Part shown: piece after piece, positions 1 to 64,000 of the stretch
Layout: each line of letters opens with the position of its first letter
Numbering within the stretch: the stretch's first letter is position 1
From: Cyanobacteria bacterium UBA4641
Lineage (GTDB): Bacteria > Cyanobacteriota > Vampirovibrionia > Gastranaerophilales > Gastranaerophilaceae
Direction of reading: 5' to 3'
NCBI GenBank assembly: GCA_002405805.1
Contig: DHMN01000028.1
Location: forward strand, 4,163 to 68,162
DNA: 64,000 bases
Position numbers and translations under genes: made by a program
Notes under the pieces: model-generated
What the model saw: the letters and a program-made list of their open reading frames with translations, nothing else
What the model was told of the DNA's origin: nothing
Databases searched by the model: none

Positions 1-1272
1 TTCGGCTTGTATGAAGATTTGACCGTTCTTGAAAATTTGAAACTTTATGCTGATTTAAAAAATCAACCTTATGACTTTGAAAAGTTACTGGAATTTACAA
101 GCCTAACACGTTTTCAAGACAGATTGACCGGAGCATTATCAGGTGGAATGAAACAAAAATTAGGTCTAGCTTGTACTTTGCTTGGCAATCCTGAATTTCT
201 TATTCTTGATGAACCGTCTGTCGGCGTTGACCCAATTTCTCGAAAAGATTTGATGAAAATGGTTAAAAATATGATTAGTCCTGAAACAACTGTTTTGTGG
301 TCAACTGCATACCTTGATGAGGCGCATAGCTTTGATACGGCAGTTGTACTTGATAAGGGCAAAGTTATTTATAACGGCAAACCTCACGACTTGGCACCAA
401 CTCCGCAAGAATTTGAGGAAAAAGTGATTGACCTTATGGGCGGATACAAAAAAGAAACATCCATGATTGCAGAAAACTACACTCCGCTTGATGTTGAGAT
501 GGATTGCACCGTTGTTGCTGACAATTTAGAAAAACGATACGGAAATTTTTACGCCGTAAAAAATAATTCTTTTTGTATTAAAAAAGGGGAGATTTTCGGA
601 CTTTTAGGTCCAAACGGCGCAGGAAAATCCACATCTTTCAAAATGATGTGCGGACTAAGTAAGCCAACAGGCGGAACTGCGAAAATTATGGGGATTGATA
701 TTCTGAAAAATCCTGAAAAAGCTCGTTCCAACCTTGGATATATGGCACAAAAATTTTCGCTTTATTGCAGCCTTACCGTAAGGCAAAATTTGGAATTTTT
801 TGCCGCAGCTTACGGAATAAAATTTTTGGAACGCAAAAAACGAGTTGAAGAAATCATTGATGTCTTTAATTTTAGAGAGGTAGAAAATCAAAAAGCACAA
901 GATTTGCCACTTGGTTTCAAACAGCGGTTATCAATGGCTTGCGCCCTAATTCATAATCCGCCGATTTTGTTTTTAGATGAGCCAACATCAGGGGTTGACG
1001 TTGTTACTCGTCGAGATTTTTGGAATCATATTACATCTCTTGCCAAAAAAGGGGTGACAATTTTAGTTACAACACACTTTATGGATGAGGCTGAATATTG
1101 TGACAGAATTAGTCTTTTTTATAAAGGCGAAACTATTGCAGTCGGAACACCAAATGAGTTGAAACAGAAAGCTCAAGAGCTTACAGCTCAAACATCTCCC
1201 ACTAGGGGCGAAGGGGAACTGCCGACAATGGAAGAAACATTTATCACACTAATTAAGGAGTCTGAAAAATGA
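1..1272 (+). CDS. ABC transporter ATP-binding protein with two fused NBDs (YbhF-like); 5' end cut by window edge
   Basis: Frame is open from nt 1 (FGLYEDL precedes the tracked ATG at 7). NBD1 signature/Walker B 'LSGGMKQKL..FLILDEPSVGVD'. NBD2 Walker A 'GPNGAGKST', degenerate signature 'LGFKQRL', Walker B 'ILFLDEPTSGVD'. 4-nt overlap with the next gene. Confidence 0.9.
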   Translation, partial: FGLYEDLTVLENLKLYADLKNQPYDFEKLLEFTSLTRFQDRLTGALSGGMKQKLGLACTLLGNPEFLILDEPSVGVDPISRKDLMKMVKNMISPETTVLWSTAYLDEAHSFDTAVVLDKGKVIYNGKPHDLAPTPQEFEEKVIDLMGGYKKETSMIAENYTPLDVEMDCTVVADNLEKRYGNFYAVKNNSFCIKKGEIFGLLGPNGAGKSTSFKMMCGLSKPTGGTAKIMGIDILKNPEKARSNLGYMAQKFSLYCSLTVRQNLEFFAAAYGIKFLERKKRVEEIIDVFNFREVENQKAQDLPLGFKQRLSMACALIHNPPILFLDEPTSGVDVVTRRDFWNHITSLAKKGVTILVTTHFMDEAEYCDRISLFYKGETIAVGTPNELKQKAQELTAQTSPTRGEGELPTMEETFITLIKESEK

Positions 1273-2378
1273 AGATATTGTTTGCCTTAATTAAAAAAGA
1301 ATTTTTGCAAATAATCCGCGACCCATCAAGTATAATTATCGCATTTATTTTGCCGTTGATTTCGATTTTGATTTATATGTACGGAATCAATATGGACACA
1401 TCGACTGTTACAATGGGAATTAAAAATGACGACGCAAATCCTGAAATCGCAACACTAGTCAAATCCTTCGGACACAGCAAATATATTCATTCTGAAATTT
1501 TTGATAATGAAAATGATTTAACAAATGCGATAATTAAATCAAAATTAAAAGGTGGAATTATTATTCCTAACGATTTTTCTACACATCTTTCAAAAGGTGA
1601 AAACGCCGAAGTGTTAGTAATTACAGATGGCACAGAAGTAAACACCGCAAATTATGTTCAAAGTTATTCAATGGCAATTCTAAACCAATGGCTTGCGACA
1701 AGTCGCTTTGCACCAAAAGTCAAAAGACAAATAATATCACCAGAGTTAAGAGTTTGGTACAACCAAGATTTAAACAGCCACTATTTTATCCTCCCAGGGT
1801 CAATTGCAATAACGATGACACTTATCGGAATTTTATTGACAGCATTAGTTGTCGCAAGAGAATGGGAACGCGGCACAATGGAAGCGATTTTGAGTACACG
1901 CGTTAGAAAAATTGACATTGTACTTGGCAAATATATTCCTTATTTTATTTTAGGAATGACATCTTTAGCTTTCAATGTATTCTTGTGTACTGCGTTTTTT
2001 CAGGTACCGTTTAGAGGGAATTATCTTGTTTTGTTCGGTGTAAGCGGATTGTTTTTGTTTACACTTTTAGGAATCGGACTTTTGATTTCTTCAAAACTTA
2101 AAAACCAATTTTTAGCAAGCCAAGTTTCTCTTGGAATTGGATTTTTGCCTGCATTACTCTTGTCAGGCTTGATGTTTCCGATTAATTCAATGCCGAAATT
2201 TTTCCAAATTTTGACAATGATTTTGCCACCAAGATATTTTATAACTTTTATCGAAAGTGAATTTATGGCAGGTACGGTTTGGAAAGTCGTAACAATTAAT
2301 TCAATATTTTTGGCTTGCCTTGGATTACTTTTATTTGTGATTGTGTACAAAAATACGGATATGAGGTTAGATAGCTAG
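1269..2378 (+). CDS. ABC-2 type transporter permease (YbhS/YbhR-like)
   Basis: N-terminal 'LIKKEFLQIIRDPSS' typical of ABC-2 permeases, a large periplasmic loop, then about 5 C-terminal TM helices. ATGA overlap with the upstream ATPase gene. Confidence 0.85.
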   Translation: MKILFALIKKEFLQIIRDPSSIIIAFILPLISILIYMYGINMDTSTVTMGIKNDDANPEIATLVKSFGHSKYIHSEIFDNENDLTNAIIKSKLKGGIIIPNDFSTHLSKGENAEVLVITDGTEVNTANYVQSYSMAILNQWLATSRFAPKVKRQIISPELRVWYNQDLNSHYFILPGSIAITMTLIGILLTALVVAREWERGTMEAILSTRVRKIDIVLGKYIPYFILGMTSLAFNVFLCTAFFQVPFRGNYLVLFGVSGLFLFTLLGIGLLISSKLKNQFLASQVSLGIGFLPALLLSGLMFPINSMPKFFQILTMILPPRYFITFIESEFMAGTVWKVVTINSIFLACLGLLLFVIVYKNTDMRLDS

Positions 2379-3488
2379 ATGTTAGATAGTTTACGCAGAA
2401 TTTTTGCACTTATAAAAAAAGAATTTATTACAATTTGGATGGATAAAAAAAGCAGAGGAATGATTATTGTTCTGCCACTTCTACAGCTTTTTGTTTTTGC
2501 AAATGCAATTACTATGGAAGTTAAAAATATTGATGTTTCTTTGATTGATAGAGATAATTCTGTAGAGTCAAGAGAACTTGTTTCGCGATTTAAAAATTCT
2601 CCAAGGTTTAGAAAATTTTATTATGCAAAAGATGAAAGTGAACTAAAATCCCAAATTGATAATCAACAAACCCAAATCGGAATATATATAAATAATGATT
2701 TTTCAAATTCAATCAAAGCACAAAAACCTGTCAATGTCTTGGTTATAGTTGATGGTCGTCAAACAAATTCTGCAACAATTGCAGGCAATTATGCATCACA
2801 AATTATAAACGGATATAATGAAGAAATTTCAAAAACCAAGGGGGCAACTATAACCCCTGTTGTAAGGAATTGGTACAATCCGAATCTTGAATATAGATGG
2901 TATCTTTTGACGGTTATTGTCGCAATGTTAGCACTTGTAATTACACTGTTGTTGACGGCTTTATCTATTGCAAGAGAGCGTGAAATGGGCACATTTGACC
3001 AACTTGTAGTCAGCCCTTTATCATCATTTGAAATTTTGGCAGGAAAAACCATTCCACCACTTGTAATTGCAATGGGATTGACTTGCTTTATGGTGTTGAT
3101 GGTTGTTTTGTGTTTTAAAATTAAATTTATGGGCTCTGTACCAATATTTTTGTTTGCGGTTTTTGTTTCGCTATTGTCTATTGTCGGAGTAGGACTATTT
3201 ATATCTTCAATTTGCAAAACTCAACAACAAGCAATTTTGGGTGTAATAACCTTCCAAATGCCTGCCGTGTTGCTTTCAGGATTTATTTCACCAATTGAAG
3301 ACATGCCTGTCGCATTGCAATATTTGACATACCTAAACCCAGTGAGATTTTTCATGCTGCTTTCACGAAATATTTTCTTGAAAGGAATGGGGGTGACCGA
3401 CGTTATGCTAAACCTGATTCCGCTAATTTGCATAGCAATCATCACACTATCCCTCGCCAGCTGGACATTTAAAAGAAAGTTGGATTAA
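2379..3488 (+). CDS. ABC-2 type transporter permease, paralog of the preceding gene
   Basis: Same length (369 aa) and architecture ('LIKKEFITIWMDKKS', C-terminal TM bundle). Starts immediately after the stop of the previous gene. Confidence 0.85.
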   Translation: MLDSLRRIFALIKKEFITIWMDKKSRGMIIVLPLLQLFVFANAITMEVKNIDVSLIDRDNSVESRELVSRFKNSPRFRKFYYAKDESELKSQIDNQQTQIGIYINNDFSNSIKAQKPVNVLVIVDGRQTNSATIAGNYASQIINGYNEEISKTKGATITPVVRNWYNPNLEYRWYLLTVIVAMLALVITLLLTALSIAREREMGTFDQLVVSPLSSFEILAGKTIPPLVIAMGLTCFMVLMVVLCFKIKFMGSVPIFLFAVFVSLLSIVGVGLFISSICKTQQQAILGVITFQMPAVLLSGFISPIEDMPVALQYLTYLNPVRFFMLLSRNIFLKGMGVTDVMLNLIPLICIAIITLSLASWTFKRKLD

Positions 3489-3505
3489 TTTTTGTTTATT
3501 ACTGA

Positions 3506-3537
3506 AGGCGCCTATGGCTAAAGCCATAGGCGCTTTC
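3506..3537 (+). terminator. Rho-independent terminator after the ABC operon
   Basis: Perfect 11-bp stem gcgcctatggc / gccataggcgc with loop taaa, followed by ttt. Confidence 0.7.
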
Positions 3538-3623
3538 AGAGGGGATGGGATTCGAACCCACGGTGAGGTTTCCCTCACACAACCTTTCCAAGATTGCACC
3601 TTAAACCGCTCGGACACCCCTCT
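3537..3623 (-). tRNA. tRNA-Ser (anticodon GGA)
   Basis: The reverse complement folds as a cloverleaf: acceptor AGAGGGG/CCCCTCT, anticodon stem CAATC/GGTTG with loop TTGGAAA, long variable arm GTGAGG-GAAA-CCTCAC, T-loop GGTTCGAATCC. CCA is not encoded. Confidence 0.9.
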
Positions 3624-3640
3624 ATATTAAATTTGTTATG

Positions 3641-3853
3641 CTAATTATCCTTTAAATGTTGAGTTTCGTCAAGTTCCAAAACCTCTTGTTGATAATACTC
3701 TTCTGTCTTTTCCAATTGATAAATCTTAGCATCAGCAAGTTTTTCCAAAACCTTGGCATAATCTGCACATTTTTTGCCTTTTACACCCTCAGTTTCCATT
3801 TGTATTGTTCCGTCAGGAAATAGTCTTATCTTCATTTTGCCCATATTTATCAA
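3641..3853 (-). CDS. DUF2997 family small protein
   Basis: 'KIRLFPDGTIQMETEGVKGKKCADYAKVLEKL...EKTEEYY' matches my memory of the DUF2997 consensus (i..dG.v.ie.eGvkG..C.d.t..le..lG....e.teEyy). Lies 6 nt downstream of the DUF1257-like gene. Confidence 0.75.
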   Translation of the reverse strand: MINMGKMKIRLFPDGTIQMETEGVKGKKCADYAKVLEKLADAKIYQLEKTEEYYQQEVLELDETQHLKDN

Positions 3854-3859
3854 CCATCC

Positions 3860-5122
3860 TTAAATATCAATTGTCAAAACTATTGAATTATCATCCATTA
3901 CGGTTTCAGATTCAAGTCGCATATTTTCACTGTCCAAACGTTCTTTTATTTTGTTATAAGTCATTTCTTGAATATTTAGCCCATACTCATCATTCAAGTC
4001 ATTAATCACACTTTCACATTCACTTTTGTTGGAGACTTGCGTAATATCAAGAGTGTAGCCGTTTGAACCGTCTTTTTTGTAATAAACCATTTCCATACCG
4101 AACAATTTACAAGAAACTTCATCTCCGTTTTCTGAAATTTCTTCTGCACCGTGCTCATACAAAGTATTCAACAAAGTACCCTTGTCGGTATAATTGGTTG
4201 TATAAGTATAAACCGTTGTAGAAATATCGTTAATTAGGCGCAAATCTCGACCTGCTGCGATATTCAATTTTCTAAAAATAATTTCAGCTTCCTTTGTAAT
4301 AGCACTATTATTGCTACCTGAAAATTCTGCCGTATAAAATCCATTTTTCAAAACCCAATTAAGGGTTGCATCGCTATTTTTTAAAGGAGTTTGGCAATCA
4401 GCCTCATAGAATAAATAATTTGACTTTCTAAGCAATGTCCTGAGTTCTTCCGGCTTGATATTTGTTTGAATTTTCAAATTCGTCAATCCGTAAGTAACAT
4501 TTACCCCTTCTGTCTTGCCACTCACCCCAATGTTCATAATTGTGACTTTTTGCTCAACTTCAAGTGTATAAGCTGCATCATATTCAGACTTAAAATATCT
4601 TACACTTTGACCGTTCAAATTTGCGACAACACCGTTATCTGCAGTTGTAAAAATTTGAGTTGCCCCTTCTTGTTTTAAAGCTGAATAAATTTCGCTAGGC
4701 TTTGTATAACTCGTATCATATTGATAATAAAAATACTCTTGCGAATCAATCAAGCGCACATTTCGTCCTATAATTGAATCTAAAGTTGCAAATAAACTTT
4801 CACCTTCATTTTGCAAACCTTCTGCACCGATGTTTCCTACCAAAGTAGCATAAACATATTTGCCACGAGTTTTCCATTGAACCCTCAGTCCTGAATCGAA
4901 ATAATACGTATCAGCGCTGACTTGAGTACAATTTACTTGTTCCATCGCAGGTTTCAACTCTTGAAACTCAATATTTGTTAATACTTTTATCAACTTTAAA
5001 TTTTTTGTTGCAACAGATTTATTTATCGCAGTATCATCTGCCGCACGTCTTAGAGTTTCATTTTTAGCTTTTTCCGGAGCTATCAAAAAAGCCATCGGAT
5101 AAGCCATCAGTGTAATTGACAT
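3860..5122 (-). CDS. Hypothetical protein with two ~170-aa internal repeats, DUF1257 (Ycf35)-like by context and pattern
   Basis: Internal duplication seen by eye: 'FATLDSIIGRNVRLIDS..YYQYDTSYTKPSEIYSALKQEGATQI..NGQSVRYFKSEYDAAYTLEVEQ' versus 'FRKLNIAAGRDLRLIND..YTYTTNYTDKGTLLNTLYEHGAEEI..FGMEMVYYKKDGSNGYTLDITQ'. The 'L..L...Ga..i......y.k..dg.Y.l' pattern resembles DUF1257. Sits between the AAA+ and DUF2997 genes. Confidence 0.45.
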   Translation of the reverse strand: MSITLMAYPMAFLIAPEKAKNETLRRAADDTAINKSVATKNLKLIKVLTNIEFQELKPAMEQVNCTQVSADTYYFDSGLRVQWKTRGKYVYATLVGNIGAEGLQNEGESLFATLDSIIGRNVRLIDSQEYFYYQYDTSYTKPSEIYSALKQEGATQIFTTADNGVVANLNGQSVRYFKSEYDAAYTLEVEQKVTIMNIGVSGKTEGVNVTYGLTNLKIQTNIKPEELRTLLRKSNYLFYEADCQTPLKNSDATLNWVLKNGFYTAEFSGSNNSAITKEAEIIFRKLNIAAGRDLRLINDISTTVYTYTTNYTDKGTLLNTLYEHGAEEISENGDEVSCKLFGMEMVYYKKDGSNGYTLDITQVSNKSECESVINDLNDEYGLNIQEMTYNKIKERLDSENMRLESETVMDDNSIVLTIDI

Positions 5123-5142
5123 TCTATTAACAAATCCTTTCT

Positions 5143-6765
5143 TTAGACATCCAAAGCTCTGCCACCGCGAGAGTTATTTATATCGCTGTTTTCATCTGTA
5201 CCAGTGCCATATTCTGCCATATCATCTTTTTTAGTAGCGGCAACAGCTCTGATATTTGCCCATTGTCGAAGTGACAAAATCTGTTCTTTTTGAGTGACTG
5301 AAAGCGGTACGACATTTTTTATTGTATTTTCTAAGTCTGAAAATTCCAACGGACGTTTATTGAAAAACGCCTCATATAAAGCTGTAATAACAACTTGTTC
5401 AATTTCTGCACCTACAAAACCTTCAGTCAAATCCGCAAGTTTTTCGTACAATTCGTCGTTTACGGTCAATTTGCTTGCAACTTCTTTGTCTTTCAATCTT
5501 TTTGCCAAGTGAAGTTTAAAAATTTCCTTACGTTCACGATGTGTCGGTAAATCAACAAAGAAAATTTCATCAAAACGGCCTTTACGCAGTAATTCTGCAG
5601 GAAGTCCACTGATATTGTTCGCCGTAGCGATTACAAAAACCGGTGCGGTCTTTTCTTGCATCCAAGTCAAAAATGTACCAAAAATTCTTGAAGATGTTCC
5701 GCTATCTCCGTTTGAATTGATACCACTCAAACTCTTTTCGATTTCATCAACCCAAAGAATGGATGGAGCAACGGCTTCAGCGGTTTTGATAGCTTTTCGC
5801 ATATTTTCTTCAGAACTTCCGACAATTCCTGAAAAGATTTTACCAAAATCTAATTTCAAAAGCGGTAATTGCCAAGCTGCACTCATTGCTTTTGCTGTCA
5901 AACTCTTACCACAACCGGGAACGCCTGTAATCAAAACACCTTTTGGTGCAGGAAGACAGTATTTTTTCGCAGCCTCTGACCAAGAATTATTCCTTTTGTT
6001 TAACCAGTTTTTAAGATTTTCAAGTCCGCCGACATCAGAAACTTTAATATCGGTATTAATAAATTCCAAAATGCCTGTTTTTTTTATAACCTGCATTTTT
6101 TCACTCAAAATCACTGCCAAATCTTTACCATCAATTCGTCCATCGTTTACCATAGCAAGAGCAAACGCGTTTTCTGCCTCTTGTAAAGTCAGCCCTAATG
6201 CAGCCTTGCATAGTTTTTCTTTTCCTTCATCATCCAAATCAGATGTATCAATTTGATTATTTTGAGAAATCATCTTATCTAATTTTGCCTTGATTTCATC
6301 CAGCGTTGGCAAAGGCATATCTAAAATCGTAATTTCTTTTTGCATAGATTCAGGGATAAGCAGTTCTGACGCAATAAAAATCACATTTTTTCTGAATTTA
6401 CTTGTTTTTAATTCAGGAATAAGGTCTCTCAATTTACGCACAACATTATAATCAACCTGTCTGCCTTTCACTCCAAAATAGACGTGAAAATCACACATTA
6501 CAAAAACGGCATTTTTATTACATTCTTTGATAAAATCAAGTGCTTTATCAGGACTGTTTGTCCCTTCAATCTTTTGACCGTTTAAAATAAAACCGTTTGT
6601 CTGAGTCCAAGTGTAAACATCACGAGTAACTCTTATCAACTTTTCTGATTGCGCAATTCTTTTGATTAAAGCCAACGCGCGTTCTTCTTCCCACGTAGTG
6701 ATATACAAATATGGGAAACGTGCCCTAAATAACCTTGACAATTGCATTATAACTTTATTATCCAT
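5143..6765 (-). CDS. AAA+ ATPase, Ycf46-like
   Basis: Walker A 'GVPGCGKSLTAKA', Walker B 'ILWVDEIEK', sensor-1 'VIATANN', Arg-finger region 'LLRKGRFDE'. The N-terminal 'FRARFPYLYITTWEEERA' resembles the start of cyanobacterial/plastid Ycf46 proteins (from memory). Confidence 0.8.
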   Translation of the reverse strand: MDNKVIMQLSRLFRARFPYLYITTWEEERALALIKRIAQSEKLIRVTRDVYTWTQTNGFILNGQKIEGTNSPDKALDFIKECNKNAVFVMCDFHVYFGVKGRQVDYNVVRKLRDLIPELKTSKFRKNVIFIASELLIPESMQKEITILDMPLPTLDEIKAKLDKMISQNNQIDTSDLDDEGKEKLCKAALGLTLQEAENAFALAMVNDGRIDGKDLAVILSEKMQVIKKTGILEFINTDIKVSDVGGLENLKNWLNKRNNSWSEAAKKYCLPAPKGVLITGVPGCGKSLTAKAMSAAWQLPLLKLDFGKIFSGIVGSSEENMRKAIKTAEAVAPSILWVDEIEKSLSGINSNGDSGTSSRIFGTFLTWMQEKTAPVFVIATANNISGLPAELLRKGRFDEIFFVDLPTHRERKEIFKLHLAKRLKDKEVASKLTVNDELYEKLADLTEGFVGAEIEQVVITALYEAFFNKRPLEFSDLENTIKNVVPLSVTQKEQILSLRQWANIRAVAATKKDDMAEYGTGTDENSDINNSRGGRALDV

Positions 6766-6785
6766 TAAAAAACCTCTTCTTGAAA

Positions 6786-7397
6786 CTATTTTACTCTATA
6801 TTTCTCAACTTGTAAACACAAATTTTCACTTATTTTGTTAAAATCCCCCATACCATTGAGTTCTAACCGTCCATCTTTTGATATTCGCGCCTCAATTTTG
6901 TTTTTATATTTTTGAAAAATCTCAGGGGTATAAAAATCTGTCAAAAAATGGTATCGCTGATTTGATGAGCCTACCCAAGGACGAGAAAGGTCAAATTTAT
7001 CTTGTTCAAAGCCTCCATCAATCAACAAATCAATATTTGAAAGTAACGAATCCACAAAGACATCATTTTTGTCTTTTAATTCTTCCAACAAATACCCTGT
7101 AAAACAAACAACTGAAAGCCCTTCACGTTTTATAAGTTTGGCTAATTTTGACAAACTTTTTGCCTGCTCAAACGGTTCTCCGCCCAGAAATGTAACCCCT
7201 TCAATATTATCTATTTGCGCAAAAATTTGTTTAAACAACGACTCTACAGAATATTTTTCACCGACACCAAAAGCCCAAGTATCTTTTGCCCAACAGCCTT
7301 TACAATGTTTTTTACATCCCTGAACCCAAATGCAAAACCTGTTTTCAGGACCTTCAACAGCAGTATTTGGAATTATTTTATAAACATCCAACAACAT
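6786..7397 (-). CDS. Radical SAM 4Fe-4S single-cluster protein, NrdG/activase-like
   Basis: 'VEGPENRFCIWVQGCKKHCKGCWAKDTW' carries the CxxxCxxC cluster motif. 'VTFLGGEPFEQ' and the C-terminal 'GSSNQR' are as in anaerobic RNR/glycyl-radical activases. Confidence 0.7.
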   Translation of the reverse strand: MLLDVYKIIPNTAVEGPENRFCIWVQGCKKHCKGCWAKDTWAFGVGEKYSVESLFKQIFAQIDNIEGVTFLGGEPFEQAKSLSKLAKLIKREGLSVVCFTGYLLEELKDKNDVFVDSLLSNIDLLIDGGFEQDKFDLSRPWVGSSNQRYHFLTDFYTPEIFQKYKNKIEARISKDGRLELNGMGDFNKISENLCLQVEKYRVK

Positions 7398-8332
7398 TAA
7401 AAATCAACAATCCTACCTTCTGAATAATCCTCTTCTTCATTTGGTTTTTGAGCCTCACCAAAAACTACCATAGGTTTGATTTTTTCAACAAAGTGTTCTT
7501 TCACATTCGCTACTTTTATAAAATCATCAAAACTTTTGAACAAACCGTTTGCATCACGATATTCAATAATTTTCTTAGCCATAACAATGTTTACCCCAGG
7601 AAGTATAGCAAGTTCACTGGCCGTAACGTTATTTACATCAATTTTCTTTGATGAATTTGCCATAATAGCATCTAATTCGTGAAACTCAGGAGCTTGTTCT
7701 TCGCGTTCAGTAACAGGTTTTTGCTCTTGTATGTTACTCATATCAACAAACGCAGCACCTGTGGCATTTGGATTCTCTGTACCTTTTGAATATGGGTCAG
7801 CCTGAATATTATCCATATCTACAAACTTCGGCCCTGAATTTGAGGTATCAATATTAACACTCTTTTTAACAGGAGTCGGAATTTTTGATTCAAGAGTGAT
7901 AATATCAATCTTTGTATCATAACTGTAAAAAGATGCCAAAGAATCTAATGTTATAAAACTGTCAAAAACTCGGCATACTCTGTTCCATGCTTTATTTATG
8001 TTTATATTACCTTTTTTTAGGGTGAACATACGTTTTGCGCGCCTTTTGTCAGGCTCATTATCCATAACAATAATTTTTTCATCAGGAGCATACATAACAG
8101 TACAGTGGTCATTTTTGATAGTATTTTGATTAACTACAAAAGTTTTTGGGACAATCTTTATACTGAATTTAAACACCTGATTTTGATAAATTGTAAAAAG
8201 AATGGCAATAGGTACCATTGCAACTAAAAATACTGCAAGCGCAAAATTGGCAATTGAACTGAAACCGATAACGCACATTGCAACATAAAAAACAAATAGT
8301 GTTAATATTCCTTGAATAATACGATATTTCAT
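7397..8332 (-). CDS. Membrane-anchored protein with a C-terminal ComEA-like helix-hairpin-helix DNA-binding domain
   Basis: Two N-terminal TM helices. C-terminus 'VNNVTASELAILPGVNIVMAKKIIEYRDANGLFKSFDDFIKVANVKEHFVEKIK' matches the ComEA HhH pattern. Internal short repeat 'FVDMDNIQ'/'FVDMSNIQ'. Its stop overlaps the next start (TAATG). Confidence 0.65.
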   Translation of the reverse strand: MKYRIIQGILTLFVFYVAMCVIGFSSIANFALAVFLVAMVPIAILFTIYQNQVFKFSIKIVPKTFVVNQNTIKNDHCTVMYAPDEKIIVMDNEPDKRRAKRMFTLKKGNININKAWNRVCRVFDSFITLDSLASFYSYDTKIDIITLESKIPTPVKKSVNIDTSNSGPKFVDMDNIQADPYSKGTENPNATGAAFVDMSNIQEQKPVTEREEQAPEFHELDAIMANSSKKIDVNNVTASELAILPGVNIVMAKKIIEYRDANGLFKSFDDFIKVANVKEHFVEKIKPMVVFGEAQKPNEEEDYSEGRIVDF

Positions 8333-8403
8333 ACACTAATACAATACCACACTCAAAAAATTTCAAATGATATATATAGATGATTTTATGATAAAATCTA
8401 GCT

Positions 8404-9684
8404 ATGAAACTAAAGGTAAATAACTCAAACAACACACTAAAAGGTACCATTGAAATCCCTGCCGACAAATCGATTTCTCATCGCGCAATTATTTTTTCTT
8501 CTCTTGCAAAAGGAAAATCTATTATAAAAAATTTTTCTGACGGACAAGACCCCCACTCAACATTGAAAGTTTTTAAAAATATAGGGATTGAAATATCTGA
8601 ACACGAAGGAATTATTACAGTTAATTCAACAGGAAAATTGTCAGCACCAACTCAAAATTTGGATTGCGGAAATTCCGGAACTACAATGAGACTGGTTTCA
8701 GGAGTACTTGCAGGGCAGAATTTCAATTCAACTTTAATCGGTGATATGAGCCTATCAAAAAGACCGATGAAACGCGTTATTGAACCTTTATCACTTATGG
8801 GAGCAAAAATCAACTCTTGCGACTTTAAAGCTCCTCTAAAAATTTCAGGAAGAGATTTGCACGCGATTTCCTACAGCTCTAGAATCGCCTCTGCGCAAGT
8901 TAAATCTTGTATTCTTCTTGCAGGATTAAACGTAGAAAACGGTGTCACTACAGTAACCGAACCTTTTGTATCTCGAAATCATACAGAAATTATGTTAAAA
9001 GCGATGGGCGCAAAAATTTCAACAAACAAAACAACCGTTTCTATCGAGAAATCAGAACTTTCGCCTATCGAAATAGAAATTCCCGGAGATATTTCATCTG
9101 CAGCATACTTTATTGTCGCGGCTTTAATTACTCCAAATTCTGATATAATCCTCAAAAACGTAGGGCTAAACGACACGCGCACAGGGATTATTGACGTTGT
9201 TAAACAAATGGGTGCAGACATTGAAATTTTAGAAGAAAGAACCATTTGCGGCGAAAAAGTCGGAGATTTGCGAGTGAGATACTCTGAAAACTTAAAAGCT
9301 TGCAATATTTCAGGTGAAATAATTCCTCGATTGATTGATGAAATCCCTGTTATTGCCGTATTAGCAACACAAGCAGAAGGGCAAACTAAGATTTCTGACG
9401 CTCAAGACTTGCGCAACAAAGAATCTGACAGGATTTCAGCACTTGTTAATGAATTAAAAAAACTTGGTGCAAAAATAGACGAAACACCTGATGGAATGAT
9501 TATAGAAGGCAAATCTTCACTTTTTGGTGATTGCGAAGTCGAAACATACCACGACCACAGACTTGCAATGAGCTTATATGTGGCAGGTTTGGTTTGTCAA
9601 AAAGAAATTTTTATAAACGGATTTGAGTGGGTGGATATTTCTTTTCCGACTTTCCTAAGTTTATTTGAAGGTTTAAAGAAATAG
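8404..9684 (+). CDS. aroA: 3-phosphoshikimate 1-carboxyvinyltransferase (EPSP synthase)
   Basis: 'LKGTIEIPADKSISHRAIIFSSLAKG', 'GNSGTTMRLVSGVLAG', 'RPMKRVIEPL', 'KESDRISA..ELKKLGA', 'DHRLAMS' are all classic AroA motifs. Confidence 0.95.
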   Translation: MKLKVNNSNNTLKGTIEIPADKSISHRAIIFSSLAKGKSIIKNFSDGQDPHSTLKVFKNIGIEISEHEGIITVNSTGKLSAPTQNLDCGNSGTTMRLVSGVLAGQNFNSTLIGDMSLSKRPMKRVIEPLSLMGAKINSCDFKAPLKISGRDLHAISYSSRIASAQVKSCILLAGLNVENGVTTVTEPFVSRNHTEIMLKAMGAKISTNKTTVSIEKSELSPIEIEIPGDISSAAYFIVAALITPNSDIILKNVGLNDTRTGIIDVVKQMGADIEILEERTICGEKVGDLRVRYSENLKACNISGEIIPRLIDEIPVIAVLATQAEGQTKISDAQDLRNKESDRISALVNELKKLGAKIDETPDGMIIEGKSSLFGDCEVETYHDHRLAMSLYVAGLVCQKEIFINGFEWVDISFPTFLSLFEGLKK

Positions 9685-9711
9685 CCACTATCTTTATGAT
9701 ACAATCGACCT

Positions 9712-10350
9712 ATGAACACATTATTTGAGTTTGACAAATCAAACAGCACGCTTATTGGAACAGACGAAGCCGGCAGAGGCCCTGCAGCAGGCGGAGTTTT
9801 TGCAGCTTGTGTATATTTTCCTGAAGTTAGCGAAAATTTAATCAAAGATTTGGCAAAACTCAATGACTCGAAAAAGCTTTCTGCAAAAGCCAGAGAATCC
9901 ATATATGATGTAATATTGAATAATTCCGTTCATTCAATTATTGATATTGAAGTAGATGAAATTGAAAAAATAAATATATTGAATGCCTCACTAAAAGGTA
10001 TGAAACTTGCGTGCGAAGAAGTTATCCAAAAAGCGCAGTTAGAAAAATTTATCACACTTGTTGACGGGAATAAATTAATAAAAAATTACACATATCCGCA
10101 AAAATTTATAATAAAAGGGGATGGGAAATCTGCATCTATTGCAGCAGCAAGCATTTTGGCAAAAGTGGCAAGAGACAGATATATGGCAAAACTTGCCGAA
10201 GAATTTCCACAATACGGTTGGAACAGAAATGCAGGATATTTGACTGCCGAACACCTAAAAGCCATTGATACCTATGGGTTATCTAAATATCACAGACCTT
10301 CATTTTTGCGAAAACATTTTGAAAAACAAAAGCAATTAACCCTATTTTAG
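9712..10350 (+). CDS. rnhB: Ribonuclease HII
   Basis: 'GTDEAGRGPAAGGVFAA', 'LNDSKKLS', 'VDGN' and 'ASIAAASILAKV.RD' are RNase HII catalytic motifs. Confidence 0.93.
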   Translation: MNTLFEFDKSNSTLIGTDEAGRGPAAGGVFAACVYFPEVSENLIKDLAKLNDSKKLSAKARESIYDVILNNSVHSIIDIEVDEIEKINILNASLKGMKLACEEVIQKAQLEKFITLVDGNKLIKNYTYPQKFIIKGDGKSASIAAASILAKVARDRYMAKLAEEFPQYGWNRNAGYLTAEHLKAIDTYGLSKYHRPSFLRKHFEKQKQLTLF

Positions 10351-10474
10351 CTTTGTAGCTTCGTTTTTGATTAGAATATTAAAATTTGTAAACAAACCTT
10401 TCAAATTCCTAAAGTTTGTCGAAACTCTTGCCGATAACATATCTGTAATCAGAAGTCTAATGGAGTAGAAAACA

Positions 10475-10630
10475 ATGATAAAGAAGATAACAACACCATC
10501 ATCAAACAGATGCGACAGTGTTGAACTAATATTAAGAGGAGCAAAGAAACGCCGCGTATTGGCGTATGGTAATGCGAATATGATTAATTCTGACGCAGGT
10601 ATCAAGGCAAACCTATCCGCTGTAAAATAG
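10475..10630 (+). CDS. Possible small ORF (51 aa), unknown function
   Basis: ATG preceded by ggag at 9-nt spacing and followed by the hairpin terminator at 10680-10705. No recognisable motif. Competes with the tracked 87-aa minus-strand ORF 10342..10605. Confidence 0.25.
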   Translation: MIKKITTPSSNRCDSVELILRGAKKRRVLAYGNANMINSDAGIKANLSAVK

Positions 10631-10679
10631 CAAGAGACAAGATTTAAAACGCTAAAGAAAAGAGAGTTAATTTATAAAA

Positions 10680-10705
10680 GCCGAAGCTAATGCTCCGGCA
10701 TTTTT
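10680..10705. terminator. Hairpin terminator, possibly bidirectional
   Basis: gccgaagc-taat-gctccggc (one mismatch), flanked by an A-run and a T-run. Lies 3' of both the Fic gene (minus) and the small plus-strand ORF. Confidence 0.5.
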
Positions 10706-10729
10706 ATTGATTTATCAAAATATTTAACA

Positions 10730-11500
10730 CTAAAATCTACTGATGATTTTTAAATATTCTTTTTGTGATTCTAAAAGCATCTCCGAAATAAAGTTTATAA
10801 AATCTGCGTTATTGCCTTTATTCGTTTTTTGTATTGTTGAAATGTAATCAGTCCTCACAACAGGCGGAATTACGACAATATTATATCCACTTTGCAATAA
10901 TGCTAAATTCATTAATAATCTTGCAACTCTGCCATTACCGTCTGGGAATGGATGAATGTTTACAAAAATTATATGCACCATTGCTGCATATTCAACAGGA
11001 TGCAATTTTTCTTTTAATTTTGGCAGTTGCAAAATGAACTCATGCATTTTTTCATCAAGTTCTTCCGGCTTTGGTAACTCTACATCCGAGCCGGTTATTA
11101 TGACTTGAGATGTTCTATATTTACCAGCCTTTTCGCTGTCTATTTTTTCATAAAATAATTTATGTAATAGCTTAATATCATCTTCTGTAAATGTTTTGTT
11201 TTTTGACAGTTCAATTATCTCATCAAAAGCTTTTGCATGTCCTACTGTTTCATAGTGGTCTTTTAGAGGTTTCCCGCCAATTGTAATACCATCTTCCAGC
11301 ACAACTTTTGTTTCTACTAGGCTAAGAGTGTTGCCTTCAAGTGCATTTGAGGCATAAGTCAAACCTATTTTGTAATACTCTTTTACTTGTGCCAATGCCT
11401 CATTTGACAAAGGCCTTAAAGCATTAATCCTTGCCTTGTATTCATCATTTTGAGCAAAACAGTTTCGATACATTTCTACCTCTTGAGTTAATTGTAGCAT
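10730..11500 (-). CDS. Fic family protein (class II, with N-terminal inhibitory motif)
   Basis: Fic core 'HPFPDGNGRVARLLMNLALLQSGY' (HxFx[DE]GNGRxxR). Upstream 'SNALEGN' matches the [ST]xxxE[GN] auto-inhibitory helix motif. Confidence 0.9.
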   Translation of the reverse strand: MLQLTQEVEMYRNCFAQNDEYKARINALRPLSNEALAQVKEYYKIGLTYASNALEGNTLSLVETKVVLEDGITIGGKPLKDHYETVGHAKAFDEIIELSKNKTFTEDDIKLLHKLFYEKIDSEKAGKYRTSQVIITGSDVELPKPEELDEKMHEFILQLPKLKEKLHPVEYAAMVHIIFVNIHPFPDGNGRVARLLMNLALLQSGYNIVVIPPVVRTDYISTIQKTNKGNNADFINFISEMLLESQKEYLKIISRF

Positions 11501-11509
11501 AAAAAGTGA

Positions 11510-12211
11510 CTATCTTAGATTTTTCAAATGTTGTAACTTTGTATATTCATCAACATTTGTAAATTTCAAAAGTGCATCATAAGTTTCATCCATTAAGTCT
11601 TTAGGTATTGAATAATTATTGGTTTCAGATAGTTTAGATATTATTTTTTCTTGTAAATTGCTATAATATGTAACAATAACATTACTCCGAGTTGTTACAT
11701 TTTTGAGTGTGCAATCATCTGAAAATGCAATTATTGAATAAATCGGAATTGTATCATCTATATATTTTCTTACCGCCCTAATATGTGTAGCATTTTGCAT
11801 TATTGGATTGTAAAACTGTTCTTTATGACTTTCACCATATCCTGTAGGTAAAGTTTGTGTCCATTTTTTATTATTTTCATTCCCAAATATCCAACCACTG
11901 TAATTTTTACTTTCTAAAACAAATAACCCTTTCTGATGAAACATAATTAAATCTATTTCAGAGGTTTTCCCACTTTCTCGTGGAACATATAAGTTAAATA
12001 AAAATTTACACCCAATTGTTTCAAAAAATTTTAAATTTTGATATAATTTGTATTCTCCATTCATTCCTTTATTAAATAATACAGACCAGTACGAATTATT
12101 CGTAATCTTGTAATAGTTACTATTTTTATATATTAACCCTTTTAAAACAAAACTAATTACAGGAATTGCCAGAAATAACAATATTAAACAAATTATAGTT
12201 ATATCATCCAT
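11510..12211 (-). CDS. NERD domain-containing protein with N-terminal TM anchor
   Basis: TM 'ITIICLILLFLAIPVISFVL'. NERD-like core 'EIDLIMFHQKGLFVLESKNYSGWIFGNENNKKW' (D..i......i.viE.Kn..G.i.g). Confidence 0.75.
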   Translation of the reverse strand: MDDITIICLILLFLAIPVISFVLKGLIYKNSNYYKITNNSYWSVLFNKGMNGEYKLYQNLKFFETIGCKFLFNLYVPRESGKTSEIDLIMFHQKGLFVLESKNYSGWIFGNENNKKWTQTLPTGYGESHKEQFYNPIMQNATHIRAVRKYIDDTIPIYSIIAFSDDCTLKNVTTRSNVIVTYYSNLQEKIISKLSETNNYSIPKDLMDETYDALLKFTNVDEYTKLQHLKNLR

Positions 12212-12314
12212 GATTAAATATTATCACGAAAATATTAGGTTATGGTGCTATCAAATATCACATACGCAACTAACTCAGCAAAGATACCAAAGCGGCTCAG
12301 CCATATAGACACAT

Positions 12315-12345
12315 AAAAAACCGCTCTGCAATCTTGCAGAAACGG
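12315..12345 (-). terminator. Terminator downstream of tRNA-Arg
   Basis: On the minus strand: ccgtttctgcaag-at-tgcagagcgg hairpin followed by tttttt. Confidence 0.5.
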
Positions 12346-12361
12346 ACTTATTTGAAAAAAT

Positions 12362-12434
12362 ACGCCCGGCGCGATTCGAACGCGCGACCCTCTGCTTAGA
12401 AGGCAGATGCTCTATCCAGCTGAGCTACGGACGC
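12362..12434 (-). tRNA. tRNA-Arg (anticodon TCT)
   Basis: Reverse complement GCGTCCGTAGCTCAGCTGGATAGAGCATCTGCCTTCTAAGCAGAGGGTCGCGCGTTCGAATCGCGCCGGGCGTA. Anticodon stem TCTGC/GCAGA, loop CTTCTAA. The acceptor stem has G1:U72 and U4:G69 wobble pairs. Confidence 0.88.
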
Positions 12435-12645
12435 ATAAGCTTTATTTAATTGTCAAACCCTGAAATACAAGGCTTACCTTTTTATGATATCACGAAAACT
12501 TTTTTCTGCAAGTATATTTATTTTAAAATTTTCAAATTTGCATAAAATTTTTTTTAAATTATTCAAAACAGGAAATATCATTAAAGTTTTTTATTTTTTC
12601 CTTGGTTTAATAGATTTAGAAACATTAAACAAGAGGATAGGTAGT

Positions 12646-12828
12646 ATGAATTTAACAGATAGAGAAACAGAAATATTAAAACAGATAAAACTAGGGTATT
12701 CCAACAAAGAAATTGCAGAAAATTTAGGAATCAGCAGACATACCGTAAAAGCTCACGTCGGCTCTATTTTATTTAAACTTGGAGTAAAAAACAGACTGCT
12801 TGCCGCAATGTATCAAGAACAACTATAA
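12646..12828 (+). CDS. Small LuxR/GerE-type HTH protein (60 aa)
   Basis: 'LTDRETEILKQIKLGYSNKEIAENLGISRHTVKAHVGSILFKLGVKNR' is a complete GerE HTH. I prefer the internal ATG at 12646 (SD aagagga 8-9 nt upstream) over the tracked start at 12484, whose N-terminal extension is low-complexity. Confidence 0.75.
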   Translation: MNLTDRETEILKQIKLGYSNKEIAENLGISRHTVKAHVGSILFKLGVKNRLLAAMYQEQL

Positions 12829-13008
12829 TTTCGCAACTTCTTTGACCATGTTTTTAACAAATGCCAATTTTTGCGGATTTGATTTGATGATAGAAATATA
12901 TTTTTCTATCTCAACGAGCATGTCTGATTGAGTGTTATACTCTTCAAACATAAAAAGTTCGTATGTATTCACACCTAAAACGCTTGAAATTCTTTCTATT
13001 GTGATATA
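12823..13008 (-). pseudogene. 5'-truncated XRE-family HTH gene fragment
   Basis: The minus strand reads 'NYITIERISSVLGVNTYELFMFEEYNTQSDMLVEIEKYISIIKSNPQKLAFVKNMVKEVAKL*'. This is the third helix plus C-terminus of an XRE regulator. It is preceded by two stops and has no start, and it abuts the permease gene start. Confidence 0.4.
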
Positions 13009-13016
13009 ATTCTACT

Positions 13017-13841
13017 ATGAAAAATTGGCGCAAAATTCTTGGTTATGTTTGTTTGATTTTCATTGCAATAACAATGTTATATCCGTTTTTTGCAATGTTG
13101 AATTTGTCACTTGTTCCAAACAACGAAATATTTAACCAAGGTGGGAAACTCATATATTCGCCAATTTCGCTAAAAAATTATGTCAGCGTTTTTGAAAAAA
13201 TACCACTTTGGACATATTTTGCAAACAGTTTATTCGTTGCAGTTGTAACAACTCTTGGGCAAGTTATTTTTTCTGCAATGGCAGGCTACGCATTTGCTCG
13301 ATTAAACTTCAAATTCCGTGACGGATTGTTTTTAATCGTTTTGATAACAATGCTTGTTCCGCCACAAGTAAACATCATCCCACTATTTTTCATGATGCGC
13401 CAATTCCACTGGATAAACACATACCAAGCACTAATCCTTCCGGGGTTATTTGGCGGATTTGGAATCTTTTTAATGAGGCAATATTTTTTAGGATTGCCAA
13501 AAGATTTGGAAGAATCTGCAAAAATAGATGGTTGCAACATTTTGACCACATTTTTCAAAATTGCACTCCCCCTTGCAATGCCTGCAATTGCAACACTTGC
13601 GATTTTTACATTTGTATCAACCTGGAACAGTTTTATGTGGCCACTGATTGTTACAAACACTGAATCAATGAGGACACTACCAGTCGGACTTGCGATTTTT
13701 AAAGGTAGCTTCAGAGAAATCACGCTATGGGGCGACTTATTAGCTTGTTCTGTTATTTGCACAATTCCTGTAGTTGGAGTGTTTTTGCTTGGAAAGAAAT
13801 ATTTTATAAACGACATTTTGCAAGGCGGTGTAAAAGAATAG
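13017..13841 (+). CDS. Carbohydrate ABC transporter permease (MalG/UgpE-like), solitary
   Basis: 6-TM binding-protein-dependent permease with the EAA loop 'LEESAKIDGCNILTTFFKIALPLAMPA'. No partner permease, ATPase or binding-protein gene is adjacent. No SD; a tataat box lies about 7 nt upstream of the ATG. Confidence 0.8.
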   Translation: MKNWRKILGYVCLIFIAITMLYPFFAMLNLSLVPNNEIFNQGGKLIYSPISLKNYVSVFEKIPLWTYFANSLFVAVVTTLGQVIFSAMAGYAFARLNFKFRDGLFLIVLITMLVPPQVNIIPLFFMMRQFHWINTYQALILPGLFGGFGIFLMRQYFLGLPKDLEESAKIDGCNILTTFFKIALPLAMPAIATLAIFTFVSTWNSFMWPLIVTNTESMRTLPVGLAIFKGSFREITLWGDLLACSVICTIPVVGVFLLGKKYFINDILQGGVKE

Positions 13842-13910
13842 AACATTTTTGTTTGATTGTTCACTTTTGGCTATTGTCGGATTGTTGACCTAAGTGCTTT
13901 ATTATAGCAT

Positions 13911-14145
13911 TGTCATGCTGAACTGACTAGAATATGAGTTGAGATGAAATCGAAACGTAATATTCTGTTCCTCCTCGGTGTTTCAGCATCTCAAATTGAA
14001 CAAATTAGTCTTATATATAATTTGCAAGGCTTGAGACCCTGAAACGAGTTCAGGGTGACATTATAAGCATTGATAGATTCTGAATAGCAAGAAAAATTTA
14101 TGCTCATTTTTCGCATAATATTTCTAAGCTTTCAGAATGACATAG
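13911..14145. repeat. Composite intergenic palindromic repeat cluster (GTCAnnCTGAA hairpin family)
   Basis: tgtcatgctgaac[56-nt insert]gtttcagcatctc; spacer ..aattagtcttat..; gagaccctgaaacgagttcagggtgaca; gattctgaa[tagcaagaaaa..tttctaagc]tttcagaatgacatag. Related copies at 25229, 32077, 33487, 43201, 49425 and 56023. Confidence 0.8.
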
Positions 14146-14166
14146 ACTACACAACATCTTTACCCT

Positions 14167-15159
14167 CTACCCAAACAAAATAGCCAAGCAGGTCAAGAGC
14201 ATGAACACTGTAGAAATATTTCGCGCAAAGAAAAACCTCAAATAAAACGGAGCATTAGTGGTATCTTTGACCTTGTTCCAGTTTTCAAGCGGCTTGTGCC
14301 AAAAGCGAACTTGAGGAACACTTGTTGGGTCTGTGTTGTATTTATTTAACATTGAATATAAATCAACAACGAGCGGAATTGTTAAATAATTGAGCAAAAA
14401 CAACCAATTATGCGTTCTAAAAATAAAATACCCAAGCACGACATAACTAAATCCGTAAAACACCAACAACAATTTAAGCGCTCTATCTTTTGAACCCATT
14501 TTTATACAAAGTGTCGTTTTATTTGCATTTAAGTCGCCATCATAATCCATAAGCATGTGAGCGTACAAAATCGCATTTACAAACATCACACAAACTAAAG
14601 ACAAGATAAAAACATCCAGCGAAAATTGCCTTGTCATCACATAATAAACACCCTCAAACATCAATGGTCCGTAAGCAATAATTATCTCGACTTCCCCAAG
14701 TCCGCGACAAGACAAATGCGGATAACCAAGTGCGATAACAAGCGCGATAACCGCCAGTAATAATACAACAGGACCTGAAATAAAAAACAAAACACCTCCA
14801 CAAAATGCAGCTATAGCTAAAAATATGATAATTGTATTTCGCAAATCTTTAATGGTAGCTTTGCCTGACCTTAGATATTCACACTTGCAGTCCCTGCCTG
14901 CCGTGATGAATTTATCATCCTTTTGTAAAACTTTGTAATCTATATAATCATCAATCAGATTTGTTGCAAGGTGAACAAAGCTAATTCCGACAAGTGCAAT
15001 TAAACCGTTTAATATTGCCCCACCTTGTTTTAGAGAATAGACAAAAATCACAAGCCAACTCAAAAAAGTTATCGGTGCAGAATATAACCTTGCGGCTTTT
15101 AGCCAAAAAATTGTCTTATCAATGAAATTTTTCAAAAATTTAATCATCTTATTTTTCAA
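14167..15159 (-). CDS. UbiA-family prenyltransferase (MenA-like)
   Basis: Polytopic membrane protein with 'NLIDDYIDYKV' (NxxxDxxxD) and a second Asp-rich 'DYDGD' motif. Confidence 0.7.
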   Translation of the reverse strand: MKNKMIKFLKNFIDKTIFWLKAARLYSAPITFLSWLVIFVYSLKQGGAILNGLIALVGISFVHLATNLIDDYIDYKVLQKDDKFITAGRDCKCEYLRSGKATIKDLRNTIIIFLAIAAFCGGVLFFISGPVVLLLAVIALVIALGYPHLSCRGLGEVEIIIAYGPLMFEGVYYVMTRQFSLDVFILSLVCVMFVNAILYAHMLMDYDGDLNANKTTLCIKMGSKDRALKLLLVFYGFSYVVLGYFIFRTHNWLFLLNYLTIPLVVDLYSMLNKYNTDPTSVPQVRFWHKPLENWNKVKDTTNAPFYLRFFFARNISTVFMLLTCLAILFG

Positions 15160-15373
15160 AAATATTTTTTAAAGCAATAACTGATTCGTAACTTGCGCCT
15201 GCCTCAAGAATTTCTTCCGCACTAAGCCCAAACATCGTAATCAAATCTCGAGCACTGTTGTTGTCGCGCTCATTTAGGTATTGAGCAACTTTAATAACCG
15301 CATCCCCTCTTGTCATTTTGGTGATTTGGTCATTTATTCCTTTCCTAAAAATTCTTGCCTTAGATTTTCCCAT
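15149..15373 (-). CDS. Hypothetical small protein (74 aa)
   Basis: ORF in an operon position between the ROK kinase and UbiA genes (11-nt overlap with the latter). No motif recognised. Confidence 0.4.
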   Translation of the reverse strand: MGKSKARIFRKGINDQITKMTRGDAVIKVAQYLNERDNNSARDLITMFGLSAEEILEAGASYESVIALKNIFEK

Positions 15374-15377
15374 CAGA

Positions 15378-16250
15378 CTACACCTTGCCTAACGCCAACA
15401 ACGCAGCACCAATCATGCCTGAATAGTTGCCTGCTGTAGCTTTTACAACTTTTGTCGGTGTTGTTACAATTTCTTTATTAACATTTTTTTCAACTTCATC
15501 AGTATCAACAAATTGAGCCATAGAACCTGACAAAACAAAGCAATCAGGGTCAAAGATGTTTGCAAGTCCGATAATTCCGTTTGTAATATCTTCCTGCCAA
15601 CGGTTCAGAACGGCTTTCATCTTTTCATCGCCTGCATTTACGCCATCTATTACATCATAAGTTGTTACATCTTTATTATTTAACATTTCTTCTGCAGTTT
15701 TTTTCAAGCCATGACCTGACGCGTAAGCCTCAAAGCAATCCCAAGAACCGCAAGTACAATGACGTCTTTTATCAGAATACATTTTGAAATGCATTTCACC
15801 TGCTGCACCGTTTTTCCCTTTAAACAATTTGTCATTTAGGATAATTCCGCCACCGACACCTGTTCCAAGCGTCAACATAATTGAATCAGGGCAACCTTTT
15901 GATGCTCCGATTTCATGTTCTGCCCAAGCTGCACAATTGGCATCATTTTCCACAAATACAGGCTTTTTTGATAAGGACAAAAAGTCCATTGTCGGATATT
16001 CTTTAGCTATATTTCCTGTTGAGCCTAAAATTCCTGTGTTTTGGTTATTCACAGCACCACAAGTTGAAAATGCAACGATATCAACATCATTTTCGTGTTT
16101 TTTGATTATTGATTTGAAAGTTTCTTGAATTTCATCAAAAGTGCTCGGTGTTGAATGTTTTTCGATTTCAGTTAAGAAATTTCCGTTTTCATCAATAATG
16201 GCACTGTAGATTTTTGTACCGCCAACATCTATAGCTAAAGCTTTTTTCAT
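15378..16250 (-). CDS. ROK family sugar kinase (NanK-like by context)
   Basis: 'LAIDVGGTKIYSAI', 'LGTGVGGGII' and the ROK zinc motif 'CTCGSWDCFEAYASG'. Co-directional with nanE. Confidence 0.8.
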   Translation of the reverse strand: MKKALAIDVGGTKIYSAIIDENGNFLTEIEKHSTPSTFDEIQETFKSIIKKHENDVDIVAFSTCGAVNNQNTGILGSTGNIAKEYPTMDFLSLSKKPVFVENDANCAAWAEHEIGASKGCPDSIMLTLGTGVGGGIILNDKLFKGKNGAAGEMHFKMYSDKRRHCTCGSWDCFEAYASGHGLKKTAEEMLNNKDVTTYDVIDGVNAGDEKMKAVLNRWQEDITNGIIGLANIFDPDCFVLSGSMAQFVDTDEVEKNVNKEIVTTPTKVVKATAGNYSGMIGAALLALGKV

Positions 16251-16474
16251 TATTTATTAACTCCTTTTTCAAAACTGTCTCGGATTCCATCCATTGCTTG
16301 CCTGCAAAATTTGTACATTGAGCGAACTTCGCGTACTGTATACTCTCTGCCGATTAGTTCAACTTTTCGGTCGTAATCAGGCAACTTCTTTTGTTTTTCA
16401 GCTTGTTCCATTACTGCCAGCAAATTCTTTGCTCTATCTAATGGAGACAAAAATTTTATTAATGGTATTTTCAT
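16250..16474 (-). CDS. Hypothetical small protein (74 aa)
   Basis: ORF wedged between nanE and the ROK kinase. Its stop overlaps the kinase start. No motif recognised. Confidence 0.4.
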   Translation of the reverse strand: MKIPLIKFLSPLDRAKNLLAVMEQAEKQKKLPDYDRKVELIGREYTVREVRSMYKFCRQAMDGIRDSFEKGVNK

Positions 16475-16477
16475 TAG

Positions 16478-17176
16478 TTATTTATTCCTAAACACAAATC
16501 TTTTGGTAATCAATTGAGGTCTTGTGATAGCTGAACCTATAACGACACAGTGAGCACCAAGTTCAAATGCCCTATTAACTTGCTCCGGTTCCCAAATTCT
16601 ACCTTCCAAAACTACAGGCATTTTTGTTGTTTTAACAAGCTGTTTCAATAGTTCAAAATCAGGCTCTTTAGCTGGAGAATTTGCAGATTCCAAAGTATAA
16701 CCAGCAAGTGTTGTAGATAAAATATCCGCGCCTGCCTCTTTTGCCTTGATACCTTCCTCGAGTGTGGAAATATCCGCCATTGCGACACGATTATTTATGT
16801 GAACATACTTAAATAAATCTGCAAGTTTTTCACCGTTTGGACGCGGACGTTGTGTTGCATCCGTCGCAATGATATCCGCACCTGCTTGTACAAGTTCAAT
16901 CACATCTTTTACAGTCGGCGTAATATAAACTATTTCCTTGTAATTCTTTGGAATCACATTTGGCTTAGTTAAACCTATTACCGGTAAAGTGAAAAGTTTT
17001 TTTGCGATTTTGACGTCTCTAGCACCTGCCACACGCAAAGCACCTGCCCCCCCTGTAACAACAGATTTCATCATAGCTGTCATACAACTTTCGGCATACA
17101 ACGGTTCTGATGGCATAGCCTGAACAGAAACGACAACAATTCCCTTAATTCTATCAATAACATTACTCATACCCAA
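16478..17176 (-). CDS. nanE: N-acetylmannosamine-6-phosphate 2-epimerase
   Basis: 'GADIIATDATQRPRP', 'STTLAGYT' and 'VIGSAITRP' align with E. coli NanE 'GADIIAIDGTDRPRP', 'GTTLSGYT' and 'VGSAITR' (from memory). Length 232 aa. Confidence 0.88.
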   Translation of the reverse strand: MGMSNVIDRIKGIVVVSVQAMPSEPLYAESCMTAMMKSVVTGGAGALRVAGARDVKIAKKLFTLPVIGLTKPNVIPKNYKEIVYITPTVKDVIELVQAGADIIATDATQRPRPNGEKLADLFKYVHINNRVAMADISTLEEGIKAKEAGADILSTTLAGYTLESANSPAKEPDFELLKQLVKTTKMPVVLEGRIWEPEQVNRAFELGAHCVVIGSAITRPQLITKRFVFRNK

Positions 17177-17374
17177 ATTATATATTAAACAAAAATAAAT
17201 TTCTGTATGGATATCAAAATTTTATTTTTACGCAAGAGCTTTAGTTATTTTATAAAAGTTACCCTTGGAAATAATCATTGATATCTAACCCCATATTATG
17301 CTATAATTGTTCTATCATTGGCACTACAATATAAGAAATTGCCGACATACACGTATTTAGCGAGGAAAATATTA

Positions 17375-18706
17375 ATGAATAAAACTTTAGTGAAATATCC
17401 GTTTTTAACAAAAGAGGTAGAAATTTACGAAAGAGACAATGGACACAAGATTGTTTTGGCACATAAAGAAGGCGATATGGTCAATGTATCATCTTGGGTT
17501 AAAACAGGTTCAATAAATGAAGACGATGATAATAACGGTATTTCACACTTCCTTGAACATTTGATGTTCAAAGGTACAAACACCTACAAAGTTGGTGAAT
17601 TTGACAGAATGTTAGAATCAAAAGGCGCAATCGTCAATGCTGCAACTTGGAAAGATTATACTTTTTTCTATGTAACTTTACCAAAAGGTATTGATAACAA
17701 GGATTTTGATTTGGCTATTGATTTGCATGCCGATATGATGATGAATCCGATTTTTCCTGCAGAAGAACTCGGTGCTCCGTTTGATATCAACGACCACACA
17801 GTAACAGACAAACGCGAACGTCACGTCGTTATTGAAGAAATAAGAATGAGAAAAGACCAACCTTGGACAAAAGTTTACAATATTTGCAACAAAAATATGT
17901 ACACAAATCACCCATATAAACGTGATGTAATTGGTACTCCTGAAATTATTTCAAGATTAACAAGGGAAGATATTGACAACTATTATAGAAAATTCTACAC
18001 ACCGAAAAACGTCACAACTATTATCGTTGGTGATTTTGACCACGAACAGGTTTTGAAAACTCTTTGCGAAAAATTCGATTTCCCTAACCGTACACAAGGC
18101 GAAAATCGTGTCAATGCAATTGATTTGCCAGTATCTGAAACTAAATATGTAGAGACAAAAGCAAACGTAAATACATCTTACTTGATGTTTGGTTGGCTCG
18201 GACCTTTGGCAAGAGAATTAAAAGCATCTATTTGCCTTGATTTAATCAGCATAATTTTTGGTGATGGTTCTAGTTCTCGTTTGCAACAAAATTTAGTAGA
18301 AAAATTGCCTGACAAAATCTTCAATATGATTGACTCTGAGCATTATCAATTCAAAGATGGCAACAATTTCTTCATTCAGGCAAATTTCAGACCTGATGCG
18401 AAAGAAAAAGCAATTGAACTTGTTAAAGAAGAATTAGCAAAACTTTTGACAGAAAGAATCACAGAAGAAGAACTTGCGAAAGCTAAAAAACGTACAAAAT
18501 CGCGCTTTGCTTTTGCTGCAGAAACTGTATCTGAAATCGGCGAAACAATCGGTTATTATATGACAGTTTGCGATGATTTGAAGTTGATTGAAGACTATTT
18601 GAGCGATTTAGACAGTATTACTGTTGAGGATTTGGAAGAAACCATCCGCAAGTATTTGTCAATTGACAATGCTGTTATTTCTGTTCTGGTTCCTGAAGAG
18701 GCATAG
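17375..18706 (+). CDS. M16 family (insulinase/pitrilysin-like) zinc peptidase
   Basis: Inverted zinc motif 'HFLEHLMFKGT' (HxxEH) and downstream 'EE' region 'RHVVIEEIRM'. Start moved to the ATG at 17375 with SD gaggaaa; the tracked start at 17318 is TTG. Confidence 0.88.
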   Translation: MNKTLVKYPFLTKEVEIYERDNGHKIVLAHKEGDMVNVSSWVKTGSINEDDDNNGISHFLEHLMFKGTNTYKVGEFDRMLESKGAIVNAATWKDYTFFYVTLPKGIDNKDFDLAIDLHADMMMNPIFPAEELGAPFDINDHTVTDKRERHVVIEEIRMRKDQPWTKVYNICNKNMYTNHPYKRDVIGTPEIISRLTREDIDNYYRKFYTPKNVTTIIVGDFDHEQVLKTLCEKFDFPNRTQGENRVNAIDLPVSETKYVETKANVNTSYLMFGWLGPLARELKASICLDLISIIFGDGSSSRLQQNLVEKLPDKIFNMIDSEHYQFKDGNNFFIQANFRPDAKEKAIELVKEELAKLLTERITEEELAKAKKRTKSRFAFAAETVSEIGETIGYYMTVCDDLKLIEDYLSDLDSITVEDLEETIRKYLSIDNAVISVLVPEEA

Positions 18707-18709
18707 TTT

Positions 18710-19303
18710 ATGGCAACGGAATTTGATGAAAAACTGGAAGAAGTTAGACAAAAATGTTTGCACTGTGACAAATGTTCATTGTGCAAAACTCGGACAAATT
18801 CGGTATTTTCAGCAGGTGTTCCAAATTCTAAATTGATGTTCATCGGCGAAGCTCCAGGGTATTATGAAGATATGAAAGGAGAGCCTTTTGTCGGAAAAGC
18901 CGGACAACTTTTAGATAAAATCTTGGGTTGTGTCGGATTTTCAAGAAAGGAAAATATTTATATCTGCAACACCCTAAAATGCCGTCCACCTGAAAATAGA
19001 GACCCCCTACCGGAAGAAAAAGCTGCTTGTTGGGAGTATTTAAACGCGCAAGTTGAGACACTAAAACCGCGTATAATTTTGCTTTGCGGAAGAGTTGCGG
19101 TGCAATCTTTTATTGATACAAAACTTGGGATTACAAAACTTCGCGGAAAATGGTTTGAAGGTCCTAATTTTAGCAAAATGATGCCGATTTTTCACCCTTC
19201 GTATTTGTTGAGAAATGACAGTCGCGAAAAAGGTTCACCAAAATGGCTTATGTGGCAGGACATCAAAGAAGTTCGCAGAGTCTATGAACAAATGCAGGGG
19301 TAA
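18710..19303 (+). CDS. Uracil-DNA glycosylase, family 4 (Fe-S type)
   Basis: 'CLHCDKCSLC' cluster cysteines, 'GEAPGYYEDMKGEPFVGKAGQLLDKIL' (GEAPG..E...G.PFvG.AG.lL), 'HPSYLLR'. Confidence 0.9.
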   Translation: MATEFDEKLEEVRQKCLHCDKCSLCKTRTNSVFSAGVPNSKLMFIGEAPGYYEDMKGEPFVGKAGQLLDKILGCVGFSRKENIYICNTLKCRPPENRDPLPEEKAACWEYLNAQVETLKPRIILLCGRVAVQSFIDTKLGITKLRGKWFEGPNFSKMMPIFHPSYLLRNDSREKGSPKWLMWQDIKEVRRVYEQMQG

Positions 19304-19602
19304 TGGCGCGGAATAAGACTGCCATTCTGGCAGGAAATTTTGTCGGCTTGGCATAAATGAAGTGCCGACCTACTAAAACACATAGGTCTTTGTCATTTTA
19401 AGCATGCCATGCTTATTGAAAAATCCAATAAAATATTAATTATTAAGTTTTATTAAGATGAATTATCATGTAAAACGCACACTATACAAGGGTTTTAAAA
19501 ATTAGTATATATTTTATAGATAAAAAATAGCACTTTTTATATACTCAAATTTTTTATATATATGTAAGCAATGAGCGACTAGATTAGCAAAAAGGAGAAT
19601 AT

Positions 19603-19791
19603 ATGGCGAGAGTATTAATTTCAATGCCCGAAGAATTTTTGAACAGAATTGACCAAGTTGCAGATGGTGAAAATCGTTCCAGAAGTGAATTGATTCGTGA
19701 GGCATTAAGAACCTACATTTACAAACAAAAAATCAAAGAATCCACAGGCGCGTTGCAAAATGCTAATCTGTTGGAATCATTGTTGAGTTAA
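19603..19791 (+). CDS. Ribbon-helix-helix (CopG/MetJ-type) protein, solitary
   Basis: 'RVLISMPEEFLNRIDQVADGENRSRSELIREALRTYI' is a typical RHH fold pattern. Strong SD aaaggag. No adjacent toxin-like ORF. Confidence 0.6.
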   Translation: MARVLISMPEEFLNRIDQVADGENRSRSELIREALRTYIYKQKIKESTGALQNANLLESLLS

Positions 19792-19868
19792 TCAGCGGTA
19801 AGGAAAAAGGCGAAAAGATTTGGGATAAACATTGGCAGCCCTCTTTTGAGAGTTGCCTTTTGTTGTTA

Positions 19869-20618
19869 TTATTTCCAAGGGTAACTTTTATCAATGCGCC
19901 AACCTGCGCGTTTGATTTTTTCAGCACAACAGTCTCCATCACCAGATTTTGAACAGTTATTATTTATTTGCTCGTCCGTAAATGAAGAACATGCAGGCAC
20001 TACAACTCCGCCTTTTTCTCCGTCGATTTTTCTCTCTAAAAGGAATATGTCTCTACCAACAGTATTAGGTTTCGCAGTACCATTAATATCTACATAAATA
20101 GCACTTGAAGTAAAATATCCATTCTTAGTATCTCCGGTATATGTAACAATCATATATATAAAACCATCCATAGATGTGAACACCACGCGTGAAGCTCTAG
20201 TTTCAACAAGCAAGTTTAATTTACGACCATTAATATATTGCCATGGGCTTGAATTATCGTATCCGCATCCTGTGACATTACATAGAGATAAAACTTTTAT
20301 ATATGGAGCCCAGAATTTGTCAAAATAATTTTGTGCACCAAGTGCACGCGCTTCTTCTGCCGAAACTTCGCCGACATCATCGTACGCCAAGCGGTAAGCT
20401 TGATTCATCACAGAAATTGCCTTTTGTAGTTTGACTACCGTTTGTTTTTTCTGATGGGTTGCTATTAAATTAGGTATCGTAATCGCCGCAATTACACTTA
20501 TTATGCCTAGGGTGATTAACGTTTCTGCTAAAGTAAACCCAAGGTGCACCGAACTTAAAAAGCGCTGAGCACCATGAGTAAAAATACATTTTAAATTAGA
20601 CCATTTTTTGTTATACAT
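19869..20618 (-). CDS. Prepilin-type N-terminal cleavage/methylation domain protein (pilin-like paralog 1)
   Basis: 'G|FTLAETLITLGIISVIAAITIP' class-III signal, 'VDINGTAKPNTVGRDIF', C-terminal Cys pair 'CSKSGDGDCCAEKIKRAGWRIDKSYPW'. Start placed at the internal ATG (MYNKKW). Confidence 0.85.
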   Translation of the reverse strand: MYNKKWSNLKCIFTHGAQRFLSSVHLGFTLAETLITLGIISVIAAITIPNLIATHQKKQTVVKLQKAISVMNQAYRLAYDDVGEVSAEEARALGAQNYFDKFWAPYIKVLSLCNVTGCGYDNSSPWQYINGRKLNLLVETRASRVVFTSMDGFIYMIVTYTGDTKNGYFTSSAIYVDINGTAKPNTVGRDIFLLERKIDGEKGGVVVPACSSFTDEQINNNCSKSGDGDCCAEKIKRAGWRIDKSYPWK

Positions 20619-20742
20619 ATCAAACCTTTCTCTTATAGTTAGAATAAAATAAATTATAGTGTAAAACATAATAATTATAGTTAATTAGCTATAATATGTC
20701 AACATCCTTGAGTTTGGCAAAAAGAGAGATTAACATGAACGA

Positions 20743-20976
20743 ATGGACTATAAATTTGAAAATATTAAAATAATTGATTTTATAAAAACACTAACCGTTT
20801 GCAAAGGCACATCGCTAAGAAAACTTGTCGCAAAGCTCGCAACACAAAAAGGAGCAAGCGACTGTTACTCCAATTTTTATGCCAAATTAAAAAAAGAAAC
20901 TATCAAATTTTCCGAAATTGCGGATATCGCAGATACTCTCGGCTATGAAATAATTTTCAAAGACAAAAATCTTTAA
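20743..20976 (+). CDS. Small putative HTH protein (XRE-like, divergent from pilin paralog 1)
   Basis: 'GTSLRKLVAKLA...LKKETIKFSEIADIADTLGYEIIF' resembles an XRE HTH with an insertion. Divergent to the pilin-like gene across 124 bp that contain an imperfect palindrome tatagttaattagctata. Confidence 0.45.
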   Translation: MDYKFENIKIIDFIKTLTVCKGTSLRKLVAKLATQKGASDCYSNFYAKLKKETIKFSEIADIADTLGYEIIFKDKNL

Positions 20977-20979
20977 TTT

Positions 20980-22524
20980 TTATTCTTTAGGAGCTTTGCG
21001 AATTATTCTGCCACGTTCTTCTAATCTCTTTTGGTTATAGCCGTAAAACGCGTAAATCAATACACCAACCAACAACCATATCAAGAAATATCCTGATGAG
21101 GTTTTTAATGTTTTCAAAGAATATGCGATTAAGATTCCACAAATCAAGATTCCAAGTAGGGGGAACCAAGGGCAGAACGGAACTTTGAAAGGTCTGTGTC
21201 TATCAGGAGCAGTTTTTCTCAAAATCAAAACCGCCAAACAAATAATTACAAATGATGTGAATGTTCCAAAGTTACACAATGCAGCAGAAATGTTCAAATC
21301 CATGAACAAACCGCAAACAATTACCACGATACCTGAAATCCAAGTCATAACGTGCGGAGTTCTATATTTTTTGTGAATCAATCTCCAAGATTTTGGTAAG
21401 AATCTGTCACGGCTGATTGCATACAAAATTCTTGTTGTACCCAACTGATAAATCAACAATACTGAAGTCAATGCGCACAACGCACCTATTGAAATCAAGC
21501 CTGCAAACCAATTTTTGCCGACATAACTCATCGCATGGGCAATCGGTGCTTGAATATCGATTCTTTCAATAGGAACAATTCCTGTCAAAACAAGTGCAAC
21601 GCACACATACAAAATTGTACAAATAACAAGAGTTCCCAAAATTGCAACAGGCAAATCTCTTTGCGGATTTTCGGTTTCTTCCGCTGTTGTCGAAATTGCA
21701 TCAAATCCGATATAAGCAAAGAATATCAAAAACGCACCCATAATAACACCTGATGGGTCTTGTGGGAAAAACGGAGTCCAGTGTTCAGGTTTTACGTAAA
21801 ACGCACCAACCACGATGAATGACAAAATCATAAACATATTAACACCGACCATGATACTTGCAACACGAGTTGATTCTTTTACGCCACGAATCAGCAGCAA
21901 GGTTAAAGCCAAGACAATGGCAACAGCAGGAAGGTTCACTGCAAAAGGAATATGTCCAAACAAATACGGAACTTTGTCATGAATATCCCAGTTATTGTTA
22001 TTACATAAAGTAACCATTGTACGATAGTCATATCTTAGCCACAATGGAAAATGTACTATAAAATCAGGTAAATATTGTTTGAAACCTTTTAAAAATTGGA
22101 TAAAATACCCTGTCCACGCACTTGCTACAGTGATATTACCGATGGCGTATTCAAGCATCAAAATCCAACCAACCATCCATGCCATAAATTCACCCATTGT
22201 AGCGTAAGTATAAGTATATGCACTACCTGCAACAGGAATCATCGCTGCGATTTCGGAATAACAAAGTGCTGAGAAAACACACGCTACAGCAGCCAATACC
22301 ATTGAAATTACAATGGCTGGTCCTGCTCCTGCGCTTTCTGCGCTACCTGTGATTGCAGTACCGATAATTGTAAAAATACCTGTTCCGACAACTGCACCTA
22401 TACCAATGATTATAAGGTCAAAAACATTTAAAGTCTTTTTCAATTCTGAACGCTTACTGGTATTAATCAGGTCGTCCATACTTTTCTTTTTAAATATATT
22501 TCGGCTAATTTGTTTTAAATCCAT
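20980..22524 (-). CDS. APC-superfamily amino acid permease (cationic amino acid transporter-like)
   Basis: 12-14 TM protein with 'GAVVGTGIFTIIG', 'AGSAYTYTYATMGE' and 'FFAYIGFDAISTTAEE'. Start set at the internal ATG (MDLKQI) to avoid overlapping the upstream paralog. Confidence 0.85.
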   Translation of the reverse strand: MDLKQISRNIFKKKSMDDLINTSKRSELKKTLNVFDLIIIGIGAVVGTGIFTIIGTAITGSAESAGAGPAIVISMVLAAVACVFSALCYSEIAAMIPVAGSAYTYTYATMGEFMAWMVGWILMLEYAIGNITVASAWTGYFIQFLKGFKQYLPDFIVHFPLWLRYDYRTMVTLCNNNNWDIHDKVPYLFGHIPFAVNLPAVAIVLALTLLLIRGVKESTRVASIMVGVNMFMILSFIVVGAFYVKPEHWTPFFPQDPSGVIMGAFLIFFAYIGFDAISTTAEETENPQRDLPVAILGTLVICTILYVCVALVLTGIVPIERIDIQAPIAHAMSYVGKNWFAGLISIGALCALTSVLLIYQLGTTRILYAISRDRFLPKSWRLIHKKYRTPHVMTWISGIVVIVCGLFMDLNISAALCNFGTFTSFVIICLAVLILRKTAPDRHRPFKVPFCPWFPLLGILICGILIAYSLKTLKTSSGYFLIWLLVGVLIYAFYGYNQKRLEERGRIIRKAPKE

Positions 22525-22528
22525 AGTC

Positions 22529-24112
22529 CTAATTTTCACTCGTTCCATGTACTATTTCTTTGTGTATTCTGTTTTCGTTATTTCTGTTTTTGATAAATCC
22601 GTATAGCAAGTAAATAATTGCACCTACACCCAACCAAACAGGGAATAACAATGCAGAACTACCTGCTTGAGCAGATTTATAAATCATCAAACCTCCACAG
22701 CAAATTATACCCAAAGTAGGTGTAACAGGAGAAAACGGAACTTTGAACGGTCTTGGTCTTTTTGGGTCTGTATGACGCAAAATCAACACAGCAACACAAA
22801 CAATAATGAATGATGTAAATGTACCGTAGTTACAAAGTTCAGCAGCCACATCCAAATTCAATGTCAAAATACCGACTACAGCCAAAACTCCAACTGTCCA
22901 AGTCAACAATGCAGGCGTTTTGTATTTAGGGTCAAGTTTTTGGAATCGCTTTGAAATGAAGTGGTCACGGCTCATTGCAAACAAAATTCTTGTTGCAGCC
23001 ATTTCTAAAACCAACAACACAGATGTCAAACCTGCAAGTGAACCTACAGAAATCAATCCTGCTGCCCAGTTTTGTTTAGCCTGCATCATACAATATGCCA
23101 TTGGAGCTTTCAAAAAGTCTAGCGGAACCGAACCGCTTGTATTTTGCATGCCTGTTAAAACAAGCGCTACTAATACATAAACAATAGTTGTTATTACTAA
23201 AGAACCAATAATACCTATTGGCAAATCTTTTTGCGGATTTTTACATTCTTCGGCAGCTGTAGCCAAAGCATCAAATCCGATATAAGCAAAGAATATTAAA
23301 AATGCACCTGCAAAGATACCTTCTGCACCGTGTGGAGCAAACGGAGTCCAGTTTTCAGGTCTTACGAAAAATGCACCGGCTACAATAAACAAACCGATAA
23401 CCGCAAGTTTGATAAATACCATCAAACCTGCCATTTTTGCAGAATCTTTTGTACCTTTAACCAAGATTGCCGTAATTAACAATACAATCAAAATTGCAGG
23501 TAAATTTATACAAATAGGAACACCCAAAAGTGTTGGAACATGTATATCAGGGTTTTCTGCAACAAGTTTGCCTGCTGAAAATACATCATTAGTCAACCAA
23601 ACAGGAGGATGGGCAAGCCAAGCCGGCAACACCTTGTCAAAACCTGCCATAAATTGTACGAAGTGGTTTGACCAAGCACACGCAACAGCAATAAAACCGA
23701 TTGCATATTCTAGCATCAAAACCCAACCTACCATCCAAGCGGCAAATTCACCCAATGTTGCAAATGTATATGTATAAGCACCACCTGCAACAGGAATCAT
23801 TGTTGCAAACTCAGAATAGCATAATGCTGAAAAAATACAGGCAATCGCTGCAATAATCATTGATACAACAAGAGCAGGACCTGCTCCGACAGAAGAACCG
23901 TCTGCACTGCCTGCCGCTGCAATACCAACAACAGCAAAAATTCCGGAACCGATAATTGCACCTACGCCTAACACAATCAAATCAACAACGCCCAAAGTTT
24001 TTTCTAACCCTTGAGCTTTTGCTTCAGCAAGCATTTCATCAGGAGCTTTAATCCTTGTGATATTTCTCAAAAAACTTCTGGTAAATGTCGCTCTGTTAAA
24101 TTTTTCAGCCAT
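22529..24112 (-). CDS. APC-superfamily amino acid permease, tandem paralog
   Basis: Same motifs: 'GAIIGSGIFAVVG', 'AGGAYTYTFATLGE', 'FFAYIGFDALATAAEE'. Collinear with the downstream paralog. Confidence 0.85.
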   Translation of the reverse strand: MAEKFNRATFTRSFLRNITRIKAPDEMLAEAKAQGLEKTLGVVDLIVLGVGAIIGSGIFAVVGIAAAGSADGSSVGAGPALVVSMIIAAIACIFSALCYSEFATMIPVAGGAYTYTFATLGEFAAWMVGWVLMLEYAIGFIAVACAWSNHFVQFMAGFDKVLPAWLAHPPVWLTNDVFSAGKLVAENPDIHVPTLLGVPICINLPAILIVLLITAILVKGTKDSAKMAGLMVFIKLAVIGLFIVAGAFFVRPENWTPFAPHGAEGIFAGAFLIFFAYIGFDALATAAEECKNPQKDLPIGIIGSLVITTIVYVLVALVLTGMQNTSGSVPLDFLKAPMAYCMMQAKQNWAAGLISVGSLAGLTSVLLVLEMAATRILFAMSRDHFISKRFQKLDPKYKTPALLTWTVGVLAVVGILTLNLDVAAELCNYGTFTSFIIVCVAVLILRHTDPKRPRPFKVPFSPVTPTLGIICCGGLMIYKSAQAGSSALLFPVWLGVGAIIYLLYGFIKNRNNENRIHKEIVHGTSEN

Positions 24113-24174
24113 TTATTTTCCTTATAATTGCATAGCAAAATTGCTACTACTACTTCCACTATCAATGTGCAAAT

Positions 24175-25065
24175 TTACACAAGTGCTTTTTCTTTTTTGC
24201 AAAGAGGGAATCCCATTGCCTCACGTTGTTCAACATACAATCTTGCAACTGCAGATGCCATTGTTCTGACTCTGCCGATGAAGTTATTTCTTTCATCTTT
24301 ACTGATTACACCATGTGCGTCAAGCAAGTTGAATGTATGAGAACATTTCAAAACATAATCGTAAGCAGGTAAAACCAACTTAGATTTCAAGCAATTATCA
24401 ACCTCTTTTTGATACAAATCAAACATTGTAAACAATGAATCCGTATCAGAAACTTCAAAATTATATTTTGATTGTTCGATTTCATTTTGTAAATAAATAT
24501 CGCCGTATTTTAATGTATCATTCCACATAATATCGTATACAGATTCTTTGTTTTGAAGATACATTGCAATACGTTCCAAACCATAAGTCAACTCAAGTGC
24601 CACAGGTTTAATTTCGACACCGCCGACTTGTTGGAAGTAAGTAAACTGAGTAATTTCCATACCATCAAGCCATACTTCCCAACCAACACCTGCTGCACCT
24701 AATGTTGGAGATTCCCAGTTATCTTCTACAAATCTCACATCGTGCTGAGTTAAATCAATACCCATAGCCTCCAAACTTTGCAAATAAAGTTCTTGAGCAT
24801 TATCAGGTGATGGTTTCAAGATAACTTGAAACTGAAAATAATGACCTAATCTGTTAGGGTTTTCACCATAACGAGCATCGGTCGGTCTTCTGCAAGGTTC
24901 AATCATTGCAGTGTTCCAAGGTTCAGGTCCCAATGAACGCAAGAAAGTTGCAGGGTTCATTGTTGATGCACCTTTTTCAATGTCATAAGGTTGTTGAATT
25001 ATACAACCGTAATCTGACCAAAATTTTTGTAAATTAAAAACTAGTTCTTGAAAATTTAGCGCCAT
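24175..25065 (-). CDS. glyQ: Glycine--tRNA ligase alpha subunit
   Basis: '[17 protein letters not shown]', '[15 protein letters not shown]', '[18 protein letters not shown]', '[22 protein letters not shown]' are highly conserved GlyQ blocks. Confidence 0.95.
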
Positions 25066-25228
25066 AACATAAATCCAATATTGTACTATCTACACTCGTT
25101 TATTTATCGTATTACGGACATAGTATAATTTCAACTTATATGTAACATTTGTAACAAACATAATACTTGTCCTAAGTGTTTATTTAGAGATACTGAAACA
25201 GCCTTGGATTATTAAACAAATAGGTCTA

Positions 25229-25338
25229 TGTCACCCTGAACTTGATTCAAGGTCTTTTCCATATTAATAATTCAGCAAATATTCTTATTGATAAATATTG
25301 ATTATTAAAAAGATTCCGAACCAAGTTCGGAATGACAG
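25229..25338. repeat. ~110-bp MITE-like repeat unit (type 1)
   Basis: tgtcaccctgaacttgattcaaggtcttttccat - AT-rich spacer - gattattaaaaagattccgaaccaagttcggaatgaca. Near-collinear with 32077-32186 and 33487-33655. Terminal inverted repeats TGTCAnnCTGAA/TTCnGnnTGACA. Confidence 0.75.
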
Positions 25339-25367
25339 TTATTCTATTTTGTCCAGAACAGCCATTC

Positions 25368-26288
25368 CTAGCCTGCTGCAACGAACTGTGCCAACAATTC
25401 TGGGAATTTGTTAATCAAAGAATCTGCAAATTTTTCGGTATCAATCTGAGTCGTCACAATAGACAACAAATCTTGCGGAAGTTGAGTTATCATTTTTTGC
25501 AAATATTCAGGCTTAATCACCCTCATAGCCTTCACTGTATCTTCCTTGTCGCGTTCTCGATTTATGATATGTGTATAAGCATCTGTACTGAATTTTTCAA
25601 ACAATTTTGGCTCTTGATTTGTCATCAAGTATGTCAACTCACGCTTTTGAGCAGGTTGCAAATTTGTTATGGCATTTTTGTAATCTTGGTCACCAAATTG
25701 TCCGATTTGAAGAATCAACTCATTTGAATTTCCTTGAGCCTCTTCTCCTGTAATACTTTCAACAATTTGTTGCAAATACATTTCAGGAATAGACTTCAAG
25801 TTTTCCAAAATTCGTTCTTTATCCGTGTCAAAATCGGTCAATACGTTATCTAATTCTTTTTCCGGTATAAATTCAATTACTTGTTCTTGTGAAAACATCT
25901 CCATAACTGTCTTTACAAGTTCTTCCTTTGGAATATGTTTCATCAATTCAAGCAAACTGTCTTGGGTAAAATAATTCAACCCTTGCACCAAATCGTCTTG
26001 TTCAAGCATTGGAACAAGTTTTTCAAGTTGAGAAGATGTCATTGCCTGCATAATTGTCAATTTGTTTTCTGGGTCGGCAAGTTGAAAGAGTTCAGTCAAC
26101 ATGTTCACGTCAGTAAACATATCCGCAGCCAATTGAATAGCCTCCTGATTACCTGCTACAGCCTCAGCTTTGACAATTTCATCAACAGTCATGTTTTCAT
26201 AGGTCTGCATCCTGATTTCAGGAATGTTCAACCGTCTTTGGATATATGATAAATCTGCATTTATCGCAATTGACATAGAAAACCTCAA
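25368..26288 (-). CDS. Hypothetical acidic alpha-helical protein
   Basis: Long ORF with coherent composition and repeated 'L..L....Q...L..l' helical segments faintly reminiscent of MgtE-N/FliG-type helical repeats. No catalytic motif. Confidence 0.5.
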   Translation of the reverse strand: MRFSMSIAINADLSYIQRRLNIPEIRMQTYENMTVDEIVKAEAVAGNQEAIQLAADMFTDVNMLTELFQLADPENKLTIMQAMTSSQLEKLVPMLEQDDLVQGLNYFTQDSLLELMKHIPKEELVKTVMEMFSQEQVIEFIPEKELDNVLTDFDTDKERILENLKSIPEMYLQQIVESITGEEAQGNSNELILQIGQFGDQDYKNAITNLQPAQKRELTYLMTNQEPKLFEKFSTDAYTHIINRERDKEDTVKAMRVIKPEYLQKMITQLPQDLLSIVTTQIDTEKFADSLINKFPELLAQFVAAG

Positions 26289-26504
26289 ATTCTCTCTTTT
26301 ATATATTAACGTATATTTTTTATTGGAATTTCAGCACTTTTAAAAAGTTTTACAAAAAGTAATATATCCAGACTTTCATCTGATAGTGTAGATTTTACAC
26401 CTACTAAAATTGCGAATTTTTGTAAAATTTTCATCAAAATTGTAACAAAAATTTAGAAAAATATACTTTATATATATAAGGGAAAAATATAAGGAATCAG
26501 AAAA

Positions 26505-26768
26505 ATGAGTTTTGATGTAAACATAGGCAGAGCTCAACCGGTAATCAAAGCAGCAGCAAATATGAACAACGACGGAGGTTCTGGCGGCAACACAGGCTAT
26601 ATGATGCGCGGCAAAAAGAAAAAAGAAGAATTTTCAAAAAGTCTTTTTGGAGACGACACAGAAATTGATTCTTTTGAAATGATTTCAAAGTTGCCAAAAC
26701 AAGAAAAAGACCTTCCGCCAATGAAACCTTCTTGGCTTGAAAACTGGATGGACAAATTAATCAAATAA
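26505..26768 (+). CDS. Hypothetical small protein (87 aa)
   Basis: ATG preceded by aaggaa. Gly-rich then Lys-rich segment. Followed directly by a strong terminator. Confidence 0.5.
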   Translation: MSFDVNIGRAQPVIKAAANMNNDGGSGGNTGYMMRGKKKKEEFSKSLFGDDTEIDSFEMISKLPKQEKDLPPMKPSWLENWMDKLIK

Positions 26769-26771
26769 AAA

Positions 26772-26807
26772 GACCGAACACCTAAATTTTTGTGTCGGTC
26801 TTTTTTT
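26772..26807. terminator. Bidirectional rho-independent terminator
   Basis: gaccgaacac-ctaaattttt-gtgtcggtc flanked by aaaa and ttttttt. Sits between convergent genes. Confidence 0.7.
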
Positions 26808-26822
26808 ATTTTTTCTAAAATT

Positions 26823-27338
26823 TTAAGATAAACCTAAGGCTATTTTATTATTTGTAGAAATCATATTCATTGCGTTATACATACTAGATTGAGAGGCTTG
26901 TAGCGAATCATAACGGTCATCTAAATTTGTAAGTTGAGACAAATATGAAGATAGTTGAGATAAAACAGATGGATTACCCTCAGCATCTTCTAACATTTCT
27001 TCTAATTCATTACTGATTTGGTTCAAAATTTCACTAACATCATCGTCACTGGATACAGAAACTCCAACAGCTGACGCCAATGATTTTGCCTCTGATAAAA
27101 TTTCACTTTCTGATGAATTCTCTTGCCCATTGTTGCTTTGGTTTTGCGCTGCTTGCTGTTGTTGAGCTTGAGCAATTTTAGCTTGAGCCTCAGATTCTGT
27201 CATACCGGAAGTTTCAGATATCCCTAACGCCGCAAGTTTAGATTTTGTTTCATTACTTAATTTTGACTTTTTGGAGACACTTTCACTAGCTGCTGTACTT
27301 CCTGCATTTACTCCTGAGATTGTTGTTGTCATAAACAC
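26823..27338 (-). CDS. Hypothetical Ser/Gln/Glu-rich protein without signal peptide
   Basis: Low-complexity centre 'AQAKIAQAQQQQAAQNQSNNGQ'. C-terminal 'SSMYNAMNMISTNNKIALGLS'. Function unknown. Confidence 0.5.
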   Translation of the reverse strand: MFMTTTISGVNAGSTAASESVSKKSKLSNETKSKLAALGISETSGMTESEAQAKIAQAQQQQAAQNQSNNGQENSSESEILSEAKSLASAVGVSVSSDDDVSEILNQISNELEEMLEDAEGNPSVLSQLSSYLSQLTNLDDRYDSLQASQSSMYNAMNMISTNNKIALGLS

Positions 27339-27544
27339 GTCCTTTCATTTGTAAGTTTTTCTCTCTCTTAAAAACTTGATACTCACAAACTATCGGTTTT
27401 TATTTTTATGAACTTTAGAAAATTTGCTCAAATATGAAGAAAAATTTACATATAGAATTTTCTACTTATAGAAACGTTGACTTTTAGAATTTGGTTATTA
27501 AATTGAATAAATCACAAATTGTAAACACGAGAATTGAGGTATTT

Positions 27545-27997
27545 ATGGAGAAAACAGCTTACATCTACAGTACAGAATTTCAAATCAGTTCAACTGCAAA
27601 ACTGGTAACAAAACTTGCAGAAAAACGTTTTAATACAGAAATTAAAAACAATATTTCTTATGAAGAATATCAAATTTTAGACACTATAATGTGTTATCCG
27701 CATATAAATAGTACACTGCTTGCAAAAACGCTTTTTCAAGATGAAAATACGACAAAAAAGAATATCAACAAGCTTATAAAAAGAAATCTGATAAACGAAG
27801 TTAAAGAAAAGCATAATGAAATAAAAACTCATTTTTATGAAATCACACAAGATGGAGTGCGCATTTATAAAGATATCGCCTCTCAAAGTGATTCAATGAT
27901 TGTAACCTTGTTAAAATTTATATCTGAAAAAGAATTGATTTCATTTTTAAGAACATTGAAAAAAATCAGAAATATTTTAATATCACTTGAATACTAA
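27545..27997 (+). CDS. MarR-family transcriptional regulator
   Basis: Winged-helix pattern 'EEYQILDTIMCYPHINSTLLAKTLFQDENTTKKNINKLIKRNLI'. Start at the ATG with SD gagg; the tracked start at 27491 is TTG. Confidence 0.6.
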   Translation: MEKTAYIYSTEFQISSTAKLVTKLAEKRFNTEIKNNISYEEYQILDTIMCYPHINSTLLAKTLFQDENTTKKNINKLIKRNLINEVKEKHNEIKTHFYEITQDGVRIYKDIASQSDSMIVTLLKFISEKELISFLRTLKKIRNILISLEY

Positions 27998-28082
27998 AAA
28001 CTCCTTACTCATACATGCACACTAAAAAAGCCTGCAAGAAGAGAACTTGCAGACTTTTTCTTTTAACAAATAAAATTTCTTT

Positions 28083-28577
28083 CTAATATGTATTCAAAAA
28101 CATAATCATTTTTTTCAAATCTTTATCCAAAACTGCCCATGTTTCATCTGTTACAGTGATTTTCTTTACTTCAAACTCATCAGCGCTTGGCAATTTTGAA
28201 TTTTTACTTGCTACACTTGCCATTTCATCCGCAAAAACTTTTGCCTTTTTTGCATAGTTATAATTTGAATTGCCGGCACTTTGACCTTTTTGAATCAAAT
28301 TTACGGCAGCCTTATAGTAAGAATCTCCGCCATTATTATATGTTTTAACATCATCTGCAACCAGCAAATAATGAGCCAACATACGGCATTTTTCAGAACT
28401 CAAAGATTTTTTGAAATCTCTTTCATCTTGCAATTGTTTTGCATTGATTGCTGTAATCAAATTAACTTGTTCATTAACTGTTTTGGCAGTATTTTTGCGA
28501 ATATTATCAAAATCAATAGCCAGAACACTGTTAGCAGTCAATACAACCAAACCTAGAACCAACAATAATTTTTTCAT
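28083..28577 (-). CDS. Secreted hypothetical protein
   Basis: Signal peptide 'MKKLLLVLGLVVLTANSVLA'. Otherwise no motif. Confidence 0.55.
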   Translation of the reverse strand: MKKLLLVLGLVVLTANSVLAIDFDNIRKNTAKTVNEQVNLITAINAKQLQDERDFKKSLSSEKCRMLAHYLLVADDVKTYNNGGDSYYKAAVNLIQKGQSAGNSNYNYAKKAKVFADEMASVASKNSKLPSADEFEVKKITVTDETWAVLDKDLKKMIMFLNTY

Positions 28578-28635
28578 AATAACCTCCTATGCTATTTCAA
28601 AAATTATAACAGGAAAATCAAATCTTACCACATTT

Positions 28636-29382
28636 TTAATCAACAAACAACTGGTATAAAATAACTGAAACAGAAGTCGCCAAATTCAATGACTCAACAG
28701 TTTTTGCCATCTCGATTTTTACGGAGTCATTTGAAAAATCAATCAATTCATCTGACAAACCATCTGCCTCACTCCCAAACATCACAAGCGTCGGAAGTTT
28801 TGCCTTGTATGTTTTTAACAAATTATTACTGCGCGGTAAAGTTGCAACTCGTTCAAAATCAGAAAAGTTATCTTTTAACTCATCTAAACTTTTGAAGTGA
28901 AAAATCGGCAATTTCCACAAATTACCTACAGATGCTCTTACACACTTTGGATTGTAAATATCAACACTATCACCGTACAAAATAATTGCATCCGCTCCAA
29001 ACGCCAAAGACGAACGAATAATTGTCCCTAAATTACCTAAATCTTTGATACTTTCAAGCAAAACTACCTTTTTAGATGACTTCAAGAGCTTTTTGTCATA
29101 CTCTTTTTGAGCACCCACAGCAACAGCTTCCGGCGCAGAATCAGTTGTAGAAAGCTTTTTTAAGACAGCATCCGTCGTTTCAATTACATCACCGACAAAA
29201 GAATACTCACTCAAATATTTTTTATCAACAAAAACTCTATCCAACTGAATGCCACAATCAAAAGCCTCACGAATAGTCTTGTAGCCTTCTAACAAAAATT
29301 TTCCGCTTTGATTTCTGTATTTTTTTTGTTGAAGTTTTGCGGTTTCTTTGACCAAATCGTTATTTACACTAGTTATTTCCAT
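28636..29382 (-). CDS. TrmH/SpoU-family RNA 2'-O-methyltransferase
   Basis: 'VVLLESIKDLGNLGTIIRSSLAFGADAIIL', 'LVMFGSEADGLSDELI' and 'ESLNLATSVSVILYQLF' are the three SpoU motifs. Confidence 0.85.
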   Translation of the reverse strand: MEITSVNNDLVKETAKLQQKKYRNQSGKFLLEGYKTIREAFDCGIQLDRVFVDKKYLSEYSFVGDVIETTDAVLKKLSTTDSAPEAVAVGAQKEYDKKLLKSSKKVVLLESIKDLGNLGTIIRSSLAFGADAIILYGDSVDIYNPKCVRASVGNLWKLPIFHFKSLDELKDNFSDFERVATLPRSNNLLKTYKAKLPTLVMFGSEADGLSDELIDFSNDSVKIEMAKTVESLNLATSVSVILYQLFVD

Positions 29383-30956
29383 TATTTAACCTCAAATTCA
29401 GCTAACCAAAGCATTTCTTGTTCATTTAGCATATCAAAATCGATGAGTTTTTTCTCATAATTCATGTGCACAAAAGAATGGATATCGTTATCCTTGAAAT
29501 AGCAAGAATTTTCAAGCCTTACACCGAAATATCCTTCTCTATATAACCCCGGCTCGATTGAAAAACACATACCGTCTTTTATTTCGACTTTTGCTAACTC
29601 TCCGATACTCAAATTTGGCGGATATTCGTGAACATTTATGCCAATACCGTGTCCTAAACCGTGATTAAAAACGAACCCTTCAACATCTTGACTATCGAAA
29701 AATTCATGTGCACTTTTTGCCACATCATAACCTATCAAAGGTCTTTTCAAATGAGTTTTTGCATAATTAAACGAACACAAAAATGCCTTTAACACTGTTG
29801 TATAAATCTTTTTATGAAGTTTTGTCGGCTCACCTTTTACAAAAACTCTTGTAATATCAGTTGCCAAACCACCTTCAAAATACCCACCGCAATCTATCAA
29901 AACAAGACTTCCATCTTTTACAATTTCGTCTTTTGAAGATTTTGAATAATGAGCCAAGGCAGAATTTTTATCCTTCGCAACTATTGAATTAAAACTCAAG
30001 CCAATTGCGCCTTGGGTCTTGAATTGTTCTTCCAAATATTTTGCAATATCGTATTCCGAAAGGTTATCGTTATTATAAATATAGTCTCTTGTCGCCGAAA
30101 CCGCCCTATCCGTACGGTTAAAAGCATCAATCAAATGATTAAGTTCTGAGTCATTTTTTTGAGCTTTCATTATGGAAATCAGATTTTCTTCAATTTCACA
30201 AGCTTTGTCTTGTAAAATTGAAAAATCGAATGCATTTATTGTATTTTTATCAACAAAAACTTTTTTATCAATATCTTTTAAAATTTGCTCAAGTTTTGAC
30301 AAATTACTTTGAGTAAATAATTCAAATTTATCTTTAAAAATTAAAGCTTTTGCTCTGATTTTTGCTGAAAATTTTTGAGAAAAATTTCGCATATTAAAAA
30401 GGTATGAAACCTCGTCCAAATCAGTCACATAAAGCACTTCGTTTTCTGATAATTTTGATGAAATTTTTGTTATTTTTTTTTCTGCTGATAAACCTGTATA
30501 TTTGACATCAATTTTTACATTTTTATCTTCATAATTTGGAATATTTTCACTATCCAATGGGTCAATTTTCAGCAATTTTATCTGTCTTTTTTGACTCAAT
30601 ATTTCATATTTTTTCTGCGAATTTTTCTTGGCAAAAATTCCTAAAATTTCATTTTCAGGAATCAAATTTATCAATTCATCAAGATATTTTTGTCCTGTTT
30701 GAAGTTTTACCACGGTAACTTTTTCATGGTCGACTTCGTTATCTGCCTGAATATGGTATCTGCCATCTACAAACAAATAAATCTTGTCAGGAGTAACCAA
30801 AGCCTCACCTGTAGAACCTGAAAAACCTGTCAATTTGTAGCGAGAATTTTCTTCTAAAGTATTATACTCAACCAAAAATTCGTTCGTTGAATTGACCAAC
30901 AGGTAATTAAGCCCATTTTCGACCATGAAATTTCTTATTACCGCGATTGAATCCAT
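29382..30956 (-). CDS. Xaa-Pro aminopeptidase (M24B, long form with creatinase-like N-domains)
   Basis: Metal ligands in 'LIDCGGYFEGGLATDITR', 'HGLGHGIGINVHEYP', 'FSIEPGLY' and 'VRLEN'. Confidence 0.85.
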   Translation of the reverse strand: MDSIAVIRNFMVENGLNYLLVNSTNEFLVEYNTLEENSRYKLTGFSGSTGEALVTPDKIYLFVDGRYHIQADNEVDHEKVTVVKLQTGQKYLDELINLIPENEILGIFAKKNSQKKYEILSQKRQIKLLKIDPLDSENIPNYEDKNVKIDVKYTGLSAEKKITKISSKLSENEVLYVTDLDEVSYLFNMRNFSQKFSAKIRAKALIFKDKFELFTQSNLSKLEQILKDIDKKVFVDKNTINAFDFSILQDKACEIEENLISIMKAQKNDSELNHLIDAFNRTDRAVSATRDYIYNNDNLSEYDIAKYLEEQFKTQGAIGLSFNSIVAKDKNSALAHYSKSSKDEIVKDGSLVLIDCGGYFEGGLATDITRVFVKGEPTKLHKKIYTTVLKAFLCSFNYAKTHLKRPLIGYDVAKSAHEFFDSQDVEGFVFNHGLGHGIGINVHEYPPNLSIGELAKVEIKDGMCFSIEPGLYREGYFGVRLENSCYFKDNDIHSFVHMNYEKKLIDFDMLNEQEMLWLAEFEVK

Positions 30957-30957
30957 A

Positions 30958-31239
30958 TTAGTGTTTTCCTGTAACTTCGATTAAGTGCCATCCGAATTGA
31001 GTTTCAACAGGTTGAGATAACTCACCTACTTCAAGTGCGAATGCTGCATCTTCAAAAGGTTTAACCATCATACCTTTACCAAAGAAACCCAAATCACCAC
31101 CATTTTGACCTGATGGACAAAGGGATTTTTCTTGAGCAACTTCAGCAAAAGATTTGCCGTTTTTAATTTCATTGTATAAGTCTTTAGCCTCTTGTTCTGT
31201 TTTTACAAGAATGTGACTGGCTCTAACTTCTGTTGTCAT
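30958..31239 (-). CDS. Parvulin-type peptidyl-prolyl cis-trans isomerase (PpiC-like)
   Basis: 'VRASHILVKTEQEAKDL...SLCPSGQNGGDLGFFGKGMMVKPFEDAAF...TQFGWHLIEV'. Start set at the ATG with SD aggag. Confidence 0.85.
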   Translation of the reverse strand: MTTEVRASHILVKTEQEAKDLYNEIKNGKSFAEVAQEKSLCPSGQNGGDLGFFGKGMMVKPFEDAAFALEVGELSQPVETQFGWHLIEVTGKH

Positions 31240-31562
31240 AAATTTAACTCCTATCTTATCTACAGGAGAGATTATAAAATAAAAAGGTTTGTGTTGCAAT
31301 ATTTGTGCAATACAAACCGGAAGTTATAAAACATGAAAAATTTTCTGAAATAAAGCGTAAGTTCAAATTGTTTTAAACCAAACCGCTAAAAGAAAAAATC
31401 TTGTCGCAACCCCGAAAAAGTGCTTGGACAACCTGAACTTACATTAATATAATACGCTGTCATGACATATTTTTGCACCATTCGTAAGGATAAATTTAAC
31501 TATAACCAAAGGAGTATTTTTCACTAATACTAAAGAATTAGACGCAAGAAAATAAAAACATC

Positions 31563-31591
31563 TTGATTTTCAAAAGACTTTATAGTAGAAT
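31563..31591 (+). promoter_or_regulatory. Sigma-70-like promoter upstream of tRNA-Gly
   Basis: ttgatt (-35), 17-nt spacer, tagaat (-10). About 25 nt upstream of the tRNA 5' end. Confidence 0.4.
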
Positions 31592-31615
31592 TGATTTGTA
31601 AAACTAAATAGATTT

Positions 31616-31691
31616 GCGGAAGTAGCTCAGTTGGTAGAGCGTCTGCCTTCCAAGCAGGCTGTCGCGAGTTCGAGTCTCGTCTTCCGCTCCA
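31616..31691 (+). tRNA. tRNA-Gly (anticodon TCC), CCA encoded
   Basis: GCGGAAGTAGCTCAGTTGGTAGAGCGTCTGCCTTCCAAGCAGGCTGTCGCGAGTTCGAGTCTCGTCTTCCGCTCCA. Acceptor GCGGAAG/CTTCCGC, anticodon loop CTTCCAA. Confidence 0.92.
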
Positions 31692-31729
31692 TAGAGGGTC
31701 AATTCATTGGCTCTCTATTTTTTGTAAGC
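31673..31729 (+). repeat. Direct repeat copy 1 (tRNA-Gly 3' end plus downstream hairpin)
   Basis: agtctcgtcttccgctccatagagggtcaattcattggctctctattttttgtaagc. Repeated at 31846-31901 with one substitution and one 1-nt indel, by eye. Confidence 0.85.
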
Positions 31730-31845
31730 GAAAGACATCCTCGCTCTCGGAATTGTTGCTCATGTCTTTCGCAACAATCTGAGTTCTACCCACTAGGGGT
31801 ACGCATCACCGTACAGCTCGTGTAACTCGCTTACGCTGATGCTGA

Positions 31846-31901
31846 AGTCTCGTCTTCCGCTCCATAGAGGGTCAATTTATTGGCTCTCTATTTTTGTAAG
31901 C
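31846..31901 (+). repeat. Direct repeat copy 2 (orphan tRNA-Gly 3' fragment, att-like)
   Basis: agtctcgtcttccgctccatagagggtcaatttattggctctctatttttgtaagc. A third, shorter T-arm-like fragment gcgagttcgactctcgt lies at about 31930-31946. Confidence 0.85.
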
Positions 31902-32076
31902 AGAAGAGGCTGACGATAACTCGTTTTTGCGAGTTCGACTCTCGTTGCTATGATTCTTGGCGAAACTATGTTGAGCCTTAGAGGCATAGTACCTACTTGG
32001 CTTCCACTCCTTTACCTGAAATGTCAGCGTGGTAAAGACACCTACAAAAACAAAACACTAAGGGCGAGGAAAAAGG

Positions 32077-32286
32077 TGTCACCCTGAACTCGTTTCAGGG
32101 TCTTTTCCATTTAAGGATTCAACAATGCTTACTTTGACTAATAATGATTATTGAAAAGATTCTGAAATAAATTCAGAATGACATAGACTGATGTGTTTTA
32201 TTTGAGACTCTGAAACAAGTTAGCGTTCTTTTTGCTTAACTACGTTCACACGGAGCACTTGCCAGAATCCACACTTCAGCATGACA
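32077..32286. repeat. Palindromic repeat cluster (type-1 unit plus a split hairpin)
   Basis: 32077-32186 tgtcaccctgaactcgtttcagggtcttttccat..gattattgaaaagattctgaaataaattcagaatgacatag. 32204-32286 gagactctgaaacaagt[~53 nt]cttcagcatgaca. Confidence 0.75.
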
Positions 32287-32311
32287 ATTAAGTTTTTACA
32301 AAAACATATCA

Positions 32312-33010
32312 TTACCATGGATAATCTTTTTCTATTTTCCATCCTGCGCGGCGGATTTTCTCTGCACAATAAAAACCATTTCCACTTTTATTACAATTTT
32401 TATCAATAACATCATTGCTATAAGTGTATCCAAGCGGTTGGATTCCGCCACCATCTTTAGCAACCCTTGTTAAGTAAAACACATCTCGACCAAAGATGTT
32501 TGGACCTTCTGCACCGTTTATATCCACAACGACAGAACCATCCTGCACGGTTTCTCCAGCGACAGAAGTTCCCATTGCAACAAATATGACATATAAAAAG
32601 CCATCAGAAGTGTAAAAAGTAGTCCTTCTTTCAGGAACTACGACACCCATATTCACAGCTGTTTTATTTGAATAAAACCAAGGATTACCAACTTTATATC
32701 CACATTGTTTGTAATTTGTACAAATAATCGCAGTCTTAATATAAGATGCCCAATACTGTTTAAAATATTCCTCAGAACCCATCTTGAAAGATTCGCTTTC
32801 AGATGGCTCGCCTACATCGTCATAAGAAAGCTTGTACGCTTGATTCAAGACAGAGATTGCTTTTTGTAGTTTTGTTACGGTTACATGTTTTTGGTAATTC
32901 GTAATCAAAACCGGTATTGTCATCGCTGCAACTATACCAATTATTCCTAGAGTGATTAAAACTTCTGCCAATGTAAAAGCATATTTTCTAACACAATATT
33001 TGTTTTTCAT
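32312..33010 (-). CDS. Prepilin-type N-terminal domain protein (pilin-like paralog 2)
   Basis: 'KYA|FTLAEVLITLGIIGIVAAMTIP', 'VDINGAEGPNIFGRDVF', 'CNKSGNGFYCAEKIRRAGWKIEKDYPW'. Closely similar to paralog 1. SD aaggag. Confidence 0.88.
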   Translation of the reverse strand: MKNKYCVRKYAFTLAEVLITLGIIGIVAAMTIPVLITNYQKHVTVTKLQKAISVLNQAYKLSYDDVGEPSESESFKMGSEEYFKQYWASYIKTAIICTNYKQCGYKVGNPWFYSNKTAVNMGVVVPERRTTFYTSDGFLYVIFVAMGTSVAGETVQDGSVVVDINGAEGPNIFGRDVFYLTRVAKDGGGIQPLGYTYSNDVIDKNCNKSGNGFYCAEKIRRAGWKIEKDYPW

Positions 33011-33044
33011 ACAAACTCCTTAATTTTGACTTTTATTTCTAATT

Positions 33045-33064
33045 TACTGATTTATAAATCAGTA
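33045..33064. promoter_or_regulatory. Perfect 20-bp palindrome, candidate operator
   Basis: tactgatttataaatcagta equals its own reverse complement. Lies in the 107-bp divergent region between pilin paralog 2 and its XRE neighbour. Confidence 0.45.
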
Positions 33065-33117
33065 TACATGGAGTATAAGTCATAATATAAAATTGTCAAG
33101 TAATATAAACTAACAAT

Positions 33118-33351
33118 ATGGATAGAGCTAAAGTTATTAAAGTATTTGCGGAAAATGTAAGAGCAGAAAGAGCCAGAAGGAATTATTCTCAAGAAAAATT
33201 GGCAGAAATGGCTGACATCACACCAGAATATCTCGCAAGAATTGAAAAGGAAAAATATAGTCCATCACTTATTGTTATCGCAAATTTGGCAATAGCGTTG
33301 GGAGTCTCTGTCGATAAATTGATACCTTTGGATGAATTGCGCAAGGGGTAG
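33118..33351 (+). CDS. XRE-family HTH transcriptional regulator
   Basis: 'RAERARRNYSQEKLAEMADITPEYLARIEKEKYSPSLIVIANLAIALGVSVDKLI'. Confidence 0.85.
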   Translation: MDRAKVIKVFAENVRAERARRNYSQEKLAEMADITPEYLARIEKEKYSPSLIVIANLAIALGVSVDKLIPLDELRKG

Positions 33352-33360
33352 ATTTTGAGT

Positions 33361-33702
33361 GCAAACGGAGTAACGGAGTATTCCACAACAAGACTTGCAG
33401 GGGATTACGACGTCGCGCTGTGAAGTCTATTATTTTATTTGTACAATATAGCTCCTCGTAATGACATGATGTTTTAAAAACTTAACTGTCATTCTGAACT
33501 TGATTCAGAATCTTTTCCATATTAATAATTTGGCAAATATAATTATTGATAAATCCTAATTATTTTTGCCAATCAACATTGATAGATTCTGAATAGCAAG
33601 AAAATTATGTGCTCGTAAACTCTCACAAATTTTCTAAGCTTTCAGAATGACATAGACCTATGTGTTTGGAGACCCTGAAACGAGTTCAGGGTCTCCAAAC
33701 AC
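33361..33702. repeat. Composite palindromic repeat cluster ending in an 18-bp-stem hairpin
   Basis: tccacaacaa..gggattacgacgtc module; 33487-33655 type-1 unit with the long-loop hairpin gattctgaa[tagcaagaaaa..ttttctaagc]tttcagaatgacatag; 33662-33702 gtgtttggagaccctgaa-acgag-ttcagggtctccaaacac (perfect). Confidence 0.8.
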
Positions 33703-33704
33703 AA

Positions 33705-34898
33705 TTAATCCTCACTAGGGATTGTTGGGTGATCGTTGAATTTGTATCCGCTATTCCAAAGCTTTTTAAACTCAGTATAAGATTTTTCTTGTACTGCCTT
33801 TTGATAAGCCTTTTTAACCTCTTCAGGATTTAATGAAAATGCCCCCAACTCCTCATTATTAAACGTGCTATATATCTTGATTTTATTTAGCAAATCAACA
33901 GAATTTACGTAATCTTCCATATTTATAGAAGATTTATTATTTTTTATCAAAACATAGCCCATTGCATTTTTTAAGATTGAAATTTTTATTGTAGTTCCAA
34001 CAGCTTGCCAATCTTCAGGGTCTAAATAAAATTTATATTCATCCTTGTTTAGTTCAATTTTATCAAAAGCCGCCTCAATAGAATTTATCTGATAATTATT
34101 GAATTTTGTCTCGATTTTTTTATTAAAATCAGGATGAGATTTTGAATACAATGCAATAGAATGAGACATTATAGCACTTATTCCAATCATCATTGCAACA
34201 AAAACAATAGGTACAACTATAAATAAAATTACAGATTGTTTAAATTGTGTTTTGTGGAATTTTTCTACATTTTCGTACTTGTCAGAATTTTTCTCATACG
34301 CCCACTCATTTCCGCGAAATCCGCAAAGCAACATAAACGGAAACCAACCGGCAGTGAATAATAACGGCAACATCCAAAGAGTGATAAAGGATTTATTCAA
34401 CAATCCCCAAATCCAAGTGCCCCAAAATGCGCCCCAGTTGAATTTAACGATTTCACTTTTTGGTTTTTCGCCGGAAATTCTACCTTGCCAAAACAACAGT
34501 GACACCATTACAAATAATGTCAGCCAACTGCCCCAAAAAGTTGTCCCAATTGGAGTGTAGACAATAAACATTATTACAGTTAATACAGCAGAAATCACAG
34601 AAATTTTATTGTCGTCCTCTTCGCCAAGAATATCGCGAATCCTGCGAACTACATTTGGAAACAACAACACCGAAGTAACAATCCCTAAAGCCACCATCAT
34701 CAAAGATATCCAAATCGGACGAGGAGAGCCGGAAAAAGCCTGCATAATTTCAGGTTTGAAAAACATCAAATAAATAACAGGAGTAATCAAAACGCTTTCA
34801 ATAAGTTCAATTATCAAAAGATTTACGAAAAAATCTCGTCTGTTTAAAATTCCTTTCATTGAAAAGAAATTTTTATTTTCCTCAAAATAACCACTCAT
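33705..34898 (-). CDS. Polytopic membrane protein with DUF805-like N-terminus and a C-terminal soluble domain
   Basis: 'MKGILNRRDFFVNLLIIELI' resembles the DUF805 start (G.i.Rr.fw). About 8 TM helices, then a ~150-aa hydrophilic tail. Confidence 0.5.
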   Translation of the reverse strand: MSGYFEENKNFFSMKGILNRRDFFVNLLIIELIESVLITPVIYLMFFKPEIMQAFSGSPRPIWISLMMVALGIVTSVLLFPNVVRRIRDILGEEDDNKISVISAVLTVIMFIVYTPIGTTFWGSWLTLFVMVSLLFWQGRISGEKPKSEIVKFNWGAFWGTWIWGLLNKSFITLWMLPLLFTAGWFPFMLLCGFRGNEWAYEKNSDKYENVEKFHKTQFKQSVILFIVVPIVFVAMMIGISAIMSHSIALYSKSHPDFNKKIETKFNNYQINSIEAAFDKIELNKDEYKFYLDPEDWQAVGTTIKISILKNAMGYVLIKNNKSSINMEDYVNSVDLLNKIKIYSTFNNEELGAFSLNPEEVKKAYQKAVQEKSYTEFKKLWNSGYKFNDHPTIPSED

Positions 34899-34923
34899 AA
34901 TATTTACTCCTATTTTTATTTAT

Positions 34924-36105
34924 TTAATTTATAACATCTTCACTATCATTAGTCAAAAATTCAGCAGGGATAGTTTTTTCTACAATTTTCTTCCCTGATT
35001 TTGAACTTTTTGAATTAATTCCGTATTGGTGAAGTTTTTCTGCCTCTTTAAAAATACTGCCGTTGTGTTTTGAATTAAACCTGCCAACCTCGGTTTTTAT
35101 GGATGAGCATGCCTTTTCTAAAGTTTGTTGAATATTCAAAAGACCTTGTGCATGTAATGCAATATTGTTGTACAAATTTTCTCCAACGGCGATAATATTT
35201 TCAATATTTTGAGACTGAACTTTTGTTCTCCACAATTGATTAACCAAACGCAAGGCTACAAGTAATGACGAATTACCTACGATAATGATATTTCTGCTGT
35301 TTGCAAGTTCTACAACCGAGCGAAAATCAACATCCGTATAAATCAGATTTATACAGGATTCAATCGGAATATACATCAAAATGAAATTTGGTTGAGATAG
35401 TTCTGAAATTTCTTCATAATTTTTCTTAGCCAAATTAACGATACAATTTGTTAAGTCTGAAATAAAAGCTTTTTTGAGATTTTCATCGTTGTCAGATTGG
35501 CGATATTCAATATAGTTTTTCAAAATCACTTTTGAATCAATCACCAAATGCTTATCCTCAGGCAAATTTATTACAAAATCAGGCTTATTTCCACCTGAAA
35601 CAAACTGTTTTGTGTAATGAATATTTTCTTGCAAATCGGCAAACTTCAAAATTTGTTCAAGCCAATCTTCTCCAAACTCACCTCTTGAATTTTGATTTGT
35701 CGTAAGTGCTTTGGCATACTTTTCAGCGGTTGATATTGCATTTTTAATCTCCAAAGTTTCATCGCGATGAGATTGTTGGTAGGTATCAATACTTTGTTTA
35801 AATTCTTTTAAAAGTTTATTTATCGGCGCAATTTCCTCAGCTTTAAACAAATCAATTTTTGAATTTAAGTTTTTTGAATGTTCGGTAACAAGAGATTCCT
35901 GCTGATTGCGCAATGACTCTTGCGCGATTTTAGAAAATTCAGCAGACAAAGAGTTTAGCAAATCATCTTGCAAACCTTTCTGACCCTTTAATTTGGAATT
36001 TTCTTCAAGCAAATTTTGCATTTTGTGTTGATAATAGTTACTTGAGACAATCCAAACCAAAAGTGCCGTTACAATTATCGAAAAACTCAAAATAATCCAA
36101 TTCAA
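34924..36105 (-). CDS. rmuC: DNA recombination protein RmuC
   Basis: N-terminal TM plus coiled coil. Nuclease-like core 'GNKPDFVINLPEDKHLVIDSKV' and 'FILMYIPIES', as in RmuC. Confidence 0.8.
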   Translation of the reverse strand: MNWIILSFSIIVTALLVWIVSSNYYQHKMQNLLEENSKLKGQKGLQDDLLNSLSAEFSKIAQESLRNQQESLVTEHSKNLNSKIDLFKAEEIAPINKLLKEFKQSIDTYQQSHRDETLEIKNAISTAEKYAKALTTNQNSRGEFGEDWLEQILKFADLQENIHYTKQFVSGGNKPDFVINLPEDKHLVIDSKVILKNYIEYRQSDNDENLKKAFISDLTNCIVNLAKKNYEEISELSQPNFILMYIPIESCINLIYTDVDFRSVVELANSRNIIIVGNSSLLVALRLVNQLWRTKVQSQNIENIIAVGENLYNNIALHAQGLLNIQQTLEKACSSIKTEVGRFNSKHNGSIFKEAEKLHQYGINSKSSKSGKKIVEKTIPAEFLTNDSEDVIN

Positions 36106-36189
36106 AGCTACACCATCCTTTTAAAACTAACCAAATAATAATAGCATATTTTTCTAAAGATTTTTAGTCTTTGTTAGGATATGTAAAGG

Positions 36190-36402
36190 TTAAATATCCA
36201 AAAGCTCAGATAAAGTCATCCCTAAACCATCAGCAATTTTGGCTAAGATTTCCAAACTCGGATTTCTTTTCAAATTTTCAATTCGACCAACATAAGTTCT
36301 GTCAATATTACAAAGAAGAGCCAATCCCTCTTGAGACAAGCCACGCTCTTGCCTTATAGCCTTTAATTTCTGTGAAAATTTGTATAAAACTTCGCTTGAC
36401 AT
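36190..36402 (-). CDS. XRE-family HTH transcriptional regulator
   Basis: 'KLKAIRQERGLSQEGLALLCNIDRTYVGRIENLKRNPSLEILAKIADGLGMTLSELL'. Confidence 0.85.
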   Translation of the reverse strand: MSSEVLYKFSQKLKAIRQERGLSQEGLALLCNIDRTYVGRIENLKRNPSLEILAKIADGLGMTLSELLDI

Positions 36403-36466
36403 TTGTATAAATGTATGCCACACTATGCCAATAATCGACAGCCGATTGGCACAGGTGAGAGGTTAT

Positions 36467-36691
36467 ATGTTTTTATCTACTACCAAAATACAGCTAAAAT
36501 TATTCAAGGAAGAAATAATTAATTTGTCAGGCAAATGTACATCTATTATTGAATTTGTTTCTACTCCTATTTTATGCAAAGACTTTAACGTTCAGAAAAA
36601 TGAAAAAGCCGAATTTGAAAACATAATCTCTAAACTAAACACCGTATCAAATAAATTGGATGAAATAAAAAGCATTTTAAAGGATTTTTAG
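36467..36691 (+). CDS. Hypothetical small protein (about 74 aa), divergent from the XRE gene
   Basis: Internal ATG with SD gagagg preferred over the tracked start at 36380, which overlaps the XRE gene. Predicted helical. Followed by hairpin taacct..aggtta plus a T-run. Confidence 0.4.
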   Translation: MFLSTTKIQLKLFKEEIINLSGKCTSIIEFVSTPILCKDFNVQKNEKAEFENIISKLNTVSNKLDEIKSILKDF

Positions 36692-36781
36692 TATTTGTAA
36701 CCTACTTGCACAGGTTATATTTTTTAACTAAAATATTAGTAACTTATAGTATTTATTAATAAATAAAAGGGATGAGTAATT

Positions 36782-38155
36782 ATGGCTGTAGAAAGACAAC
36801 ATGTAAAAGAACAAGACAAAGTAGCCAGACGTTCAAATTTTGAACCTGTAGAAAGCAACTTGACACCTGAACAAGTAAAACTTGAGGCATCAAGATGCTT
36901 GCACTGCAAAAATCCGCGCTGCGTTCAAGGATGTCCTGTAAACATTCAAATTCCTGAATTTATTCAGGCTCTAAAAGAAGATAACTTAGATAAAGCAGGA
37001 CAAATAATCCGCCAAACAAGTATGTTACCTTCGGTTTGCGGCAGGGTTTGCCCACAAGAAAGACAATGTGAAGGCAATTGTATACTTGGAATTAAAGGGG
37101 AAGCGGTTGCTATCGGAGCACTTGAGCGATATGTCGGCGATAACACAAAAGCCGATATGCCGGAAATTAAACCTTCTGGTAAAAAAGTTGCCGTTATCGG
37201 TTCAGGTTGCGCAGGTATTACCGCAGCAGCCGACCTTAGAAAAGCAGGTCACGAAGTTGTTGTTTTTGAAGCCTTACATAAACTTGGCGGAGTATTGAGA
37301 TATGGAATCCCTCCGTTCAGACTTCCAAGAACAATTCTTGATAGAGAAATTACAAACTTAAAAGCTATGGGCGTTGAGTTTCATACAAATGTTATTGTCG
37401 GAAAATCTATCACTATCCAACAATTGAAAGATGATGGATTTGATGCAATATTTATCTGCTCAGGCGCAGGTTTACCGAAAATGATGCACATAAAAGGTGA
37501 AAACCTTAACGGTGTATTTTCTGCAAACGAATTTCTTACTCGTGTAAACCTTATGGGTGCAGGCAGAGATAAAGATTCAATAACACCGCTTAGAGTCGGT
37601 AAAAAAGTTGCCGTAATCGGTGGTGGTAACGTTGCGATGGATGCAGCAAGAACAGCCGTACGTGTCGGATTTGAAGAAGTTTCTATTTTATATAGAAGAA
37701 CAGAAAAAGAACTTCCTGCAAGACTTGAAGAAATCAGACACGCTAAAGAAGAAGGTGTTATTTTCAAATTTTTGCACGCACCAGTTGAAATCTTGAACAA
37801 AGACGGTTACGTTGCAGGCATGAAATTTGAAATTATGGAACTTGGAGAACCTGATGCATCAGGCAGAAGAAGACCTGTCGGAACAGGTGAATATGTAACA
37901 GAAGATGTTGATACAGTAATTGTTGCACTAGGTACAGGTCCAAATCCGATTATCCAAAAATCAGCAGAACATGAAGGTATTGAAATTATCACTGACCCAA
38001 AAGGATATATTTCAGTAAATCCTGATACCAGAGCAACAAATATTCCGTGTGTATACGCAGGGGGTGACGTTGCGCCTGTTGGAGCATCTAATGCAATTAA
38101 CGCAATGGGTGCAGGCAAAAAAGCTGCAAAAGCAATTAATGAATTACTAAAATAA
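36782..38155 (+). CDS. GltD/SudA-family NAD(P)H-dependent FAD oxidoreductase (glutamate synthase small-chain-like)
   Basis: N-terminal Fe-S cysteines 'CLHCKNPRCVQGCPV' and 'CGRVCPQERQCEGNC'. Two Rossmann motifs 'VAVIGSGCAGITAA' and 'VAVIGGGNVAMDAA'. C-terminal 'YAGGDV'. Confidence 0.85.
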   Translation: MAVERQHVKEQDKVARRSNFEPVESNLTPEQVKLEASRCLHCKNPRCVQGCPVNIQIPEFIQALKEDNLDKAGQIIRQTSMLPSVCGRVCPQERQCEGNCILGIKGEAVAIGALERYVGDNTKADMPEIKPSGKKVAVIGSGCAGITAAADLRKAGHEVVVFEALHKLGGVLRYGIPPFRLPRTILDREITNLKAMGVEFHTNVIVGKSITIQQLKDDGFDAIFICSGAGLPKMMHIKGENLNGVFSANEFLTRVNLMGAGRDKDSITPLRVGKKVAVIGGGNVAMDAARTAVRVGFEEVSILYRRTEKELPARLEEIRHAKEEGVIFKFLHAPVEILNKDGYVAGMKFEIMELGEPDASGRRRPVGTGEYVTEDVDTVIVALGTGPNPIIQKSAEHEGIEIITDPKGYISVNPDTRATNIPCVYAGGDVAPVGASNAINAMGAGKKAAKAINELLK

Positions 38156-38212
38156 TTATTATAAAAAGGAAATACTCTAATTTGGGTATTTCCTTTTATT
38201 GAAAGAGGGAGT

Positions 38213-38656
38213 ATGAATCAAGAAAACGAAATACAAGCAGGTAGAAATATATTTAAACTTGATGGACCAATTGGCAGAAAAAGGTTTATCCAAACTTTGG
38301 TAGTTTTGCTTATAGTTAATATTGCAGTTTGGGTTCTTGTTGCATTGATAACCTTACCATTTGGAATAAATATTTACACATTCCCAATTTGCGCGATTAT
38401 AGTTGGGCTTTTCATTATCATCGCAATATATATTTCTTTAATAAATTATATGAAAAGATTTTTCGATATAATGGGGCGCAAAGATAGAGCGATTCTTTAT
38501 GCTTTGTTGCTACAAATAGGAACACTTGCAATATCTTTCATTCCGCAAATAAAATATTTAGGATTAGCTATAGGACTTATGGCACTTATCTTTTGTCTAT
38601 TCAAAAAAGGTCAACTTGTACAACCGCGCAACAACACAGATGAACAACAAGCTTAA
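38213..38656 (+). CDS. DUF805-like small membrane protein
   Basis: 'GPIGRKRFIQTLVVLLIVNIAVWVL' followed by 3-4 TM helices. Confidence 0.5.
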   Translation: MNQENEIQAGRNIFKLDGPIGRKRFIQTLVVLLIVNIAVWVLVALITLPFGINIYTFPICAIIVGLFIIIAIYISLINYMKRFFDIMGRKDRAILYALLLQIGTLAISFIPQIKYLGLAIGLMALIFCLFKKGQLVQPRNNTDEQQA

Positions 38657-39494
38657 AATAATTTTATTATCATTTTTAATATTTTCAACAATCGCCATGC
38701 CAGCTGTGGCGATTGACCTTGATATGTCTGTAGATGAAGAAATCAAGAAAAAATATGACACATCAAAAATCCAATATGATATGCCAAGCTTGCCCAAAGT
38801 TAATTCAACAACAGGCTCAAACAATTCATCTTACTCATCTACAGCAACCACTGTTCCAAAGACCTCTCCAACATATATAACAACAGTTCCGAGTGTAACT
38901 GCAGTTGATAAATCTTCTGCGATAAAAATTCCTGCGTGGACAACTTTCAAAGCAAAATCCAATCAACAAATCACGGATAGAATGGCTAAAGGTACAAAAA
39001 TATCATTTACGACAACGGAAAACGTGTACAAAAAATACATTACTATCCCATCTGGGACTAAGCTTTACGGAACAATTACAAATTCTCACGCCCCACAAAA
39101 TACAGGTAATGGCGGACTTGTCGAAATAAAAATCACAAATATGACCTACAAGGGCAAAACTTATGCTCTTGATGGAAAAATCACCAAAGCAAACTCAAAG
39201 AAAATCTTTTTTAACAACATAAAAGGGAAACGCCAATATATCGCAGGCATGGGTAAACAAATTGATAAAGGGGAAGCTTTTTACCACAAGACTCGCAAAA
39301 CGACATCAAAAATGTCCAATAACCCAATACTTGTAATACTTTCACCTATTCCGACAATTGTTGGTATGGCAGGGTATTCAGTGTGCACGGTTTTATCCCC
39401 AATCACCGCAATAACAACAAAAGGCGGACATTTAACAATTCCAACAGGCAGCAGTTTTGAAATAAAACTTTTAGAACCGGCTTACGTTTATTAG
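38640..39494 (+). CDS. Secreted protein with a beta-rich 'IPxGT' module and a hydrophobic segment (module paralog A)
   Basis: Signal peptide 'KLKIILLSFLIFSTIAMPAVA', Ser/Thr-rich linker, 'ITIPSGTKLYGTITNSHAPQNTGNGGLVEIKITNMTYKGKTYALDGKI', hydrophobic 'ILVILSPIPTIVGMAGYSV', terminal 'LTIPTGSSFEIKL'. Overlaps the upstream gene by 17 nt. Confidence 0.6.
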   Translation: MNNKLKIILLSFLIFSTIAMPAVAIDLDMSVDEEIKKKYDTSKIQYDMPSLPKVNSTTGSNNSSYSSTATTVPKTSPTYITTVPSVTAVDKSSAIKIPAWTTFKAKSNQQITDRMAKGTKISFTTTENVYKKYITIPSGTKLYGTITNSHAPQNTGNGGLVEIKITNMTYKGKTYALDGKITKANSKKIFFNNIKGKRQYIAGMGKQIDKGEAFYHKTRKTTSKMSNNPILVILSPIPTIVGMAGYSVCTVLSPITAITTKGGHLTIPTGSSFEIKLLEPAYVY

Positions 39495-39528
39495 GCAAAA
39501 AATAATATTTACATGTTTTACTCTGAAT

Positions 39529-40521
39529 ATGCAAATATATTCAATACCTCAAAACAACTATTCTCAATACAAAACTCAGCCAAAACACGTAAATTTCAGA
39601 GGAATGACCTCAGAATTTGGCAAAGAACTTAAAACAGTAATTCAGCGTGGACAAGCTACAGACTCAGAACAAGCAACCCTTGTCGAACAATTGCGTCAAA
39701 TATTATCAAACCTGACACCTGACAAACAGTTAGGCGAAGGTGCTCACGGAATTGTTTACAAAATCGATGATGATTTTTGCTTAAAAGTTCCTCGCGGAAA
39801 TATGCCGATTGTAGACAAATTGCTAGAACTGCCATCTAACCTTTTTAAAGCTCTTAAAAATTATTATGGAAGTGCTGTTGCAAAATTCAACGACGTAACA
39901 ATCATGAAAAATGTTTCATCAGGTGGAGAACATATTCCTGTCGGTATTCCTGAAAAAATTGCAGTCAAAAACATTCACGCAGATAATATGACATACTATG
40001 AAATGTTCGCCCTTCCTCGAATTGCCGATATGCCACAGAAAAGTTTTGACGAAGTTGCAAAAGATTGTGCCGAATTAAATAAACTTGGAGATGGTAAATA
40101 TACATATAAATTTGATTACAAAAATCCAAATAACTTTGTAATAGTCGGAGATTCAATCAGAACAACAGATGATATTGAAAAAAGATTCGGCAACCGTCCA
40201 AATTCAATTGCAGATTTGCTGAACGTATTTATCAACACGACTTTTCTAAACTGTCGCGCAAATTATAGCCCAAGTGGCGAACCTTTACGCAGAAACTTGA
40301 TGGAAAAAATTATCCTTGCAGGTATGAAAAACGACTTACCGCTAACATCAGGTCTTGGGTCTGATGAAATTTTATGGTACACAATTGCAGATGATTTGTG
40401 TAAATTAAAAACTCCAACAAATGAAATTATGAAAAAACTAACAGAGTTAAAAACTGTTCCTGATGCGGAAAAACGAATAGAATTAACAAAAGAATACCTT
40501 GGAAAAATAATGAAAGACTAA
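39529..40521 (+). CDS. Protein kinase-like protein (atypical)
   Basis: Gly-loop plus Lys 'LGEGAHGIVYKIDDDFCLKVPRG'. Possible catalytic-loop analogue 'FDYKNPNNFVIVG'. No clear DFG or APE. Confidence 0.5.
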   Translation: MQIYSIPQNNYSQYKTQPKHVNFRGMTSEFGKELKTVIQRGQATDSEQATLVEQLRQILSNLTPDKQLGEGAHGIVYKIDDDFCLKVPRGNMPIVDKLLELPSNLFKALKNYYGSAVAKFNDVTIMKNVSSGGEHIPVGIPEKIAVKNIHADNMTYYEMFALPRIADMPQKSFDEVAKDCAELNKLGDGKYTYKFDYKNPNNFVIVGDSIRTTDDIEKRFGNRPNSIADLLNVFINTTFLNCRANYSPSGEPLRRNLMEKIILAGMKNDLPLTSGLGSDEILWYTIADDLCKLKTPTNEIMKKLTELKTVPDAEKRIELTKEYLGKIMKD

Positions 40522-40835
40522 ATTTTTAAGACTCTGGCAAATCTCAAAAGCCTTTGTTTGTCTTGAATATTCAAAGAATCGAATATTTCAACAATTTCAC
40601 TGCGCATATTTTCATCTGTTTCGATATGCTTGTAGTCAAAAAAGTCTTCAATGCTTATCCCCAGTTTTGCTGCAATTTTATCTAAATTAGAAAGTAATGG
40701 AAAATTTTTACCTGATTCAATTTTGCTGATAGATTGAGGTTCAATACCTGCAATTTCAGCCATTTTATCCTGTGTATAGCCAAACTTTTTTCTTATTTCT
40801 TTAAATCTTTTTCCAAAAACTTCTTTTGTATTCAT
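40518..40835 (-). CDS. XRE-family HTH transcriptional regulator
   Basis: 'FKEIRKKFGYTQDKMAEIAGIEPQSISKIESGKNFPLLSNLDKIAAKLGISIEDFF'. Start at ATG 40835; the tracked start is TTG at 40850. Confidence 0.85.
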   Translation of the reverse strand: MNTKEVFGKRFKEIRKKFGYTQDKMAEIAGIEPQSISKIESGKNFPLLSNLDKIAAKLGISIEDFFDYKHIETDENMRSEIVEIFDSLNIQDKQRLLRFARVLKI

Positions 40836-40966
40836 ATTTCCCCTCAACAAAATGTATCAATTATTTGTTAATAAATTAATACATTTATAGGTTAGTTTAT
40901 TGAAATTTTGAACGTTTGAATATAATATATAAATGTTATACTTTATTTTTTGGAGCTTTTGAACTT

Positions 40967-41785
40967 ATGAATAAAAATTTTTGTGCGACAAATGTAGATA
41001 CGCCACCAACAAAGGCGAAATTTGGTTTTACATTAGCAGAAAGTGCTACGCACGTAACTTTGCCACCAACATTGACTAAACTTGGATTTACACTTGCGGA
41101 GGTATTAATCACTCTTGGTGTGATTGGTGTAGTTGCTGCAATGACAATTCCGACATTGATGAGCGCTTATAATAGACATGTCGTAGAAACAAGATTATAT
41201 AAAATCCATTCAACTTTTATGCAAGGAATCAGAATGGCACAAGCTAATTCTGATTCAAATTTCACTGTGCAAAACCCTACAACCGGCAAAGAAGATGTAA
41301 ACGGATTTTCGTGGGAGAATAGCAAGCTTGTTTTTGATGAATATTTTGCACCAGTTTTCAAAATCTCTCACACATACCCTAAAAACACATTATTCAATGT
41401 ATATTCAACAGATGGGCAAGCAAGAGTTAATGGAGCAGGTGATACCAACACATATCAAATTGCACTCCTAGATGGAACAGTTCTGGGGTTCACTAAAGTT
41501 GGTGGTCAAAATACCAGATTTTATTTAGATATTACGATAAATCCGACAAAGAAAAAGTTACTTAGCGGACGCGATACGTTTTTTATTCAATATTCAGATG
41601 ATGGAGAAGGAAATTTTCAAATTTACAACCCTTATACTAAGTTGTATAGCGATGAAAAACTCAAAGAATACTGTACCTCACATGAATCAAGACCTGCATC
41701 ATCAATTTATCCATCAGCGTTTTGTACAGCTTTAATTGTAAAAAACAATTTCAAAATTCCATCTGACTATCCTATCAAATTCTAA
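40967..41785 (+). CDS. Prepilin-type N-terminal domain protein (pilin-like paralog 3) with a duplicated leader motif
   Basis: 'PPTKAKFGFTLAES..LPPTLTKLGFTLAEVLITLGVIGVVAAMTIP'. 'LSGRDTFFIQY'. C-terminal 'CTS...FCTALIVKNNFKIPSDYPIKF'. Start at the ATG with ggag; the tracked start is TTG at 40916. Confidence 0.8.
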   Translation: MNKNFCATNVDTPPTKAKFGFTLAESATHVTLPPTLTKLGFTLAEVLITLGVIGVVAAMTIPTLMSAYNRHVVETRLYKIHSTFMQGIRMAQANSDSNFTVQNPTTGKEDVNGFSWENSKLVFDEYFAPVFKISHTYPKNTLFNVYSTDGQARVNGAGDTNTYQIALLDGTVLGFTKVGGQNTRFYLDITINPTKKKLLSGRDTFFIQYSDDGEGNFQIYNPYTKLYSDEKLKEYCTSHESRPASSIYPSAFCTALIVKNNFKIPSDYPIKF

Positions 41786-41807
41786 ATTGTTATAGTATAA
41801 TCATTTT

Positions 41808-43154
41808 ATGAATATTAATCAGGAATTTGAAACAATAGCTGCAATATCAACACCACTAGGAACAGGTGGTGTTGGGGTCATCAGGATTTCAGGTGACAAA
41901 AGTTTTGATATTGCACAAAAAATAACTAACAAAGATAATTTCCCTGTTGGCAGAATTTGTCACGGCTGGGTTGTAGATGGAGACACAAAAGTTGACGAAG
42001 TTGTTATTCTTCCGTTCAAAAATCCTAACAGCTACACAGGAGAAGATGTCATAGAAATCCAATGCCACGGTGGAGTCAATGTCGTGCGCAACATACTTGA
42101 TATCGTATTGAAAAACGGTGCAAGAATGGCTGAACGCGGAGAATTTACCAAACGCGCATTTCTAAACAAAAAACTTGACTTATCGCAAGCAGAAGCCGTT
42201 GATGATTTGATTCACGCTAAAACTTCAAATTTTGCAATCCAATCTGCGAAAAATTTGTCAGGCGTTTTGGCTACAAAAATCAACGAAATAAAAGGTGAAA
42301 TTTTTGAAACAGCATCAAGAATTGTTGCAGGAATTGATTTTCCTGAAGATGTCACAGAACCTGAATATTCTTATCTTATTGACAGATTTACACATTCAAT
42401 TTCTGAAATCGACAAAATTTTAGCTTGCGCCAAATCATCTGATATTTTGCGCCAAGGTGTAAAAGTTGCAATTGTCGGCAGACCAAATGTCGGCAAATCT
42501 TCATTATTCAATGCACTATTGAACCTTGATAGGGCAATTGTAACAGATATCGCAGGTACAACAAGAGACATTATCAAAGAAAATCTTGACCTTGGAGTTG
42601 CGGTCACATTGATTGACACAGCAGGAATCAGGGAAGATGAAAATATAGATAAGGTTGAAGAAATCGGAATAGAGTATTCAAAACAATCCGCTCAAGAAGC
42701 CGATTTGAACCTGTTTTTGTATGATTCATCTGTCGGGATGACCGATGAGGATTATGAAATTTACAACATCGTAAAAAACAAAACTCACATCGTTGTTGCA
42801 AACAAAATCGACTTGATAAATGATGAATTTTGCGAAATTTTGCCAAATACCGCGAAACTTTCAACGGTTTCTAAAGACGGTTTGGAAGATTTAAAAGACA
42901 AAATGAAGGATATTATTTGCAATTTTTCTCTTGATGAGACAGAATTTATCACAAATAAACGCCAACAACATTGTCTGACAAGAAGCAAAGAAAGCCTTGA
43001 ACGAGCATTGATAGCAGCACGCGCAAACGAGTTGCAGGATATGATTTATATTGACTTAAAGGCAGCATTACTTGCTCTTGATGAAATCACCGGCGAAGTC
43101 ATAACAGATGATATATTAAACAACATCTTTGACCACTTTTGCATTGGCAAGTAA
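41808..43154 (+). CDS. mnmE: tRNA modification GTPase MnmE (TrmE)
   Basis: 'IAAISTPLGTGGVGVIRISG', G1 'GRPNVGKSS', G3 'DTAGIR', G4 'NKID', C-terminal 'FCIGK'. Confidence 0.95.
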   Translation: MNINQEFETIAAISTPLGTGGVGVIRISGDKSFDIAQKITNKDNFPVGRICHGWVVDGDTKVDEVVILPFKNPNSYTGEDVIEIQCHGGVNVVRNILDIVLKNGARMAERGEFTKRAFLNKKLDLSQAEAVDDLIHAKTSNFAIQSAKNLSGVLATKINEIKGEIFETASRIVAGIDFPEDVTEPEYSYLIDRFTHSISEIDKILACAKSSDILRQGVKVAIVGRPNVGKSSLFNALLNLDRAIVTDIAGTTRDIIKENLDLGVAVTLIDTAGIREDENIDKVEEIGIEYSKQSAQEADLNLFLYDSSVGMTDEDYEIYNIVKNKTHIVVANKIDLINDEFCEILPNTAKLSTVSKDGLEDLKDKMKDIICNFSLDETEFITNKRQQHCLTRSKESLERALIAARANELQDMIYIDLKAALLALDEITGEVITDDILNNIFDHFCIGK

Positions 43155-43200
43155 ACTATCGTCTTGGCAAACAATATCCATTGCAAATCGGACAGGGTCA

Positions 43201-43445
43201 TGTCATTCTGAACTTGTTTCAGAATCTCTAATAAAACATATTAGTCTTATGCAAAATTTGTACTATTAGAGACCCTGAAACTCCACAGTCGCATTAAACG
43301 TGACTCCACTTCGTTTCGCACTCTGCTCCTGCTGTTCAGGGTGACATTGACATGGTGTTCGGCTAAAATTCTTAATAGAATAAAAACTAAGCCAAACAAG
43401 TTGACTAGATTTTTAATCCTTTCAGAATGACATAGTTAAACATCG
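43201..43445. repeat. Composite palindromic repeat cluster (type-2 unit, split hairpin, terminal half-site)
   Basis: tgtcattctgaacttgtttcagaatctctaataaaacatattagtcttatgcaaaatttgtactattagagaccctgaaa[53-nt insert]gttcagggtgaca ... cctttcagaatgacatag. Confidence 0.8.
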
Positions 43446-43447
43446 TC

Positions 43448-44008
43448 TTACCTTGAAGATGAATTGTTGTAGTTTTTGTATCTATAACTCAAAATACTAT
43501 AACTTGAAACATCGGATGATGAATCGTCACTATAGAATACAGAGGTTTGAGTAGCTTTTTTGTAGTTTTCTTCATCTAACTTTTCTTGCTTGTTACAAGA
43601 ATAAGAAAATGCGGAAATCTCTGCACTTGTAACACGTCCGTCGTGATTTGTATCCATCTCATCAAAGTTTTCCAAAATTTTATTAACCATATCGGTTGAA
43701 TAAGCACCTGATGCTGCAAGTTGGGTCAACTCAGAACGAGAAACGCCTGATTGAGAAATCGTATTTGTCAAATTGCTCATCTCTTTTGCACTGATTACAC
43801 CATCACCATCTTTATCCAAAGTTGAAAAATTGTTCTGTAAATAAGCTGCAAAAGATTGATTCAATGTCAAATAATTTGAAGTATCGTTTCTTGCTGCCGT
43901 AATATTTTTATATGTAACTCCATCTTGCGGATAAAGTGAGGCAAGATAAGAATATGTATTTGTCAAATTTGATGAAATATTTGAAATAATTGATGCACCT
44001 GATGCCAT
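43448..44008 (-). CDS. EF-hand calcium-binding protein (two canonical loops), no signal peptide
   Basis: 'DKDGDGVISAKE' and 'DTNHDGRVTSAE' fit the 12-residue EF-hand loop D-x-[DN]-x-D-G-x-[IV]-x-x-x-E. Confidence 0.7.
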   Translation of the reverse strand: MASGASIISNISSNLTNTYSYLASLYPQDGVTYKNITAARNDTSNYLTLNQSFAAYLQNNFSTLDKDGDGVISAKEMSNLTNTISQSGVSRSELTQLAASGAYSTDMVNKILENFDEMDTNHDGRVTSAEISAFSYSCNKQEKLDEENYKKATQTSVFYSDDSSSDVSSYSILSYRYKNYNNSSSR

Positions 44009-44114
44009 AATATAAATCCTTTTTTAGTCTTTCTACCTACCCTTATAATAATGATGTTTCTAAAAAAGTCAACCCAAATTTTATTCTATGATAAAATATT
44101 TACGAGGATAAATT

Positions 44115-44699
44115 ATGTTAAAAAACAAAGAAGAAATAATAAACACACTAACTAACGGCGGTGTAATTGCCTACGTAACAGACACAGTTTGGGGATTAGG
44201 CTGTTTGCCTGACAATGAAAAAGCTGTTAAAAAGATTTATGAAATCAAAAAAAGAGAAGCTCAAAAACCCTTAATTTTGATGTCTAACGAAATTTACAAC
44301 CTGCTTGATTACGTAAAACCTATCCCAAAAGTTGGTCAACAACTTATCAAAAAGTATTTTCCGGGGGCATTGACTATCGTAACCGACAAAAGCGACAAAA
44401 CTCCTGACTATATCACATCAAATATGCCAACCGTCGGAATAAGGATTCCTAATAATGAAGTATTTAAAGAGATTTGCGAAATCATCCCAAATCACGTACT
44501 AGCAACAACCAGCGCGAACTTGTCTCATCAACCTTCTGCAAAGACTTATGAACAAGCGGTTGAAAATATGACAGGACTAGCAGACTTGATTATAGAAGAT
44601 TACGGATGTCACGCGCAGGGCTTAGAATCAACTGTAGTCGGCGTTATGAATAACGAATTGAGAATCTTTCGTCAAGGCGCAATTACAATTGATTTGTAA
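44115..44699 (+). CDS. tsaC: L-threonylcarbamoyladenylate synthase (YrdC/TsaC-type)
   Basis: YrdC-domain pattern 'GGVIAYVTDTVWGLGC', 'KKREAQKPLILM', 'GALTIV', 'VGIRIPN', 'TSANLS', 'STVV'. Length 194 aa. Confidence 0.8.
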   Translation: MLKNKEEIINTLTNGGVIAYVTDTVWGLGCLPDNEKAVKKIYEIKKREAQKPLILMSNEIYNLLDYVKPIPKVGQQLIKKYFPGALTIVTDKSDKTPDYITSNMPTVGIRIPNNEVFKEICEIIPNHVLATTSANLSHQPSAKTYEQAVENMTGLADLIIEDYGCHAQGLESTVVGVMNNELRIFRQGAITIDL

Positions 44700-44754
44700 T
44701 GATTTGAAATTTTATCAGGTTTTTACTAAAATTTAGTAAACAAGAGGATTTTTT

Positions 44755-46320
44755 ATGGAACTAATTTTATACATTATTTATTTATACTTGATTATTTATA
44801 CAATTTACCTGTTCATTTTGGCTATGCGTAACCTAAAGGACAGACCTTTTTCTATTGAAAGAAAATATTCAAAGTTTGATGATGTAAAAAGAAATTTTGC
44901 GGTTATTATTTATAGCCACAACCATAAAGAATGTCTTGAACAATTGGTTGAACAAATCAAAATGCAGGATTATCCGTTAGCTGATTTCAAAGTATATGCA
45001 ATTCTTGATGACTGCAATGACGGTTCTGACAAGTTATTTGAAAATGACAATTTCGTACATGTTTTAAATATTCAAGATGTTGGAACTTTGGGCAAAAATC
45101 AATCAATTTCTATGCTTTTAGAAGAATTGAAAAAAGACGACTCAATTGATGCTTATGTATTTATTGACGGAATCCGAAAAATTGATGCAGACTTTTTAAC
45201 CCTTGCAAATGCAGCTCTAAATAAGGCTGATGCCGTAACAGGCGAACTTAATATTAGCAGAGACAATTTGGATATCGTTGACCAAATCAAAGCAGTTCAT
45301 AAAAAATATCTTGCAAATTTTTTCAAACAATCAAGAACATTATTAGGATTAGCTACACAAGTAGATTCCGGATTATTTATTATAAAAAAATCTGTTCTTG
45401 ATGAGACCGAAGGAATTAATTTTAAAGATATCAACAGCGAACTTGAATTTAGCTTGTTGTTATCTCAAACAGGTCACAAATGCGTTTATAATCCGAATAT
45501 TCAATCTTACATCTTGGGTCAAGATTGCACATTCAAAAAGCCGAGATTAACAAAAAGATTCAATTTATTAAAAAATAATTTCAAAAACATCAAATCAATT
45601 AATTTTCCATTCATTGAACATGTTTGTTCTTTATTGAATCCTAATTGCTGGATGTTAATTGCAGCTTATGCCATTTTGATTGCATATTCTTACCATTGTC
45701 AATTTATTGTAAAATGCAACATGGTTATTTTCTCTGCAATCGTACTTATGGCAGTGTTTGGAATAAGCTTAATTAATGCAAAATTGAATATGAAAGAAAT
45801 CAGCCTTTTGATGTTGTACCCAATTTATTCAATTTGCCATATTATCAAAAACTTTCCACCGGTGAGAGTTTTATTGAAAAAACTTGGGGCAAACACAGAC
45901 AAAGAAGTTGATAAACTTGCAATTGATGTTATGGTTCAAACAAAACACGGTGACAGAGGCTGTAAATTAGAATTCATTTCAACTGAAAGTGGATTGTCAA
46001 AAATCCGATTTATTTATAAAAATAAAAAATACACAACATCAGCTCATCTTAGAATGATTGATGCTTTACAACAATTGAAATCAAAGATGGAAGATTACGG
46101 CTTGACTCTAAAAATTTGCAGCTGCTGTAAAAACTTCACCTCTCGCGTTGACGGTTCAACAAATATGCTAAAAGGAGAATGTCACAATGAATTTCCTAGC
46201 CCATTGTTAAACGAACCTCGTCCGACATTGATTTGGAACTCTTGTTCTAGTTTTGAACCTGCTCCAATCAACAATTTCATTGAAGAAATGGCACAAGAAG
46301 TCGAACGCCAACAAGATTAA
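44755..46320 (+). CDS. Membrane-bound family-2 glycosyltransferase-like protein with an extra C-terminal Cys-containing domain
   Basis: N-terminal TM, GT-A start 'FAVIIYSHNHKECLEQLVEQIKMQDYP', 'ILDDCNDGSD', 'FIDGIRKID', about 3 TM helices at residues 300-370, then a ~150-aa domain with 'CSCCKNF...GECHNEF...WNSCSSF'. Confidence 0.6.
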   Translation: MELILYIIYLYLIIYTIYLFILAMRNLKDRPFSIERKYSKFDDVKRNFAVIIYSHNHKECLEQLVEQIKMQDYPLADFKVYAILDDCNDGSDKLFENDNFVHVLNIQDVGTLGKNQSISMLLEELKKDDSIDAYVFIDGIRKIDADFLTLANAALNKADAVTGELNISRDNLDIVDQIKAVHKKYLANFFKQSRTLLGLATQVDSGLFIIKKSVLDETEGINFKDINSELEFSLLLSQTGHKCVYNPNIQSYILGQDCTFKKPRLTKRFNLLKNNFKNIKSINFPFIEHVCSLLNPNCWMLIAAYAILIAYSYHCQFIVKCNMVIFSAIVLMAVFGISLINAKLNMKEISLLMLYPIYSICHIIKNFPPVRVLLKKLGANTDKEVDKLAIDVMVQTKHGDRGCKLEFISTESGLSKIRFIYKNKKYTTSAHLRMIDALQQLKSKMEDYGLTLKICSCCKNFTSRVDGSTNMLKGECHNEFPSPLLNEPRPTLIWNSCSSFEPAPINNFIEEMAQEVERQQD

Positions 46321-46357
46321 TTTGAAATACCTCAAAATCGGAGTGTATAATAAAACT

Positions 46358-47518
46358 ATGAAGAAAATCCTGAGCTTTATAATTATGTTTACAATGATAT
46401 TTTCTAATGCGCTAATGGTTACTGCCGATGAGCCTTTAAAAGGTACGGTTTCAGAAACCGGACAATACAAAAATGACCAAAGTGACATTTTTACAGGCAA
46501 AGTCGAAACCCTTAACCGCAAAGAAATAATAAACATGACCGTTTCACAGGTTTTGGATTCGTCCATTTCCATTGAAGGGGATGAGTTTTTCGCCGAAGTT
46601 ACGGATGATGTTTATAGCAACAAAGGCATAATCATTCCAAAAGGAACACTTGCACACGGAAAACTTACAAACACAACAGCTCCGGGAAGAATGGGTAAAG
46701 AGGCTACGATGGATTTGTCTTTTGACTATTTAGTCACTCCTGATGGGCGCGAAATTCCGATAGAAGGAACAATGACAACAAAACTTCACCCAGTAACTCA
46801 AGGTGCTAAAATTGTTGCTCAAGATGTTGGCTATACTGTTGCAGGTGGTGCTGTAGGTGGTCTGATGGCACTAAATTGGCTTGGACTGGGGGCTGCAATT
46901 GCATCTCAAGGATATACATTAGCAGGCGGTGCGGCAGTAGGCGGTGTTGCAGGTTTGAGCGTTGCACTAATCAGAAAAGGCAACCACGTACTAATTGCTC
47001 CCGGAGATGAAATTAAGGTTAAAATAAACACTTCTGTTGATTTACCTGTATATAAAGAAGATGCACTTAAACAAGAAGAAGTTTTGTATAAAGGTTTAGA
47101 CATAAATATAAATAACATAAAACACGAAAAAGACCCATTTGGGGAGGTTAATACAATTACTTTGACCGTTTTGATATCAAATATGTCGGACAAAACACTT
47201 TCCGGCTTTGATATGGCATTGGTAAACGATTACAACGCAAAATTCAGCCCATCAATTTTTGGAAACACAAAATTGATGTTTCGCCAAATAAAACCTGGCG
47301 ACAAGCTGGTTGAAAATGTTTCATTTGCCGTTGATAATATCAACAGAAAATATTGGTTGACTTTTTATGACAGAAAAACCAATCAGGTAATAACAAAAAT
47401 TTCTGTCGATAATGCTTACAGAAATTTACCGGAAAAAGTTAAAAAGAAAAACGAAAAAATACGAACAAAAAAACGTAATTACAAAAAAGACGAAGACTTT
47501 ATGGATATGGATTTTTAG
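46358..47518 (+). CDS. Secreted protein with a TrbI/VirB10-like beta module, a glycine zipper and a C-terminal domain (module paralog B)
   Basis: Signal 'MKKILSFIIMFTMIFSNALMVTA'. 'VLDSSISIEGDEFFAEVTDDVYSNKGIIIPKGTLAHGKLTNTTAPGRMGKEATMDLSFDYLVTPDGREIPIEG' resembles the TrbI/VirB10 barrel pattern. 'GYTVAGGAVGGLMALNWLGLGAAIASQGYTLAGGAAVGGVAG'. 'LIAPGDEIKVKI'. Lys-rich tail. Confidence 0.6.
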   Translation: MKKILSFIIMFTMIFSNALMVTADEPLKGTVSETGQYKNDQSDIFTGKVETLNRKEIINMTVSQVLDSSISIEGDEFFAEVTDDVYSNKGIIIPKGTLAHGKLTNTTAPGRMGKEATMDLSFDYLVTPDGREIPIEGTMTTKLHPVTQGAKIVAQDVGYTVAGGAVGGLMALNWLGLGAAIASQGYTLAGGAAVGGVAGLSVALIRKGNHVLIAPGDEIKVKINTSVDLPVYKEDALKQEEVLYKGLDININNIKHEKDPFGEVNTITLTVLISNMSDKTLSGFDMALVNDYNAKFSPSIFGNTKLMFRQIKPGDKLVENVSFAVDNINRKYWLTFYDRKTNQVITKISVDNAYRNLPEKVKKKNEKIRTKKRNYKKDEDFMDMDF

Positions 47519-47628
47519 TCCCTTATTTGCCCCATTATACTTGTAGTTTTGTAAATTTTTAAAGAGGGGACTTGTAAAAAATCTATTTTATATTACAATT
47601 ATAGTAAATAGTACAGTAGGAGGAAAAC

Positions 47629-47973
47629 ATGGTCTGCGGATCTCTCGAAATCGAAATTTTAAACACTTTTTGGAACTTAACAGCTATTGATGAAGATGTT
47701 GATATCTCAATTCAAGACGTAGTAGATGAGTTGTCTAAAAACGGCACCGAAAGAGCTTATACAACGATTAAAACTGTAATGGACAGACTTGTTACAAAAA
47801 GTATTCTTGTAAGATATAAGGTTGGTAAAAAATTCTTCTATAAAGCAACTATGGACAAACGCGAAATGGCATTAGATATGATGCATGAGTTTGCTGATAA
47901 TTTCTTTAACGGTAATTATGCCGATATGGTTCGCTTTGTTGAACATGAAACAGTTGAACTGTTAGTTAAGTAA
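47629..47973 (+). CDS. BlaI/MecI/CopY-family transcriptional repressor
   Basis: 'EIEILNTFWNL..ISIQDVVDELSKNGTERAYTTIKTVMDRLVTKSILVRYKVGKKFFYKA' is the penicillinase-repressor winged helix. Confidence 0.7.
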   Translation: MVCGSLEIEILNTFWNLTAIDEDVDISIQDVVDELSKNGTERAYTTIKTVMDRLVTKSILVRYKVGKKFFYKATMDKREMALDMMHEFADNFFNGNYADMVRFVEHETVELLVK

Positions 47974-47978
47974 TAAAA

Positions 47979-48365
47979 ATGAGCGGAAATATTTCTGATA
48001 GAAAAACTGTCGCAGATTTGTTGCGACGAGTTCGGCTTGGTTATTGCAGTGTGAAAGATGCGTTGATGTTGTACCCAAAAGATACGACAGATGAGAGTCT
48101 TATTGCGGCTTATCATGCGCTTATTCACTACGAGGCAGACGAAGATATCAGAAGACGCGACAGTTTATATAAAGAAGAACAGGATGACTACATAGAATTT
48201 TTGTCATATATTTTAGACAGGGGAGAAGACCTGCCTGAAAATATTATTGCAAACTATAAAAAATACTATGATTCAGCGCCGATTCTTCACAAAAATACCC
48301 CATCAGGATTTTTCAAAGGTTTTTGGAAAACATTAAATACAGGATTTAGAAGGAGAAAGGAATGA
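47979..48365 (+). CDS. Hypothetical cytoplasmic protein (128 aa)
   Basis: Occupies the position where a BlaR1/M56 sensor is normally found, but it has no TM helix and no HExxH. ATGA overlap with the next gene. Confidence 0.5.
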   Translation: MSGNISDRKTVADLLRRVRLGYCSVKDALMLYPKDTTDESLIAAYHALIHYEADEDIRRRDSLYKEEQDDYIEFLSYILDRGEDLPENIIANYKKYYDSAPILHKNTPSGFFKGFWKTLNTGFRRRKE

Positions 48366-49405
48366 AAAAGTTATTAGTATCACTGGCAATTTTAGTTGCT
48401 ATGATTGGCGGACTTTCATCAGCACAAGCTCAAGAAATTAAGTCTATTGAAGTTTTGCCTACAATGAATACACAAAGCACAGCTCAAAACAGAATTTGGG
48501 TTGGAACTTTTCAACTTGTTTGGAACGAACTTACTGATAAAATTGTAAAAGCACCTGTAAAATTCTTTGATTTTGATTCACAAATGGCAACTGATTTGAA
48601 CCAAAAGCAGTTCAAAAAATCAAACATAAATGCAAAATCATATTATGTAAAATCTGGAATAGTTTCACCTGCTTTAAAAGCTGAAATCGAAAAAAATATC
48701 AAAGCAAAATTCAACGAAACAAGCGAGATTTTAAAAATGTTTGATTTTGCATACAATCCGGACAAAATTTTTGTTTACGCAATGCTAAAGAAAGATTTCA
48801 AATTCACAAATGCGTTTGACAAACTATCAACAAGCAACTTCGGCAACAGTCGCGAAATGGTTAATTACTTTGGTATAAACGATAACAGCAACAAAAAATT
48901 ATACAAAAACGTAAACGTATTATTCTATAACGGTTATGACGATTTTGCCGTAAAACTTTATACAAAAGGCAAAGACGAAGTATTGCTTTATAGAACAAAT
49001 GCCGATGAAACTTTTGACAAATACTATGCTGAAATGAACGAAAAAACCACAAAATATAGCGGTGACAGAAACTTTGTTAAAAACGATACTTTGACTGTTC
49101 CTGATATCAAATTGTATCAAGAAACAAGTTTTGATGAACTTGAAGGACACCAAATTATCGGCACAAATATGCAAATCGACAAAACTATCGAAACTGTCGA
49201 CTTTAGAATGAATAACGAAGGCGTTAAGCTAAAAAGTGAAGCAGCTATTATGGTAAGATGCACATCTCTTGCACCTCGCGATGGTAGAGATTTCACATTC
49301 AATAACAACTTTGTACTGTTCTTAGTTGAAAAAGGTCAAAAAACACCTTACTATGCAATGAAAGTAAGTGATGTCGCAACCCTAAACAAAACAGGCAGAG
49401 AATAA
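48362..49405 (+). CDS. Secreted serpin-like protein
   Basis: Signal 'MKKLLVSLAILVAMIGGLSSAQA'. The C-terminus 'VDFRMNNEGVKLKSEAAIMVRCTSLAPRDGRDFTFNNNFVLFLVEK' resembles the serpin hinge/RCL/'F.aD.PFlF.i' region. 'IFVYAMLKKDFKFTNAFDKLST' resembles 'N.iyFkg.W..pF....T'. Confidence 0.45.
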   Translation: MKKLLVSLAILVAMIGGLSSAQAQEIKSIEVLPTMNTQSTAQNRIWVGTFQLVWNELTDKIVKAPVKFFDFDSQMATDLNQKQFKKSNINAKSYYVKSGIVSPALKAEIEKNIKAKFNETSEILKMFDFAYNPDKIFVYAMLKKDFKFTNAFDKLSTSNFGNSREMVNYFGINDNSNKKLYKNVNVLFYNGYDDFAVKLYTKGKDEVLLYRTNADETFDKYYAEMNEKTTKYSGDRNFVKNDTLTVPDIKLYQETSFDELEGHQIIGTNMQIDKTIETVDFRMNNEGVKLKSEAAIMVRCTSLAPRDGRDFTFNNNFVLFLVEKGQKTPYYAMKVSDVATLNKTGRE

Positions 49406-49424
49406 TATAAATAGATTTTATAAT

Positions 49425-49740
49425 GAAAGCTTAGAAAATTTGCGGTCGAAAAATCTCACGCAAATTTTCTTGCTATTTAAGGGGATTAAAATAAACAGGT
49501 CAGTATGTCCGCCCCTAGTGGGCGGACCGAAATCTCTGATTTCGAGGTGGGGGATTATGACATATTTGTTGTGGATTACCACGTCATTCCGTCAAGACTT
49601 GTGATAAAATTCAACTACGCCTCGCATTAAACGTGTCTCCGAGCCTGACAACATATCCTGCAGATAGCCAATCAAATTGGCAGGCTGCTCCGCACTCTGC
49701 TCGGCTTGGTTTTCCTCGTAATAACGTAAAAAGCTTGCCC
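49425..49740. repeat. Mosaic of repeat modules in a gene-free region
   Basis: Reverse-oriented copy of the tagcaagaaaa..tttctaagc module (gaaagcttagaaaatt..aattttcttgcta). Hairpin gtccgccc-ctagt-gggcggac. gggattatgac..ggattaccacgtcattcc. The tcgcattaaacgtgtctcc..cgcactctgctc module is shared with 43281-43333. Confidence 0.65.
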
Positions 49741-49886
49741 TCTTGCCTTTCGTTGAATTGTAACAAATTCTTAACATACACATCAAAAAAATTAAAGTTT
49801 CACATAAAAAGTGTCGATATATAAAATGTAATTAAACAAAACTAATTTTCCTCCTTTTTCCCCTACTACTAACTAACCTACTAAAT

Positions 49887-49910
49887 GGAACCCTAATCGG
49901 TTCCTTTTTT
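49887..49910 (+). terminator. Orphan plus-strand terminator
   Basis: ggaacc-ctaatc-ggttcc followed by tttttt. No convincing plus-strand CDS upstream. Confidence 0.5.
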
Positions 49911-49925
49911 ATTGACTAAAAAAGT

Positions 49926-49950
49926 GGGCGAAGGCTAAATGCCTTCGTCC
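49926..49950 (-). terminator. Terminator of the cupin gene
   Basis: Minus strand: ggacgaaggc-attta-gccttcgccc followed by acttttttag. Confidence 0.6.
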
Positions 49951-49975
49951 TTTCGTTATGACCAAACGAACTATA

Positions 49976-50281
49976 CTAAATTTTCACCAACAAAAACTTT
50001 GAATCCTTTTTGGCAAATACTTTATGCTCAGTATCTTTTTTAAACATAATCATCTCACCTTTATCAAGGGTAAATTTTTCGGCATCAAAATGCAATTCAA
50101 TTTCACCATCAAGAACATACACAGCGGCATCTTCAACAGATGTATGAGTGTCGATAATTTCATTTTTCTTTATTGCAACGATATTCAAACTGCTGGTGTT
50201 ATGCTCCATCAGAGTTTTTCTTTTGAATGGTTCATTATCCAAATGAACAAGTTCTTTTGCTTTTAAAACATTGTAAAACAT
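49976..50281 (-). CDS. Cupin-domain protein
   Basis: About 100 aa with a beta-barrel pattern 'IIDTHTSVEDAAVYVLDGEIELHFDAEKFTLDKGEMIMFKKDTEHKV'. Confidence 0.6.
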   Translation of the reverse strand: MFYNVLKAKELVHLDNEPFKRKTLMEHNTSSLNIVAIKKNEIIDTHTSVEDAAVYVLDGEIELHFDAEKFTLDKGEMIMFKKDTEHKVFAKKDSKFLLVKI

Positions 50282-50354
50282 TAAAATTCCTCCTGTTTTG
50301 TTTCAAATTCATTAAAACAACTACAGAAGGAATTTTCATTCGACATTGTGGGGA

Positions 50355-50831
50355 TTAATTAATTTTCAAACTTTTCAACCATTGGCTAACATCGGCATCG
50401 GTTGCAGAATCTTCGTAACTGGTAAATCCTGTTTCAACTGAGGCTGATGGCGCAAGTTTTTGCATATCCGAATAAGTTTCAGATGCTCCGCCACCACCAT
50501 GAGTGCAGAACGGCGCAATTGTTTTTCCGCCAAAATCGTTATTTGCGATGAAAGATTTCACAGCAGGAGCCATTGTATACCACCAAACCGGAGTTCCGAT
50601 AAATATTGTATCGTATGATGAAACATCACCGTTTTCAACCAATTCCGGCAATATGTTTTTCATTTTTTCTTCTTTTGCTTCATTTACAACTTCATTGTAT
50701 GAATTTGGATATTCTTTAACTGTTTTAATTTCAAAAATATCACAATCTAATTGTTTTTGAATTTTTTCGGCTACAGCCTTTGTGTTTCCTGAGAATGAAT
50801 AAAATGCTACTAAAATTTTTTTATTTGACAT
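50355..50831 (-). CDS. Flavodoxin-like protein
   Basis: 'KILVAFYSFSGNTKAVAEKI', 'IFIGTPVWWYTMAP', 'FCTHGGGG'. Start at the ATG with SD aaggag. Confidence 0.8.
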   Translation of the reverse strand: MSNKKILVAFYSFSGNTKAVAEKIQKQLDCDIFEIKTVKEYPNSYNEVVNEAKEEKMKNILPELVENGDVSSYDTIFIGTPVWWYTMAPAVKSFIANNDFGGKTIAPFCTHGGGGASETYSDMQKLAPSASVETGFTSYEDSATDADVSQWLKSLKIN

Positions 50832-50978
50832 AAATTCTCCTTTCATCATAGTATTATTTTAAATCCTGATAGTTACTCTCAGTCAAGTGTTGATTTTTAA
50901 TTGTTAAAATTATTAAATATTGGCAAAAATTTTTATTCACGGTTTTATTTATGATAAAATAACTGTGCAAAAAGGATA

Positions 50979-51776
50979 ATGAATATGCGAATACCCCCAA
51001 TAAGACATAATCCAGCGGTAACTACCGCCGTTTCGATTGTAAAAAATGGCAAACACGCCGTAAAACATGTTGTGAAACAAGCCGTTAAACAAGCTATGGC
51101 GCAAACTTCAAAATACGCAATGCCATTGCCTAAAAAAGAAACTAACAAAGCTGTAACAGTTTTATTAGCGGCAACAACACTGGTTCCGCAAATCAGTACA
51201 AGATTAGCCAAAATGGCAAGTGAACACGCAGAACCGATTGTGAATAGCGGTGATACATTTATTCGCAGAGCACCAACTAAAAAAGTTAAAGCAGCCGCAA
51301 AAAAAATTGTTCGCCCAAGTATTCCAAAATCAGCACGGACAGCAAAACTTATGGGTACAATAGAAAATTATGATGATAGCTTAACATCATCTTTTAACGA
51401 ATTGCTACTGGATAACGAAAAGAAGAAAAATCCGCTAAATGGCAAAGCTAAAGTATTTTTGAAAAAAGCAAAAGAATACAATGTTAATCCTGCGGTTTTG
51501 ATGGCAATTGCAATGCACGAATCTGCAAGAGGAGCATCCGAGGCTGCAAAAGTGAAACGTAATGTTGGCGGTGTAATGGGCGCTAAGGGTTTAAAGAAAT
51601 TTAAAAGCGTAGATAGTTGTATTGAAGAAATGGCGCAAATTATCTCTAAACATCACCAAGAATCTAATATTAATACCGTTGAAGAGTTGGCAAATGCCGG
51701 CAAATACTGTACAAAATCCGAAGCCAAAGAGTGGACAACCGGAGTAATGTATTACATACAAAATCTTTTGAGCTAA
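50979..51776 (+). CDS. Glucosaminidase/FlgJ-like peptidoglycan hydrolase domain protein
   Basis: 'AKEYNVNPAVLMAIAMHESARGASEAAKVKRNVGGVMG' resembles the mannosyl-glycoprotein endo-beta-N-acetylglucosaminidase block (..a.lESgwG.S.la...nN.fG). The N-terminus is basic and Ala/Lys-rich. The start is uncertain. Confidence 0.5.
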   Translation: MNMRIPPIRHNPAVTTAVSIVKNGKHAVKHVVKQAVKQAMAQTSKYAMPLPKKETNKAVTVLLAATTLVPQISTRLAKMASEHAEPIVNSGDTFIRRAPTKKVKAAAKKIVRPSIPKSARTAKLMGTIENYDDSLTSSFNELLLDNEKKKNPLNGKAKVFLKKAKEYNVNPAVLMAIAMHESARGASEAAKVKRNVGGVMGAKGLKKFKSVDSCIEEMAQIISKHHQESNINTVEELANAGKYCTKSEAKEWTTGVMYYIQNLLS

Positions 51777-51851
51777 TCAAAATAAAACCCGACACCTGCA
51801 ATCAATGCAAGTGTCGAGCTTTTGGGTGATGAAGATTAAACTAAGTTCCGG

Positions 51852-53879
51852 TTATTCGTTACAACCGAATGCAATAGTAACGTGTTCCCTAGGATTTACT
51901 GCAGATATTTTATATCCGCGAGGGTCAACAAGGTAAGCAAATTCATCACCTGTAGTTTGGAACAAGCCCATAGTACCAGATAGAGCAGTTCTTGTTACGT
52001 CAATCGGTGCCTTAACGGTTTCAAACAAACCATCGCCCAAACTTCTTGCAGCAGCTCCGAATTGACCTTGGAAAGCGTGACCGAGCATATAACCTGCATC
52101 GTTAGATACGTTTTCTACAGCGTTACCAACGTTTGTGATGATACCGCCTGCAGTTCTACCGACAACACCAACCAAAGAACCTGCCCAAGTGAATGGCATT
52201 TCAACTACTCTTGCTACAGGGTTTACATTTTTAGATTTATTTACCTGAGCTTGCAAGATTTGTTTAGGTAATTTAGTTTTGCAATCACCGTTTTTGATTT
52301 CTGTGAAAGCAAGTTTCAATGCTCCTTTTTCACAGCCTGAAGGTCTGATTACTTCAACAACCTGACCTGTAACGGTTGAACCGCAAGGATAAGTTACGCC
52401 GTTGATAGTAATATCTTCAAGAGTGTTTGCTCTAAAGTATTGACCTACGTGAGAAGATTTTGCTGTCAATTGGTCAATCATTGAAAGTTTCAATGTTGGG
52501 ATTTTTACGATTTCTTCGTGTTCAATCAACGCATTTTTCTCTATCGGACAAGCAGGACAAATATTGTTTGCTGTTTTCGGATTTGTGTCATAACCAAGAG
52601 CTACACGAACAGTTTGCATCATTGATGCGATATCAGCACGAGATGCATCTTTGTTTGGCATAATCATGTTTGGTGTAGGTGAATCTTTCAATGCACCGTT
52701 TTGCAAAGATTTTGCTACAGGAATTCTTGCCCATTCAGGAACTTTGTTTCCGTCAGCATATTTGCTCAAGATTTCATTCGCTTTACATTTATCGATGTCA
52801 CAGTTCATACCTTTTGCAATTGATGTCAACGCTTCTACACGTGAAACATTTGCTTTTGGTTTGAATGTTTTGTTTGGATAACCTTTCAAAAGATTTTCGT
52901 CAACGGCTTTTGCAATTGCAACATTTGCCCAGTTGTTACGCGGAACATCTTTGAACATTGTTTGTCTATCCATATCACAATTCATGTTGAAACCTTTAAC
53001 AAGCATTGTTGCAAATTCAGCACGAGAGATGTTTCTGTTTGGCTTGAATAATCCATCAGGATAACCTACAACAACATCATTTGTTGCCAATTTGTCGATA
53101 TCACAAGCTGCCCAATGACTGTTAGGAACATCAGGGAACATACAACCGCCTAATGGAGCTGCTGCACCTGTGATATTTTGAATTTGTTGCGGAATTTCAT
53201 AAGGAATTAATGTCTTTTTAACCGCATTAATTGAATTTGCAGATTGAATGTCTATTGGACAAGCATTGCCATCCATTTTACGTTCGTTTCTGTCTATTGT
53301 TATACCATTATATTTGTTAGGCTCTTCGTTCAAGCATGGCATTTGAGCAGCCGCACCTGTAACTTGTCCGTCAGTTGCAACTGTTGCACCGCTGATGTTT
53401 GAAGACATTCTGCTTGCAGGACAGCCTTTCAATTGTTTTTCTGTTGAAAAGATTGAGTTTGCAGGTTCTCCGACATAGTTGTTTGTACCGTATACAGCTT
53501 GCGGATAGCCATAAACTTGTTTCATTTCAGCTTTGTCAGGTTTTCCTGTTTGCGGACACAATGCAGTTGATGGAACAGCTGGTTTGTCACAGCTTATTTC
53601 ATCAGGGCATCCGCAATCTTTCTTCTTGGCTGGACATGGGTCTTTTTTCTTGCAAGGTGCTTCTTGCTTTTTGCATCCACACTCAGGCAAAGCTTTTTTA
53701 CACTTTGTACAAGTTTGTGGTTGAGCTTGTTCCACAGGACATGCAGGACCTGTAACTACCGGTAATTGTTCGGCAGGTGCAGGTGTTTTGCATGGGCAAG
53801 CTGCCATTACTGGAGTCAAGGAACACGTTGCTATTCCAAGCGTAATAGCAGCTGCCAGAGTTAGTTTTTTAATTGACAT
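51852..53879 (-). CDS. SLH-domain envelope protein with an N-terminal Cys/Pro/Lys-rich region and a C-terminal beta plus glycine-rich module (module paralog C)
   Basis: Signal 'MSIKKLTLAAAITLGIATCSLTPVMA' (SD aaggagg). Three SLH repeats ('FPDVPNSHWAACDIDKLATNDVVVGYPDGLFKPNRNISRAEFATMLV', 'FKDVPRNNWANVAIAKAVDENLLKGYPNKTFKPKANVSRVEAL', 'YADGNKVPEWARIPVAKSLQNGAL'). C-terminal 'CGSTVTGQVVEVIRPSGCEKGALKLAFTEI' plus 'WAGSLVGVVGRTAGGIITNVGNAV'. Confidence 0.85.
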   Translation of the reverse strand: MSIKKLTLAAAITLGIATCSLTPVMAACPCKTPAPAEQLPVVTGPACPVEQAQPQTCTKCKKALPECGCKKQEAPCKKKDPCPAKKKDCGCPDEISCDKPAVPSTALCPQTGKPDKAEMKQVYGYPQAVYGTNNYVGEPANSIFSTEKQLKGCPASRMSSNISGATVATDGQVTGAAAQMPCLNEEPNKYNGITIDRNERKMDGNACPIDIQSANSINAVKKTLIPYEIPQQIQNITGAAAPLGGCMFPDVPNSHWAACDIDKLATNDVVVGYPDGLFKPNRNISRAEFATMLVKGFNMNCDMDRQTMFKDVPRNNWANVAIAKAVDENLLKGYPNKTFKPKANVSRVEALTSIAKGMNCDIDKCKANEILSKYADGNKVPEWARIPVAKSLQNGALKDSPTPNMIMPNKDASRADIASMMQTVRVALGYDTNPKTANNICPACPIEKNALIEHEEIVKIPTLKLSMIDQLTAKSSHVGQYFRANTLEDITINGVTYPCGSTVTGQVVEVIRPSGCEKGALKLAFTEIKNGDCKTKLPKQILQAQVNKSKNVNPVARVVEMPFTWAGSLVGVVGRTAGGIITNVGNAVENVSNDAGYMLGHAFQGQFGAAARSLGDGLFETVKAPIDVTRTALSGTMGLFQTTGDEFAYLVDPRGYKISAVNPREHVTIAFGCNE

Positions 53880-54136
53880 TTTTACCTCCTTGTTTGTGTG
53901 AGTTTTGTTTAAAATAAACAAAAGTTTTATTTAAAAAACAAACTTATACCAGATTATGTACTTTTCAGGAGGTTTAAAACATTAGCGAAAGTAACTATTC
54001 GACAGGCTAATATTTGAACTACTAATATTGTAACAATTTATTGCAAACACTTGCAATATAAGCAAAATTTTTGTATTCTATTTGTTTATATATATGTGTG
54101 TGAAGTTTCAAGCAGTTTACTGCGTGAAGGAGTGTT

Positions 54137-54283
54137 ATGTACAGCAAAGAATTTATGAAATTTTTGTTTGAATATCAAAAAGATGATTTTAAACCTAAAG
54201 AACCTGAATGTCGTGAAATTAGGTTTAAGAGTAACCGTGGTGGGAAATTAGCAGAAGTTTTCGTTACTGAAAAATGTGAATAA
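54137..54283 (+). CDS. Possible small ORF (48 aa)
   Basis: MYSKEFMKFLFEYQKDDFKPKEPECREIRFKSNRGGKLAEVFVTEKCE. ATG preceded by gaaggag. Below the ORF-track size cutoff. Confidence 0.35.
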   Translation: MYSKEFMKFLFEYQKDDFKPKEPECREIRFKSNRGGKLAEVFVTEKCE

Positions 54284-54318
54284 TTTACAGACTTTAAACC
54301 CCATTTTTAGTCGAAATT

Positions 54319-54537
54319 TTATAATGTAAAATTTAGCAAATCTATAATAGTGGTATCAAGAGCCTCGGAAATCCTAACCAAGGTTGAATATTTGGGGTCG
54401 ATTGTGCCACATTCTATACGACTGATAGTTCGCGTTGTCAGTCCGGTTTTTAGCGACAAATCAAGCTGAGAGAGATTTTGTTTATTTCTCAGGTATTTTA
54501 TTTTGTAACCAAGTTTTAGAAAATCTTCATTATTCAT
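54319..54537 (-). CDS. XRE-family HTH transcriptional regulator
   Basis: 'IKYLRNKQNLSQLDLSLKTGLTTRTISRIECGTIDPKYSTLVRISEALDTTIIDLL'. Confidence 0.85.
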   Translation of the reverse strand: MNNEDFLKLGYKIKYLRNKQNLSQLDLSLKTGLTTRTISRIECGTIDPKYSTLVRISEALDTTIIDLLNFTL

Positions 54538-54554
54538 TTTCTAATGATATATTA

Positions 54555-54583
54555 TTGACAAACTTAAAGCGATATATTATACT
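54555..54583 (+). promoter_or_regulatory. Sigma-70-like promoter for pilin-like paralog 4, flanked by a 10-bp direct repeat
   Basis: ttgaca, 17 nt, tatact. gatatattat occurs at 54546-54555 and 54571-54580, overlapping the -35 flank and the -10. Confidence 0.5.
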
Positions 54584-54625
54584 TCTATTATTAGACATAA
54601 AGTATATAAATAAGTAGAGAAGATA

Positions 54626-55429
54626 ATGAGAATAATCAAATTTGTTGGTAAAAATTTACGTTGCGCATCTGTAAAAAATAAATCTCGCTTTGATTTTTCA
54701 CCAGTCTTCACAAGATTTGGTTTTACGTTGGCTGAGGTTTTAATCACTCTTGGAATAATCGGCATAGTTGCCGCAATGACAATTCCTGTATTGATTTCCA
54801 GCCATCAAAAACGAGAGATTGAAGCTAAATTAAAAGAGGATTTTTCTATTTTTAGCCAAGTTAATAAAATGATGATTTATAATGATGTTTCATTTGACTT
54901 TTCTGCAGCAGATGGTAGTTCGCAAGTTTTGAGAAATTGGCTCAATCTCAATATTTTCCCATATATGAAAGTTGCAAGAATTTGCAATGAACCTGAAAAA
55001 GGTTGCTTTAGTTCTGTTAATATGGCAATCAGACAGCTTAATGGCAGTTCTTTTGATGATTGTCCAAAAGGTGGCGGAGGCTGTGGCGGCGGTTGGGTTT
55101 CATTTGTTATGAACAATGGAACAAAAGTTGCGGTTGATGTTGGAAATAACAGCCAATTGAGAACTATTTATGGAGTAGATTCAGATGCTGAAACTTGTTT
55201 AAAAATGTATGTTGACGTAAACGGAGACAAAAAGCCAAACAAATTCGGAATTGACATATTTTTGATGACCTTTACGGAAGATGGTTTTGTTCCTGCAGGA
55301 TATTCAAAAACCGCAGATGAACTCAAAAGCAATTGTTCCCCAAAGCAAACAGGTTGGTGGTGTATGGCTAGAGTAAAAAATTCGAACTGGGAAATTCCTG
55401 ATGATGTTTGGGCAGTAAGGAACAAATAA
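54626..55429 (+). CDS. Prepilin-type N-terminal domain protein (pilin-like paralog 4)
   Basis: Long leader, then 'RFG|FTLAEVLITLGIIGIVAAMTIP'. 'VDVNGDKKPNKFGIDIF'. Gly/Cys patch 'CPKGGGGCGGGW'. C-terminal 'CSPKQTGWWCMARVKNSNWEIPDDVW'. Confidence 0.85.
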   Translation: MRIIKFVGKNLRCASVKNKSRFDFSPVFTRFGFTLAEVLITLGIIGIVAAMTIPVLISSHQKREIEAKLKEDFSIFSQVNKMMIYNDVSFDFSAADGSSQVLRNWLNLNIFPYMKVARICNEPEKGCFSSVNMAIRQLNGSSFDDCPKGGGGCGGGWVSFVMNNGTKVAVDVGNNSQLRTIYGVDSDAETCLKMYVDVNGDKKPNKFGIDIFLMTFTEDGFVPAGYSKTADELKSNCSPKQTGWWCMARVKNSNWEIPDDVWAVRNK

Positions 55430-55434
55430 TGACC

Positions 55435-55920
55435 TTATATTCTGTCTTTTGTCAAGGTGTCAAGCGCGAGTTTCAGTGCTTGATTTGCAAATTGTTCTTT
55501 CATTTCCTTGCGTGGCAATTTCGGAGAAAGTTTAACTTCCTTGATTGTGGTGATTCCTTTATATCTGATTGAAATATAGACTAAACCAACAGGTTTTTCT
55601 TTTGTTCCGCCGGTAGGTCCTGCAATACCTGTTGTACATAACGCGATATCACAGCCTGTTGAGCTTTCCAAACCTTCTGCCATCGCTTGAGCACACTGTT
55701 CGCTAACTGCGCCAAAATTATCTAAAATATCCCAACTAACACCTAAAATCTTATGTTTAGCCTCATTTGCATAAGTTACAAAATTCAATTTGACATACTC
55801 AGAGCTGCCTGAAACATCTGTCAATTTTGAGCTTAGCAAGCCACCTGTACAAGACTCAGCCGTTGCGATTGTCAATTTGTTTTCGATTAAGTATTTTCCT
55901 AATTCTTCTTCTAAAGACAT
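55435..55920 (-). CDS. pncC: CinA C-terminal-domain protein (nicotinamide-nucleotide amidohydrolase PncC-like)
   Basis: 'LTIATAESCTGGLLSSKLTDVSGSS', 'GAVSEQCAQAMA', 'ALCTTGIAGPTGGT..KPVGLVYI'. Start at the ATG with SD aaggag. Confidence 0.8.
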   Translation of the reverse strand: MSLEEELGKYLIENKLTIATAESCTGGLLSSKLTDVSGSSEYVKLNFVTYANEAKHKILGVSWDILDNFGAVSEQCAQAMAEGLESSTGCDIALCTTGIAGPTGGTKEKPVGLVYISIRYKGITTIKEVKLSPKLPRKEMKEQFANQALKLALDTLTKDRI

Positions 55921-56022
55921 TTTTGGGCACTCCTTTTTAGTTGAATTTCCACCAAACAGAATATCACAAAAGTCTCTCCAAGGCATTAAACATAGGGGGG
56001 CTGACGCAACATATCAAGTCAT

Positions 56023-56117
56023 TGTCACCCTGAACTCGTTTCAGGGTCTCTAATTTTACAAACTTCACATAAGACTAATATGTTTTATTGAAGATGCTGA
56101 AACAAGTTCAGCATGAC
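56023..56117. repeat. ~95-bp MITE-like repeat unit (type 2)
   Basis: tgtcaccctgaactcgtttcagggtctctaattttacaaacttcacataagactaatatgttttattgaagatgctgaaacaagttcagcatgac. The spacer is the reverse complement of the spacer at 43228-43268 and is related to 13993-14032. Confidence 0.8.
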
Positions 56118-56159
56118 TAAAAATCTAAGAAATAGCCACTACAAGTAGCATTTCCCCTT

Positions 56160-57530
56160 TTAACTCGGAGAAATGCAAGCGGTAATTGCATCGATTAACC
56201 TTTTTACCGGTACAATGTTAATCTTGTCATTGGTAATATTTCTGTTTGCGTAAGGGATAATCGCCTTCTTAAACCCTGATGTAACAGCTTCATTCAGCCG
56301 TTTTTCTATATTGCTAACCGGATGAATTTCGCCAGACAAACCGATTTCCCCAATGATTACCGTTTGAGGGTCAACCACAACATCGCGAGCACAAGTGGCA
56401 ATTGCAATAGCTATCCCCAAATCCGCACTCGGCTCATCAATTTCAATTCCGCCCATAACATTCACATAAACATCTTGTTTTGAAAGGTTTAAACCAACCC
56501 TTTTTTCCAATACCGCCAAAATTTGTAATAATCGGCTGTTATCGACCCCATTTGTCACTCGGCGCGGAGTCGGATATGGAGTAGTGCCGACAAGTGCCTG
56601 AATTTCAACCAAAAGCGGACGAGTTCCTTCGTTTGTAACAATGATAGCACTCCCTGGGATTGCATCTTGAGAACGCTCATTTAAAAACAATTCGTTCGGA
56701 TTTTTCACTTCCACAAGCCCTTGAGTTTGCATTTCAAAAATTCCGACTTCAGAAGTATTACCAAAGCGGTTTTTCATAGAGCGCAACATTCTGTAAGACT
56801 TGTATTTGTCGCCCTCAAACGAAATAACAGTATCTACCATGTGTTCTAAAATCTTTGGACCTGCGATATTACCGTCTTTTGTCACGTGACCGATTACGAT
56901 TGTTGTAATTCCGCGATTTTTGGCAATTTGCATCAAAATATTACAACATTCTCGAATTTGTGACACACTACCAGCGGAACTTGAAATAGTTTGAGAATAA
57001 ATCGCCTGAATACTGTCTATCACAATCATATCTGGTTGAAGTTCATCAATTTGAGCGCGAATACTTTCCAAGTTTGTTTGCGGATAAATATATAAATTTT
57101 CGGCATTTATTCCTAATCTGTTGGCACGAAGTTTCAATTGACTTGCGGATTCTTCCGCTGAAACATACAGGATTTTTTGACCGTTTTTGCACAATTCACC
57201 GCTTGTTTGGAGCAAAATTGTAGATTTACCGATTCCGGGGTCACCTGCAATCAACACAAGCGAACCTTGAACAAGTCCGCCCCCAAGTATTCTGTCAAAT
57301 TCAGAAATATTTGTACTTATTCTAACCTCTTCTCCGATATGAATATCATTGATTAGAGAAGGTTTTGTATCATTTGCAATCCCTTGCGGTGAGATATTTT
57401 GAGGTTTTAAATTGCTTTGGATTTCTTCCGTAAAACTTCCCCACGAACCACATTCAGGACATTTACCCAAATACCCTGCTGATTCATAACCGCATTGTTG
57501 ACATATCCATTTTGATTTTACTTTAGCCAT
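56160..57530 (-). CDS. radA: DNA repair protein RadA (Sms)
   Basis: Zinc ribbon 'CQQCGYESAGYLGKCPECGSWGSF', Walker A 'GDPGIGKST', 'KNRFG' motif, Lon-like C-terminal domain. Confidence 0.95.
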   Translation of the reverse strand: MAKVKSKWICQQCGYESAGYLGKCPECGSWGSFTEEIQSNLKPQNISPQGIANDTKPSLINDIHIGEEVRISTNISEFDRILGGGLVQGSLVLIAGDPGIGKSTILLQTSGELCKNGQKILYVSAEESASQLKLRANRLGINAENLYIYPQTNLESIRAQIDELQPDMIVIDSIQAIYSQTISSSAGSVSQIRECCNILMQIAKNRGITTIVIGHVTKDGNIAGPKILEHMVDTVISFEGDKYKSYRMLRSMKNRFGNTSEVGIFEMQTQGLVEVKNPNELFLNERSQDAIPGSAIIVTNEGTRPLLVEIQALVGTTPYPTPRRVTNGVDNSRLLQILAVLEKRVGLNLSKQDVYVNVMGGIEIDEPSADLGIAIAIATCARDVVVDPQTVIIGEIGLSGEIHPVSNIEKRLNEAVTSGFKKAIIPYANRNITNDKINIVPVKRLIDAITACISPS

Positions 57531-57651
57531 AGTTTAATTATATCCTTAAATCCGCCGTTGTAAACTAATGTAACAAAAAGGCTCGTATTATTAAAGTAGC
57601 CCTAAAAATTGCCGTATTGACATGTAGGTGTAAAAGAAGAAAGTAAATGTT

Positions 57652-60600
57652 ATGTGCGCAGAAAATGTCAAATTGAATCTGAACAAAGGTAAACTCGGTC
57701 AAGCTGATTTGAACCAAATCAAGGGCGGACTAAAACGTGAGCAAATCAAAGATAAAGCTATGCTTGCAATTTTTGACGCGTTAGATGACGGTAACCATGT
57801 TCTTGATGAAAAAGAGATTTCAAAATTGAAAACTCAATTACAAGAAGCTGCGAAAAACAGTAATCTTTCTAAAAATGAAGCTGAAAAATTTTTGAAAAAC
57901 TTGTTTGGTGATAAAAAAGATAAAAATATCACTAACGAAGATTTGTTCAAATTTATCAATACTCTGACCGATAACAGCAAAAATATTAAAAACTCAACCG
58001 CTACAAAAGAAAACGGACAAGACGTAATCACAACCGAATACAAAGACGGTTCTGTTGAAAAAATTTACCCTGACACAAAGAAAAAAGTCATAATCAAAGA
58101 CAACAAAACTTCTACTTATACAGCAGATAACACTCTTCAAAAAGAAGAATATTTTGACAAAGACGGAAATTCTGTTACTACAACTTTCACTGACGGCAAG
58201 CCGCAGAAAAAGACCGTTAAAACTCAAACAGAAACTTTGCACTACGAAGTTTCTGATAAAGGTGAAAAACTTGTAAAACGTGAAAATAATCAAAACAAAG
58301 CCACAACCGATTATGAATATGATGAAAAAGAAGGTACTGTTAATGAAACAGAACAAAATGGCAATGTAACAACTAAAAGAGTAAGACGCAACGGCAATGT
58401 TGAAACTCAAACTGCAGTAGAAAAGTTGGAAGATTCCACAGTAGAAACAGTTACAGATGCTAACGGTAATATTACCAAAACAACAGTAAATTCTGATGGC
58501 AAACGCATCAAACAAGAAAAAACAATCGACGGCAAAACTTATGTAGCCGAATACGATGGCAACGGTAACACAAAAGTTGTTGTACAAAACGGTGAAAGTA
58601 TTGCGCATCTTGCAAAAATCTTTGATGTTAAACAAGGTGACATCATTGAAGTAAATGAACCTGACGGCAAAGTTCATCAAAAAGGTTCTACAAAATTTTT
58701 CCTTGTTGGTGATACAGTTTTGATTCCAAAAGAATTGGAAGCCGATGATAAAAACTTAACCAATCGCAAAAGCAGTGCCGATACAATTGGCGACTACAAA
58801 GAAGATATGGCAGAAATCCGCCGTAAACAACAAGAACGTGCAGCTAGAGCTAGAGAAAAAGCGCAGGAAGCAAAAGCTCATGAAGCTAAACAAAAGAAAA
58901 AAGCCTCAAAACCAAGAGCAATAAGTTTCACTTGCAAACAAAAGAATTTCACAGAAGTTGCCAAACAAAATTTGGCAAGCCAAGGAGTTAAAAATCCGAC
59001 TAAAAAGCAATTAGAAGACAGAATTGCACAATTAAAGAAATTAAATCCAAACTTAAAAGACGGTCAAATTCAAGGTAAAAGAATTACTGTTCCGTGTTCG
59101 GAAGAAACATACAACAGGTTTGTCGGCAGACAAAAAGAAGTAACCGAAATCAACAAAAATATGCGCAACAACAGAACCGCAAAAGGTATCGCAAATAATT
59201 TATATAAAATTTGTGATGACAATGCTGCTGCGATAGATAAACCTGTATTTTGGAACGAATTGAAAAAGGTTAATAAAAATAACGTTGTGGCTGTCCTAGA
59301 TAACTATGATAAAGTTTTAGAAAAACACACAGGCGATTCATCTTTACTTGATACAATTTGTTCAGAAGTCGGAGCATCAAACACAAACAGACAAAAAGCA
59401 CTTAACCATATTTATAATTCATTGGAACAAGCTGCAAAAGAAGCAGGTGTTTCTCAAGCTGATTTAAAAAGTGCAAGAAAGAAATTTTCAACAAGTATGC
59501 AGCACGAATTTGACAAAATCGGTCGTATTGATACAAAAGAAATGGATAAAGCCGTAGACTTTTTGCGTGGCGCAACCGCAGCAGCAAAAGTTACTAAAGG
59601 TCAGGGTTCAATTTCTACAAGAGCTGCCATGAAATCTTTCTTGAATGGTGAAGATGGTTTGGTTGCACTGGATAAAGATGTTCAAAAACAATACAAAGAT
59701 GCAAGAGATAAAGAAGGCTGGGTTGCTAAAACAGGTGACTGGGTTTGCGGATTATTCGGCTGTACAACTATTGCCGATATGGACAAAAAGCTTGGCAAAC
59801 ACGCAGGTGATGTGAAGAAACTTGTAGCTGCCGCAAATAAAAACGATGAAGCAACTTTTAAAAAATTATATAAACAAACTTTCGGAATTGATTTTAATCC
59901 AAAAATGATTCAAGCTCGCCAAACAGCAAGAATCAATTACGAATCTGCTGCTGCATTCAATGCATCATACAAAGCCTTTGCAGGTTTGGAGTCAAAGACA
60001 AAGAATCTGAATTACCAATCTTTGCGTAACGAATTGAAAAAATCTTTCAAATACTCAGATTCTGATATTGATACATTGATTAAATCTTACGCACAAAGCA
60101 AAGGTATGGACTCAGCATCCCAAGCTGATAAAAAGTATGTTTTGGATTCCTTTATCAAAGAATCTAAACAACAGTATTTAAAAGAATTTCAAAAATTGTC
60201 TAAAGGTAAAACTTTAGAGCAAATGGGCAAAGATGTTGATTTGTTGACAAAAAGCGCTTACGGTACAAATGATATCGTCAAAGACGTTATCCAATTCAAC
60301 GAAAACCAACAAATGACCGAAATGGTGACTTCCGCAGCTTTTGAAATTGCAGGTACTATTGCATTACAATTTGTTCCGGGGCTAGGACAAATGGCAGCCG
60401 CAAAACTTGCGGTAAGTGCGGCTAAATGGGGTGCTCGCGGTGTAAAAATTGCAACTTACGCAACTAAAGCTGCAAAAGCAATGAAAACCGTATCAACTGC
60501 AATGAATGCAACTAAGAAAGCTAAAATCGTAACTCAAATGGCTTCAGCAGGCGTTGCAACAGCAGCAGTTAATTTGTCAAATAAAAAAGACGTCAAAGAA

Positions 60601-63600
60601 ACAATGAGAAAAACTTTGATGAATATGTCATTTGCAGGCGTTGGTGCATCTTCAAGCATCTTGGCTCCAAAATTGATGCAAGCATTTGGTATAACAAATA
60701 AAGCTTTGGCAACAGAAGTTGCAGAAGAAATCATCAATTGCGCAGGTTCTTACGGCGTAACAAAACTTGCAGGAGACGATTACGGCAAAAACGATGCATT
60801 TATAGACTTTGCAAGCGGCTTGTTAATGTCAAGAATTTCTCACGTAAAAATGCACAAAGGTACAAAAGTTGAGACTCCAACCCCAAAACCTGAAGTACCG
60901 ACCAAACCAGAAATTCCAACATCAAAGCCTGAAGTCCCAACAACTCCTGAAAAACCAATCAAAACAGATAAACCAATTGTAGAACACCAAGGCGCAGTTA
61001 AACCTGACACCGAGACAAAACCGTCCGGCGAAGCAAATAACTCTAAGAAAGTTCCTGACGATTTTAAAAAGTCAAACGAAAAACTTATTGATGAAAAGGA
61101 TTTGAAAAACAAGAAAAAAACAGTTACCCCTGAAGAGGCTGACAAATTTAAAGAAGCTGCACCAAGCACCAAACCTCCTGTAGCTGATGAAAAACCTTCA
61201 CTCCAACATCCGCAAGAAAAGAAATTCAACGGAATAAACGGCGAAGAACTGAAATTTGAAGTTATCAGTGAAACCGATTTTCCAAAAGGTAAAAAGTCTT
61301 ATTTAACAAAAGATGATAAAAAGATTTTTGTAGATGCTGACGGCAAAATTATATCTGTAAAAGATTACAATGCAGGTACAATCAAAGCTTTCGATTACCA
61401 CAACGCAGGTGATGCTCCATCAGGTTACACTTTGGTAAACAAAAAACAACAAATTATCAGACAAGTAGAATCAAAAGTTGATACTAATGTAACTAAAAAC
61501 TACGAAACAGGCGTAGAAACTATCACATCAACCAAAGACGGCTCAGTAATTACAGAAAGATATATGTCACTTTCTGAATACCCTGCTAATGCCCCAATTC
61601 CTGATGCAGCTAAATTTTCAAAAAACCTGAAAGCTCAAATTGATGAATGTACAGATATCAACAAGTTGAACAAATTGAAAGATGAATACAACATGTACAA
61701 CTCTCAATACGGTACTGCTGACGGTTCATTGTTCCAAGCTTTGCAAGATAAAGCATCTGCATTGCAAGGAACAGCAAAACCGACTCCACACAAACCATTA
61801 TCAAATCTTGTAACAAGTTCAACATTAGATAATGCACTAGAAAATTTGAATATGAAAAAATATGGCAAAAAAGGTTTGCCGTTGAAATATTCTCATGATG
61901 AAATGTTGAAAGACTTGAAAGAATCTCTAATGGCTCTTCCTTATTCTGAACGTTCTGCTATTATGAATAAATTCAACATTCATACAATTGGAGATGAGTT
62001 GTCAGATATTCCAAAACTTTCTCAAATTCCAAGCACACCTAATGAAGAAAAGATTTTGAATATCTTAAATAAATATTCAAAACAAAATTCTTTGCAAATT
62101 GCTGACCCTGCATTGAAAGCTGAATTAGAAAACTTTATCAAAGATGTACCTGAATTTACATTTATGATTGGTAAAAAACAAAACGGCGTTCATGCATACA
62201 GCTTAGATTCTCACACTATTCAAAACTTACAAAAAGCTTTGAAATACGCAGCAGATGCCAATATTTCCGATGAACAAAAAGAAATTTTGAAAATGAGTAT
62301 TTTACTCCACGATATGGGTAAACAATACAAAGGCGCATCAGTATCAGACACAGGGCACGCTGCACTAAGCAAACAGTATGCGGAAAACATTTTGGACAGA
62401 TTCAACTATTCAACCGAAACAAAAAATAAAATCTTGAATTTGATTGAAAATCACCACTGGTTCAAAGATTTTAACAAAGGTAAGCTAAGTGCTGACCAAG
62501 TTGTAAAAATGTTTGGCGATGATTTGACTCTTGCTCAAATTATGGCTAAATCTGATTTGGAAAGCGTTAGCGATACATTCCACTTAGAAATCTTAGAACC
62601 AGGTAAAAAACTTTCTCAAGCAGAGTTTGAGACCAAATTCCAAGAAAAAATGGATAAGATTTCCAGCAAAATTACACCTGAAGTCTTGGGTGAAGAATTA
62701 CCAATCGGTCAAATGGACAAATACAAACCTTACTATTTGGACAAAAGCAAAATCGACAAATTGATTTTGGGCAAAGGTGTTGAACTTGATATGAACGACC
62801 CTAAACTAAAACAATTGATGAATGATTTAAAAGAGGGCGAAAGCTTTGCTATTGGCTGTACTGACCCACATGGAAATTATCCGGATGTAAAATATCAAAT
62901 CGGCAAATATGCTGATGGCGTTGGCTCTCACCACGTAATTATTACTAAAAAGCACGGTGAATTTGTAATTGAAGTTCACAAAGATGCTGCTGTTATGAAA
63001 GATATTCCGACAGCTCACAACTCAGACCCTGTAATTGCAAATAAAATCGAACAAATTAAGAAAAAAGCAACTAATATTACATCTGAAACATTTAATATCG
63101 ACGGTAAAAATGTTCCGTTTGAAATTTTACACGGAACAAAAAGCGGTTCAAACAAAGGTTACTATGTAATAAATAAACAAACCGGTGAATTATTCTATGC
63201 AAAATTTGGCGGAGCACAAGGCAAAACAGAACTTTTGGCTAACAAATTGTACGCTATGGCAGGCTTAGGCACTCCTGAAATGAGTTCTTTCAAAGCCACT
63301 GACGGCACTGTGGGAACTTTGAGCAAATACATGCCTGACTTGACAAGTGTAACTCACGCAACTACAAAGGCTAACGAAGGTTTTGGTATGGATGTATTGT
63401 TGGCAAACTGGGATGTTGTCGGTATGAGCAACGACAATATGCTAAAAACTGCTGACGGCAAAATCATCAGACTTGATGCAGGCGGTACATTTGATTATCG
63501 TGCACAAGGCAAAAACAAACCTTATACATCAATTCCGATGGAATTTGTAACATTGATGGATGCAAACATCAACTCAAAATCAGCACAAATTTTCAGCAAA

Positions 63601-64000
63601 ATGACTCGTGATGATTTGATTAACTCATTGAACAAAGTTGCAAATTTAAAAACAACAGAAATCACAAATCTTCTTGATAGTATGGGTTTGTCTCACTACA
63701 AAGAACCTTTGCTAAACAGAAAGAAATTCTTGAAATCTTTGCTTGAAGAAATCAAAGCAAATCCGCAAGGCAGTGAATCTACTCTTGAATACATGCACAA
63801 TATGATGAACAAATCATTAGACAAGGCTATTTCTTCTGCTAAATCAGCAGCTGACTTGCAAGATATCAAACAAGCTTTGACTTATGTAAACAATCCAAAA
63901 GCAAAACAACAATTACTTGATAATATTGCAATCAAAGAAAAAGATTTGGCTGCCTCAGCTCCTGCTCCAAAAATCTTGTCAGAAGTTCAGGTTCAAAATC
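57652..64000 (+). CDS. Giant multidomain protein (over 2100 aa, 3' end beyond the window): beta-hairpin repeats, LysM-like x2, hydrophobic/Ala-Gly-rich segment, Pro-rich linker, HD domain, PI3/4-kinase-like domain
   Basis: I translated it by hand and found no stop from ATG 57652 to nt 64000. Absent from the ORF track because it has no stop in the window. LysM-like 'VQNGESIAHLAKIFDVKQGDIIEVN..VGDTVLIP'. 'TPTPKPEVPTKPEIPTSKPEVPTTPEKP'. HD 'HAYSLDSH..LLHDMGK..GHAALS..IENHHW'. Kinase-like 'GTKSGSNKGYYVINKQTGELFYAKFGG..DVLLANWDVVGMSNDNML..IRLDAGGTFDY'. Confidence 0.85.
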   Translation, partial: MCAENVKLNLNKGKLGQADLNQIKGGLKREQIKDKAMLAIFDALDDGNHVLDEKEISKLKTQLQEAAKNSNLSKNEAEKFLKNLFGDKKDKNITNEDLFKFINTLTDNSKNIKNSTATKENGQDVITTEYKDGSVEKIYPDTKKKVIIKDNKTSTYTADNTLQKEEYFDKDGNSVTTTFTDGKPQKKTVKTQTETLHYEVSDKGEKLVKRENNQNKATTDYEYDEKEGTVNETEQNGNVTTKRVRRNGNVETQTAVEKLEDSTVETVTDANGNITKTTVNSDGKRIKQEKTIDGKTYVAEYDGNGNTKVVVQNGESIAHLAKIFDVKQGDIIEVNEPDGKVHQKGSTKFFLVGDTVLIPKELEADDKNLTNRKSSADTIGDYKEDMAEIRRKQQERAARAREKAQEAKAHEAKQKKKASKPRAISFTCKQKNFTEVAKQNLASQGVKNPTKKQLEDRIAQLKKLNPNLKDGQIQGKRITVPCSEETYNRFVGRQKEVTEINKNMRNNRTAKGIANNLYKICDDNAAAIDKPVFWNELKKVNKNNVVAVLDNYDKVLEKHTGDSSLLDTICSEVGASNTNRQKALNHIYNSLEQAAKEAGVSQADLKSARKKFSTSMQHEFDKIGRIDTKEMDKAVDFLRGATAAAKVTKGQGSISTRAAMKSFLNGEDGLVALDKDVQKQYKDARDKEGWVAKTGDWVCGLFGCTTIADMDKKLGKHAGDVKKLVAAANKNDEATFKKLYKQTFGIDFNPKMIQARQTARINYESAAAFNASYKAFAGLESKTKNLNYQSLRNELKKSFKYSDSDIDTLIKSYAQSKGMDSASQADKKYVLDSFIKESKQQYLKEFQKLSKGKTLEQMGKDVDLLTKSAYGTNDIVKDVIQFNENQQMTEMVTSAAFEIAGTIALQFVPGLGQMAAAKLAVSAAKWGARGVKIATYATKAAKAMKTVSTAMNATKKAKIVTQMASAGVATAAVNLSNKKDVKETMRKTLMNMSFAGVGASSSILAPKLMQAFGITNKALATEVAEEIINCAGSYGVTKLAGDDYGKNDAFIDFASGLLMSRISHVKMHKGTKVETPTPKPEVPTKPEIPTSKPEVPTTPEKPIKTDKPIVEHQGAVKPDTETKPSGEANNSKKVPDDFKKSNEKLIDEKDLKNKKKTVTPEEADKFKEAAPSTKPPVADEKPSLQHPQEKKFNGINGEELKFEVISETDFPKGKKSYLTKDDKKIFVDADGKIISVKDYNAGTIKAFDYHNAGDAPSGYTLVNKKQQIIRQVESKVDTNVTKNYETGVETITSTKDGSVITERYMSLSEYPANAPIPDAAKFSKNLKAQIDECTDINKLNKLKDEYNMYNSQYGTADGSLFQALQDKASALQGTAKPTPHKPLSNLVTSSTLDNALENLNMKKYGKKGLPLKYSHDEMLKDLKESLMALPYSERSAIMNKFNIHTIGDELSDIPKLSQIPSTPNEEKILNILNKYSKQNSLQIADPALKAELENFIKDVPEFTFMIGKKQNGVHAYSLDSHTIQNLQKALKYAADANISDEQKEILKMSILLHDMGKQYKGASVSDTGHAALSKQYAENILDRFNYSTETKNKILNLIENHHWFKDFNKGKLSADQVVKMFGDDLTLAQIMAKSDLESVSDTFHLEILEPGKKLSQAEFETKFQEKMDKISSKITPEVLGEELPIGQMDKYKPYYLDKSKIDKLILGKGVELDMNDPKLKQLMNDLKEGESFAIGCTDPHGNYPDVKYQIGKYADGVGSHHVIITKKHGEFVIEVHKDAAVMKDIPTAHNSDPVIANKIEQIKKKATNITSETFNIDGKNVPFEILHGTKSGSNKGYYVINKQTGELFYAKFGGAQGKTELLANKLYAMAGLGTPEMSSFKATDGTVGTLSKYMPDLTSVTHATTKANEGFGMDVLLANWDVVGMSNDNMLKTADGKIIRLDAGGTFDYRAQGKNKPYTSIPMEFVTLMDANINSKSAQIFSKMTRDDLINSLNKVANLKTTEITNLLDSMGLSHYKEPLLNRKKFLKSLLEEIKANPQGSESTLEYMHNMMNKSLDKAISSAKSAADLQDIKQALTYVNNPKAKQQLLDNIAIKEKDLAASAPAPKILSEVQVQN

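Follow-up and report, generated by a model that had tools for sequence, protein, structure and literature searches.

The window analysed here is a stretch of DNA of 64,000 nucleotides from an uncultured gut Melainabacterium (Gastranaerophilales), a non-photosynthetic relative of cyanobacteria. A giant ORF occupies a single frame on its plus strand and runs off the window end (57652..>64000); the complete gene (G000:C67:61814-69076, L002:1-7263) encodes 2420 amino acids (aa), and all features of the protein described below are read on that strand. Intact orthologous ORFs of 2419-2613 aa are found in four further MAGs, and the gene is present in 6 of 24 congeneric genomes and in none of the 16 genomes of other genera. 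Neighbouring genes are related to housekeeping (RadA, CinA, DciA, DHH) and to the envelope (SLH, pilin-like). No phage or secretion genes occur near the giant ORF, and the locus is not in a prophage. A previous, sequence-only reading had proposed that an HD domain and a kinase-like domain are fused in tandem at the C-terminal part of this protein. The motifs on which it relied (an HD signature, a Gly-rich loop, a catalytic loop and IRLDAGGTFDY) are real, and lie in frame in one ORF. The two domains are not at the C-terminal end, however, because the reading frame continues for 304 aa outside the window and includes a third catalytic domain, an ADP-ribosyltransferase (ART), which was absent from that account.

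The N-terminal carrier of the protein is 1,480 aa long and lineage-specific. It begins with a double-glycine-like motif (aa 8-26, ...DLNQIKGG; 57652..57729) that is kept in orthologs L003-L006. Export by a C39-peptidase system that recognises a double-glycine leader was considered and set aside: the motif is conserved, but a profile search did not find Peptidase_C39 (PF03412) in the organism's own genome, which is 93.7% complete. With neither a signal peptide nor a C39 peptidase, no secretion route for the giant protein was found, and none of the Pfam trafficking domains matched it. A weak LysM-like segment (aa 310-337; 58579..58662) reaches E 0.0016 and 18.8 bits in Pfam, where the cut-off is 20.9. 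The most hydrophobic stretch in a Kyte-Doolittle window scan (aa 891-921; 60322..60414) lies in an Ala/Gly-rich helical region and is possibly a membrane-insertion segment.

The carrier is followed by an HD metal-dependent phosphohydrolase domain (aa 1480-1680; 62089..62691), whose Pfam core spans nucleotides 62206-62469 and matches PF01966 with E 1.3e-7 and 32.4 bits, against a gathering cut-off of 22 bits. The signature is carried in frame by LLHDMGK (aa 1551-1557; 62302-62322), GHAALS (62353-62370) and IENHHW (62443-62460), and the metal ligands H1521, H1553-D1554, H1569, H1601-H1602 and D1635 are invariant among 13 copies. Weak matches in this region are to the HD domains of Cas3, GlnD and the CCA enzyme. 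An AF2 model running from the HD to the kinase-like domain is all-helical over its HD part (residues 1-200), and Foldseek aligns the HD model with the HD domain of a tRNA-processing enzyme (3wfp; rmsd 4.7, 225 columns, 18% identity). The domain is under purifying selection (dN/dS 0.05 against the ortholog in a related genome, L004). Its profile score, its H...HD...H...D ligand set and its modelled all-alpha fold are those of the HD superfamily, and on these grounds the phosphohydrolase domain is predicted to be intact. Pairing of HD with the kinase-like domain, which might act together on a shared phosphorylated molecule, is confined to the Gastranaerophilales, in which both orders are seen.

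A beta-rich domain of ~100 aa (aa 1684-1784; 62701..63003), with AF2 strands at model residues 214-303, separates the HD and kinase-like domains and is 95% identical to its counterpart in L004. The distance from the HD signature to the Gly-rich loop, previously put at about 250 aa, is 277 aa. The HD-to-kinase model has a pTM of 0.60 and says nothing firm on the packing of the two domains.

The atypical protein-kinase-like domain (aa 1794-2054; 63031..63813) belongs to an unnamed HipA/CtkA/PI4K-II-like family, and it reaches ~nt 63813 rather than ending at 63600 as had been assumed. It comprises a Gly-rich loop (G1832-S-N) and beta3 lysine K1851 within GTKSGSNKGYYVINKQTGELFYAKFGG (aa 1828-1854; 63133..63213), an alpha-C helix with E1860 in a HipA-like 'sEvlAskLY.lAG' motif (63226..63252), a catalytic loop of the form D1914-x4-N1919-W-D1921-x7-N1929 (DVLLANWDVVGMSNDNML; 63391..63444), and IRLDAGGTFDY (63466..63498), which includes the Mg-binding 'DFG-equivalent' R-L-D1942-A-G-G. 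In an alignment of 14 sequences with ~33% identity (A1), G1832, K1851, E1860, D1914, N1919, W1920 and D1921 are invariant, and so are N1929, D1942 and G1944-G1945. The catalytic-loop motif and the active-site residues are likewise invariant in alignments A3 and A4. The structural model of the domain (pLDDT 91.6, pTM 0.90) is bilobal, with a beta-sheet N-lobe that includes the alpha-C helix and a helical C-lobe. In A1 numbering (G32 and K51 for the Gly-loop and lysine, E60 for the alpha-C Glu, and D142, G144 and G145 for the DFG-equivalent), K51 is on strand 47-52, E60 is in helix 55-69 and D142 follows strand 138-140, a placement judged from the order of secondary-structure elements. The domain carries the features of the protein-kinase-like (PKL) superfamily, PI3/4K-HipA-CotH branch: Gly-loop, beta3 Lys and alpha-C Glu, a catalytic-loop Asp that is followed by an Asn, and the Asp of the DFG-equivalent motif. 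Purifying selection extends across both kinase and HD domains (dN/dS 0.05-0.07 against L004).

The Foldseek matches listed for the kinase model are all kinases. The protein kinase CtkA ranks first, and CotH, PI4K-II-alpha, MavQ and HipA are also among the top matches. These mix protein and lipid kinases, with PI4KII-alpha and MavQ (lipid) scoring almost as high as CtkA and HipA, and protein, lipid and small-molecule kinases are not separable by fold alone. The nearest named Atlas clusters are PI3_PI4_kinase, LepB_N and HipA_2; N-acetylhexosamine-kinase and APH-like folds rank lower in a structural (VIA) search.

At the sequence level, the sole signal is a sub-threshold match to HipA_C in 5 of 14 relatives (best E 3.9e-4). 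The Pfam models of the HipA family (PF07804 / PF20613) do not match this protein itself, an hhalign comparison of the family profile with E. coli HipA reaches a non-significant probability of 0.6%, and phmmer with HipA against 163 family members yields only E values of at least 0.06. HipA residues ~187-236 align repeatedly, although not significantly, to the alpha-C region. The domain also lacks a significant sequence match to the HipA/CtkA family of atypical Ser/Thr kinases (PDB 3akj, 4pu3, 5k98). No Pfam domain corresponding to the HipA N-terminal subdomain or to a HipB/HipS (HipB-type antitoxin) partner was found in the protein or its neighbours. Whereas HipA belongs to a two-gene TA module and its catalytic loop is of the D-x-H-x-K-N type, the present domain sits in a 2,420-aa exported-toxin-like protein and has an NWD-x7-N loop. 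This loop is also without the Arg-His of DRHxxN that is typical of PI3_PI4_kinase, and PF00454 (PI3_PI4_kinase) gives no match even at E<=5. In this the domain differs from type II PI 4-kinase, actin-fragmin kinase and Legionella MavQ (PDB 4pla, 1cja, 7m7a), as it does in the main habitat of its family, which is phage and bacterial toxins. Pfam, NCBIfam, PHROG and PADLOC models do not match the domain, and a single-sequence search of the region against PDB chains gave no match; with a 14-sequence profile, the search found no kinase and a FliG match to the C-terminal helices that we regard as spurious.

Of the earlier proposal of a phosphohydrolase and a PI3/4K-like kinase on one polypeptide, both domains hold up, the HD domain by Pfam and the kinase-like domain by its modelled fold and invariant residues. 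A lipid, one of the substrates that had been envisaged, is not favoured, given CtkA as top match, HipA_C as the only sequence signal and the missing PI3_PI4_kinase match; lipid-kinase activity is unsupported, and so is membrane targeting. Judged from its conserved residues and predicted fold, the domain is most likely a catalytically competent atypical kinase, nearest to the group of HipA/CtkA, CotH and type II PI4K/actin-fragmin kinase.

Beyond the kinase-like domain, an Ala/Pro linker (AASAPAPK, aa 2100-2107) opens a variable C-terminal cassette, the start of which is in the window (63949..64000). The ART domain itself (aa ~2220-2407; L002:~6658-7221) lies outside the window, matches ADPrib_exo_Tox (PF03496) with E 1.4e-18, and has the Arg, Ser-x-Ser and Glu-x-Glu elements, with R, S and ExE invariant in alignment A5. 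The giant gene is followed by two small paralogous ORFs (63 and 102 aa) and then, on the opposite strand, an ADP-ribosylglycohydrolase (ARH; E 5e-74), which matches the Tri1 model NF041672 below its cut-off (E 1.5e-18) and DraG with E 2.8e-25. In a comparison with L004, identity is 91-95% across the trunk, HD and kinase included, and 42% over the last ~315 aa; local identity falls at the linker from 85-98% to 35-51%, and dS is 1.27 in the tip against 0.36-0.67 in the trunk. The difference between trunk and tip shows that the tip has been swapped, as in polymorphic toxins. The ARH is 97% identical between the two genomes and the small ORFs ~47%, so the small ORFs co-vary with the tip. In P0155, a kinase part 96% identical to that of this protein is joined to the other tip type. 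Among distant orthologs, the HD-kinase block is best conserved (54-74% identity, against ~32-56% in N-terminal parts). The protein therefore shows the conserved trunk and recombining C-terminal toxin cassette of a polymorphic toxin, but not a secretion or trafficking domain of that class.

Two known systems are reminiscent of this layout. Tre1-Tri1 is a Serratia T6SS Arg-ART with an ADP-ribosylarginine hydrolase as its immunity protein, and here, too, an ExE-type ART is beside an ARH-family hydrolase; however, there is no T6SS context, the hydrolase gene lies on the other strand, its product is closer to DraG, and the toxin has two extra enzyme heads. The MuF-ART toxin Bxa comes with a small inhibitor, Bsi, and an ADP-ribosylhydrolase immunity protein, BAH (PMC11699363), an arrangement mirrored by the ART tip, small ORFs and ADP-ribosylhydrolase at this locus. 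The C-terminal toxin is variable, as in the MuF polymorphic toxins of temperate phages, and relatives of the kinase-like domain are MuF cargo. The giant protein, in contrast, has no MuF domain, is not in a prophage and uses its own carrier, and the paper on Bxa describes no kinase-like or HD domain (PMC11699363). By analogy with such loci, the small ORFs and the ARH look like candidate immunity genes. An immunity candidate for the HD or kinase heads was not identified, which counts against a toxin role should these heads harm the producer from within its own cytoplasm.

The kinase-like family is very large: an exhaustive HMMER scan finds 4,211 cluster representatives (50% identity) with E<=1e-3. 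This number, together with the Pfam score and invariant ligands of the HD domain and the invariant residues of the kinase, indicates that the motifs are more than chance. We found no description of the family in the literature searched, although absence there is not proof. Most members are large multidomain proteins, phage MuF capsid toxins among them, and the kinase often precedes an ART. Of the 150 best representatives, 104 have an ART-like domain. In the 102 found with an iterated profile, it follows a kinase copy in all except 2, and the spacer is consistent in length (median 158 aa). Of 61 members sampled, 11 have MuF, as do all 6 of the large viral ORFs that were scanned, and IMG/VR contains 378 confirmed stretches of the family. 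Obligate coupling of kinase and ART was rejected on the basis of viral ORFs: in 42 of 73 the kinase has no ART in cis, and a separate ORF provides the ART at one locus only. This distribution argues for the kinase as an independent module. Some proteins have 2-5 kinase copies, standalone versions of 220-320 aa exist, and direct NUDIX-kinase fusions of ~520 aa occur in phage contigs. By these architectures, the family is a cargo module of multidomain toxins, phage MuF capsid proteins foremost among them, in which an ART is often, but not always, downstream. Recurrent neighbour domains are NUDIX, HD, InPase and WGR, which hint at a nucleotide-centred rather than a protein-kinase role.

We favour, with a probability of roughly 0.6, the interpretation that the kinase domain is an independent, catalytically active HipA-like phosphotransferase effector in the trunk of a 2,420-aa polymorphic-toxin-like protein. 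Using ATP, it would disable a conserved target in the cytoplasm of a recipient cell, much as HipA does; this target is most likely a protein. The HD and ART domains would act as further, separate heads, the latter as a strain-variable cassette of the Arg type (R-S-ExE) at the protein end, and the small ORFs and ARH would confer immunity. A prediction of the complex between the kinase domain and the ART cassette gave a median score of 0.00, which speaks neither for docking of the two nor against it.

Phosphohydrolases are repeatedly paired with the kinase, as HD in two orders in Gastranaerophilales and as NUDIX or a pyrophosphatase elsewhere, and the kinase might accordingly phosphorylate a nucleotide, an NAD/ADP-ribose derivative or a nucleic-acid end in concert with a phosphohydrolase and the ART. 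Such a module could make or destroy a signalling or toxic nucleotide, or modify an ADP-ribosyl mark. The HD domain resembles those of three proteins with nucleotides or nucleic acids as substrates (CCA-adding enzyme, GlnD and Cas3), and the (p)ppApp synthetase Apk2 is among the MuF toxins (PMC11699363). However, polyvalent proteins chain unrelated effectors (PMC5512222), so co-occurrence is weak evidence; most family members are without HD or NUDIX; and the nearest solved folds are protein or lipid kinases rather than small-molecule kinases, the N-acetylhexosamine-kinase and APH-like folds ranking lower. We consider this explanation rather unlikely. The lead of the sequence-only reading, a phosphoinositide or other lipid kinase that acts, like Legionella MavQ or LepB, on the membranes of eukaryotes (hosts or protists), is improbable in view of the PF00454 and HipA_C results and of a layout of ART, ARH and small ORFs that fits interbacterial toxin-immunity loci. 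The abundance of the family in phage MuF proteins also counts against it; MuF proteins presumably act in the cytoplasm of bacteria, which is mostly devoid of inositol lipids.

SidJ, which has a kinase fold and modifies the SidE ART, is a partial precedent for a regulatory role, in which the kinase fold would control the adjacent ART by autophosphorylation or by sensing a cofactor of the recipient. The nearly fixed kinase-then-ART order and spacer, the frequency of ART among the closest representatives, and the position of the kinase in the conserved trunk instead of the swapped tip are consistent with such a role, but the phage ORFs with no ART in cis, of which only one has an ART nearby in trans, the multi-copy proteins and the standalone versions make it distinctly improbable. 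The flanking housekeeping and envelope genes, the absence of phage and secretion genes nearby, the LysM-like segment and the hydrophobic region could also suggest an envelope or housekeeping protein whose HD and kinase domains serve the physiology of the producer. That possibility is very remote, considering the patchy distribution within the genus, the recombined ART cassette with its co-varying small ORFs, and the many kinase relatives in phage MuF toxins.

Atypical kinase folds (HipA, CotH, SidJ, SelO, MavQ, HopBF1) have repeatedly given new chemistry, and the present family is a branch of >4,000 sequence clusters that is unnamed in the four HMM libraries searched. More tentatively than the HipA-like effector, we suggest that it could be a new, very large class of phosphotransferase toxins, which reach their targets both as MuF fusions in phage capsids and as parts of giant polymorphic toxins encoded on chromosomes, with a target or chemistry unlike that of HipA (for example, a nucleotide, an ADP-ribose derivative or a conserved bacterial protein) and a phosphohydrolase partner (HD or NUDIX). 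If true, such a class would add a new mode to the warfare among bacteria and between phages and their hosts. The substrate, once found, would explain how a large share of phage-injected 'polyvalent' proteins act on their hosts, and would also show how an abundant uncultured lineage of the human gut competes. The locus is a compact test bed, in which three enzyme heads, one of them an ART tip that can be swapped, come with two ORFs for candidate inhibitors and with an ADP-ribosylhydrolase.

We also considered whether the domain corresponds to Kinase-PolyVal (PF18762), in which the whole C-terminal subdomain is missing and His and Asp catalytic residues are kept (PMC5512222). This identity was rejected, as the present domain has a helical C-lobe in its model, an NWD motif and no match to that profile. 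Nevertheless, both are examples of a kinase fold that is one of many effector domains in large proteins of phages or conjugative elements.

The HD and kinase-like domains belong to a single ORF that starts at window position 57652 (+ strand) and continues past the window end (2,420 codons in its own assembly, L002:1-7263, where the window is G000:C67:4163-68162). The sequence-only reading had proposed that an HD domain and a kinase resembling PI4K-II and actin-fragmin kinase share this polypeptide, and all motifs it quoted are in frame and where it placed them. The HD domain (aa 1480-1680) scores above the Pfam threshold (PF01966, E 1.3e-7), with weak NCBIfam and PADLOC matches to Cas3-HD, GlnD and the HD of CCA-adding enzyme. 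Its ligand set (H1521, H1553-D1554, H1569, H1601-H1602 and D1635) is invariant in the 13 copies compared. Between HD and kinase lies a beta-rich domain of ~100 aa (window 62701-63003; model pLDDT ~75-85, one disordered loop) that is 95% conserved in the ortholog from Melainabacteria MAG L004.

The kinase-like domain (aa 1794-2054, window 63031-63813) has no match in the four HMM libraries searched, namely Pfam (even at E<=5), NCBIfam, PHROGs and PADLOC, nor among PDB sequences. When 1.84 billion cluster representatives were scanned exhaustively with HMMER, 4,211 relatives nevertheless emerged at E<=1e-3, 2,121 of them at E<=1e-10. Aligning the domain with 13 short relatives (~33% identity) revealed invariant G1832, Y1849, K1851, E1860, D1914, N1919, W1920, D1921, N1929, D1942 and G1944-G1945. 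In the AlphaFold2 model built from this 14-sequence alignment (pLDDT 91.6, pTM 0.90), these residues occupy the expected elements: K1851 lies in a strand, E1860 in the next helix, D1921 and N1929 are in a loop preceding a short strand, and D1942 directly follows the subsequent strand.

Among the matches listed by Foldseek against the PDB, all are kinases, including Vps34, CtkA, YabT and LegK4. The VIA structure search, which is independent of Foldseek, matched CtkA (3akj, 14.7), CotH (5jda, 14.4), PI4K-II-alpha (4pla, 12.5), MavQ (7m7a, 11.9), Fam20 (5xom, 11.8), HipA (4pu3, 11.7) and actin-fragmin kinase (1cja, 11.0), aligning ~200 residues in each case (197-218). The nearest named clusters in the language-model Atlas, an independent source, are PI3_PI4_kinase, LepB_N and HipA_2, and 5 of the 14 kinase-like relatives have sub-threshold HipA_C matches. 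Fold and motifs therefore bear out the PI4K-II/actin-fragmin-kinase-like pattern, but the nearest relatives are HipA/CtkA-type protein kinases. Domain identities, conservation of the catalytic residues, purifying selection, tip exchange and family architecture are established by the present results; beyond these, we favour the interpretation that the domain is an independent, putative HipA-like protein-kinase effector, which would act in the cytoplasm of a recipient bacterium.

None of the component types (HD domain, PKL kinase, ART toxin, polymorphic toxin) is new in itself, and our literature searches found no description of this kinase-like family. The Kinase-PolyVal family (Iyer et al.) was rejected as its identity, since the present family is a separate domain, has no Pfam match and differs from the published description.

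Among the best 150 family representatives, 104 carry an ART-like domain, almost always downstream of a kinase copy (median spacer 158 aa), and 35 contain 2-5 kinase-like copies. Three to five tandem copies per polypeptide are seen in P0013 (3,416 aa), P0023 and P0057. Other domains in sampled members are Phage_Mu_F, Phage_min_cap2, WGR, NUDIX, InPase, HipA_C, APH, PTP and, in one member, SH2. In 13 of the 34 members sampled (e.g., P0076, P0081, P0084, P0088, P0092 and P0095), WGR, a domain that occurs in PARPs, precedes the kinase-like domain by 130-200 aa, and an ART-like R-S-ExE region ends the same proteins. In IMG/VR, the peptide pattern D[AV][WL]LANWD alone yielded 378 confirmed stretches, and a MuF domain opens all six large viral ORFs scanned. 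HD is found beside the kinase only in the Gastranaerophilales lineage, in both orders: HD, kinase and ART in the giant protein, and kinase then HD, with no recognisable ART, at loci L007-L009. The latter Gastranaerophilales MAGs encode giant proteins of 2,600-2,760 aa with an unrelated N-terminal part.

In two phage ORFs of ~520 aa (L040:5092-6642 and L046:5065-6645), NUDIX directly precedes the kinase, which is a second, independent pairing with a phosphohydrolase. The recurrent HD, NUDIX, InPase and WGR neighbours suggest a nucleotide-centred role with a phosphohydrolase partner, a possible reading that we consider clearly less probable than the HipA-like effector. The domain could instead regulate the ART. 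This is improbable: in 42 of 73 viral ORFs no ART accompanies the domain in cis, and a separate nearby ORF supplies one at a single locus, which argues that the kinase-like domain is independent of ART. Hardly more probable is a lipid kinase directed at eukaryotes; the lipid-kinase side of the sequence-only reading found no support, and no lipid-kinase profile matches the domain. That the giant protein is a non-toxin envelope protein is the most improbable of these alternatives, given the way its C-terminal end is exchanged.

Past the window end, the protein extends for 304 further residues. Its C-terminal domain is ADPrib_exo_Tox (E 1.4e-18), in which the Arg, Ser and Glu-x-Glu are invariant. 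Relative to L004, the trunk preceding this tip, including HD and kinase, is 91-95% identical and under purifying selection (dN/dS 0.05-0.08), whereas the last ~315 aa, beyond an Ala/Pro linker (aa 2100-2107), are 42% identical, with dS of 1.27 versus 0.36-0.67 in the trunk. P0155, a metagenomic fragment, has a kinase part 96% identical to that of the giant protein fused to the other tip type. Conservation in L005 and L006, two distant orthologs, is highest across the block from HD to kinase (54-74% identity, versus ~32-56% in the N-terminal two thirds).

Two small ORFs just past the window end, of 63 aa (L002:7282-7473) and 102 aa (L002:7494-7802), are tandem paralogs with the common motif 'EFKT.KV.FFPEDVEKMK'. 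The longer has no Pfam, NCBIfam or PADLOC match. Both diverge together with the tip (~47% identity to L004) and are candidate immunity proteins. The ADP-ribosylglycohydrolase that follows on the - strand (L002:7805-8881; PF03747, E 5e-74), weakly similar to DraG and Tri1, retains 97% identity despite the tip swap. It probably serves as a general-purpose immunity enzyme in the manner of BAH or Tri1. The conserved trunk, the diverged tip and small ORFs, and the joining of this kinase to the other tip type in P0155 thus form, at the sequence level, a polymorphic-toxin signature of a cassette-like tip with co-varying immunity candidates. This layout corresponds to that of Bxa/Bsi/BAH, which has been studied by experiment (PMC11699363). 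No immunity candidate was found for the HD or kinase heads.

Six of the 24 genomes of the same genus carry the giant gene, as do none of 16 genomes sampled elsewhere in the order. Close relatives occur in MAGs of 'uncultured cyanobacterium' (human gut), Candidatus Melainabacteria and Candidatus Gastranaerophilales, an affiliation consistent with the 35% G+C, the genome size of 2.05 Mb and the neighbouring SLH and DciA genes. The neighbourhood is unremarkable: genes for RadA, CinA, a pilin-like protein and an SLH protein lie upstream, those for the ADP-ribosylglycohydrolase, DciA and a DHH protein lie downstream, and no prophage is present.

We found no secretion route for the giant protein. 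A double-glycine-like N-terminal motif (...DLNQIKGG; window 57652-57729) is conserved across four orthologs, but a search of the genome (93.7% complete) detected no Peptidase_C39 exporter domain. At window 60200-60900 (aa ~860-1080), a long helical stretch rich in Ala and Gly, amphipathic or hydrophobic in character, precedes a linker rich in Pro, Lys and Thr (aa ~1085-1200); this stretch may serve in membrane insertion or translocation. One kinase-family member has a weak match to ApoL.
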